Assembly (NCBI RefSeq): GCF_000150275.1
Contig: NW_002060963.1
Coordinates: forward strand, 381,502 to 445,501
Reading direction: 5' to 3'
Source: Trichoplax adhaerens
Taxonomy: Eukaryota; Animalia; Placozoa
DNA length: 64,000 bases
The notes beneath the pieces were generated by a model. It was given only the letters and a program-made list of their open reading frames with translations. It made no database searches and was not told where the DNA came from. Shown piece after piece: positions 1 to 64,000 of the stretch (position 1 is the stretch's first letter; every line of letters begins with the position of its first letter). The translations under genes were made by a program, and so were the position numbers.

Positions 1-1639
1 TAATAAGATAAGCTACAGTACAGTAGCTCATTAACAATTAAGAGCAGAAACAGGAAATTGCAATTGGTTGATTTTTAACACATGATTTATTTATCATTGT
101 AATGAAATATTAATGTTTGCATATTCAAACAAGAGTTGGTGGAAAGAGAAATCGAAAGTAGGCATGAATTACAATATATCTAACAAATCAACACGAATTT
201 CGTAGTGTGTTCCACCCCATGGACTAACAGCATTATTCTAACACTTATAATAGACTAGGGAATATCCCTAAGCAATTTAGTAAGGTAGCTTATTTATTGG
301 TTTGCATTAATTATATTTATTGATGGGGAAATATTAAGTAGAGTAAGATAATTAAAAGTCGACATCGAAAATTAGAATATACCGTACATGATGTGAAGTG
401 TAAAGACTACGGTACTAAGACCTATTTTTTGGTATGAAATATAATAGAGATTATTATGTTATAGATGCTGTTGTACAAGCAATATCATCTAGGAATAGTT
501 AGAACGGTCTATTATTTGTAGCATTTCGACCTGTTAATATTTACCATTTAATGATAAAAATTGAATAAGACCTTGTTAATTCGAGGAAATCCCTCCCATC
601 TCTCACAAGTCAAAAGAGACAGTATAGAGCAAAAATTCGATCAAATGGCTAGTAATTGTTTATGACCAATAATAATAATGAAATTATTACTTATTGCTTT
701 TTTTGATGCGGTAAAGGACATTAATCTCAGAAGCGTCATTTGAATAACATACTTAAGCCACGATTAAATGATGATCAGTGACTTTAACTGCTACAGTTTC
801 AATATATGACTTTAGTTGCTACAAAGTTGTTTCATCCCATGCATATGTACGCAGAAATGGAAAAGAATAGCATCACGAATCGACTACTATGATTCAACGA
901 TATTGAAAACTCGATATCTCAAAGTGTTACGCGAGGATTTTTGCTTATAATACAGTGTACTGTAATTCCAGCTTCTTACTAGATTAAAAGAATGCAGTTC
1001 TTATTTATCTATCACTAGGTACAAAAATTGACAACAAACTACGATATTTCACTTTTCAGTTCTGTAGTTGAGCCGAACTAAACGAAAAGCCAAGAACTAA
1101 TTCTTTCGTTCTTTCTGCTTTTTATGTATCAATCTCATCTTGCAGATTGTATTACCGATATATGATGTAATATATGCGCACGTTTAATATGCTACCAATG
1201 CGACACATAGGGCAGATATATTAGCATAAAGTATACTATTAAATCTTTGTATGCGTACGGTCATGTAATATTTTCAAGTATCGATTGCTATCTGTTTAAC
1301 AATATCTGTATACTTCCGCCTAGTAAAATCGCAGGAATATTAACAAGGATATCCTTTAGCTAATACGTAGGCTACAATATGGTATTGGCTTAGGCAACAG
1401 AATTCTAGAATCAATTTAAACTAGATACTCTTCCATCGTTCTGAATGTACACCTGCCGCAGTTTGAGTCTTAGCTTGCAACCCTTCATCCGACTTCGAAG
1501 GTAATGGCAATGCTTGGAGTTCCTCCTTTTCCAAGTTTGCAATGACAGAGTAAAAGTTGTTAATAAAGCTGTACAAAAATCACGTACTTTTACGATCGAC
1601 CTTATTTTTATCATGATATACTGGCAATTTTAAATAAAA

Positions 1640-4600
1640 TTACTTGATTTTTCTTCGGACTGACACTTTTATGTGGAGAATTACTTTTCCCACGAGTTTG
1701 CAATTTTGAATTGTTCCCAACATGGCTTGAGAAGACATCGAAGCTGGCACCAGGTATAATTTTAGGAAGTACCATAGCTTCCTTTTTATTCTTAATTTTT
1801 TTTTTAGAATCTTCACAAGCATAAGTACGAGTTAACTTGGGTAATTGAGTTTGTGCTCTTCCATTCTTATTCTCTGACTACAGCATAGATATAATCAACG
1901 AATTAGTATTAGAAATACAGCCTAATTTTATCATAAATTGAAATACAAACAAAAGCATCACACAAGGCATATTAATTGAAATCGAATATTATAGACGATA
2001 GCTTAACTGCACTGCCTTTATCGATTTTGAACGAAATGCTTTACATTAGCAACACTCTTTCGACTATCTCTCATGCCTTACTAAGTTACTATACCTTTGA
2101 TGAATCACAAACTTTATTTGATCGTTTCAATCTCTTGAGTTTTCGCTACATGTCATGCAAAGTCGTTTATTAATTTAATAGACGTTATTTGAAGCAATTA
2201 GAAACGAATATAAACGAGTATCGATTTATTAATGTAGTGATAGACACCACCAACAATTATTTTATTTTTACGCTATTTTATCGAATACAGGTGCTGAATA
2301 TTAAGTCAAATACTGCTACCTTTTTACGCTTTTTGGGGGGTCTTTTATTTTCACTAAATTCACAGTCGCATAGCCTTTCATCTTTTTCATGCGTCTGCTT
2401 ACCTTCAGGCACCTGTAACGAAACAAAGATGTATCTCATAAATAACTACCGATATGCTTTTGCTTCAGGGCATCGAAATGAAATTAAACATAATAAAGCT
2501 CAAATTCAGCTTTTACAGTACCCGATTAAGTTGATGTCTTTGTATTTCTAATTCAGGTTTAGGAGACTCATTAGCATGTTGCGATGTTCTGCAAGTATCG
2601 GTAGTTTTTCTCGTAACATCTGATCCTGCAATAGCACATCCAGTTCCTGAAGACTTTGCATTAGGACATTTGGAAACACTGCATTCACCCAAAATAACTC
2701 AAATCAGTATCTAATCCTATACGTATATGCAAGCAATCTAACCTAACATTATGCTAATATTATAGAATTTTTCCAGGATTGGCTGTTCAATCTCTGGTAA
2801 TTCAGAACTTTGAGGCTTTTATATAGCATTACAAGCTTCGTTGGTGCAAATTATTAACAAATGTATAGCCAAGTCTACATACTGAATATAGTAAGAATCA
2901 CAACATACTTTCTATGACATTTAGTATCAGTTAATTAATGGCTAGGTGTTAACATACGATTCATTACTCAACAAAATTATATCATTAATGATGCAATAAT
3001 AAATTAACAGTCACAAGAACATATAAAATATTCGCAGTTCAAAATGGCCGGCCAATCTAAATATATGTTATTTGTAACCGTAATGCAATATTTACCGAAT
3101 CTCTTCGAAATAGAGACATTGCAGTGCTTCTTTTGCTGAAATTCTAAGTAAACAATCAAAAGTATTAAGTTACAATCATACTAGTAATTGCAAGTTTACT
3201 GTTATTAAAACTCAGATTAACCTATTAGCTGGATCATAGCAACATAATTTCGTAATTATTGATACACATTCAACGGATGCATTTGGTAAACAATTTGCAA
3301 GTCCTTTACCAACTTGATGATCAAAGTTAAAATTAATTATTTCTAAATCTTCGCATTTTCTAGATAAAAAATAGCTGTTAAGGGAAACATCGATGCCAGC
3401 AAACATTTTCTAAAATTACCGGCTTTAGTTACAAATTAGTATAATTATAGTCAATATTGCTTTAAACCATGAGAAAATATCTATCTATCTCTAAGATGGA
3501 TAGATTTCACTACCATATCAGTAGAGAAATTAATCTATAAATCGATTATAGTCAATCAATAGCGCCGGACAAGATAAAAAAAAATAATTAAATAATTAGC
3601 GTACTCCTTAAATTTCGTTAAGACATCATCGGCTGGCGTGCCCAGAATATTATGAATCTTAGTAATTTGATCACCCTCATTTATCCCGAAAAATAGTCGA
3701 CGTGAGCTAGAAGGAAAGACGGTAAATATGAAATATTGATATAACAAATTCGCTATGATTACTATGGTCTTGGTCATTTTATAAATCGTTGCATTAGCGT
3801 AAAACATCACTGATAAAGACTTACGTTATCATTTCAAACATAATGCATCCAATACTCCATTCGTCTACCTTGCATGTATAATAGCCACTGGTTAATAAAC
3901 ATTCAGGAGCACGATACCTAGATGGTAGTTAGATAATAGTAGAAGTAAAGAACATTTTCTAGAGGTGATAGTACTCGTAGAGTAATTCAAACTCAAAATG
4001 CACAAATGGATCATTAAATTATAGTTTGAGAATAATCATGAGTATGCTGAAGTTCTCCTTCTATTTTTAGTCTTACCATAGACATGAAGGACGGTCAAGG
4101 TAAGGAAGTGGTGAATAACTGCTACGGGAAAATTCAAATCCTGTCAGTTTTACAACACTGCCTTTAACCAGAATATTTTCAGGCTTGATATTATCATGGA
4201 AAATATCATTGCTGTAAGCGAAGAAGAAATAAACAAAGCACTCCATAATTATATTAAATGGCATACATCTAGATTTAATAATCGAAAGCAAGATAAAAAC
4301 GGGATTAAGAAGTAAGGTTGGGTAAGCTTATCAGTAGAATTGATAGTATTCATTTTTCTAGCTTATCCATAAAGAAGAATACATATTTTCAGTTTTTCAT
4401 ACCTATGCATGTATTCGACAGCCTTAAGTAGTTGCCAAACGTAAGAAGTAATTTTATCCTTTGATAACTGATTACTGAAGCCTACTCATTAAGAACAAAT
4501 AAAAATTATTTACAGAGAGCAACTGCTGCATTAATTTCAAATTAATTTGAACAGTAAGATTATATTCTATTTAGGACATAGTAATAGGTAAAGAACTTAA

Positions 4601-6593
4601 ACAAATGAAATTTTATGTAAGATAGTAACAGAAAACCTTACTGCACAAATAAACGAGACCCAATACTATACAAACCTTTAATTAATTGATCCAAGTTTAT
4701 TTCTATTAATTCTGTAATTATCCAGGCCGAACCAGTTTCGGTTGCACTATTGCACATTGAAGTTAATATTATTTTTTAATAAAATCAAGGACCTACAACT
4801 ACCTAAATGACGCAACGTTAGCGCAAAGTACGGTATTCGAAGTTCATTTATTCGTGAAAGATTCTAAAACTACCCTTCTTAGTAGTCGTATGAAATACTA
4901 ATCAAGAGAGCAGCGTCTAGCATATAATTCCTTAAAGCCACTAGTACAACTTTACAATATATAGTAAAACAAAATTTAAATATTCTTTCAATTACTTTGG
5001 AATGCATATACAAACTACAGAACAGAATTACATTAAAACAGATTGAAAGAGGCATCTAATCAAACTTAAACTACTTAACAATTAGAGCTAATATCAAAGC
5101 TTTTAGTAACAACTTAACCTATATTTCTTTTAAAATAGGTGTTACACCTTAGAAGTAGACAAACTACTATCAATAATATAGCTATAAAATCTCCATCCTA
5201 TTAAATATAGAAAACTTTAACTGTACTTATCGTTCAAATAACTAGAGCGAAAATGATAATTTCGTGATATACAGTAAGGCCATTATACCTTGTTCAAGCT
5301 GACTAGAGAGATCAGAAGTTATCATAATGCACAGTAGCTATATTGATGAGTAGTGTAGGACTACGGATATCATAAATTATAGTAATCACGGAAGTAGTTA
5401 CTATTTTGAGTCAAACTACATACAAAATATCGTGGATAAACCTGACTATTAACTTATTGGGCTTTTGATTCCCTCGATGTGATATTGCTTTGACTTGTGT
5501 AACATAAATTTAGGTATCATCTTATTTTCCCTGTAAGTATTCAAAATGTGAACTTACTAGAGAACTTGCCGTAACTGAACAACACTCGGATGTCCGGATA
5601 ATCGCTTTAGCGCTTGAACTTCGACCAAACATTGAAATTTACTGCGACTGTATTTCGTCATAAAGGGAAAGTTGTGGATTTAGAATATTAATGTGATCTA
5701 ATGTTATTATGTACTGTTTACAGTTAATTAACTAAAATTTTTCACATTAATATGCCCTTCGGTATAAAGAAGGATAACGTACTTAGATTGAAGCTATCGA
5801 TCAAATGCCATCTTAGTCCTCTTACTAAGAGTATTTAATAATAACAATAATATTAATAGTATTTCCATTAGGCATAGTATGGTTCAGCTACAACTGCATT
5901 CATTGAATTCTAAAATTTTATTCTTTATTATCATTTCTGATTAGGGTATATAACAAATATTAAAAGTAATAAGTTTATCATTAGCTACTTAGCTAATAAT
6001 TGAAAATTGGAGAAGATATTGATAAACTGAATAGAATACTGTTCGTTCAAGATGATAATAGTATATCAATGTTGCGGAGACAAGCTCCGAAATAATAATT
6101 ACCGAGTTAATTAAAATATCTAATTTAAATTGTTATTTGCTCCAGTAGTTCAATAAATGTTAATCTATTACCCGTTAGTAACTTATTTGTGTAGTCAAGA
6201 GTTAGTTCAACTACAAAAGTCTCCTAAGTCAGTTAGGAACATGAGTACTACTGACATTAACATTTAAGACCCATTTACAAAGGCTGAATTGTAACACTCA
6301 AGCATATAATTTATATATTTTCACACGGATTAAGAGTACGGTAGTTTAGATATTGATATCACCTGAGAAACAATCCAGTAAATGTAGTCTTTACAATTAT
6401 CACCTTATAGAATCACATGCCATGGTTTGCATTGTTAGCAATTTTCCCATCTACATTCACAAATTATATTCTTACCTATTGTACCGTTGCTTCATCTTCT
6501 TGCATGAATAATGAAACTGTTCTTTAATCAGATAGCATTTACGTAAACCCGGGAAAGCATTTTCGTAATTGCTATTCGATAGTAGTCCATAAC
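1640..6593 (-). CDS. MOK-like pseudokinase (divergent tandem paralog of MOK), multi-exon; 3' end and exons at ~2500-2850 uncertain
   Basis: Exons match those of the MOK gene at 15.6-22.2 kb one-for-one with the same intron phases through the kinase domain: 6593-6476 ([38 protein letters not shown]), ~5647-5558 ([13 protein letters not shown]), ~4746-4676, ~4481-4403 ([13 protein letters not shown]), 4211-4077 ([18 protein letters not shown]), ~3917-3825 ([13 protein letters not shown]), ~3707-3605, ~3359-3222, ~3143-3096. Tail exons are at ~2413-2320 (RPPKKRKK), ~2145-2095 and ~1877-1644 ([11 protein letters not shown]). No stops were seen in the kinase exons. Confidence 0.85.
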
Positions 6594-8489
6594 CTAGATC
6601 GAATAATATAATAAACATAAATTTTCTACATAATAAAGCAAGTATTTGTTAATTTTGCAATTTTTTTGACAAAGCTTATCGCATTCTTCATATCATATCA
6701 TTTTATTACTTTCACTAATTCAAATATTTGTTATCAATAGTGGTGATAAGTTATTAATATCTTTCCCGATATCTAAGTCTGTAAATAATAAGCCCGATTC
6801 AAGTAAATCATTTCCGCATAAGTCATCAAAAATTTTTGTTATATGAAATTATGTAAAAGTTATTGGTATGCCTATGTGTGTAATCTGTTAAGTTGCGATC
6901 AAGTTCTACACAATGTCAGTACACTGCAATTATTTTTCATAGTTCAAATCAATATCAAGATGCTTGTTAATAAAGCTACTAACTGAATTAATTCTATTTG
7001 CGGTTCTCAATATATCATTCTAAATTTACTTTAACAAATTTATGTCCAATAGAATTCTTTTTCTGTAAAATAGCTGCAAATCTTATAACTGCAGGATAAT
7101 CTGTTATCAGTATCTCGAATTATACCACATATAAAATTCGCTGTAGTGAAGTAATTCACTCCATTGCATTGCTAAAATAAAGAGCATCTTCTATACTTTA
7201 TGGAATGATATTGCAATCAATACTAGACTTCAAGTCGTCGGCTTTATGATATGGATACATTCTAATTAGTATACTTTACTTTTAAGTATCATAAGCTAAA
7301 AGTACGTCACTGTGGCACATTCTTAAAGAAGAGATGACGAATAAATATAAGATAAATGATGATTTGATTGGATAACTTCAGGGCATATATTACGATAATT
7401 ATTTGATGATGAATTCTATCAAACTGAGCTACTAACCTTGTTTTTTAAAATATTGGCCTTGATTTGTTTCGATTTGAACATATAAAAGAAATCAAATTGA
7501 TATGTTAGATTATTTTTGTCCTATTACAACTAGATAAGGGTTAGTAGTACAATGATTTATGCAAGACTTTACGCAGCAGGTTTATCTGTCAATATACATC
7601 TACGTAATAACACGTATACATTAATATAAGATTAATAACTTTAAGGTATTCTGACTAATTACTTCAATACATAATGCTTAAATTGTCTGCATGGACTGAT
7701 ATTTCTTGTCCAGAATCGCCTCGAGAAACTTTCATAAGATCACCAATTACTAAATTTTTGTGGTTTATAGCCATAACGTTGACAACCGATAATACGCTTT
7801 TATGAAATACTTTACTAAGATGCATCACAAGTTCTTTAAACGATAAATACTGCAATGCAAGTTTACATATGGTTGTATTAAGATATGTAATCATGCTTAG
7901 ATTAGCGTCAGTATAATGCCCTCAAAATTTGTTTAATACTGGTTTGTTATCTCTATCATAAATATGATAAGACTAGATTTAAAGTAAAGCTATAATATCT
8001 GTAATGGTATGCAATATCTACAATTTTTAATACTCAAGACCCTCATATAACTCCCAAACTGTATCGTAAACCTTTACATTCTTCTCTGCAAGTTATGCAA
8101 CTAACCCATAGGCATACGTTTACTTTAGATGTTACGTATGCTTTCAGATACGCAAACTGATACCGATGTCTGTCATTCAATCATTATCAATAATTTATAT
8201 TATCTTATAATTACCTCTGGACAATGCATGCTACGTATACATAACAAAGATCATAGTAAGTAGGATGTAGGTACAGTATATCACAAAGTTACTATATCAT
8301 TAGTTCTGCGAGATAATTAATTGGGAGTTATAAGTAACTTCTAATCAGATATAGAGCAAGATTTGTCTACAATATTCTAACGAATATGCCGATTAATGCA
8401 ATTGGGAAATAATAATGTGACTTTTGAATATGACTGCATGTCATTTGTGTTTAATAGATCATAAAAGAACAGTTTATTTCACGACTTAC

Positions 8490-8805
8490 TGTCTAATCGA
8501 TTTTTTGCGGCTATAGCTGTAGTTTCTAGATCTTCACCAATTTCTTTGATGTTATTGATTTCACTATTCTTTAGAATTTCACAAAATGCAAAGAAATCTT
8601 CATCGCTTCTCGTTTTTAGAATCTTTATAAACTGACTCATCTGCGCCGTATTCCTTTGAGTATCATTGCTTAATTTATCTATTTGAGTATCTGAAAAGAT
8701 CGATGCATCGATAAGATCATATTTAATTTCGTCGAAGGCTACGGATCTGCAGAGAAATCGACGCTTATCCTGAATAATTTTCCTCAGGTACTTGCTTAAA
8801 ATCAT
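8490..8805 (-). CDS. CARD (death-fold) domain exon
   Basis: The ORF from ATG 8805 (MILSKYLRKIIQDKRRFLCRSVAFDEIKYDLIDASIFSDTQIDKL..RNTAQMSQFIKILKTRSDEDFFAFCEILK) has the CARD pattern L-x-x-x-x-IFS, x-FL-x-IL-x-x-R and F-x-x-F-x-x-x-L. It ends at a perfect GTAAGT donor (8489-8484) in phase 1. Confidence 0.65.
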
Positions 8806-11431
8806 TTTAAACCAGGCCACAAGAAGGTAACCCTAGGATAAAATAGAAGATGCTAATAAGCCACAACTTTCATGAAGCTTTATACAAGCCATTAAATGTA
8901 ATAAACAATATTATACAATAATATTATACATAATTTCAAGGTATTGATAAAATCAGATTTAAAAGGTTACAATGATTTAATCAGACGAATTGCAATGCCT
9001 AATTAATTATTAAAAGATGTCAGCAAATCTGCTGAACTCGATGAACAACTACTACAATTTACTTGCGTAACCGATATCTAAATCTAAGCCAAGCTATCTT
9101 AAATTGGGTAGAACAATAATATATATAATTCCATGAGACTACTGTAATTTTAAAAAGTAATAAATTAGACTAAAAGGGCAAATGTATCTTTAGTAATGTC
9201 ATTTCGGATAGGGAATATAAATAATATAATGCGATACATTATCAACGGTCTTGCTTTCGATGTCAATTCGGCATCTATTTTTTTAACTGTGTGAATCAAT
9301 GTTACAATAAAATTAACAATAAGCTTTAATACTCAGGCTAATGACGTAAACATCGAGACTATGGCGTTGACATAGCTCCCAGAATAAGTGTCTTTATTCG
9401 ACATGGAACGTCATTAACATTGCCGCCGGCATATTTCAAAAGTAGAAGAATTTGCTCCGTCATGGTTAAAACTATACGTCGATATTCAACGTTATTACAA
9501 TTATTTTACTCTTACAGGCGTACTAGTATACTGGTTACGGCCAAAATTCGTAATCGGCCATTATGCTTTACTCATAATACCCTGCGAAAGCCCAATAATT
9601 TATTGATATTAAGGTATTTCGCACTTGTAAGCCCAAATCAATCATGAAATATTTGATTAATCAGTTTAATACCGAAAATCGTTTTATTGGAGGAAAGCAT
9701 TTCTCGGATACAAATACAGTATAGCTATTAGCAAATTAAACTTGCAATTTATGGAAATAGGCCGTACATCTTAGAGAGGTTTTGTGTAAGCACAGTATTA
9801 TGAGAGTGATTGCTAGAAATCATCGATTCCGAAATTTATCGCTAATTACGCGTATAATTAATTATACTACAGGAATATAGCGCAAGCATATTCAAAAATT
9901 TGATATACGAACTATATTCTAACACAATTGTGGGTAGTTTATTTTATCGAAAATTCAAGCTTTAATCCTTCATTACTGTATGCAATACTAATTTTATAGC
10001 ATTCGCCTCTTAAAGTCGTAATATTAGCAGCTGAATTTTAACCACCTGTTTGCTACTTCAACTAAAGGAAGATTAGACCTATGTAATAGCATAAACCATA
10101 GCTTTGAAATGTTATAGCTGCTAAAATTATTATATTTGCATAAACTTGCGCAGGCCTTGACAATTATCTGCAAACCATAAATTTGTAGCGCGATAGCTGC
10201 TGAAGTTATTTCATTGGCATAAACTAGTGCAGACTTTGACAATTATCAATCACATGATTGAAATCTAAGACAGATAGGCTAATAAAACTGAATAAATCGA
10301 CTTAAGAGGACATTTTCCAAACTAGGAAATGGTCTAATCAAACGAAAAATAGCTAGTCTTTTGATATATATACAACGTTTCTGTGATTTTACCGCAGCTG
10401 TCGATTCTTAATCAATTACAAATATAATTCACCCTCTCCTTTTAGGCTCCTTTTTACGTTTTGAATGGATGCAAATGAAGCAGTGAAATGAAATTTAAAA
10501 TAGAAAGAAGGCCAATCACCAACTCAAACTGTATGGGCGCTAATTACTGATGAATAAGAAATAAGATAGTGAAAATCTTCGTATATGTAACCTACCAATG
10601 GCTATTTAATCTTAATTAGTCAATTAATCTGATCTGTTCAAATCCCCTTATTTTAATTTGTTAATAATATAAATTCAACAGATTACAACGAAGTTTATTA
10701 ATTATCCCTTTAAATTTATTGCCTTTGCCTTACCTTTGTTAATGGTACACATATAAAATTCGCTCATCCAAAGCATTCAGAATTGACCAAAGTTGGGCAG
10801 CAATGCTAATAATAATGATCTCTCGATCCCGCTGTACATCAAAATAAAGTTATCTTAAATTGTAATAGACTAAATAGAAGATAGACTAGCACGTGATCGC
10901 CTATCCGGGAATAGCCGCCATCATTAACTTTTATTTTTTGAATTCAAACTTTTAATCGGACAAGTGATCATTTAATCATGACTATCTACAAACAAAGTAA
11001 GTCTTGGGTGTGGTAAAGGGATTGTTCTTTGACGATTTGTATCCATTAAAAGTTCACAATTTGTCTTTATACACCTGCGAGCTAATTCAACTAGACAATA
11101 GGAAGAAGTATTTATTTTACATGTTCAAAGAAAGAAACCTAATTGCTAACAAAATGATTGGGTAATTAATTCATCTAATTTTCAGAACAGTTGGTAAAAC
11201 AATATAGTTTTGTATTTAATAATTATTAAGCACGCCGACTACGAATATACTATGGCCGCTTTTCAGACATTGACCGTAGAAACTGAAAATTTACTAGGTT
11301 AGAAGTTAGACATCTACTTTATGATTCTTATGCCATTCATCCTTAAGGATTATCCGCTATATACATCATCCCATATTGCCAAGGGCCAATTATTCACAAT
11401 GCAGCCTGATTGCATGCCGATTTTTGGTATT

Positions 11432-11471
11432 TACCCTAACCCTTACCCTAACCCTAACCCTAACTCTAACT
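11432..11471. repeat. Short interstitial telomere-like (CCCTAA)n tract
   Basis: taccctaacccttaccctaaccctaaccctaactctaac: about 6 imperfect CCCTAA units. Confidence 0.8.
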
Positions 11472-14322
11472 AAGCAATCACGTGCATGTGCTATAATTTA
11501 GAGCACCTAATGGATATCTATGTACGTAAAAGAGCATTAAAATTTGACATAGAGCATGAAGGGTTAGGAAGGTGCGATGGGAGTACTACAATAAGCTTGC
11601 ATTCTGATAGGTGTTCTACACCTTCATAATATATCATAATATAAGTTAAGTAAGATTCTGCTCACTTTTTATTACTAAAAATTTAGCTGAAAAGGATCGC
11701 AGAATGTCTCCTTCTCACTTAGGTGCGTGCAGTGTAATGCGATATCGAGCAGTGACTACAGCTAATATACGAGTCGTAAGCTTAATATGTTCTGATGATA
11801 AATGGATGCATCCCTTACGGTCGATGCTTTCATAGCGTTGAACATACTGTTTCTTTACAATCATACGTTAATGAATCTAGTATGAATCGAGGTCAGCTTC
11901 TCTAACACTAATTTTCTTTCTTAACATATTTATAACAGCTATAGAGAATGCTGAAAATTGACTAAGCCATCGCTAAGAGGACGTGATCCTTATAGTTGCT
12001 CAATCATGATATTGAATATGATTTAGCTAAGCTAACGCAGGGTAACTTTCGAATCCTTTGCTATAATGTAATCACTCATAAATTAACGTACAGTTCTATA
12101 AAAGTATTCAGTTCCGATGCATGCTTACTTTCAAATTCTTCCTCGGTCTAACTTGTTTTCGGCGACTGTTCATATCAGACGTATAATCATAAATATTTGG
12201 ACTATGACCTTATAAAAGCTATTATAGACAAGAAAAGTTATTAGTTCAGGTTCGCGTAATGATTTTATGACAACATATTGACTCTACAGTAGCCACTGAG
12301 TTAATCTACGGTACGAGTTTTATGGCTAGTTCCATCAACAAAAGTTTGATAAGTTTCATAAACCTTACTTGTATATGCCAGACTATACAAATGGAGCATT
12401 TTCGAGGATAAAAATTTTAGGATTTTGATAAAATTTGCAAGAATTAAATTAATATCTAGTTTACCAAGTGATTGAATAATATTTCTTCCCTGAGAAATAG
12501 ATCTACTATCGTACAGCACTGTAAAACTCTCCAACTGAAGAGCACGGTTCTAACCAAATCAAATGTACCGGATTGGAAATAGGTGTGCGATAGATTAATT
12601 GTATATTATTTAGTCTTTATGCTCCAGTAACAGTTGTAATGGTATTGCACTCCACTCACACTAGCACCACTACTGTAGATTAGAATGTGATAAGTACTAC
12701 GGTAGGATAATTTTCGGTTTCATTTATCTTTATTGTATAATGCCGCAAGTACTTATAATATAAGCAAAAAAATTCAATGCATGATGCTTTCTACTTCCGT
12801 ATAGGCCGAGCAGTGCAAAACATGGCACGCTAACTCAATTTTTAGAGCAAAAATTAATTTCTATTGCTAATATATTAATTTAATTGCTAACAGAAACATG
12901 ATTCATTTTATTCACTCGTAATAGAGTAATAGACTAAAATGCGTAACTAAAGCCAAACGGGAGTTTAAGATAATCTATCCATATACTATGTAGTGGACAG
13001 CTTAGTAGAAATATTATATTTTGTACCATACAATTCGCTGATATCCCATAGTACACACAGCATCGAATACTGATTTGTATCATCCGCTTTCGACCTAATT
13101 TCTGTTAAAATCTGTAATAGGCAGGTAACGTAGTCCCCTAATCGATTAAAATTGTAGATTAGTTTGTTAAATCATGGAAAGTGTCGAATCGTGACAGATA
13201 TTTCCAGTATCGATACCTATTCCTAATTATACTTTTGCGCATGGGTACTTAAATTAATTTATATAACAAAGTTAAGTTTTACAAACTATTAAAAGCGTTT
13301 GCTATATTATGCTGAGACTATTTTACTACTTGATAAAGATAAAATTACGATAATCGTTTCGATGTTAAAAATTGTGTAAAATATTGAAATAAGAAAAATA
13401 ACATCGATTAGCTTCATATTTTTTAATGCTTAAAATGAAATCCAATCATGCTATAATTTTCAGCGTTTAGTAAAGTACTTGTATTTCATTGTAAGAAAGA
13501 CTTAATCATATGTTATAAGACAAGTTATGGCATTTCAAAACTATGGAGCACAAATTTAATGTCGTAAAAGTCGATCAATTAATTATAAGCAAATTTCACA
13601 TCCAATAAATCTCAGATTCATAAATCATCTCTTTCCTCTTTCAATTTAATTTAATAATATTATTACATGATATTGTAGTTGTATTATATACTATGGTTAA
13701 ACATTTATAGCATCAAGCATTACGAGGTAGATGAACAACTACTAATAATACTGCTGAATACAAAATTAGCAAAGTCGAAGTAGAGCAGATTCGTATTATC
13801 AAGATCCTATTACTAAGAGGGAATACGGCTATACCGACTAATAAAATTTCACAACTCACCTACACAAACTTAATGACTGGACTAATTGTTATGAAGGCTA
13901 CTTTAAATAAAAGTCAAGACAGTTTACAGTACCACGTACTTTATTACAGTAATAATTCTTGATTCCAGGGGTTCAGTTAACGAAGAGAAATGAAAATTGA
14001 GGGAGAATCATTTTATTAGCAATAGGTGGTAAGAGATAATCATGAATGAAGAATATCTAGTAGTTCATACAAGGGTATGCGACAATTACGAGCATGATTT
14101 GAGCTACTGTTAATCTAGCCTACGAAAGTGTTAGGAATGAGCTAGAGTTGTAAGATATTAATAACAAATTTATCATGTTTTAGAAGCACACAATTATAAG
14201 TGGATAACAATAAACTCTCTTAGAACTGGTCGACAAGGATAACGTAAAACAAATCTCTAAATTACTATAGTCTCCGGGATTCAGTATCCCTTAACTACCT
14301 CACAAGAATTTAGACGCCTTTA

Positions 14323-14372
14323 NNNNNNNNNNNNNNNNNNNNNNNNNNNNNNNNNNNNNNNNNNNNNNNNNN
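14323..14372. other. Assembly gap (50 N)
   Basis: Run of exactly 50 N. Confidence 0.99.
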
Positions 14373-15647
14373 CCTCTTGATTCTACGTTAAAACAACTAT
14401 ACAATCGAGAACTGCTTTATTCAACTATCTGACGGGCTTATATACCCTTCTACAGCAGCTAACATTCACAAGTCATCTTATAAAAATACTTAGGTGAGAA
14501 CATCTACTAACTAGTTTTTCACAGTCGGACTACAATATGTCCATTCACAGAATCATTTCAGTGCACAATACAGCACAGCATTAAATTTACTGCAACACAT
14601 TTATAATTAGAGTAATCCCTATTGTAAGTGACTAGTTGTAATATAATATCACTATATTATATTAACCAAATTTAGATATCTATTTCTTCACGATAGTTCG
14701 TACCGTGACATGCAGTAGTTACTTATTTCTAGTGATAAAATGTAGATCTTATAATCTTCTTGGTCAAAATACTTTATGAATATCCCTTCCATTGTTACTC
14801 TTATATAACTTCTATCTTTACAAGTAAAACTCATTGTAACAATATTACCACTAGGCTGCTTTATGGCTACATCCGTATTTAAAAATGCCTTCTTTATTAA
14901 TTCAATATCGATAACTTGTTATAAATGTACGTATTTACATCGATCGTATAGATATTCAATATAGCTTTATATATCATGCTAACATTAGCCTATGGGTAAT
15001 AAGTGCCGGTCGTGCAAAAGATTCTAAACAAAGAAATGAAAATAGAAAGCAAATATATATATGCGTAGTATTTATCTCATAAAATGTAATAGACGACTGA
15101 TTCTAAAGAATCTCAGTTAGTCCTTTATTTAATAGAAAGTACGCAAAAATGCGTCAAGCTAAAAAATCGAAACGAAATGAACCGTTGATTTCTGAAAAAT
15201 CGAAAATGGTAAACTTCAATTATAGCCAATATGATTACTCGTGACTTGAATAACAAACAGTTTTAAACATTGACAATACATAAACTCGAATATCGATATT
15301 AAAATTCTATTTCTATTATTTAAGTAAGTGGATAGAAAAATAGTTGTCATTATGTGCTCTTATTTTGCTATTGATCGTTAGACGCTAAATGTTCATAATA
15401 TCAATAATGTTATATTAGTGAAATGAAAACTTCACTAAATATCTGAAACCTACAACTTACAAATAGCATGACATTCCTATTTACAATTAAAGTGGCAATG
15501 TTTAATGATAGCTGTGCAATACTGGCCCTTTAACAACGAGATAAGATCTATGCTTGAATATGCGATTGCATAAAATGATTTAAATAAGTGTACTATCAAC
15601 ATGACCAATGATCAAGTGCCAATTTCAAATTACATCACTAATAATTG

Positions 15648-18600
15648 TTATTGCCTATCAATAGCTGGCAGTTTATGGCCTTTAAGTCCTTGACGATAAT
15701 GTTGCTTCTTTTGCGGCATTAGTAACACTTGAGACTACGTAAAATATTAAAGGACGAATATTAGCGCTTACAAGGCAAAGAATTGATTAAGTGTTAAAGA
15801 CAGTATGATACCAAAGTAGAACTACAAATTAATTTTGAATTAAATCAAAGCTCTACTAACGTAGTTACTTTTCTACCAACGAGCTCTAATGTACTTTAAA
15901 ATAGCAGTGAAAAATAACTTAATAAGCTTAAGATAGTCAACTCCTATTAATAGTAACCATATGAAATTACCTGATGTTGTGGCTTCATATTTACACGATG
16001 AGAATTACGAATAGTTTTAGTTTGAGTTATTCCATATGAATATTGAGATTTTGAATTGTTATTAAGATGCTTAGTATATGTATCAAAACTTGCACCAGCT
16101 TGAATCTTAGGTAGTGACATAAAATTTCCTTGTTTATTGCTTTGTTCAAGACCTTTATGAGCATGTTTTAGAGTTAACATAGGTAGTTTAGCTTGCGGCT
16201 TTATGCTATCCTCCGTTGACTAAATATAAATAAGCACACAAAGATAACGTTATTAGAAATTAGTATCCAGCTCAGTATTGACCTTAAAAATTGATGCCAG
16301 CATTATACTATAAAACTAGAAATGAAGATGTTACTGCCATAATGGAAATGAAAATTTAAATATCTACAGTATAGTTTTTTAGTGCTTCGTATATCGATTT
16401 CCATAAAAGACGCTGCTCATATAGGAATCTTAGTATATTTCCTTGGTCTAACCTGTGACACAACACCAGCTTCATCAGATCGCTTCGATTTTTGGGCTTT
16501 TCGCTGTAGGAAAGAATAAAATTTAGGACATTTTTAGCAAAATCACAGCATGAAGGTTGGTTGCTTACTTTATTCTATTTCTATAGCAATCCTATCGATT
16601 CCTCATAAGTTTATGGCAATGATTCTACTTTATACTATGAGTAGGATATTGGTAACAAATAAAAGCTAAATTCCGCTCTCACCTTTTTACGTTGTCTTTT
16701 CTCTTTTTCTAGCTCATCTAATTCATGTTTAAATAAGTTTTTATCTTCTTCTTTACGTATCTGGTGATCTTCATCAGGTTGTGGCGTTCCAATAGTAATG
16801 GTTCTCTCAATTTCTAGTGCTGCAGCAGCTAATTCAGCGCGTCGTTGTCGAGCGGCACGGCGTTCTGCATCGCTACATTTCACAAAATAATAACATTTAC
16901 TCTCTAATTCAACCCAAACAAATAGCTATATAAGAGCCAATATTTAATTGAGTTTTTGCAATTATTTGCTATTCCGATTAAGTTATAAACTGTCGCTAAA
17001 GCCGAAGAATGGTTAATTAATTATAGTCAGTAAGTAACTCATGCAATTTCCTGTACGTGTAATATAGAAATAGCCGCCAACTATGCCGTACTGCCCTTTT
17101 ACTTTACAATTATATCACATAATTTTATCATACTTACCGAATCTCTTTAAAATAGGGATGTTTTAATGCTTGTCTTCCGGCAATTCTAATTCATTCAAAG
17201 AAATATAAAAGCGTTTAATTTACATCATCATCAGGTTAATATTGAGTAGAACTTGTTAACCTCTCATCTGGATCGTAACAGCATAATTTCTTAATTAAGG
17301 AAATACATTCAGGGGATGCATGGGGTAAGTATCTTTCAATTCCTTTACCAACTTTATGAGGGAAGTTGAAATTGATATTGGGATTATGGCATTTACTGCG
17401 TAGAGAAACATTTAATTAGTCAAAAAATGTCTAATACGAACATAAAATTTCTTCATCTTTAGCACTGAATACAATAGTTATAATTAATTATTACTATCAC
17501 AAATATTAATATTGAGACACAACAGAGAACCTAATTTGGGCCAACAGATAGATTATGGTATTTTCTATACCAGTAAATATTTATTGAGGAAATATATTAC
17601 AGTACTGGTAATAACTATTATGGTTAATAATACTGGTGTGTAGTACTAGTAAGAATTTGATAACTCTACAGAGAAACAGGCTTTCATATTATCAAAATAA
17701 AATGCTTTCCTATCACTTGTTACGGTCCATCGATAGGACTGTAAGACATATTTAACTTACTCTTTAAATTTTTGCAATAGATGATCAGGAGGAGTACCCA
17801 TGATATCATGGATTTTAGCAACTTGATCAACTTCATTAGCTCCAGGAAAAAGTGGATGCAAACTAAAGGACAAGCAGCAGTTATTAAATATTGAAAATAG
17901 AAGCATGCTACAGCGATAGTTATTTTGATAGGGAAATAACTATACTTGCTCAGAAAGGCCAACTTACGTCATAATTTCGAACAGAACACATCCAACACTC
18001 CACATATCCATTTTATAAGTATAATAGCCATCTGTTAATAAACATTCCGGAGCACGATACCTGCAACATTGTCGAAAAAATGATAGAAATGAAGGAATTT
18101 TCTATATTTAAGGTGATAGACCGCTCTAGACTAATATACGATCAAGATTTTACGGCAAGATTAATGTGATCTTGAAATTGATTTCAGTAGTTTTAATTTT
18201 GTATTTTGACTTACCATCGAGTTGAAATGTATTCTGTATAAGGAGGCTTAGAATAAACACTACGGCAAGAGCCAAAATCAGCTAATTTAATAAGACTATC
18301 TTTTAACAAGATATTCTCAGGCTTAATGTCACGGTGGAAAATGCCATTTCTAAAAGTAATTTAAACCAGTAAACGTACTATTTAATCAGTTTTCTTTAAA
18401 AGAATATCTATAAGTATTGGCTAAATAATTTACTGCTAAGATTAATGATTAAGGTGAAGATTAGAGTCAATGATATTCATAATTCCATCTCTTTCTCTAA
18501 CGGAAAAAAAGTAAGATTTTTAGTTCCTCTTACCTGTGCATGTAGTCCATCGATTTTAATAATTGCCACATGTATCTCTTAACTTTATCTTCTGATAGAT

Positions 18601-21600
18601 AATCGCGCAAACCTGTCAATGAATGAACAAATTAAATTATCAATCATTAATTAAATGAATAAGAAATGTGTCCATGTTAGTATCCTCCATTAGAAAAATT
18701 GTAGTTATCGTGGCTTGTAAATGATTCGTTAGGTTAATCTATGTGTCTGGATTACAGATATTTCAAAAATAACTCAAGATTGCATACAAACCTCGTATTA
18801 ACTCGTATAAATTCATATCCATTAATTCACAGACTAGCCATAACGAACCAGTTTTTTTCTCACTATAGCATTATGAAAAGTGCACCAATAAAGTTAGAAT
18901 AAGTCATTTTAACGTTGTGCCAGAGCTATAATAACTCTAGGATGTAACAATACGGTACTTTGAAACGTGCAAGCTTGATTTTTTACCCTGTATTTTTGTC
19001 AATGTGTATCATACAAAGTGAATAAAGTGATCATTATCCTATGTGTAATGTTATGAATCTTAAGTATAGCGATTAAAGTCATAACGACATCGTTCTATTT
19101 GACGTTCTAAATTATCCTATTATCCATAAATAGACTATAAAGAAAATTTAAATTATTGGTATGCAAGACTATGGTCTTAAATCAAGTGAAGAGGGCTATA
19201 TATAAAAAAGTGATACTGTTGAAAGATTTCTCTATGAAACGAAGTTAGCCTTCAATATAGTCCCGGTAATAGATAAATTTTTATCATATCAACAACGCTT
19301 TGCTTTAATAATATGTACAGGAAGAGCTTTTTATTATTGTTATAGTACTATGATAAAATTTACTAGAGGATAATATAATTATAATACAGTCCTGTAGAAA
19401 TCGCTTTCAAAAATAACAGACATAGTACTAAATTTGCTTGCGTTAGCAGCGCAAAAGTTTGGTTAATCATATTATATACGGTATATTTGCTATTTATCAT
19501 TCTAATTATCTGTTAGAAAGGTGCCATCAAATCAACTGAGATATTAAGATGGCTCAAAGTATGAAATAAGGGTTATTATCGTTACGTATATGATATAGTC
19601 TTACCGAATGTAGGATTATACTATTTTACGTTTCTAATTTCTTATGTTAGTCATAGCATATGCTGAGGGTATAATATGAGATAAGATTTGAATATTTCAT
19701 ATTGTAGGCGGCTATCAAGTTAGCTACGGTATTTTCTCTCCATTTTTCTGTGATAGAATAACTATTGAGATTGAATAATCATTACAAATTAATTGTTAAT
19801 CAACTATATCGCATTATTTGGAATTTATCTGCTATAATATCTTTCATCTCTAATCTTATGCTGCAATGACATGATAAATATGACCAACCCTTATCATATA
19901 AGCTGTAAGTGAAACTAGATCTCATTAAAATAAGTAGCGAGACAGAAAGAGTAATTAATAGTCGTCAATTTCAATCTGCATTGCAGCTGCAATTGAGGGC
20001 TATGGAATAAAAGTCAGTCGTTGTATTTTCATTAAATGACATCATGGAGGAAAATTGAAAATAAATCGATAATATTGAGCATTATTGTAGTGTATTTAGA
20101 ATATACTGTAACTATATTCTACTCTTAAATATAGACATCTTGTATTGCTCTTATATTTAGACAGATCTACAGTCCTCTTACTCTACATTCATATATAGAC
20201 TACTGTATTTAGTTATTACGGTACTCGCTGTTTTCTATAATCATCTGCTATTTTGTAACCTGTTATGGTATATGTTGTATCTAATTCCACAATCCTATTC
20301 TCTGCGTGTGCTCCATCTTTAAAACTATAAATACCGGCGATTTCTACCTCAGAGTTCATTAGCCTCTCAGTTAGTCTTCTAGTTAGTCTCTCACAATCTA
20401 ATACTTCTACTCGTTACTCACGACAGCTTGCACGCTGATCTACCGTAACTACCTCACTGTACTTCACATTACTAACCTACAATAAAGCATAACTTTTATA
20501 AACCCTTTGTTGTAATAATTGTAAATGGCGACTAAATCTCAATCCTCTGAGATATCGAACCCTCCATCACAATTATCATACTGATCAAGTAATTAGATGA
20601 GTTCATTATTAATCGACAGCCATTACTAGTACCTTGAACACACAATAAAGGCAAGCTTTACTGACAAGTAACTATGCAGTACAGATTGCTAATTTTGCTT
20701 TTATGGCTGATCAAATGTCTTATGACAGTTAATAATCATTAGCAGTATGCTAATAGCATGACCATGGTTAATAGGTCAATATATCAAGATTTCCTTGATT
20801 TACACAGAGACGGGTATAAATCAAGTAAAAAGCTAATCACAACTTACAAGACGACTTCCTTTAATTGAAGAACATTGGGATGGGATGATAATCGTCGTAG
20901 AGCTTGAACTTCACGCAAGTTATTTACTTGTTCCGTGCTATATATCATTTAAAGTAGAAATTCTCATTAATTATATAAAATTGCAACCTGATCCATCGCA
21001 AGTTATTAATATATATCATACTTTAATTTTAAACTAAAATAGCAAAGAAATACTACTACGATTGAAAATATCGATATATCACTCTAACATGCACTTTACA
21101 AATTATAATGGCTAATCTAATAGCCATAACATTGCCGTAATGCTGCAACCTTCAGCTTTCCCAATATGATATTTTAAGTATTGCCTTACGATAATGGTCA
21201 AGTAATCATTTGAGAGCCTATCATCACAGCATAAGTGTGCTAAGAATAGGATACGGTAATAAATATGATGTTCTTGTGATATGCTACACTAAAGCGTTTT
21301 TCGTAGAAATAAATAATATTAATCTAATGCAGTTGCTCGTTTCAATTACGGTAGATAAACATTTAGCTTGAATACTTTATCATCTACTGGCAAGTAAATA
21401 GTTTAATACCTCACGAGGAGATATCATTAAACACCGGTTCTAGGGTAAGGACTCTTAAGTATGGTATATAAAATATTATAATGGAGGCGATGATAATTTA
21501 CGACATTAGAGCATCGATTAACATAGCTATTATCCCTTTCTTTCAATAAACTTAAATAGATGAATATCTAGGACTGCAAATAGCACGTAGATGAATTTAG

Positions 21601-22175
21601 AATATAAAAATCGGCTAATCACGATCAATATGTCGCACTACTGATTGTAAATTCATGTATACCATGTAATGCTTATGAACCGAAAAAGACTTCGATTGTA
21701 AGTTTAATCTTTACCACAAAAATCGATTAAAATAGCATGACGGAATACACTTATCATAGCTATAGAAATTTTCAGCAACTATAAAGTAGTCGTTTAATAT
21801 TACTCTTCATTAGTTGGAAAATCATTCACAGCTTTCCGTTTGTTGCAAGAGTTTTTAATATGTCATTGCCGATGTTCCTACTCACGTTCACAATCATATC
21901 CCTACCTGTTATAGCGTTGCTTCATCTTCTTACACGCATAATAGGTGCCTTCCTTGATATGCTGGCATTTTAATACTTCTGAGAAGGTACCTTCTCCTTT
22001 TTTCGATAGTAATCTATAATCTAAGTAAAGTAGCACAGTAATATCAAGTATTCAAACATGAATTTAGAGACATTTATTTGTGCAATAAAAATACGAAAAG
22101 ATATTATTATCATAGTTGCAAAGATTAGTTCATAAGCTTTCCCATTAAAATAATTTTAATATACTTACTTTGCAT
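15648..22175 (-). CDS. MOK: MAPK/MAK/MRK overlapping kinase (MOK/RAGE), ~14 exons
   Basis: ATG CAA A|gt at 22175-22169. Exon 22020-21906 reads [31 protein letters not shown]. Later exons give [69 protein letters not shown]|[25 protein letters not shown] and ALKHPYF. The last exon ends KLPAIDRQ* (TAA 15650-15648). Confidence 0.93.
20261..20640 (+). mobile_element. Possible degenerate LTR with primer-binding site, inside a MOK intron
   Basis: Begins TGTTATG (20261), then TATAAATA (~20327), a CT-rich stretch, AATAAA (20481) and TGGCGAC (~20526), which is a Gypsy-type PBS start. No clean CA end or TSD was found. Confidence 0.3.
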
Positions 22176-22403
22176 CGTTTCTATAAGGTTTTTCTTGTAA
22201 ATTTACCAATATAATGTTAATGAATAGAGAAATTAACTGACATCTTTACCAAGATTTAGCATCAGCGATTTCGATTGTACACAATGCGATAACTTTAAAG
22301 ACTGGTAGGGAATAAGAGGGCCGACAATAGAAGATCAAATCCAATTTAATTAAACGGAACTGATCGATTTCTGATGATCTAATTAATAGTGTCTCTGTTC
22401 GTT

Positions 22404-22611
22404 ATTACCGTTGCAACCAATTCGATATAGATAATTCGATTTTAAAGAACGATTTATTTGGCAACAAGGAATATAAAACCAAATGATAGGATTTAATGCG
22501 TTGATAAAACGTAGATCAATTAATCAATCTTAAAATGCTATCGATCGTATATTAAAAAAGTCAATGTTGAAAAGTTCCCCTGACCAAGCTAGCTTGAGTT
22601 ACCATAGTGAT
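22404..22611. promoter_or_regulatory. RFX X-box-like motifs upstream of MOK
   Basis: ATTACCGTTGCAAC (22404-22417), a GGCAAC half site (~22460) and GTTACCATAGTGAT (22598-22611) resemble the X-box GTTNCCATGGNAAC. They lie 230-440 bp upstream of the MOK ATG. Confidence 0.5.
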
Positions 22612-23954
22612 TAATATATGCATCTCAATCATAACAATATAAAACAATACCTTCATGAATAATTCTATTTGTTACATCGTGCTGTGTATATTGATTATCG
22701 CGGTCAAAGTATCTCCTATGAGTTGTTCGATTTTTTAACTCTATCGATGGTCAACATACTATATAAACTGGTGATGATGACGACAATAATTAATACTATA
22801 TATCGTCATCAATCAACATTTTATCACCAATAATATTAATCGATGCAACAATAGATTATTTCCATTGTCAATGCTATATTATATGCAACGTGCAAACTAG
22901 TTAATGGATGACTATATTGCAGCGTCCATGGCGCTATTGATGACTTTAAATTGTAGAAGGTCAAGGCTCAGTTTTCGGTTACCTTTTAGTGAAGAAGAAT
23001 CTTCAAGTTTCTCTTATTCAAATAACATATTGAAAAATACGCTAATTTCCAAATAATCAAATTAAATCTATTTTGTACAGTATATCGATCTTATAGGCAA
23101 TAAAAGATAATTATTGCAAATTGCTGCGATCTATGGGGCTATTATTAATCTCTATATCACTTTCATCTATTTTACAGAGGCTACTAAGATTGACTACAGT
23201 AATACAAACATTTTCTTACCAAATTAAATTTTTCTATATGCTTCTGATATATTTTAAACCAACGACGTAACTTTTTATTAATAATAAATCTTTTACAGAA
23301 GCATAGATAGAATGATACATCATCACCTATTCTAGCTTTGAACATGAAATGACTACTACGTATAGCTATCTTTCCGAATAAGTGACCCAGTTTAATCAAA
23401 ACTAATTTGATAACCAAATTGCTAGTAAAAGTAAAATAATTACCGGCTCAAAGATCTAGCCCATATTGTGCCTAGATTAAGATTGAATATCTATAACGGA
23501 TCAAATAGGTATGCCGATTGGGAGAGAGACTTCCTTGAAAATAGAATGACTTCCACCTTGACGCTTCCAATAGATCAACAATAATAAATGCGATAATTTC
23601 AATGAAAATCTCTTCTACTGTCAGTAAACAAACAATTAATACAATAGACAATGTCAATATTCTCCAGCCAAATTCTATTCTTGTGCTATTATTTCAATAC
23701 GTCATTCAGATTGTATTGTTAACCGGTCTATAGATTAAGAATATTCGACACCGACACTACTATCTCCAGATAATATGAATCATCTAGCATAACGCCATTG
23801 CAACAATAAATCAATTTTATCATTTATTATAACATGAAGTTTAGGAATGAATAATTATAAAAGAAATAATATAAAGGTACAAGACTAAATATAATAAAGA
23901 TATAAGTAGATAAGCATATTATTACCAGTCAAATATATTTAAAATGCAGAGTTA

Positions 23955-26900
23955 CTACAATTTATGAATCATCAATGCATCAACAATACTACCAATCTCC
24001 AGCCTTTTCAGGTTATCCTGTTTTGGTGGTAACATTAATAAGGCATTAGCACTACGCATACTAGTAATACGACTACTGCATTGACTACCAGTAGTACTAG
24101 CTATTGGTAGATTTTCTTGACTTGGCCAGGATAAAACAGTACGATGATATTCAGGTCGGGCATCCAAATTTATTCCAAATCCCAACTACATCAGACGAAA
24201 AATATGGCTTATCAATAATCAACGACTAGCTAACAAATTTTTATAGTATCTACATAAGGGCACAAAATCAGTATTAAGTGGTTAATATGATACTCAAACT
24301 ACGTTCTGCCTGCTAAATTAAAATCAAAACAAAACAGAAATTGAGACAATAGACTACGAATCAAATTTCAATAGCTTGATTAATAAGTATTAGTAGAACG
24401 TAATAGAAACTTATTATGTGCTAGTAAATTATTAGCTAATATAGCTATGAGTACGTTAATGGTAGCAAATTACAATATACAGTCATTTCTTACTTTAGCC
24501 TTGACGATAGAGGCCTGAGGTCGTGAATATCCGGCCATTTTTCGTAATGCAGGAATTACAAACAGATGGCACGTTACAACTGCAGATACTGGGTTGCCTA
24601 GATATTGCATATACTATATATCAGTTTCCATGCATTATATCCAATTATCAAATTTTACGACTCGACAAATAATACTACTTTACCAGGCAGGCAAAATATT
24701 AATTTAGTTTTTCCATTAAATGACGCCGTAGCAAACGTTGTAGGTTTTCTGGTAATCGCATAAAAAGTACATAAAAAATCTTAAAGTTCACTTATAACAA
24801 GGCAGTTTTAGTGCTAATTAATTTTCGTTAACCCTGGTTTCATGAAAACACGTCCGAAATGAATCGTTGCATCGAGTACACCGCGGAGAACACCTTTTAA
24901 GTAGTCCTTAAGTTATAAAATATGAAATAGTAAACTTAATCCCATTTTAAGATCTTCACGAAATTGACAATAAAATCCTCACTTTTTCACCCATTGATAC
25001 ACCACCCGAAGTAACAATCACATCAAATTTTGATAGCAGCTCTTTAAATTTCATAGATACCTCGTCTGGACTGTATATTAATACAGCATAAATGTACAAA
25101 TGATTAATTTGATAAAAGCTCAACTACATATTAAACAATTTCAAAAACGATCGGTCAATAACAATCATATATCTTGAACAGACCTGTCTCTTATTATTCC
25201 CATATCTACAGTTTCGAAGCCTTCGGATTTTAGCAGGCTAATGATACTAAAACGATTACTATCTCTAATTTGGCCGACACCTAAGGGCACACCAGGATCG
25301 CACACCTACAGTTTCGATTTATATTTTAAATCCACATATGGATACGCAAGATCTCGTAAAAATCAAACAATAATGAACTTACTTCGTTACCCGTTGAGCA
25401 TATAGCTATTAAGGGAGATTTATAAACTTTAACACTTGTACAGCCAACAGTTGCTAAGATTCCTAACTCTGCGGAGCCAATGTAATCATTAGCAGATAAA
25501 ACTTTTTCTCCAGCTTTGATATCAAAGCCAACAGGACGAATGTCTTGACCAACTTTTGGCTCTGATAATATTTTAACAGACAGCTCGACAGCACCCTACA
25601 TATAATGTGTAGATCCCAAAATATAATTGAAATGGTGTTTAAAGTATAGATTTTGTAGGCGTTTGCAGTATAGGTAGCATATACAAAAACTGATAGTAAT
25701 AACCTCATCAGAGGATTGAAAGAGTTCTGTATCTTCTACTTGTACGACTGCGTCAGCACCTTCTGGCACTACTGCTCCAGTACTAATTCGCGCAATACAG
25801 CCAGGTTTAACTCTGACATCGGACTGAGTCGGTAAAAGTTAAAATAGTAAAATAATTTAAATTACAATTTGCATGCATACCTCCATTGTAAAAAGGTTGT
25901 TATCATTCATTATACGTCTAATTAAACAATGTTTTAACAGCGAAAATACGATACTATAATGGCAACGGATATTAGAGATTAAATACCATATCGCCAGCAG
26001 TGATAGGCCCAATAACGGAACGTTTTCCAGGTCCATCAGCCGCTACCACAGCATAGCCATCTTTGATTGATGCTGGAAAAGGGGGAACAGGATCTGTAGC
26101 GTAAACATCGCTTGCTAAAACACGTCCATGAGCGTCTATTCCGTCAGAAATCAAAGTTATTAATTTGCTTCTGGCTGAAAAATTTCACATATACTATAAT
26201 ACGTATAAATATCTCGTACAACAGCACTCTTATCAAGCGGGCGTTTACAATTCACGACATTGCTGCAAAACAGAATTAACCTAATAGATTCTTGGTTTGT
26301 TCTTCTCCAACAGATTTAGCCTGCTCTAGCACAATTTTTATAGCTTCTTGAACAGGTAACATTGGAAATGGAGACTGTCTAGCCCGTTCTGCTACTTTAT
26401 AAAAGTCCTCACGAGCTTATCATTAAAGTTAAAAATTTAAAAATTAGTGCCATACGTTCGGTACCGCTGCAACTATCTGCACTTGTTTTTACATTACTGT
26501 TTCGCTGATTTGTTAAACAGAAAACTTTTACTTACATCGTGTTTGTTTCTGATCTGTACGCATATCTCCCATTTGTTCCTGGGTTTTATGCTTATGATGG
26601 CGACCATGAGGACAGGTGTGTGATACCGAACCCTACAATGAGACCCGTTAATGTAATGGATATAACAGTTCCTTTACTATATCTACTTTATACCTCAACA
26701 CTTTGTATTTCTTTATGTGCTGCTACAACTCGTTCAGATGAGTCTTGGATAAGGTCTAGGTATATTAGAAAAAGACGCAATATAACAAATATATTATAAA
26801 TACACATAAATACGCATGTCACTGTGATCAATATTGTTTGTGTACGATTTTATGAATCTTACCAAGTGCATGGGGTAGAGCTGGTTTAATAAATTCAAAA

Positions 26901-28300
26901 CATTCCTATAGGAGAAGTTTTACAAATAGACAATGTTGTTTAGGAAAGCCTTTGCAATTTGCTGGAGTTTTAGACAGCGTTAGTCTTCCCGTTTATATTT
27001 CATCGAAGTATGTCATTCAGAGTACCTGAGATCCTTTCATACTGCCAGGAAAGTTAACTATAAGGGTTTGTTTTCTGAAGCCACAAACAGGTCTAACAGA
27101 ATCAAAATTGATGGTTTAGTTGAATCTATTTTGATAATACTAGGTATATGTGTACAGCAATCGTAGCTGATGTGATCGATGAACAAAAAATATTAATTAG
27201 TAGCTGCTGTAACTGCGGATATACGTATGCTACAGAGTAAGCTTCGATACCTCGATAACATGGCCATCGGTGTTACGTTGAGTGACTTGGTAATCATTGC
27301 AATAACTAATCCAGGTGCTTCTCGATCAATGACTTGACTTGTAGCCTGTGATAATACAGAATTTTAATATAGCGAACCAGAGGTATTCCATACCAACCAT
27401 AAATCATAAACCTACCTCAGGTGTGACGTCTCTAGCAGCAAATCCCGTACCACCTGTAGTAAGGATTAAGTGCACCTTTACATTATCTGACCAATCTAGC
27501 AGAACGGCCTAGGCATAACAGGGAATTGAAATGCTCATCAATGAATGTTATGAATGTTATTAATGTGATGTTACATATGCGTATTCTATGCTGTACGTAG
27601 TAATATTATTATCTATTTGTTTCAATATTGCCAATTATCTTATTAGCATAGCTCGTAGGCTATCGAACAATTTCCATCCTACTACTGCCTATTTCGGATT
27701 TAAACTGCATGTAGTTATATTACACGTACAGTATGCTAAATTAAGCTATCCTCCAACCTCCAGGTCAGACTAACCTTGATATCATCTACTTCATCTGCTA
27801 CACATTTGTAAACAATGTTGGGATTTTCTCCAAAACTACGGAAAGAACATTTGTAGAATGATGAGCGTTTCAATTAATCATATTGTAGGTAATTGCATCA
27901 CTGATCGGGTCCTGTCCATTTTTTTTCAGCTAGCTTATCCAAACTTGGAATCGATACAGAGTAGTTACTGACTGTCAATGTACAACAAACACTACTGCAG
28001 CAAAACTGAACCCATGGTCAATAATACTGCTGACGTTTGCACAACGATTACCAGTTCTAGCATACCTGCCATCTTCTCGAATGATTCGTATTAAGTTAGG
28101 GCCACTCTTATCTTCAGCACTACCATTAGAGCAACGATCGCTAACTGTAAAGTAATTTTTATTTCATTAATAGCTATAGTTAAACTGCTATTGACGATTG
28201 TATCGCATTTAGCTGTGGCCACAGTTATGCAGCTCCATACATTTAGTATCTGGAACGTAATACCTGTTAATACACCAACTTTAAGAACTTGGGTAGACAT
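23955..28300 (-). CDS. GPHN: Gephyrin (fused MogA/G + MoeA/E molybdenum cofactor synthesis protein), multi-exon
   Basis: G domain: [12 protein letters not shown]|[46 protein letters not shown]|EC. E domain: [53 protein letters not shown]|KPTT, LPG|[36 protein letters not shown]. Confidence 0.95.
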
Positions 28301-29759
28301 GATCGATCGACCTTTGAGATTTTCTTTACGCCGCTTTCTACTCAGTATATGGATAATAGAAATTCGGTTGTACTCTAGAATAATCTAGATAGTTTGAATA
28401 AATCTGTCCAATACTGTTGAGGGTATAAAGGGACACGAAATGCTGATGGAAATTCGAGAGAGGTCGATCTAGATCTTTAATTAATACTCGCTGGTAATAA
28501 AGCATCAGTTTATTACATATTAATAATTATAATTTACAGTTCAATATTATACTATTATATTGTGTATTATAATGAGAGTTACAGCCATGCAGACATGCGG
28601 ACTGTAGAGCATAGTAGGTACACTACAGCCACGGACTATTCGAAATTTCTGGCAGTCTGTTGCTTAATATTCAATTCGAAATCTGCCAGAATTATTATTT
28701 TACCGTTCGACCTGGCTCCTGAATTGAAAAATTAATTATTACACCAAAATTTTAGTCTCTGTAGATCCTAGGGTCGCTACCGTGCACTGACCTCGCCGCG
28801 ATGACGAAACTGAGCGTTCTATTTTAGCACTTTTAAATACTGAATGATGCTAGATGCCTTAACAGCAAATTGCATTCGATCGTTGTAGTTCTGCTTGTCT
28901 ACATTAATCAGCAAACAAATTTAAGGGGCTTTTGCACCACTGCATAAATATATTGTTATATACTATACAGTCTTGTACATATTATGTAAAGAACTGTTGG
29001 CAAAACTTGTGTAAAGTTATTGATTTATAACCCTGGTAAGGTCGTAGTATAGCATCTGTAAGGATTCAACTGTGGATAATATCGCTATCGAGTTGATACG
29101 TATAGTTACGAGTGTCAACTCGATCTTCGACCTGCAATATTGCCATCGTCGGTTGAGATAAATTTCAATTTTCCAGCAGCCATTTTTACCATAGCAGCTC
29201 GAGCATCGAGGTAAAATGTTGCACTATGCAATCAATTGACCTTTTGTCATACTATTACTGTACAGTACGGAACATCCGGCCGCTCTCTAGCCATATACAG
29301 TATAGTTCCTCCACCGGATGATTATTATTGGCAGGTACATCACGAACGCTTCGGGTTTGTAAATACGTAGCCAAACTTTCCTAGCTGATAGAAGTTTGAT
29401 GAGTAAGAAGCTGCCGGTAGTAGAGAGAGAGAGCTGGTAGCTTATAGCTTGACTTACTAGTAAATTATAAATTGTAATTTAGTAGCATTGCAGCATTAAT
29501 GCATTTATCAAGACTTGATCAAGCCTATCGTTTCATATATGGGAATTGATGGAGCTTGAGCAATGACTGCAGGTTACTAGGTGTACAGAAAGAAACAAGG
29601 TTATTCATTTGCGGAGATTGTACTCTTGGATTTTGGACACCAATTAGAGTAAACATTCTTGCATCAACGTATCTAAAGCAGCATCTAGAGAAAAATTTGT
29701 AAGCTAGAGACAATCTTCCTTGAAAGACTCTGCCAATAAGCATACAAGTAATCTAAAAG

Positions 29760-32700
29760 ATGGCAGCAGTAAGTAAAGTCCTATTCTACAGATTTTAACG
29801 ATGTACTGTATTAGGTTGATAGATTTGTCTTAGCCTCATTCTGCAAATATCGTGGACTTCAGCAGCAGTAGCTGTACGTAGCAATGTTTCGCTTTATTAA
29901 CTCTTTCATCCACTGTGATGCGTCTAGAATGCATTAGATATAAATGACTCATACGGGGTGGATTATCAAGGATTTGTTGCGCTTCATTTAGGTAAAGTAA
30001 ACATTATTTTCTAAACAGGATAAGATACTAACTTTATTTCTGCGCTTGCACTGATAATATTGTCAACTAATTATACAGTACAGTAATTTTATTTCATCAT
30101 CCAATACGCGTCTATTGCATTACAATGTCAATAGCAATATTGTGCTTGCGCTTATTCAAGTAGGCATGGGATATTGTGTACTTGTTAATTATCATACGAA
30201 TATCTGTAAAATAGTATCAAAATTTACGGTTCTTTACAGTACCATGAATAAACGAGCTACTTTTAATCATTTTTAATGGCGAAATACATTCATCAATTAA
30301 TAAAATAGCTGCTTTATCATGTACAGGCGCTGGCAAACACCAAACTAGCTTAAGGCCGATTTACAAGCGAATTAGTCAGGAAGCTTGCTCAAAGGTGTTT
30401 ACAATAGCATGCAACGATATTGTGTAGTATAATACTCTGTAGCATCACATTGCATTAGGAAAAACGATGCTAAAGTCACTTACCAATGATCATTGTGCTA
30501 TATTGATATGCAGGCTTTAAGCACGTTAAGTGCTGAAAAATCAGTAACAAAGGCAGTCACAGAGGCTATGGTATCGTTAGAGGTGAGACTTCTGCTTGAT
30601 CAATCTTCTTGTAACATGATGATGTAATTAGCACCTCGCTGGAAGGATAGCAGACTTAACATTTCCACAAGTTGTAACTGTTAAATATGCAAATGTCCAT
30701 AAAAAATATCCGTAATAGAAATAGCCACACTTCGAGTAATTAGCATCTATCTGTTACAGACATGTGGTGTTGTTAATGCAGGAGTGGGATCAGCATTGAA
30801 CTCTGATGGTGCTGTTCAGTGCGATGCTAGCATCATGGACGGCCAGAGTTTGGCATTTGGAGCTGTCGGTTGTGTATCTGGTAATGTGCGGAGATCTGAG
30901 TATAAATTCTTTGCAGTTAATGTCTCATAGTAAAGATCAGATTCTAATATAAGCTTCAAGTTTGCATTGTCATTCAAGAAGTCTTGCAAATTGAGGTCTA
31001 TTAACATATGTAGAGACGCATTTTATATTAAGCCTTAACTGTTAGCTTAATCGTTTTTATTAGTTTTATGTATGCTAATTAAATATTATTCCGCTTGTCT
31101 CATACCGTACAAAGGGATTCCAAATCCTACTCAAGTTGCCTTTGAAATTCTTCGTAACAGTAATAATCGTCATAGGCTAGGGTTGATATCACCCCTGTAA
31201 GTGCATCTATCTTAGCATATCACTTGGAAATATTCTTAGTATGACTACTTCACCATTATGATAATCTTATGCAATAAATAGTCTTTTAACAGGTGACGGA
31301 GCTAGAGATTTCGCAATTAAGAATGGTATCCACAACGCTCCTCCGGAATCATTGATTAGCGGTAGCTTTATTTATGGATAAATTAGCGCTGTCTTTAATG
31401 GTAGTACGCTTATGACCAGTATACAAGTATATCTGTATGCCTAGGGCTTCTCTTGACATCGCTGTAATCATCACATGGATTATTTGTACGCTATAAAATC
31501 AAATCGTTCATATTAGGATAGGGCAGTCGTATAGTATCAAATATAGACCATGCACTGTATTGGTGATACTGCAAGATTTCCCAGTGTCGCTCTACGTATG
31601 GTATTTACACTATAGTTGATCATCGATCTTCCCAATTTAAGACGATTAGTGTGATACGTTAATTTAAACTACGAAACTATCTTACTATGAGTGTTAATGA
31701 TATACCCAGTACTTTCACGATACAGTGTATGAACACATAAAGAATCAGCAGCAGTGCTTCATTCATTTTTATACTTGTACTATTCGCAGATTGTACATAG
31801 TATCCAAAGGCTTCTTATAACTGCTATAAAATTTAATTAATTATAGTGTTTTCTCAGTACTGCCGTATCGTTGTACTGAAAATGTCATGCCCTTATAATT
31901 CCTTCTACCTTTTTCCGTCGTTTAGATAAGGCTCTGAAAAAATATTTTAAAATTAAGGAAATGGTTGCTTCGCTCAAAAGCGCAACTACAGTTAACGAAA
32001 GTATAGGATGTTCGGTAAGGGTTGCTACACTGGCTACCAAATAGGTATGCTAAGCCTACCATATACTAATTGTTAAGAGTAAATTGATTTATTATTTAAT
32101 TTCTAGGACGATATTCAAGATACAATCGGGGTTATCTGTGTTGATTCATCTGGGCAAATTGCTGTAGCAGCCTCTAGTGGAGGAAATCAATTTAAAATGC
32201 CTGGCCGAATTGGACAAGTAATCTGTTCTGCTTGGCGTGTATTAAAAGCATTTAATACAATTTTTTAACTCTATTTTCTGCTAATAGTTTCTACTTCGAA
32301 AGTACAACACTATTTATTGGAAATACACATAACCATGTTCTTAGTCTATGATAAAGTAAAGTTGGCTATTTTTATCGTGTAATGCTTATTTTAAAATCTT
32401 TAATCATTGCTAGTCTGCAATCTACGGTGCTGGATGTTGTGCTTATAACGGTCATGAAAGTCACGGCTGCAGTGTCGCTGCGACTACAACAGGTATCACT
32501 AACTATAACTGAATTATTCAACGTGAATACAGCAGTCCGTTTAGCGAGACTTTAATGTGATTATTCCTATCTGTTTAGGTGTTGGAGAGCAGATTATCAG
32601 GACAAACCTGGCCAAACAACTTTGTGACGAAATTCTAAATCAGTAAGACAAGCGACACCGTTACCCTTACTTTATTTATAATTGCAGTTTCAGGCGGTCG

Positions 32701-33342
32701 TTTCAAAGAGAATGATGGCGCTTAATCGTGTATTATTTAATATTTACATGCTTTGATTAATATGTGTAGACAAGACTTACATGGAGCATTAGAGAAAACA
32801 TTTATAGAAACCTTTCTACGTCAGTCTAGTCATTTAAGTTCAATTTTCTATTCTTTGCAATTTATAAATTAACTCTTACATCCGTTATATTGTTATACTA
32901 TCAATTAGAGGCACCGGCGTTAGCATGCTACGAAAGAAAGCTAGCTGGAGCGTTATCGCTTATATACTATCCTAATAGTAATATAGGTATTAAAATATCA
33001 GCTAATTGTTTGATAAAATTTATACTTGTAGCACAACTGCATCGATATAGTGTGAAATATTAGTAATGGTAAATATATCTTGCCAGGATCATTATCATGG
33101 GCCTTTAATACAGCAGACATGATCGTTGCCTATCAATCTACTCAACATAATAAAATGCATGTAGGTTCATCGTTTACTATTTGGTAGATATCTGCTCGAA
33201 CGTTTGTACTACAATTCCAACATATTGATCCTATAAACTATCTAACATATGCGTTTCTAATTTTTAGTATCGCTTATCAACTCACTTGGATTCAGTGAAG
33301 ACTAAAAGTCCGACAATCCAAGGTGTTTCTTTTCGACTCTAG
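29760..33342 (+). CDS. TASP1: Threonine aspartase 1 (taspase-1), type-2 asparaginase family, multi-exon
   Basis: ATG GCA GCA|gtaagt at 29760. Spliced product includes GFVALHLG|[50 protein letters not shown], the autocleavage site [32 protein letters not shown]|SAIYGAG, TTGVGEQI and WAFNT..M. Stop TAG at 33340-33342. Confidence 0.9.
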
Positions 33343-34200
33343 CCTCGGCTGACTCATTTGATGTCATTTAAACATAGGAATATTTATGAAGAAGTATAGC
33401 CCCCAAATTTTTTGACGTGCTAATAGAATTATCGCGTCAAAGCAATAGCAAGTTATTTATGTACGTACTTGCATAGACCTGACAGCCTTGAAACTTATAA
33501 TAGACTGCAATAATTTGTAATATATAGAGCATAATTAAATTTCCGAGTTGAAGTAACAAGTTAATAGTAATTATAAATTTTGCAATATTGATTACCAATT
33601 TTGAGCAGACAATAAACTATTTCAGGCGTAGTCAATACGACCTGTTTTTATTATAAGAAAGAAGCTAATTAATACTTCTGTATTATATTCACTCAGCCCA
33701 AATGTGTATCATGTAAATAAAGTGGACTATTTTGTTCCAGTTACAAAATGGAATGTTGACATTATGAGTAAAAGCAACAACATGAGTGGGTTTCAATTTT
33801 TATACACTTTATACAGTAAGATTATTTTTATGGACATTGCAAACTAGCTCACCTGAGTTGGCATTTGGATACAATGATAAATAAGTGTGCATGCAGTCAC
33901 ATACAACAAGTTGAAATTAAAACCTTTACATCAAGAACTCTGTAAAATGCTGGTTGTTTACAAAATTGACGAGTTGTATAACGACAACATGCTCTTCAAT
34001 CAAGTAAAACTCCGCTGAAGTGACTACAAGTATCTCATTAAGATTCACTCATTTCCATTAGGTAGCCGGAACTGTCTGTTCTCTGTTTTAGCTATAGAAT
34101 TTAAGGCACTGAAATATTATCCTGGCAATGAATCTATATTTGCATTCTTTAGAACTCATTTATCGCTTGGTAAACTTGCGGGTAGAACAGCAAATCTGTT

Positions 34201-34845
34201 TTATCCTGTTTTGACTTTCTTAGTATTTGGTTCTTGATCGCTACTATCGTCATCGTCATCGTCATCATCATCTTCATCTTGTTGCTGATCATCTGAATAG
34301 ATTAAGGACTTTGATTAGTATTGTACTATGTTGATAACTCGTGTCCTAAGAAATACCCAGCTAAGTCTTTGTTACTAGAGGATAATTCTTTCCTACAAGA
34401 TGACTAACAGTCATTTTTTGAACGAGATACGCATGCATTTATTATTGGAGATGATTTTTGATGAAAACAAGCGAGTATGCTAATCATCCATCAGGAAATG
34501 ATATAGTGAGATTCGCTTGCTACGACCTATACACTATGATGCAATACTAGAATCCTATGCAATCTAGTACAATGTACATGATGGAAACTACAATAAGAGA
34601 TTTACAGTAAGTGCAAATCGCTATCATTATTTATTTCTATTCTACTTTGATGCACCTGGATCATTCGCCATGACACCGCTAGCTTGATCAGCAATAACTT
34701 TATTTATATCACTGCCAAAGTCGTGGCGTAAAGTCTGCAAAGACTGAACTACGGATGATATCTTGCCATCAAGCTGGTATGCATAATGACGAGTGTAATC
34801 CTGATCTTCAATTTGTAGCACCGCTGTCATCGATTTGGATGCCAT
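34201..34845 (-). CDS. GON7: Small acidic protein, GON7-like (KEOPS/EKC complex subunit), 2 exons (34845-34656, 34292-34201), ~93 aa
   Basis: MASKSMTAVLQIEDQDYTRHYAYQLDGKISSVVQSLQTLRHDFGSDINKVIADQASGVMANDP-D-DQQQDEDDDDDDDDDSSDQEPNTKKVKTG*. Size and layout match GON7/C14orf142: two N-terminal strands, an amphipathic helix, a poly-Asp tail and a terminal P-x-x-K-[KR]-x-K-T. The phase-1 splice is consistent. Confidence 0.6.
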
Positions 34846-34949
34846 TTTCAACTTCTTTCCTTTAAGTCAGCTGAAGTCTGCAACAACGTCGTTGGACGTA
34901 GCTGGCTTAGCCCAGCAGAATAGTCTCATACAGGCCAGTAGAGTGTATA

Positions 34950-35240
34950 GTACAATATGCAGTGCCGTACGATCGCATGTACAGTACTGTGCATCAAGTC
35001 TTTCTGTATACAGTATTTGCTTATTCGGATTTACGGTATGTACTGTACAGTATATACCGTACAGTACAGTATATTGTATACTTATGTACTGTACTGTACT
35101 TAGATTGTCAAGTTACAGTACAGTACTTCTATTATTGCTACCATTACTAGTACTGTACTGTACACTTTCCTTACAGTACATTCCATGGTCCACTTGGCAC
35201 AGTACTGTACACTGTACACTGTACACTGTAATGTACAGAT
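34950..35240. repeat. Low-complexity TACTGTAC/TACAGTAC cluster in the GON7-consortin divergent promoter
   Basis: Dense reiteration of tactgtac/tacagtac, e.g. gtactgtacactgtacactgtacactgta. Confidence 0.7.
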
Positions 35241-35917
35241 CTTGATGGTCTGGTCCGGAGAATAGAATTGGAAGATGGCCGACTACAGGGTACTCAATCT
35301 TACCTTACTAAAACTTTAGGTAAGATAGAGTCCTTGATAGTTTGCTTTGCGTTGTTTTGACCAGTATTACCAGTTAACCGCTCACCAATGACTATTTCCA
35401 CACTGGTCTTTTTCTCGATGCTTTTTAAACTGTCTGTAGAGAGTGCCAGGGACAACTCGACGGACTATAGTTAGCCAGTCCAAAATTACAGAGCGATTTT
35501 GTTGCAATAGGCCCCTTTTTAGGACTGGCTGAAAGAGTTTGTTTACACAGCTCCTATTGTGGATGATAGTGTGTACATGATACATGAGTTTGGTCTGTAC
35601 AACAGTACTGGAAACTGTAAGCACAGTAGTCGATAGACTGTGATAGCGGCAAATTTCAACGGACGCTTGTTGATAGACTGTCGGATAGACAGTATACGAG
35701 TAGACTGTAAGCTAGGCAAATTGCTCGTTGGCGTAGATTGAATTAAAGCTTTGGAGAGGCAAGACCCACTTGACCTGAATGAATTGCAAACTTTCCAATT
35801 TAACCCCCCATCCCATTCGACGATCACAACGTTGACAGTAGTTGAATAACATCGTTGATTGCATTGTCCATTCGTCTTGATCATTATTAATTAATTAGTT
35901 TAATTGACTCGAAAATC

Positions 35918-38900
35918 ATGGCTGATAAATCACCTTCCCAATCTATTGTAAATTCTCCCAACGACGATCGCCCTATTGGCGTAGATAATACTACCAATAA
36001 TAATGATCATATCGATCACCATAGCCAATTGACTAACGGCGAAAATTCTCCTCAAGATAACATGGCTGAGGGTGTGGATAAGGAAGTTCAATCGGTTCAG
36101 TCGGCAATGCAGCTATTAGATGAGATTAGTCAAGATCATTCCGATGTAGAAGAAAGCAACACATTGCAAGATCAACCTCAGACTAACCAATCGCATCAAG
36201 ATTTACAAAATGGATCACAAGATCATGATGGAACGTTGAAAAAAGAAGAAAACCAGCCTATTTATGATGATGATCAAATCAATTTGGATCAAGCCAGTCA
36301 ATTGAGGGCGGAAGAGAGAGAAGAATTATTCCAAAAAGGCACAAGGTAACCGTATCTTTCTCATCATGGCATAGACGCGTAGTTTATAGTTCTAGAAACA
36401 ACGGGGTATCTGGAGTAAAACCAACATTGGTAAAAGTGGAAGCATTAAAATTGATGGCTAATTGATTTACTCTATGCCGCGCCAGTCTTCTTCAGCAGTT
36501 AAGAGTCAAAATCGATGACTCTAACACATTTAGTCGATTCGCACTGTAACAATAAAGTAGCTTGGATATCGATAACGATAGCGATAAATGACATTTCATG
36601 CTTTTGGGGGCGTAGTAAAGATTGTCGAGTAGAACTTGACTGCAGTAAAACAATGCTGGCAACGCTTAATTATTGTTGATGTTGAGTTAACTGCCTGAAT
36701 AGTAGATTCAAGTTACTGGATATGATCGTGAATTACTGTAGAATCATTCCTTTTCAAGATGCCCTTTTCACCGGCCTCTTTTACCATACTGAATTAAGCC
36801 TCGTATAGCCCACAGTAAAACAATATACCGTCGTTCTGCTGTAGTTTGATCGCGCCTGTCTGTGATCTTGCATTTTTTGAACTCTTTTAAAATGTTCATT
36901 TGTACCGAAATGCTAGACATCGCTTTGCTGAATAATTAATCAATGCTATACTCAGTCAAGCAATTGCCCAAGTTATTGTAATTCATCCTCGGCATCTGCC
37001 CAATTTTAACTACAGACTAATCATCACCCATACGAGTATCGAGCAATTTGGTCTAATATACAAACTATATCACGTACTCGCATAATGATATCGGAACAAA
37101 ATTTGACCTTAATGCTACATGAACTCCATATTAGAAACAGAGATATTTCCCTTTAGTAGCCCTGATAAACCACACGATACATTTTAAATTGTGCATGGAT
37201 AGAGAAACCAAGTTGCTTTAAATGTAATTATTTACCAATATGGCTTTGATTAAGTAAATGGCGAAGAGGTGGATATTCAAACGAACTTTGATCATTTTTA
37301 CTTTATGTCGATACTGCTTAAGCTTTAATAAATAATGAGCTCATAGTGCGGTTAGTTGACCAACTATTTTATTATTCACACAAAACGAATAGTCCACGGC
37401 ACAACAATAACACGAGTCCTTTTCTTTTTTTATCCCCGGTTAGTAGTTGACAACAAGAAGAATGCCTGATTGCATTTTCGACAATTTGACTACCCTTAAA
37501 ATTTTTCGTTTACAGTATATTATGTTTAATTAAAAAGTGCATCGACGATATACAACCGATGATTGAGTTGAATCGTTACTTACTGTATACGAAATCTCGA
37601 CTGAAGTCTTTCCAATTACTGCCTACTCCGCATTTAATGTAGTTATCACTTATGATATCAGTTATAATCGTGAGTTTCTGTTATTGATGCTAAGTCTAGT
37701 ACTGTATTTATACAGTAAGTCTATCAGATGCTATCGACGGTTATAGTTATCTTCCTAAATTACGTTATAAAAACAAAAAGATATGAAATTTTGGACAATG
37801 CAGTATCAACAGAGTCTTACAATTTTACCCAGTAATCACCATAAGCATATTGTTCATTTTTTCAACAATACTGAAAGACTTGCAGGAAAACATACGTCGT
37901 AAATCAATTTGTTTTGAAAGAATTCTTCATAATAAACCAAATTTGATCTACGGTGAAATATTTAATCTTATAATGGGATCAAGTCATAGTATAACCCCGC
38001 TGCAGGTACTCTAGTTTGATCAATTCCTCTCGAAAAACAATAGTCTTTTTCGAATGCTACCAAAGTTCGTAGCTAAATATGTCATATACGAGAATATTAT
38101 ACATATAGATCCCTCGCCCGTTCGACTTCACACTATACTATACTGGTACTTTTTACTTTACTGTACAATTTATCACCGATTCACCATTTCCCTAACTGAG
38201 CAAATTGTATGCACATAACGCTAACTCTCTTTTTATAGGGAATTTGAGCTTGTCGTACTAGTTGTTATATTATTTACCTTCCTTATAAAACCTAGTACAA
38301 CTAAATTCACTTGAGATATTATCTTTCGCCTTTATTAAAAATCAATTCTAAACGTTTACATTAGAGAGACCCCTAAACACTGCTATCGTTATAGATTTAA
38401 TGAATCTGTAGTTGAATAGCAGTCAATGTTATATTGCCGGTAATAAATAATTCAATTTTTAATGCAGTATCGTTAGTATGGGATAGCTATTACTTACTGA
38501 ATCCTAATTATTTTGAAAGTAAATAAACACTATAAATTAGTATTTCTTATATTAAATGTACACGGAATGAATTAAATCAGCAGTTAATCATTTTTTTTCT
38601 ATCTTCTTAATTATAATTTTGTGCGAGAAACGGGAAAGGCTTGATTATGGTGCTATTAACTGTGCATTGCCCTAATAAAATCGTGCTTTCAACCTGCCGC
38701 CAACGATACACAAACAATTTTCTACTGTACTAATATATCAACGGAATACGTTATGTAAAGTGTAACGGAAACGTCCTAATAGTACTAGATATTGATAACG
38801 AATTAAATTTCCCTAGTAGTTCTCTTATTACGTTTCCAACAATATTGCAAATTTAATTTTTCTCTTTATCTTTCATTACAGGTTCAAGGTAATTTTAAAT

Positions 38901-41421
38901 TAATTTCAAAGAATTTGTAGATTTGTTGGCAATAGCCCTCCCGTACTTCAATATATGGGCATATGCGTATATATATACTCATATAAAGAGAAACGATAAG
39001 TACCTTTTGTGCACAAATTTATTTCTTAAAACAGCAGTTTTATTCTCACTATTTTGTGCTGACAAGTTGATATCGTATTACGGTAACTGCTTCACTTTTC
39101 TTAGTTAGGAAGCATAACTGTGTTTACAATATATCGTACATCAATATACGATTTAAGATTTAAGATTAGTGCTAAAGCATTAGCATTTAGTACCCCTATA
39201 GCGTATATGACCAAGTCAGCTTTACTGTATATACCACTTAAAACGGAGGCGATGGTTTAATGGATATTAATTTTAAAATAGGATTATACACTCTTAGTAA
39301 TACTAGATATATTGAAGTCGATCGCCAAATTTAAAAGATCTAATTATTTCATTACACGATATCTTCACGTATACCCATTTATTGAACTATTACAGGATAA
39401 AGGAAACAGCGATCTTGCTCTTAGATGTTTCATGGCATGTTTGAAAGGCATCAATAACAATAATGCGTTTTCTTTACTTCCGCAATGCTTACATAGCGTA
39501 AGTAATCATGAACTTTTGGCTTACACATTTCAAAGTCACTCATTTTCAGCAGTTTCCTAGTATCGTTAATTGCAATATTTCTATAAAGCAATTTTCATCC
39601 TCTAGTAACCTAGCTTTTTGTAATGAAAAGCAATATAGCAGATATTGTTCTAGACGGTAACAATTCACAGTCTCTAATTCTTTTTATTTTTTTGCAACGC
39701 TTACTAGATTGCTACTATTTACTTTGAGCGAGAAAATTGTACGTAGCCAACAATATCCAGCATTCCTATCGTGATATTTATTAATAACAAAGTGACCCGT
39801 TGATTTTGTAACAGATGTATTACATGTAGCTTTTTTACGATTTATTTTAGTTGATAAAGCTGTGCAATTTATACAAGCAGAAAAGTTGTATTACGAAACT
39901 GCTCTAATCATGGATGTCAGTAATCAGGAAGTTACAGTCAAAAATGATGAAGGTATTTCTATCATTATTTTTTATAGCATATATAACGTATAGGTACTTG
40001 TAGAGGTGCATTTTCTATTCACTGGTGACTGCGTTGACTTACTGTCGAAGAATTTGTTATACTAACCATGGTTGTTCGATTGCATAGATCTTATATACTT
40101 AGACATATTGTACCATTTTGATTGCTAAATTATACTTTTTCCTTAAATGTATTTTATAACTTTAATATTATCATCATCTTGTTTCTGACAGGAGCCAACA
40201 CACTAAAAGAACTTTTAGAATTGCAGGTGTGTTTCATACTCGTACGACCGTAAAGTAGTCTTTATCGATATTCTATATAGTTGCTTTATAAATATCTACC
40301 CCTCATCTTAGGAGAATGAAGATGATGAACATAAAACCAATCCTTTAGCTGCAAGGGCTGTAGAATTTACTACGTTAGCGTCCATGTGTTTGCAAAATAA
40401 CAAGTAAGACGTTTAAAATCACTCAATTGTTGTTTTTGCACACTGTTTCGTTACGATTGTATGCTTTTAATATGAAATTGTGAATGATGGTTGTAAAATT
40501 TAAATTGAAAAATATTCACTGAATCATAATTTTTACTCTGTTCTGTGCCTTAACATTTGCTCACTTTTTATTGCATTTATCCAGTCCCCATCTAGCCCTT
40601 GAATATTGCGGCAAGGTGAGCATTAAACGTATCTTTCATGAAATATATACAGCTTAGGATGAATAATTTAATTAATATCTTGGGTATTTCATTTAATTTA
40701 ATATTAATTCTAATCTGCAGGCAACTAAGATTCGACAATCAATTTACGGAGAATCTCATGACATAACTAAGAAAACGCTGGAATATTTTACATGCATCTA
40801 TGCAAGCGTAGGGAAAAAGCAATATTCTGGTAAGTTGGTTTCCTGTACACTCATATAACTTACTATGCGGTAACATCAAGCAATATCGGTATGCCCATTT
40901 TGATATCCTTAATTAACTGATCTCGTTTTGTAGATGCCCTGTCCAAATATAAAGAAGCCAAAGATAAAAAAGAACCCGAAGATGATGAAGCTACTGCAGG
41001 TGGCAATCGATTAAGGAAACGAAGTGCTAAGCATCAGAAACAAGAAACTGACGATACACTTGAGAATGAATTAAAAGATGATGAATACGAAGGTAGCCAT
41101 CTTTAATATACAGAGATGAACGAATACAATAGATAAATGCTCTTTTACTCTACATGTAATAATACTAATAGTGACTATACTTGTAGTTATCTATTTCATG
41201 ACGTCTGACATTATTCAATGTTATTAGATGACCGAGGACCTTCGTGTTTCTTGATTATGGCTGTTATACTGATCATATTGGTGCTGGCAATCCTCGTTGT
41301 GGCCGTATGGTGTAACGTAACTCAATCACTAACCTGTCCATCGCATAATCATATCTGGACCAGAGTAAAGTACTTATACTATAACTACAAGCAACAATGG
41401 ACCAATCAACAGTATATTTAA
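35918..41421 (+). CDS. Consortin-like protein (disordered N-terminus, TPR-like helices, C-terminal TM anchor), multi-exon
   Basis: Spliced product includes LLPQCLHS|IATIYFEREN|FDKAVQFIQAEKLYYE (consortin N-domain pattern), PHLALEYCGK|ATKIRQSIYGESH (TPR-like) and the C-terminal SCFLIMAVILIILVLAILVVAVWC..C (consortin C-type TM). Exons: 35918-36345, 38882-38888, 39396-39497, ~39709-39739, ~39852-39951, ~40192-40226, ~40312-40403, ~40585-40615, 40721-40829, ~40934-41091, 41228-41421. Confidence 0.75.
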
Positions 41422-42973
41422 GATTGCAAACATTTGCAAAAAAAAAAAGGATCCAGCAAACGAAGATAGCCTGTACTTTATAACTTGCATGTATAATATT
41501 GTATTACATTAATTTTAATCGCTGTAGGAAAACCTTTTCGTTAACTCGCAGACAAATGATAAGAAAGGACATGTCTCATGTCATTAAGATATTTATGGAA
41601 TTTTTGTGGTTTCATGCTAACTAACTTAAAATGAATACGCAGTAATTGTTCTATTTGATCTCGCTGCAACTGATTTCAGATTTGGTGCAGTCTCCATTGT
41701 TGGCTTTTAAAGATTTTATCTGATAACTTCATCGATATCAGCAGAAATTGTTCTTGTACAGTAGTTCGGGTAAATGGACGATACAGCTCTTGCAAGTAGA
41801 GGAAATGGTTGTTCTCGAAGCTAGAAAAATGTTTCACAACAACTACTGCTGCAGTAATATCAATTCATTAGTATCTGTGTTTGTACAATATTATTTTTAC
41901 AGTTAGATTAATTCTAATAAATTGTGTTTACTATGTGCTATAATTTATACTAGATTGGTATGTTGCAGAGGAATGGTTACTGACATTAAATAGATGGTTT
42001 ACGCTTTGCTTTTCCCATCTTTCTGTTAAATTTAATTAGTAATTGTAATAAAAGTGTCTCACAATAGCTATCTTAGTCAAATGGTATTTTCTGAAAGGCA
42101 TTTATTACAAGGTTTTGGAAATGGTAGAGCAATAATTAATTACTGTAAGAATCTAGTCCAAAATCTAAAGTATCCGGAGTTTAAAGCGAAGTGAATTCTC
42201 TTCTCCTTAGAGCTCATCTCTGCAGTTCTTCTATACATTTCTTTAAATCCATTTATGACAACTTGATTAATCTACAATCAAACATAAGTCATTCAATAAA
42301 ATACTTTTCTCAAGTAGTACATCATTATCTTCTACAATCTAAATCATTCTACCGAAGATATCACTACTCTTCTATTAACGTCTAACCCCTTCCTCCGAAG
42401 GGCATCTTAACGACTATAGTGTTTCTAACCACATAAATCTTGTACCATAATTAGTCAACTGGCTACTATTAGTCATCAACAATTTCTAATATAGTAGTTA
42501 GCAATCATTTAATATTAGCTTCATGATAATATCTATTCAGAATAACCTAACTATATCCAATATAGCCGTGCTTATAATCAAATATGGTGCATCACAACAG
42601 TGATAGCGTAGCTTGATCACCGCAGGCATTGTCTGTTTGTGTGATCTATCACCGAATGGAAATAGCAGTGCCTGAACTTGTCTACTTTACTGTGATCTGA
42701 AATGGAGAGGATTACGGATTCCTGAAGGATTGGATTTTAATGATTTGCGACCCTTAGTCATCTCCTTTTTTCTTAGGCCCCTGTAGATTGCCATATGTAC
42801 TCTTTTTAGTCTATGACGTATGGCATCCCAGATAGTTTCCAGTCAAACCGCACAATACTGTCCGAGAAATCTTCCTTCGCGTTTATCAGTGCAGTGAAAT
42901 TCCTACTTGACATCTATTTCTGTCTGTACTGTTTTAAAAATGGATATTTAGTGGCTAAATTATTCCATTAAGT

Positions 42974-43176
42974 TTCCCCCCCCCCCCCGCCAAAAAATCT
43001 GAATCCTTCAGCAGGGAGTAGAAGAAACAATTTCATTGCTCCGTTTCGCGATACCCATAATATTATTATTTCGTTCCCCCCCCCCCCCGCCAAAAAATCT
43101 GAATCCTTCAGCAGCGAACAGAAGAAACAATTTCATTGCTCCGTTTCGCGATACCCATGATATCATTATTTCGTTC
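42974..43176. repeat. Two-copy tandem duplication, period ~100 bp, each unit headed by a C13-14 run
   Basis: c(n)gccaaaaaatctgaatccttcagcag..agaagaaacaatttcattgctccgtttcgcgatacccat..attatttcgttc occurs twice with few mismatches. Confidence 0.92.
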
Positions 43177-45645
43177 GCTACTGCATGGTGGACTCTTCAT
43201 TCATCAATGCGATCAAGTACAGTAGTACTGCTGTGAAATTAAAAATTTTCATCCAAATTCGTGGCAGCATTCTCGCATGTTAACATACCGTCCTGTGACC
43301 ATGATGATGATCACAGTTCACAGGACTGTCTATGGTAAACGCTAAGAAAATACGATGGACTGTTTGTTTTATACTGTATAACTGTATTGTATCCAGTTAT
43401 CATCTGGTTGTTAAAAATAGTTATCATGCAAACCAGTCTTGAATGAACGTTGTTAATGGACATTGTAGTTTGTTGCTTCATGGAAAATTGCTTAACGCAT
43501 TTAAAATATTCCAACCAACCCTGGCAACGAAGTTATGCCCCAATTTTCTTGCTTAGCCATCTTCAATGTTGACGACAGCATGGTCTACCATGAAGTCAGT
43601 CATGCTGCTCCACGACCTTGGCTGTGAATGAATGGCAGTCTGAGATTGTGCCGTGGCTCGTGTTCGACGTGTTGGAGGTGTGCTTCACCTGTCCGCTCCA
43701 TAGACTTTGTATAAAAGAAGGAAACATTCGATCGCCTAGTGTCACCCCATCTCGTCGTGTCATAGCGCCACATTCATTCAATCACGTTGCCATAGCCATA
43801 CACAACCGCCTCGAACGCTGACTGGACTGCGACCTTCATCAAGCACGTGATAGATACTTGGTGGCCTATTGTTTCAAAAATACTACGATGCACGTGATTG
43901 GTTCATTTCCGTATCAGGAGAGCGCTTAATTTGCATTTTACTATTGTTAAATTTGCGGAATATTTGCACTCCGCCTTTTTATTGAAGGCCTAGTCTACCT
44001 CTTGAACGATAGCAAATGCAGCATGGAATTGTATAGACTAGGGGAAAAAATAATAGACGCCTATCGATTGCTGTAAAAGTGCTGGTTAACACGGTCAAAA
44101 TAACGACTTTTGATAGGGCTCTTGCATCCATTCTGGCCGATACTACCCCCCCCCCTTCGGTCAATGTAGGCAAGTAACTGAGTAGCAAGATTAACCGGTG
44201 CTTCGCCAACACGACAGTTACTCGAGCCTATCCAGCCGATTACTCAACCAACTCTTGGTGATCCAAATTAGGCCTAGCGATCATCGATCCATTGATTTAC
44301 TCTTGATTGAAGAAGGACAAGATATTGCTCCAATCGTAGGCTTTAAAAGGTATAACAACCATTCGGATCTCGATACTTGCTATATCGTAAATTGGGCGAT
44401 AGCATCAGATCCAACGTGACAACGTATTTTACTACAGCTTCAATAAATTAATGAATTATCTATCGACACTTATTTGATTGCTTTGATGGAGTGCTATTTT
44501 ATCAACGTTCAGTTCTTTTAAAGACATACGTGATTGAAACCTTGCAATGGACTAGCTGATCATGCTATTCTTATCATACAGCTATATTGCCTTTACAAAG
44601 TGCCCTACGCTGGATTGAAATCTTTTTGAACCGTTCGTGATACGTATTCATCGCGCGATGATGATAACTTGATGCATTCCCGCTATCATTATTGTAGTAA
44701 TAAGACTGCATCAATCTACTAAGTTGCCTTCTACATCCATGATTGCGGCATGATGATTGCAATATAATTAGAGTTACTTGACGATATCATCTTACTGTAT
44801 GGTAGTCTTGACTTAGGACGGCAAAGTGCTTATGCACTGTACTCGTAAAGTTCGAAATCGAGCGAATAGATTGATTGATTTTATACGGTAGACTACATCA
44901 AAAAATAAATAGTCCTCCATGCTTCTACAACAAGCAACACTATCGTTACTACTACCAAGGTACAAAGCACGGCAAACTCTTGACATCACTTCGTGCCACA
45001 CTTTTCAATATTGCCAACGATCATGCTCGTTAATATCGGAAAGGCGTTTTAATTTGTACCTAATTATCCAAACTAGACAATACACATGGACATGGACAAT
45101 CTTTCAATACACGCGTATAGGTATATCATCTCTTAGGGACTGACTACTATCCTATTCGAATGTCATTAATCGCAACGTGTAAAAGTAGTTGGAAGCCTTC
45201 CTATTTTGAGCCCTTTCATTTTAGCTTAATAGCAGATATTTCCATATGATAAATGGTACGATGTCCCGATTAAATATTAGAGTAACGTTAAGTTAATTTA
45301 CTCTTAATAGATAGTAAATAATTCATGAGGGTCAAAAAATTGTAGTCAATAGTGTTGTCTTACTTGAAATCGTAGAGCAGTGCTGTCGTCTCAGTCACAA
45401 TGTGCAAGTTTAAAATGGTGACTAATAGAGATATCAGCATTACTCTAGATTAGATCAATGATACGATGCGCATACAGCATTTATAATATTGAAAATCACT
45501 CACATAGATAGAAAATATCCAAGTATTGATCGTGTTATTGTACTGTACTGTATTAAATAGCGACGTACGAGTAGATTGCGATGGAATCATTTGCTAATCG
45601 TTCTGATCAAATTCATTCCAGTAGTACAAAACTATCCAGGCAATT

Positions 45646-48452
45646 ATGACGGCTAAATCAGGACACGATTATCGATATTGGTACCTGAATGGTATCCCTT
45701 ACGATTTTAAAGATTTTCTTAAAAATCATCCCGGTGGAATAAAAGCTATTATGCTAGGACGAGGAAGAGATTGTACGGCAATGTTTGAATCTTATCATAC
45801 GTTCAGACCTGCTGATGCTCTATTAGAAAAATATAAAGTCAAAAACGGAAAGGTAGTTGAAGGATCATTTTTCACCTTTGAGCCCGACGGCTTCTATATG
45901 ACAGTGAAAGAAAGAGCTAGGTAAGTACATTGAATCTTCCTATCTAAAAACGGAAATTTTAAACGATAGATCGTAACTTATTTTAAATTAGAAAATTATC
46001 GATTATTTGATAGCTCAATCTCCTTCGATTTCCAACCGGTAAAGTATTTCATTTCGCAAATAAATACAAATAGTGTTAGCAATCCTTTCCTGCTCACTAC
46101 ATGCTGTTAAAGTACAGTACATAATGTTCGGAATAAAGCAGGTATTGATGTAATCTTCAATCAGTAACAATGTTAATATCTAGTAATCACAGCTACATCC
46201 GGTTATTTCAAAATACTTGCCAATGGCAATGGTATATCAAGGAATCATTATTTTTTAATACCGTATATAAATGGATGTCATACCTTATCTTCGATTTCGA
46301 AATTATTTTAAATGTAGCAATATCAACTGTAAAATAGAGGTACAGTAAGTAATTCCCGTTACACTATTTCTACCCGTATAGAAATAATAGTCATATAGCA
46401 ACAATCGGTAATTGTAACATTTACTTCCGGCTAAGATTTTAGGTTTATTCATATTTTTGGTAAAATCATTTTTGTTTATGCCATGGCGAAATAAACAGTC
46501 AAGGATAAATCGTCACGTTATCTGTGTAAATGTTATATATGCTGTATAGCTGAATGACCACTCTTATCCGTATATTGATATTATTTTTATTTTACACCAA
46601 ATTGAATGTAACCGCGATGATTCCACACTCAAAATTTTAATTCAAAATTTTTATGACCCCAGGCAATACTTTAAGAAGAACAAAATCAATCATACCAAGG
46701 CTGACTATTTAGTCGGTGCTTTTACCCTATTAGAAGTAATAGCAACATACGCCTTTATGTTGTTAACGTTTATGACAGGTAAGAGGATACAACAATTCTA
46801 ATAGTGTATGTGGAGAGAAAATATATCCTTTATGACATGGATATATTAAATTATAAACTTTACAGGAAATTGGATATATGCTGCATTATGGGGATTTGGT
46901 AGAGCTATGTGTATCATTGGTCCAACACATGCTGGCTCTCACTATGCATTTTCGAGAAGCCCTTTTATCAACAAAGCCATTTACATTGTATCGATGGCCA
47001 TCTCAGGTATTCTATATTTTGCAAAATAGGACCTTGCGTATACGAGCAGTAATCCAATCTGCTATTCTATATATTTCGCGAACATGACTATTCATGTTTA
47101 CCCAATTAACCATCCATAGGTAGTACACCGGCTCAATGGACATCGAAGCATGTTATCGCTCATCACGTTGACACCAATATAGTTCCTGTCGACGATGATA
47201 CTGTAAGCCAATATTACAAAATTGATCAATTTTATATAATACTACAATATTTCTATATAATACAGTACTATACTATAATATATTATTCATCATGAATGAA
47301 TTACTAGATAACTATCTTCTTAATGAAGTAAATAAACATGCATCTTGGTTTTGACCGCTACTGATGTATAAGTATCTAAAGGAAATATACACTATCATAT
47401 TTGTTTACAAATAATATAGATGTATCCATTAAAACGTGTACTACCAGCCCATAAAAGGCTCGCATTCCACCATCTACAGCATATCTATATATGGTTTTTA
47501 TATCCGTTTACCTTATCTTTCTGGAGCATCTCCAATGCAATAAAATTATTTGCTGATCCACCTATAGAAGGGGTTACACAAGTTATTTACTTAAATAAGC
47601 TGGATATATTGGAAACATGGATAGTTCGTAAGTAATAGTAGCATTAATTATCCTGTTGTTTGGTGAAATGAGTGCCTGGTACTGTGATAGTACATTTAAT
47701 TAGACATTTTATCCCATTAAATCATTTTAACTAGAATCTATCTAATGAATGAAATCTTTCCATCTCATTTTATAGTGGCTTTTCACTTGGCGCAACGTTT
47801 TGTATTATTTTTCGTATTTTTTCCATTTTCGGAAGCTATAAAGTTGTATTTAGTATCTGAGGTAAGGTTTACAATAATGAAGCTATAACAGCTACCGTCT
47901 TCGTAGTGAACAATAACTTAAAACATCAACTTTGTTTTATTTCTAGATGATAGCTAGCACGTGGTTCTCATTACAGTTCGCTGTCAATCATGAGGTAGAT
48001 GGCGTTGTTGACCACACTCCGAACAAGAAGGTAGACTGGGGTAAACATCAAGTCATAACATCACACAACTACGGGTCAGATAGGTAATTTTAACTTTACA
48101 GTTTCATAATCGTTGTACAAATTTTACTGATTAATTACCGGAGTCTATATTGATCGAAATCTTTAAGTATATAGTAGAAGGGTGTCTACATTATCCTTAA
48201 TCATTTCCTTTATTATCTTTAATTTGCTACAGTTATTTGGCACTGTACTTATCTGGTGGATTAAACACTCAAATCGAACACCATCTATTCCCTAGTGTTC
48301 ATTATCATCATTATAAAGAACTATCAAAAATTGTTAGACGGACATGCAAGGAATTTAACATTAAATATATTGCATCATCTAATTTTTATGAGGCCTTGAA
48401 AGCTCACTATCGCCATTTAAGAAGAATGGGACAACCGATTGAAGCGGCTTAG
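45646..48452 (+). CDS. Cytochrome b5-fused front-end fatty acid desaturase (delta-5/delta-4-like), 8 exons; possible extra 5' exon MCKFKM at 45400-45417
   Basis: Has the HPGG heme motif and GRDCTAMFESYH, His boxes HAGSH, HVIAHH and QIEHHLFP, plus QFAVNHE and DWGKHQVITSHNY. Exons 45646-45920, 46663-46778, 46866-47006, 47120-47201, 47420-47627, 47776-47861, 47947-48082 and 48233-48452 splice in frame. Confidence 0.92.
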
Positions 48453-49141
48453 CTTACATTAAAATTTCAATCTTTAGATTAAGCAAAATACCTTTAAAAA
48501 TATCATCCATGCTACAAGGATTGTTCATACCAATAATTACATTAGGCTACTTATGTTTTTGTATTACACGAATCTCATACTATGATAGCGCGTCAATTAA
48601 TTTTATATTAAGCTGTTAACTGAAAATTGGTTCAGGTGTTAACTTCTTACGAGAGTAATTTGAAACAAATTGAAAGTTTTCAAACGTAAAAACTTTTGAC
48701 CATTTTAAATTTTTTCGGCCACAACTCAGCCGATAATACTGTAATAAATTGCTCATAGTTGATAAATAATAAAACGTTTGAGACAATATCAAACGGCATC
48801 GAAATCTGTAAATCAGTGATCAGTTGCATAAACCCAAACTAGTGTAGAATACTTAAGGTATTAAATTAAACTTGTATTTTCATCCTTGATAAAATAACTA
48901 AAAATTAAAAGTGCCAGATAGTTGTACAGAAAAGTATTATAAGCGCAAAATATCAACTTTTAATTGGCTTTACACATTAAGAATGAGTGAATAAGCATTC
49001 TATGTACGATTATTATCAGTTAAGAAAAGTATTGCTCGGTAACGCGAGAAGCACTATACGAGCGTGATATCTACTTGAGCTACTCTTAAGTGCTGATGCA
49101 AAATGATTACTAGACATTCAAAAAATTTGAGACGTGAAAAT

Positions 49142-51172
49142 CTATAATTTGGATATCTGTTTAACACTGTAGTTTCCGGTCATGTAAAATATATTAACAT
49201 TCTCATGCTTCATAACAAAGTGCAGTTTGTCATCATCTTCATCTTGCCATGTGAAGGTATCTAAAAGCTGATGTTCAAACATTTGCTTGTAATAGCTAGC
49301 GGATAATTCAGTTAAGCAGGCAGGATTAAAATCACGACCGAACGATGTCCGATATGCAGATGAACCAGATGAAACTGCCTTACTTGCAGCATCAAAACAA
49401 GCTGAGATATAGACAGCATTATTGACATGTTGGTTAATGTCGATATCATTGGACCTAATGGTAAAAGAGTACTTGAAGGCTTTGATAGGAATCTGGTTAG
49501 GGCATGTCACCTACAATAGGTAATAAATAATCGCATACATGCATTAGCTAAGAAATCAATCAAAGAATTTTAATAGTTCATTTTGAATTATATGTATGTA
49601 AGTAATGGTCCATTCACAATACGTACCTTTGAGTAACTCTTCTTATTTAATAAGGGGGCAAGAGCTTCTAATAACATTATACTGTCAGGAATATTAGCTA
49701 CACGACCATGATTAACTGAGACCAGTTTGGTCGATATAGTGAGTAGTTTATTGGAACCTACTTTCAATATGTGGTCAAATATTACCGAAGTACGATTCAT
49801 ACTAGCCAGTTGTATGCTACATTTTACAAGAGCATCTGGAAGAATAGAGTAAAAGCCAGGGGCAATTTTGACTTCATGTCTGACAGGGAAGAATCTACCA
49901 TCACTGTAGGCAGCTCGCACGCCAAAAATATCAGCAATATCCATTGTCATCTTGTCAAGAGCCACCTTATAGCTTAACATTGTGTCTAATTTTGCATTAT
50001 TAAAGCGATCTCTTAGCCGATAAAATCCAGGTACATCATAATTACAGCATGTTTCAGAGCGTTGAAGGGGTATCTCGTAAAAAGGTAATTTTTCGGCTTT
50101 AAAGTGAGTATTAACATCAAAACTGGCAACACAAACGATGCCATCTTTACTGGTAATACGGAAATCGATGATGAAACGTTCAGCAACATTTTGCTGCCAT
50201 ATCTCTACTAAAAGATTTTCTTCCCTCACCAAAGACAGGACATATATTTGCATTCTAGCTAATCGCAATATATGAGTAAAATTTTGTGCACCTGGAAGAT
50301 GCTTACAATAAATAGCATGACTAGCAGCATGTTGGCAATAAGTCACATAACAAGCTGTCGGTACGAATCCAGATTGATTCAAATCTTGCGGCCGAACAGG
50401 AAAGGAATGTGAGTGGATAGGATCTTTACGACGGGATATTTCTTTAATCTGAGCAAAACGTAGAGTTAGTGATGATTAAGACTAGGCAAGAACACAATAC
50501 TTGCGTAAAGAGAAAAGATGAGCTGTGCAAAATGAAGATGAAGTAGGTAGTTACATCAGTGCTGTTACAGTTCACTCTGTTATACAAATTAAATTATTGT
50601 TATTTGGCAGAAATTTCAAGCAACTTAGTCCTGAAACGTATCAACTTAACAAAATGCAACGGTATAAATGGTCATGTTATAAAGAGTAAAGGTGTAATGA
50701 ATCTAGAGTTATGCATTGGATTACTGTAATTTTTAATAAAACAGCTACAAACCTTCAAAATTTCGTCCTGATTTCTATCCACATCCACTTGAAAACGTTC
50801 GTGATTATCTACTGCTCGTCTATTAATAATTACTTGGCATAATTCGTCTTTGTGAGACTCCTCAGACTGATTAGAGAATGTTAATCTAGCCATAGCACGA
50901 AGATGATGATCGGAAATTTGGGGTACTTGAACTTGGATATCGCAAGCACCACCACATTGCAGGGCATTAAATTGTGGAGTAAAATTAAAAACTATCGTCG
51001 TCGTGATAAGTTGACTGACAGCATGACTTACTACAGTCGAAGAATTCTCTTTTAAGCATTTATCAATGAAATAATCAAGGGTTAGGATGGCATTTTCCAA
51101 GTCGGCCATGGCATATCGATTAATTCCATAGGTAAAATTACGCACTTGATGAAACTGTTGTTGGATCGCCAT
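49142..51172 (-). CDS. Multi-hotdog-fold acyl-ACP/acyl-CoA thioesterase-like protein, 3 exons (51172-50753, 50448-49627, 49510-49142), ~536 aa
   Basis: The C-terminal FTIRSNDIDINQHVNNAVY matches the FatA/FatB-type D-x-N-x-H-V-N-N motif, and a degenerate copy FPVRPQDLNQSGFVPTACY lies in exon 2. Both introns are phase 0 with canonical GT-AG. Confidence 0.8.
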
Positions 51173-53396
51173 TCTACTTTTTGACGTATGAAGGATAATT
51201 TTACCGCAACTACACTTTCTCTATCCTACTCCCTGTATTCAGCTATCTTGATGCTATCCAGCAACAGTATATACTGTATTCAAGCAAAGCAAGTTGATCG
51301 AGTTGTCTATCGATACCTCAAGAAATCCACAGGGTGCAAGCTAAAGCAATCAATTGAATAAAATAGGCCAGCGATCATAATTTCAATCAGACCTTGACCA
51401 TGCTGTGGATCAAGACTACCGGCTTGGAATATTCAGACTCTGTCGTTTCCAAGTGCAAAGTGTGATATTATTTTTTTGGTCACCACCTTACTCTCGCCAG
51501 CCACGTTCAAGTATTTATACTACCGCTACTATCCATGGAAGTCGGCCTTAATTAGCCAAGTCAAGTGGGTGTGATTATTCCATGTAAAATCTTAAGTTTA
51601 AACTTTGACCTTCTTCCTCTCTTCCTTTAGACCACAGTATGATCAGACTGGGAGACTGGAAAAGCTCGATAATGTAGAAATTGGGTTGATTAATTCAATC
51701 AGTTAAATCTTCAAGTAAACTAGCAAAAATTCGTTCAAGAAATTCAGTCTGTCAGTCCATGGAAGAAGAATTTTACTCTTGTTAACGCCCTTTATTCAAC
51801 AGCAAGTTCTGCCTGATACAATTTTGAAATATGGCTTCTGTTGGACTCTATGGAGTATCTACATTATAGTGAATGGACGCTTAGGTCAACGCTAATAGGT
51901 ATGTTTGAGTAGGCATTGCAATATTTTAGTTGTAAGCAATCGCTGATGCAGGAATAAAGTGATACTACAGCTGCGATCTACAACATATTGAATTATCAAA
52001 GTCTATCGTAAGCCACTTGATCATAAGTTGACGAGCTCTGCTGCCTTTTACTTTGTTGTCTGGCATTCTACTCCAGCATTGGATAACTCATGAAATATTT
52101 TCTGCTACAGGCCTGCAGCGAGGTGTTCAGTCATACGAGTTGCAGCTCCGTTATTTGCCACCGATTACTATGCAATGCAACCATGCCCTCTACTGCAGGA
52201 CTAGCCTGGTATAAATAACTATCATTCACTATTCTTTCTATTGGTTCATTCCCATCGATTAACCGCCCTCAATATTAATCACAAGCAAAGCCAAGCACAA
52301 ACTATTTAGCCATTGCAAAAGATTACTGAACGACCAAATTATCCATCCAGAGATTTTGCGCTATCTAGACGACAAAGTTATTTTAGGTGCTTGCTCTATA
52401 ACAATGAAACTAGAATAATTCATTGTCGGTTAATTTCATACGCTACCGATTTTTATACGGTCAACGTCCTAAACATGGTTAGGTACTTGTTAAATAATAA
52501 TTCAATTAGGGCGATCACTAGTCTGTTCTATGTGTAACCAATCCTAGAAATTGATGTGTATTAAGATAACCTAAACCATAACTAGGCTCGTATCCGATGC
52601 TAACATCAAGGCAACCAATACGAACTATTGATACTATAAATAATTTGCATGAATCAATAACATGATGAGATAATCCGGTAATCCTTTTTATCAATAATGA
52701 CCCTGATAGAGGCATCTTTAATAAGCTTATTCAATTAGCATCTCATCATGATATGGATAACTACAACTTGTATAGGATCCAAACTGTTATGACTTCTTTT
52801 GAACCCCATGCAATACTTTGAGCCGAAATCTTGGAGGTGATGCTGTCATTTCAGCTTGAACTCATGTTGATGGACAATTAATGTTATGATCATTCAAATT
52901 TAATCACTTCAGGCTAGTAAAAAATGGTTTCGCCAAATGAATCTTGATAATATACGGAGTATACGAATGTAGATTAGTTCAATCGTTATTTCAATAAAGA
53001 TGAAATCGTTGTTGGCTACAATCAAAATAGAAATGATCAGACCTGTATCAAAACTAAGCATAACTTAAATAGAAATGATGTCGAAGGATACAATTCCTTA
53101 GCTATACTACATTCTCTCCTGAAATAGTTACGGTAATATTTCATGACGTTGAAGAATGGAAAATGATTTCAACCTTAACATCTTCTACTTAAATAGCATC
53201 ATCCTAAGCAAATATGATTCTACATATTCATTTACGATTTACCGCAGGTACAGTATTGCATTAAGATTAAATTTCTAACGGCTAGACCCAAATTGATCAA
53301 GTGTAAGCGTAATTCAATCCTGACTATATGCTGCGCTGTAAAGGATGATCAAATGCTATTTGCTCATGGATTATCACTTTGTACGTATACAGGAAA

Positions 53397-55485
53397 ATGA
53401 AAGCCAACAATGATCAAGAATCACTTAACAGCTACGATGCAGCTATCGAATCTGAATACCACCGAACCGGTAATAAATCCATATAAATTTTACCTAATGC
53501 ATATCTTTGACAGCACTTGAAGGCTGTAAATATTTTTTTAATGTTTATGTTACCTATTAAACAGTACTAGTTTGATTACACTTTTACATGTAGGTAGTAT
53601 CTAAATACATATTAACTTTCTTTGTAAATTCAATAATAAATTATCAATTGATATCTTTTACAGCGTCTAAGAAAGAAGAAATCGATAGATCATCGAATCA
53701 ATCAAACTATCGTAAGATCGTTGCTGGAGTTTGTCTTGTATTGGGTCTTGCCATTTGTCGAGCAGGAATGGCTCAATTTGGTAGAAACTTATATACCAAT
53801 AGCAATTTCACCGCATCATCGTTAGTTACATGGTAAGCAGTTATGACTGCATTATTTATGCCCATGTCATAATCAAATGCTCTACAGTAAGTGTAGATAA
53901 ATTAGGCAACTCATGCAGGTGTGATAACTAAATCTATTGGCGTTATATATCAACCGAAAATTATTATAATATTCAGGTCTTCAAGATCAACGGGAATTAT
54001 TGTATATCCTATGGTAGTAATGATAATGATCTTAACTGGTCATAGCTACGAAGATGTACACAGGTACAACAAATTATCTATCGTCAAAACGTCAATTAAT
54101 TTGTTGTATTATATCAAAATTTTGTGTTTAATATTTATTATCTAAATGAAACTTGTAACAGATTCTTCTAAATGCTAAATATTTACGGTATTAAACTACT
54201 CTTCTAAATATTAGCAATTATTCCTAATATTTAGAGAGGGATGTAAAATTTTTGGCAAAACTGAATTATCAATCAAAGATACCGCAAAGAAGATACTTCC
54301 ATTAATGTTAATATCGATATCAGCCACATATTTCAATTTTTATGCACTTTCATTAACATCTGCAACTAATGTGACAGCTGTAACCTCTACTTCAGCCGCT
54401 TTTGTCTACGTTTTATCGTTAATATGGCTGAAAGAGCCGTTTCTAGTTATACGGGTAAATATAACAAATGAAAATTTGTCAACTACTTAATATTGGCAAC
54501 ATTTAATGAAACTTTAAAATTGCATTTAAAGTACCGATCATGTTGAATCTGAATGGCATATCAGAAACGTTTAAAGTAGACATGCTTCAGCTTTTCTCAC
54601 ATTACTTATGCATTAGCCACAATAAATGTTATAGTTAATATCGGTTAATGAATAACACCGATACTATCCTGGATAGTTCCGATGTTATTCATTAACTGAT
54701 ATTAATCATAACACTTACATGTCTAGATTTGTAGTTTTTTTCATCTATTAAAATAATTACATTGATGGATGGCTCACTATGTTCTGCTATAATAGATGCT
54801 TGCTGTTTGTACAGCAATCGCTGGTGTGATTTTAATAGCCTATTCTGAGGGGTTTGGATCATATGGAAGTGTTGGTATTGTTTTAGCTACTGCAAATGCA
54901 ATCTGTTCAGCTTTTTATCGTGTAAGTATAGATTATAAAGTATTTAGAAAGAACAAGCGTCTAATTTGAAGCTTACTGTTCTTTATATCTACAACTCATC
55001 AATGATGATTAACATTTAGTGATAATCTTTAATTTTTATTTTTGCAGGTTTTCACGAAAAAAGTAATTGGACAAGCAACTGTAGTACAATCATCATTGTT
55101 TTTGAGTATTTTGAGTTTTCAGTTGTTTCTACTTTGCTGGATTCCTATACCAATACTAATATCAACTAAAGTAGAAGCTTTTACAGCAACTGACTTTCCT
55201 ACAATTCCATTTCTTATAACAACATTAGCGCTTTTAGGCTATGCTAGTATCCTAACAGTTGGGATAGGCTTAACGTATCCGATATATATGTCGATGGGTC
55301 CACTTTTAGCTATTCCTATTAATGTACTCATCGATGTTTTCTACGAAAAATTGCTTTTCGATACTATAAAGATCGTCGGTACCCTTGCTGTAGTTCTCGG
55401 ATTTTTGATTTTAACTATACCTATTCCTATAATAGCATCTTTTTCATCAAGAATGCGTTTAAAAATAGTACGTCTATTTAATTGA
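53397..55485 (+). CDS. SLC35F3/F4-like (EamA/DMT superfamily) transporter, copy 1
   Basis: Exons 53397-53469, 53664-53832, 53977-54063, 54235-54453, 54796-54921, 55048-55485. Motifs include YALSLTSATNVTAV..SAAFVYVLSLIWLKE, GVILIAYSEG and GIGLTYPIYMSMG.LLAIP.N..ID. Confidence 0.85.
54623..54717. repeat. Intronic near-perfect inverted repeat (hairpin)
   Basis: ttaatatcggttaatgaataacaccgatactatcc-t-ggatagttccgatgttattcattaactgatattaa: 35-bp arms centred on 54670 with 4 mismatches, extending imperfectly to ~95 bp. Confidence 0.9.
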
Positions 55486-56534
55486 GTAAATAATAATAAA
55501 TTTTTGATAATTATTTTCATGTTCAACTGGTAAAATAATCTGCAGTCTTTATCTTAAATTATTTTTATGTCTATAGACATTTATTAAAGTCTGTATAACT
55601 GGCTGTTGTAAATATAAATGTTGCATTTAGATTCTATAACTTGTATTGTCATCTATCAATTATTGTATTTGTTGTTTTATAAAGACACATAATTTCCGAA
55701 TCTTTAGTTTCATGTTTATCCAATTAAGTTATTTCATCATTGCGTCAAAAAGTTATTTCAAGCACGGCAATATATTTTGATGGTTCAATATCATTTGATC
55801 TAATATATATCGTCTTTAATACCATACCTTGAAAAATGAAATACTATCATATCCTATTCAAAGGATTTGCATTGATTAAATGACCACCAATAAAGATCAG
55901 TTCATTGAAATCTTGTTCTTTTTTTGTCTAATGTATTGTAACTTTCTAATATTTTGCATGCAGCATCAACATAAAAGGTGCAATAGGCATTTATTACTAT
56001 AAGATACTTTAAACTAGATAAATGTATGGCTCTTATTATAATCATCAGTAGCTCAAAGATATTTCTTCCTGCATTAGCCATTCAAAAATTAATTCTTACT
56101 TTGAAGACAAATAATGATATCTAGCGAAAGAATAACTTTTATGCATTTTTTGATTTAATAGTATTCAATATTTTCTAATATTATAAAACTGCGCCACAAT
56201 ATGCTGCTTTTAATACGTTGAATTACTAGTAAACAAATAACCACAGAGTTATAGCAGTATACAAATCAGTGGTATTATAGTAATATCCACGGTATTCATA
56301 GCTACAATAAAATTGCTTTGTTTGTTCGTGCAACGCTATCAATTTCAATTAACTATCGAAGAAGTAAATTCTTAAAATTATTGTAATTGAAAAATATCAT
56401 TCAGATGTAGAAAGACTAGTGTGTAGTTGTATTATGAGTTACGTTAAATATTAGCAACATCCTAACTCAAAGATGGCATAGGTATAGCTAGATAAATATA
56501 GCATTAGTAGCATAGTTATATTCTCCGTGTAACA

Positions 56535-57190
56535 TATAATATCCATATTAAATGTCTAGTACTGTTGCTGCAACTAATATAATATATTTAACATGGAGCT
56601 TTGATCAAATGAAATTTTAGCTCAATTTACTCATCAATTAATAAATGATTTATAGAAGTATATATGTCATCTATTAGACGAGAAGCTGGATATGTATACC
56701 ATCCTGAATTCTGCATCAAGTTTGAGTCTATTTACTACCAGCAAAGTAGCTCAAACAGCCGCTAGTATTTCACTATTGTCAAAAGTCATATGTGAGCATG
56801 GGCATATGCCAAATACTACTAAATGAGCGTAATGTATGCCGAAAATTATTCTGCATATATTATTATTAATACACATATTAAATATCTAGTACTATAGCTA
56901 TATCTAATATAGCGTACCGTATTTTAATATGAAGCCTTGACTAAATAAAATTTTAGCTCAATTTGTCCATCTATCAATTAATAAATTATTTATAGAAGTA
57001 TGTATGGTGTCTATTAGACTCGGAGTTGGATACGTATACCATCCTATAGTCTGTATTATGTTTGAGTTTATTTACTGCCAGCAAGGTAGCACAAACAATC
57101 GCTAGTATTTTATTATTGCCGTAAGTCTTGTATGAGCGTGCGTATATACTATATACTACAAAATCAGCGTATTATTTGCCGAAAACTATG
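56535..57190. repeat. Diverged tandem duplication, ~330-bp unit x2
   Basis: Blocks atattaaat.tctagtact, aaattttagctcaattt, caattaataaat.atttatagaagtat, ccagcaa.gtagc.caaaca and gccgaaaa recur ~330 bp apart. Confidence 0.85.
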
Positions 57191-58928
57191 CTGTACGATG
57201 CAACATTTCACATTTTTGGTCAAATCTATCTTAGTATACATACCGTATACACAAGCGTGAACTAATATTTAGTAAGAAAAGAACGCAGGTAGAACGAGCT
57301 GAATTATTCTAGTCTATTATGGTATTATAAGTTGTTTGTATTGCTTGCCGCCCGCAGACTCTTCATTAATTAGAAATATGAGCATACTTTAGCTATGTAT
57401 TGCTTATCAGTTAAGATCCCCATTGCAACTTGTTTGTTTCTAGCTACTGATATAAATGTAAAGCCTAGTAAACTGTGGCAATCTATGATATTTCCCATCC
57501 TATAATATAATTATTCTTTCATTCATTTCCATCGACTAGTTACCCTAAGCTGGCCGAAGCAACACCAAACGCGAAATGTTAATCACTTAATTCAGCAAGC
57601 GATTCCTTAAATGATCAATTTATTCATCTAGAGCTTTTATCAAGTCGAAACGACCAAGTACTTCAGGTACGAGTACTTTTTAATGATTATATAACTAAAG
57701 TAAATATCTAGTTCAATCTGCAATCATTCTATAGGCTACTTAGTTGTCGTCCTAAACAGCAAATTGATTCGATAGCTTTTAGTGCATACAGCCCATAAGA
57801 TCATTCGAGTATAAATAAATCTTACGTCAGTTTTTACGATAGCCGATAAGCGTTATAAATCCACTACATTTTCTAACAGTATTTACTATATTAGCCATCA
57901 GAACTATTCTACGCCCATTTGAGGCCCATCTATACATAATTTATCTCAGTTCTAATTCTATTACGCTCTACTGGTATATACCGTAATATTACTGTTATGA
58001 TTAAACTGAAATTCAAAATCTACATACGGTGTTGCTCTCAACCATTAACTTCCAACTTCTATTATTTTATCAGTAGCTCTTAAATCTAAGCTCAAGATAC
58101 TTATACTTCTGTTACATAAACTATAACTAGATTAACATCCAATTTTAAAGTCATGGTCCTAATACTAGCCAGTTAATAACACGAAATGATTACATAAATG
58201 AATTATGTTTCTATGCAGTAATCTTTTTTATAATTAAACAACGATTTGAAAGGGGTAAAACTATAAAATACTCATTTAATTATAATTAGTGATTCATTTT
58301 GATACTTATCATCATACCGTTAACTACAGTTTACCATTTATGAGTGCCATGAATTTTTTATGACACTAATTCAATAATTGTAGTCTAACTAGTTTATATT
58401 GTCTTTTCAGCATCATTGCAGTGAACTCCTACTGATTTAATGAAGTGTTACCGAAATTGATTAAATATTCTTAGAGTTCTTTTGCTTTAGTAGTATACGT
58501 AATATATATAGCGTGATGTAATAGTTAATGCAATATTAACAGTTAATAAAAGTCATTGTTAAAGTTGACCAATATATTAAAATCATGTCTGATCTAAAAA
58601 TATATCAAGCATAAATTGAAACAGGAATCATCTAAAGGGAAATTCTAATTGTAGTCTACTTTCCGTTCTAAGACAGGTAACACCATCTGCGTATAATGAC
58701 ATCGACTTCAAAATTAGCAACTTGTACTTAAATATTCTCGTAAGGAAATGCACTTGTATTCATTTACGATCTATATTACGAGTGCTTTAATTATAATTAG
58801 TTCAAAATTTTGATGTTGTACCCAAGTTAGTCAAGTTTAAAAGTATATTCATAGCACACTACAATGTAGAGGATAATCAAATAGTTCTTACTAATGGATT
58901 ATCATTCACTTTACATCTATGCAGAAAA

Positions 58929-61464
58929 ATGAAAGCCAACGTTGATCAAGAATCACGTAATAGCTATGATGCAGCTATCGAATCTCGACACCATAAATAT
59001 GGTAATCAAAACGAACAAATTTGCTTATACATTAAAATAATATTATAATATAGCGTAACATTCATAATTGGACAGCATGGTAATAAATTCTTTCAATCAC
59101 TACCAGACACTAGTTTAGTTACGCAATTTTGCATATCAACTAAGCATATATAGTATTTCTGTTTCTATACTGATTTATTTCTGTCAATATTTTTAATAAT
59201 GTCTGATGACAAAGAAATCAGTACATCCCAAATTCAATTTAGTTATCGTAAAACCATAACTGGTATCTGCCTGGTGCTGAGTATTGCTCTTTGTCGATCA
59301 GGAATGAATCAATTCGGTAGAAATTTATATACCAATGGCAATTTTACTGCATCTTCACTGGTTGTGTGGTAAATATAATTGTATTATTTAAGAACTCGTT
59401 ATAACTAAATATTCCCAAATAACTACGAATAAATTACAGTACACAATAAACACTGTAACAGAATTAAATTGATGAATTTTATATATCGATTGTAAAATCA
59501 TTATTATAAACTTTATTTACTATTTTAATGCATACTGAATCTACAAGGCTTTATTATCACATGAATTCATTAAATTGCTCCAGCAAACTACTAATAAGCT
59601 ATAGCTACTTGTTACAAATCGAAATGTGTAACAACAAAACGTTAAACTATTATAGAAATTGTGAGTCTAATATCAGGTTTGCCGTCTCTGAAAATAACCT
59701 ACGTATGACTCTAGATACTGACGATCTCCTATCATCAGGAGGAATAGTAACACAAAACTAGCCTCTCCGAGGCATAACTGTATTCAAACTTTATTGAAAA
59801 ATCATTCAATTCATAGTAATCGACATAAAGATTAATAATTAGTTTATAGATATTTAGATAGTATTATAAAACTATGCAGTTAACTACAGTATATAATGTA
59901 TAAATAGCGTCATAGATAGCGGAGTGTTATCTGACGAAAGTATGATAAGTATTTTGTAGGAAAAGTCATTCGTGACACTACCATATCCTTAATCCGATTA
60001 ATGATCATGAATTAAATAAGGGCTTCAAGATCAACAGCAATTCTGGTTTTTCCTATGGTAGCAACGATAATGACGTGTTTTGGTCATACCTATAATGACC
60101 TATACAGGTAACGTTAATCATGATAAGCTACAATAAATACTGGGTTTATTTACATGCTATAACAGAACCCTGTGTAATATTTATTACCATAAAGTGATTA
60201 AGTGAAGCTTAAAATGCATTATCCTGTATTGTAAACAAATGTAGCGGGTAAAATTATGTAATTTTATTTTTAAAATGCCAATAATTGCTGCAAATTTATA
60301 GAGAGGGATGTCAAATTTTTGGCAAGAATCATTTATCAATCAAAGATCCAATAAAGAAAATATTTCCATTGACGATAATAACAATAATGGGAACATATTG
60401 CAATTATTATGCCCTTTCACTGACCTCTGCAACTAATGTAACTGCTGTAACTGCTACCTCTGCTGCTTTCGTTTATATTTTATCATTAATATGGTTGAAA
60501 GAGCCGTTCCTAGTTTTGCGGGTAAATATAACAAGTGAAAATTCGTTAACTACTGAACATTAAAAAAACGTTTGATGAATTTATATCATTGGGGTTAAAG
60601 TATTAATTATGCTGAATCTTAATAACTTAAATGCATAGAATAGCTATGTGATGATTATTTCATGATGTGTAAACACATATGTATAACGAACCTGAATTTT
60701 TCCCATCTTTTAAAGTGATTTTGTACATTTACTAACAATACTGTACATTGTTATATTAGATGCTTGCTGTATTTATGTCAATAGCTGGTGTCATTTTGAT
60801 AGCCTATTCTGAAGGTTTTGGATCATTTGGAAGTATCGGTATTGCTTTAGCTGCCGCAAACGCAATTATAACATCTTTTTTTCGTGTAAGTATATTACGG
60901 ACTGCACTGGTATCAATACATAGAAAGAACAAACATTCAATTCAATATCGTTATCTCTTCTGTTATAGCGGATTAATAATGATATACTGGCATTTATTAA
61001 CTATTGGTAAATGTTTTATTTTAAAGGTTTTCACAAAAAAGGTAATTGGAAAAGCTACTGTAATACAATCGTCGTTTTATTTAAGTATTTTGGGCCTTCA
61101 AATGTTTCTAATATATTGGATCCCAATAGTGATACTAATATCAACTAGAGTTGAAGTTGTTACACCCGACAATTTTCCTTTAATTCCATTCTTATTAACA
61201 TTAATTGCAATTTTAGCTTATATTTCTTTACTTGTTGTGGGAATAGGTTTAACTTATCCCATATACATATCGATGGGCCCACTTTTAGCCATTCCTATAA
61301 ATGCACTAATTGATGTTTTTTACGAAAATTTGTTTTTTGGTCCTATGAAGATTGTCGGTACACTTGCTGTAGTTCTTGGATTTCTAATTTTAACTATACC
61401 TATTCCTATTGTAGCATCTTTTTCATCGAAAATACGTTCAAAAATGCTATTTCTATTTAACTAA
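58929..61464 (+). CDS. SLC35F3/F4-like transporter, copy 2 (tandem paralog; start at 58929 or 59199)
   Basis: Same exon structure and motifs as copy 1 (MKANVDQES..; GICLVLSIALCRSGMNQFGRNLY; YALSLTSATNVTAV; GIGLTYPIYISMGPLLAIP). Stop at 61462-61464. Confidence 0.85.
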
Positions 61465-64000
61465 TTAATCGATTAACTAAGCAGCAGAGGATATAATTAT
61501 CATCAACGTCAATGCACAACATATTTAAAGCAAACATTTAATTAACTCCAATGTTCAAGCCTAAGCGATTACTTTATACATTTCTGAGATCCTTTTCTGA
61601 AAGAAAGATAGGAATTATTTTAAAGGATATTAATTAAAAGCTTTACCGTAATTGACTACTGTAAATTAAGATGCTGCATTGGCAGTATTTTTAATTTATA
61701 TTTTACTTATTAATAATTCTAGAATTGTGAAATTTCTTATCTGTAACGATATGATATGTGTGCAAAATTAATTTATCAATAGTCATAAATCATTCGAAAT
61801 TTATTTAAAGCAATATGACTTGATGATTCAGTCCTGTTTAATCTAATATTTTAAAAATTATTAAATAAAGATATGCGTAATAAAAGTCTCTAATCGATAC
61901 ATATTCTGTCTCTAATTCATACATTTCTTAGCTCCGAAAATTTTAAATACGCTAACGAATAGACTGACATTGGTTAAATGATTACCATTAAAGGCAGAAT
62001 CATTGAAAATTACTTTGATTAGTGTATTTACAATCATCTAATGATTTCTTTCAGTATCATCCCATAAAGTGTAGCAGGCGTTAATATAGGATGTTACATA
62101 AATACGTAGTTTTACATTACGAATATCACAGGAAATTGCTTTCTACGTCAGTTACTTCATGTACTCCTTTAGTATTGGATCAAACGTACTATCATGCAAG
62201 AGATCAAAATGGTTACTAGAAACTTTTCAGCCTGTAGAGAGAATGATACTGCACAGAAGCTATTTATAATAGTATTATAGTTAATCTGCTTCTGCTTCAT
62301 ACTACGAAACGAGGCTAGATATCAATTTTTCGTCGAAGATAAACGATTCCTTATAATCGATGGAATGATCAAACTTACGACAATTTGCATAACTGGCTAA
62401 TAAGTAATACTTATTGGAGAGTGTAATACGTGTATGTCTGCTCATTTTCGGCCGTACCTTTATATTCATTCATCCCGTATATGAAGTGAAGATCTCCCAT
62501 ATCTTTTTTTAGCTCTAATTGTATCAATTATTCTGTAGCCCTATGATTACACAGTCTCTCAGTATTGACGGAAATGAGCTTTAGCTATAGAATAAAATCT
62601 TAATTTCATTGTACAGACAGATGATGCAGAATTTGGAGATGCATTTTCTATTAACTAGTAAGATGTCGTTTCTGTATCGGTTATATAGCTTAATTATTTT
62701 AATTTATGAATTTGTCTACTTTAATTTCTGCATGTACACCGATAATTAGAACTTAATTGTAAGTTCTATACAGTATGAACTTCGTACTCAAATGGATGCA
62801 GCTATTTCTCTTTACGGTCGTAAAGCACATTTAAATCTTTAAATTTCTCTTCAAGTACAGTTTTTAGCTTAAGGTTTTTCCTTAAGTTTAATACAACAAA
62901 TGCAGCCCACCTAGGCTTTTCCATTTATTTGAGCCAGAAGAAAGAAGTAGGTAATGAAGATACCTATCAACTAAGGAAAAAGAGAAGTAAAGATTATTAT
63001 CATTTCATTAAAAGAGGGTCTGTTAAATTAAGGCGAAAATTACATTAAACAGAGCCAAATATTCAACAACTAAAGAATTGTTGTACGCATTATTTATTTT
63101 ACTTCATTATAAATAAGTAGTGATACCATAGTTCACTTGTATAACATATATATCTAGAAATATGTTATTTATACATACGGGTATATACTCATACTAGACT
63201 AACTCGCACATCATGTATATAAATGAGATTTCTGATAATATTACGAGTAATTGATGTTTTACTCAGTGCATAATTATATCTACAAATAACATTAACAATG
63301 TAGAAGTCTTTATTTCCTGGCATAATAGACTAACTAAGTCTAAAAAATTTTTCTGGTGCTTTAAGTCACTGCTAAGATGCTATATCACATTGTTATGGAG
63401 CAAATCACCGTACTTGTTAATTGACTAAACTTTGTTATTAAATTATTATTGGGCTAAATATTAGAAGTTGATAATTTAATTTAAGAATACTAATAATGAG
63501 TAACCTTAGATCATAAAGACTTAATTGTGTCTTGAACTCATGTAGAGTATTAATAATGGCGGCTACTTGGTACCTGCAGTGAACGTGTAATTACTGTGCT
63601 GAGCCTTGAGCCTTTAATTGGCTCCTAATTAGTTATTGTTAATTAAATTTGTTTACTAATACATACTTATGGTAAACAGTATAGTTTATTGATATTGAAT
63701 CTCCTATAGCAATCAAGTAAATCTTGCATAAGAAAATTGTTAACTGTGCACCACAAATTCTGTGGAAGGGTATAAATAGGCGAGCGAATACTCAGTTCGA
63801 GAGTTGATTGGTTGTGTGTCACTCAAGTAGTCTAGTACTATCACACGTTAGATCTCCAGTAGTACTGGAGTGAATAAGTAATCTAATAGTCTAGTTTAGT
63901 CGATCACGAAGACTATTTGTTATACACATAATTACAGTTTATATTATGCAGCTATGTAGAGCTGCTGCTGCAGTATCGAATATTACTAATATGTGATTAC

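What the first reader, a model, noticed from the sequence alone, without database searches (positions are those of the whole stretch)
1640..8805. Candidate chimeric CARD-pseudokinase built from a duplicated ciliary MOK kinase
Seen: a CARD-like ORF starts at ATG 8805 and ends at a perfect GTAAGT donor in phase 1 (8490/8489). The first kinase exon of the MOK paralog (acceptor 6595-6594) needs a phase-1 partner, and the direct join gives ..NRLD-S-YGLLS.. in frame. In the parent MOK, this slot is filled by a 7-nt ATG exon, and no clear counterpart was found in the paralog. Known: death-fold + kinase architectures (IRAK, RIPK1/2) use TKL-group kinases, whereas MOK is a CMGC ciliary kinase. Inference: exon shuffling created an N-terminal CARD + dead CMGC kinase adaptor, loosely analogous to IRAK-M, possibly acting in apoptosis or innate signalling.
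Basis: partly seen in the sequence, partly recalled or inferred. Interest (0 to 1): 0.85.

Follow-up and report, generated by a model that had tools for sequence, protein, structure and literature searches.

The report
Expressed CARD–dead-kinase fusion gene in Trichoplax
In the placozoan Trichoplax, a death-signalling CARD module of the Apaf-1 gene family is spliced in frame onto a catalytically dead copy of a MOK-like kinase, giving an expressed domain combination I found in no public protein set; what it does is untested.

Summary
Spliced contigs from four sequencing runs of four studies join the CARD exon donor (8490|8489) to the first kinase exon (6593). The join is not direct: it passes through a 21-nt micro-exon (7457-7437) that keeps the frame. 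The CARD exon is also not the first exon. It begins at an acceptor at 8832, behind a non-coding leader exon ending at 10734. ATG 8805 is still the start codon.

The 105-aa exon is a true CARD: Pfam hit above threshold, AF2 pLDDT 91.8, and best structural matches to Apaf-1 and caspase-9 CARDs. It belongs to a family of at least 38 CARD exons in this genome that normally head Apaf-1-like NB-ARC genes, one of which is the next gene downstream.

The kinase part is the only other MOK-like copy in the genome. All exon phases match the parent, at 55% amino-acid identity. The frame is open over 403 RNA-supported codons, which 0 of 20,000 neutral simulations achieved. The glycine loop, HRD aspartate, DFG aspartate and TEY motif are all lost.

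The fusion gene is therefore real and looks constrained. Its role as a non-catalytic CARD adaptor is inference. No protein carrying this CARD turned up in three database searches. This scan holds only first-reader notes on this same stretch, nothing on other DNA.

The parts
10734..10763 (-). 3' end of a non-coding leader exon (5' limit unresolved). It carries an in-frame TGA at 10766-10764 and an upstream ATG at 10752-10750.
   Evidence: The loose ends of the spliced contigs in X5, X8 and X10 match here, and the exon ends ..aacaaag|gtaagg.
8490..8832 (-). CARD exon: 5'UTR 8832-8806, start codon 8805-8803, 105 codons plus 1 base, phase-1 GTAAGT donor.
   Evidence: Contig pieces cover 8834-8489 in four runs. 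Pfam CARD hit. AF2 and Foldseek.
7437..7457 (-). 21-nt micro-exon linking the CARD exon to the kinase; it encodes (S)QYFKKQ(G).
   Evidence: Joints 7456->8489 and 6589->7433 in X5, X8, X10 and X11. Canonical ag|..|gt sites.
6476..6593 (-). Kinase exon 1: degenerate glycine loop (NYENAF in place of GEGTFS), VAIK lysine kept.
5558..5647 (-). Kinase exon 2: helix-C glutamate kept.
4676..4746 (-). Kinase exon 3.
4403..4481 (-). Kinase exon 4.
4077..4211 (-). Kinase exon 5: HRD->HDN, DFG->GFE, TEY->LPY.
3825..3917 (-). Kinase exon 6: APE motif kept.
3605..3706 (-). Kinase exon 7.
3222..3359 (-). Kinase exon 8. Its start is supported by the contig loose end at 3605; its end is predicted.
3096..3143 (-). 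Kinase exon 9 (predicted; same length and phase as the parent exon).
1644..2678 (-). Predicted C-terminal tail exons (2678-2522, 2412-2320, 1877-1644), homologous to the parent tail. The last exon and 3' end are unresolved.
   Evidence: This stretch was not covered by the laid reads.
15648..22175 (-). Parent MOK-like kinase gene with intact GEGTFS, HRD, DFG and TEY motifs; source of the duplicated kinase body.

Best explanation
One gene on the minus strand (leader exon ending at 10734, CARD exon 8832-8490, micro-exon 7457-7437, nine kinase exons 6593-3096, then tail exons) is transcribed and spliced into an mRNA. Its ORF starts at ATG 8805 and encodes an N-terminal CARD followed by a catalytically dead copy of the adjacent MOK-like kinase.

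Inferred origin: the standard 5' module of the placozoan Apaf-1-like family came to lie upstream of a tandem duplicate of the MOK-like gene. That module consists of a leader, an acceptor just before the ATG, and a CARD exon with a phase-1 donor. The MOK-like gene's first intron is also phase 1, so the join stays in frame. The duplicate lost its own start exon, and a 21-nt micro-exon now bridges the two parts.

Inferred function: the CARD docks the protein by CARD-CARD contacts onto Apaf-1-like or CARD-caspase assemblies, and the pseudokinase acts there as a non-catalytic scaffold, regulator or bait. The gene structure, expression and dead motifs are shown. The binding and the role are inferred.
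For: Splicing. Eight consecutive CT..AC (minus-strand GT..AG) joints were identical in contigs of X5, X8, X10 and X11, from four studies; X11 is a declared RNA-seq library. Exonic contigs stood at depth 26-132 against 2-9 for intronic ones. No retrocopy could mimic this: the genome holds only one 100% copy of the CARD exon and only two MOK-like copies.

Open frame. The frame is open over 11 exons and 403 codons, and every splice site is canonical.

CARD. Pfam hit. The family profile hits CED-3, Apaf-1 and RAIDD CARDs in the PDB. The AF2 model has pLDDT 91.8 and its top Foldseek hits are all CARDs, TM 0.75-0.88. The exon keeps every invariant or near-invariant family residue.

Family context. 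Homologues are CARD-NB-ARC proteins (TRIADDRAFT_61948; Trichoplax sp. H2 'Apaf-1') and a CARD-Death protein. The next gene downstream is a CARD-NB-ARC gene. In 9 of 9 paralogous CARD exons a GTRA donor lies in phase 1 at codon 103-106.

Kinase. Exon lengths and phases match the parent. Identity is 55% aa, pN 0.26 against pS 0.67, and 0 of 20,000 neutral simulations kept the frame. HRD->HDN, DFG->GFE, the glycine loop is lost and TEY->LPY.
Against: No protein-level evidence exists. No binding partner was tested. Conservation outside organisms A and B could not be examined. X5, X8 and X10 are only guessed to be RNA by the tool; I infer RNA from the splicing. Contigs cannot show minor isoforms, transcript ends, or that all exons sit on one molecule. 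About 600 nt of the leader and the last exon are unresolved. The pN/pS contrast is summed over both copies, so it does not isolate constraint on the paralog. The VAIK lysine and helix-C glutamate survive, so nucleotide binding or an atypical activity is not excluded.
Confidence: 0.7

Rival explanations
1. The chimeric transcript is real but functionless: a read-through or splicing by-product of a decaying kinase duplicate sitting behind a stray CARD exon.
For: No protein evidence. No annotated protein carrying this CARD was found. The catalytic motifs are gone. The mRNA has a long leader with an upstream ORF.
Against: Synonymous divergence from the parent is near saturation (pS 0.67), yet the frame is open and all splice sites are intact; 0 of 20,000 neutral simulations managed that. 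The CARD keeps every conserved family residue and folds confidently. Exonic contigs are deep in all runs.
Confidence: 0.1
2. The kinase domain is still active through a non-canonical mechanism, as WNK or CASK once looked dead, which would make this a CARD-recruited active kinase.
For: The VAIK lysine, the helix-C glutamate, the K-P-E-N part of the catalytic loop and the APE motif are kept.
Against: The catalytic aspartate (HRD->HDN), the metal-binding aspartate (DFG->GFE) and the whole glycine loop are lost together.
Confidence: 0.08
3. The main product is a CARD-only inhibitor, made when the intron after 8490 is retained and translation stops at TGA 8481-8479; the kinase exons would be mostly untranslated.
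For: A stop lies 3 codons into the intron. Low-depth contigs cover parts of that intron, 8163-8470.
Against: Those intronic contigs stand at depth 3-4 against 26-132 for the spliced form. No protein of 58-184 aa with this CARD is on record. This reading does not explain the preserved kinase frame.
Confidence: 0.05
4. Assembly artefact: the contigs are chimeras of two separate transcripts.
For: All evidence comes from Logan contigs, not raw reads.
Against: The same joints, at canonical in-frame splice sites, occur in four runs of four studies and in two organism labels. Contig 5 of X11 alone spans kinase exon 1, the micro-exon and the CARD exon.
Confidence: 0.02

Closest known systems
IRAK3 (IRAK-M) and IRAK2: death domain plus pseudokinase adaptors of the Myddosome
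   Same: An N-terminal death-fold module followed by a kinase fold without the catalytic aspartate. The presumed logic is the same: recruitment into a death-fold oligomer, with the dead kinase acting as a scaffold or brake.
   Different: IRAKs carry a Death domain rather than a CARD, and their kinase belongs to the TKL group. Here the kinase part is a copy of a CMGC-type MOK-like gene. No common ancestry; this is a convergent architecture.
RIPK2: kinase plus CARD
   Same: The only well-known CARD-kinase combination; it couples to CARD-bearing NOD receptors.
   Different: In RIPK2 the CARD is C-terminal and the kinase is an active TKL enzyme. Kamm et al. 2019 (PMC6321704) report no RIPK1/2 orthologue in Trichoplax sp. 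H2.
Placozoan Apaf-1-like CARD-NB-ARC paralogues (TRIADDRAFT_61948; Trichoplax sp. H2 'Apaf-1')
   Same: The same CARD family, 30-40% identical. The same first-coding-exon design: ATG at residue 1 and a phase-1 donor at codon 103-106. One member is the adjacent gene.
   Different: Behind the CARD lies a dead kinase instead of NB-ARC, WHD and repeats. No NB-ARC remnant is left in the window.
MOK (RCK family: MAK/ICK/MOK), regulators of ciliary length
   Same: The kinase body is a duplicate of the adjacent MOK-like gene, with identical exon phases and lengths and 55% identity.
   Different: It has lost the glycine loop, HRD aspartate, DFG aspartate and the TEY activation motif, and it has gained a CARD. 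The MOK assignment of the parent rests on memory and was not tested here.
Plant ZAR1 with its RKS1/ZED1 pseudokinases
   Same: A pseudokinase working as an adaptor or bait for an NB-ARC (STAND) cell-death switch. This is what the fusion might work like.
   Different: An analogy only. Those pseudokinases are RLCK-XII proteins that bind the LRR and have no CARD. Nothing here tests a bait function.

Membership tests
CARD (Pfam PF00619, death-fold superfamily) | Sequence match to the family model above the curated threshold. | tested here: met
   25.7 bits against a cut-off of 23.9, E=1.2e-5, model positions 2-74 of 85. The family profile hits CED-3, Apaf-1 and RAIDD CARDs at E 2e-7 to 5e-4.
CARD (Pfam PF00619, death-fold superfamily) | Six-helix antiparallel bundle superposable on solved CARDs. 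| tested here: met
   AF2 pLDDT 91.8, pTM 0.83, helices H1a/H1b to H6. The top Foldseek hits are CARDs (Apaf-1, caspase-9, CED-4) with TM 0.75-0.88 and rmsd 1.5-2.1 Å. Foldseek E-values are weak (0.02 and above), as is usual for small helical bundles.
CARD (Pfam PF00619, death-fold superfamily) | Homotypic CARD-CARD binding. | not tested
   No partner was singled out, so no complex prediction was run. This needs a binding assay.
Protein kinase fold (Pfam PF00069), active enzyme | Glycine-rich loop GxGxxG. | tested here: not met
   The parent has GEGTFS; the paralog has NYENAF.
Protein kinase fold (Pfam PF00069), active enzyme | Catalytic aspartate of HRD and metal-binding aspartate of DFG. | tested here: not met
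   HRD->HDN and DFG->GFE in exon 4211-4077.
Protein kinase fold (Pfam PF00069), active enzyme | VAIK lysine and helix-C glutamate. | tested here: met
   The lysine in ..SCKKMK.. and the glutamate in ..VEVQAL.. are retained.
Pseudokinase derived from the adjacent MOK-like gene | Homology over the whole kinase domain with shared gene structure. | tested here: met
   Nine exons with the same phases and lengths (two differ by 3 nt); 55% aa identity over 189 gap-free codons. These are the only two such copies in the genome. The Pfam Pkinase hit on one exon alone is below threshold (21.8 bits).
RCK family / MOK orthology of the parent | TEY activation motif and best reciprocal similarity to MOK. | tested here: inconclusive
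   The parent has TEY in ..[16 protein letters not shown]... The single-exon PDB search returns GSK3, CDKL and MAPK, that is CMGC-type kinases only.
IRAK / RIPK (TKL-group death-fold kinases) | A TKL-group kinase domain. | tested here: not met
   The kinase part is a duplicate of a gene with CMGC-type relatives. The locus works like these families at most; it is not a member.

The most novel reading that the evidence does not exclude
The CARD-pseudokinase is a dedicated bait or adaptor of the expanded placozoan Apaf-1-like (NB-ARC) cell-death machinery. On this reading the dead MOK-like domain mimics a kinase that stress signals or microbial factors act on, and through its CARD it triggers or blocks an apoptosome-like assembly. 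That would be an animal counterpart of the plant ZAR1-pseudokinase guard system, arisen independently in one of the earliest-branching animal lineages.
Probability: 0.1. Interest if true: 0.85.

Novelty: new variant of a known kind. Interest (0 to 1): 0.55.

Why it matters
Placozoans lack Toll-like and NOD-like receptors with LRRs and lack RIPK and complete IRAK genes, yet they have many Apaf-1 paralogues whose wiring is unknown (PMC6321704). An expressed gene that welds this family's CARD to a dead kinase offers a concrete, testable handle on that wiring.

It is also an unusually clear case of exon shuffling. Donor family, recipient gene, matching intron phases and a bridging micro-exon all lie within 25 kb. 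The architecture itself (N-terminal CARD plus a pseudokinase of CMGC origin) matched no protein in the databases searched here.

Its weight is limited by the absence of any functional or cross-genus evidence.

Tried and rejected
1. Direct CARD-to-kinase join (8490->6593). It is arithmetically in frame but appears in no contig; all four runs use the micro-exon.

2. Only low-depth unspliced contigs lie there.

3. An N-terminal extension upstream of ATG 8805. It is excluded by the in-frame TGA at 10766-10764, and all family members start with M at the same position.

4. NB-ARC remnants between or behind the exons. tblastn with four Apaf-1-like proteins found none in the window.

5. Sequence homology of the micro-exon to the parent's 7-nt ATG exon. 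MAFFT and a local alignment place the former ATG just 5' of the new acceptor, but 419 of 500 shuffles score as well. The correspondence is therefore positional only.

6. An annotated fusion protein. Nothing was found with the CARD exon as query (candidates 58-184 aa) or with the CARD regions of P0003 and P0034, which share seven 5-residue words with it (candidates 290-1181 aa). The representative library held no hit above 38% identity.

7. Naming the 'one kinase with a Death-like domain' that Kamm et al. mention for Trichoplax sp. H2. It is not identified in the held supplements, so whether it is this gene is open.

8. Subfamily assignment of the kinase from single exons. PDB and ESM Atlas gave only generic kinase or CMGC-type hits.

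9. Steps left out because joined models may not be sent to search tools: the Pfam scan, structure prediction and database search of the whole spliced protein.

10. No complex prediction was run, because I claim no specific partner.
Full report
**Organism and locus.** The window is G000:C1394:381502-445501 of a 105.6-Mb assembly. I confirmed that: P0003, NCBI's TRIADDRAFT_61948, is encoded at 100% identity in locus L007 of the same assembly. The window has about 32% G+C and intron-rich genes.

**The sequence features.** On the minus strand, ATG 8805 opens a 105-codon exon ending ...GAC A|gtaagt. Downstream lie nine kinase-like exons (6593-3096). Each has a counterpart in a second gene at 22020-17138 of the same strand. 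Exon lengths are 118/115, 90/90, 71/71, 79/79, 135/135, 93/93, 102/102, 138/135 and 48/48 nt, with identical phases. The upstream copy, the parent, carries GEGTFS, HRD, DFG and TEY. It starts with a 7-nt ATGCAAA|gtaagt exon at 22175-22169. Whole-genome searches with two kinase exons find only these two copies.

**Transcript evidence.**
- I laid the contigs of four runs from four studies on 3500-9400, a stretch of 5,901 letters. X5, X8 and X10 carry organism label A. X11 is a declared RNA-seq library of organism label B.
- All four runs show the same eight joints, every one CT..AC on the plus strand, which is GT..AG for a minus-strand gene.
- The CARD exon donor (8490|8489) joins a 21-nt micro-exon (7457-7437), which joins kinase exon 1 (6593). 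The chain then continues exon by exon to 3605. A loose end there matches the start of the next exon at 3359.
- Single contigs of 3.8-3.9 kb (X5, X10) carry the whole chain.
- Exonic contigs stand at depth 26-132 and intronic ones at depth 2-9.
- The genome holds no second copy of the CARD exon (the next best hit is 40% identical) and no third kinase copy. A processed DNA copy therefore cannot explain the joints, so these contigs derive from spliced RNA.
- The micro-exon keeps phase 1, and the junction reads ..NRLD-SQYFKKQG-YGLLS...

**The 5' end.** The CARD exon begins at an acceptor (cctag|G, 8832), 27 nt before the ATG. The contigs carry a further 640-680 nt upstream. The last 30 nt of this leader map to 10763-10734, in front of a gtaagg donor. 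In the CARD frame the leader has a TGA at 10766-10764 and no later ATG, so ATG 8805 is the start. This fits the family, whose members all begin M-[VIG]-[LV]-S at residue 1.

**The open frame.** Joining the 11 RNA-supported or homology-supported exons inside a script gives 403 codons without a stop. All sites are ag|..|gt. Three further tail exons (2678-2522, 2412-2320, 1877-1644) are predicted from homology with the parent tail. The last exon is ambiguous. The joined protein was used only for this frame check.

**Is the first domain a CARD?** Yes.
- Pfam PF00619 scores 25.7 bits, above the 23.9-bit gathering threshold.
- A scan of 1.84 billion representative proteins returns 33 homologues at 25-38% identity.
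- Of the nine homologues I scanned with Pfam, the three longer ones of about 480-530 aa are CARD-NB-ARC(-WHD-APAF1_C) proteins and one is CARD-Death. Two are named TRIADDRAFT_61948 and 'Apoptotic protease-activating factor 1 [Trichoplax sp. H2]'.
- A profile of the family hits the CARDs of CED-3, Apaf-1 and RAIDD in the PDB.
- An AF2 model built on that alignment has pLDDT 91.8. Its best Foldseek matches are all CARDs: Apaf-1, caspase-9 and CED-4, with TM 0.75-0.88 and rmsd 1.5-2.1 Å.
- The exon keeps all invariant and near-invariant family residues.

**Origin.**
- The genome has at least 38 paralogous CARD exons. The nearest lies 4.5-5 kb beyond the window's start on the same strand and heads a CARD-NB-ARC gene.
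- In nine of nine family exons examined, a GTRA donor sits in phase 1 at codon 103-106. The mapped model of TRIADDRAFT_61948 uses exactly such a donor, with a first coding exon of 310 nt in phase 1.
- Most of these exons also show a pyrimidine tract and an AG 20-45 nt before the ATG, like the acceptor used here.
- The parent kinase's first intron is phase 1 too. The standard 5' module of an Apaf-1-like gene could therefore splice in frame onto a tandem duplicate of the kinase gene. That is classical phase-compatible exon shuffling.
- No NB-ARC remnant survives in the window.
- The micro-exon occupies the position of the parent's ATG exon, but its sequence similarity is not above chance.
- Both halves are old. 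The CARD is at most 40% identical to any paralogue. The kinase copies differ at 34% of nucleotides, with synonymous differences near saturation (pS 0.67).

**Dead but constrained.** Compared with the parent, the paralog has lost the glycine loop (NYENAF), the catalytic aspartate (HDN), the metal-binding aspartate (GFE) and the TEY motif (LPY). It keeps the VAIK lysine, the helix-C glutamate, the KPEN residues of the catalytic loop and APE. Over 189 gap-free codons pN is 0.26 against pS 0.67. When the parent sequence was mutated at random to the same divergence, 0 of 20,000 trials kept the frame open, even without indels. Of the two differences that tabulates for organism label B in the CARD exon, I worked out by hand that one is synonymous and the other is F17Y. 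The locus is therefore not a decaying pseudogene.

**Mechanism.**
- Shown: a spliced, abundant mRNA; an intact ORF; a CARD fold; loss of the catalytic residues.
- Inferred from what CARDs do in general: the CARD docks the protein onto other CARDs, most plausibly those of the many Apaf-1-like proteins or the CARD-caspases described for placozoans (PMC6321704). The pseudokinase would then serve as a scaffold, brake or bait.
- I put the gene model near 0.9 and this functional reading near 0.4-0.5.

**Comparison with what is known.** Death-fold-plus-kinase proteins are known: IRAKs, RIPK1 and RIPK2. All of these use TKL kinases, and the dead ones (IRAK3, IRAK2) carry Death domains. RIPK2 has a C-terminal CARD and is active. 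By descent this locus belongs to none of these families. It is a convergent architecture built from a kinase with CMGC-type relatives. Lineage-specific shuffling of death-fold domains is itself a known theme, for example in amphioxus (PMC2575513).

Kamm et al. state that among the Trichoplax sp. [quoted passage not shown] It may or may not be this gene. Three searches of a 5.8-billion-cluster protein collection found no protein of 58-184 or 290-1181 aa carrying this CARD. The fusion therefore appears to be unannotated there.

**Verdict.** The architectural interpretation is supported. The function remains a hypothesis. I rate it a new variant of a known kind, of moderate interest.

Noticed in passing
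window 10752-10734 joined to 8832-8807 (minus strand): A 14-codon upstream ORF starts at ATG 10752-10750 in the leader exon, crosses the splice junction, and stops at TAA 8809-8807, one base before the main ATG. This layout would suit termination-reinitiation control of the CARD-pseudokinase.
   Followed up: partly
G000:C1394 about 374000-377000 (window -7500 to -4500; loci L006, L014), minus strand: The next gene downstream is an Apaf-1-like CARD-NB-ARC gene with the P-loop GMAGSGKS. Its CARD exon is 38% identical to the fusion's.
   Followed up: partly
window about 11433-11470: A short interstitial telomere-like repeat (about six TTAGGG-type units on one strand) lies about 700 nt upstream of the leader exon's end, close to where the contigs' 5' ends would fall if the leader is unspliced.
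   Followed up: no
window 14323-14372: An assembly gap of 50 N lies in the spacer between the parent kinase gene and the fusion gene. The true spacer length and content are unknown.
   Followed up: no
window 2412-2320 (predicted tail exon): The predicted tail carries a basic stretch ..RPPKKRKK.. that looks like a classical nuclear localisation signal. The parent tail is basic at the same place. The exon is not RNA-verified here.
   Followed up: no
L005 (G000:C1385:91353-94643), protein P0002: The public gene model extends the CARD exon to a phase-0 donor at codon 116. A GTAAGT donor in phase 1 lies at codon 104, as in the rest of the family, so the model may be mis-spliced.
   Followed up: no
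That would be a second pseudokinase fusion in the neighbourhood. I did not examine it.
   Followed up: no
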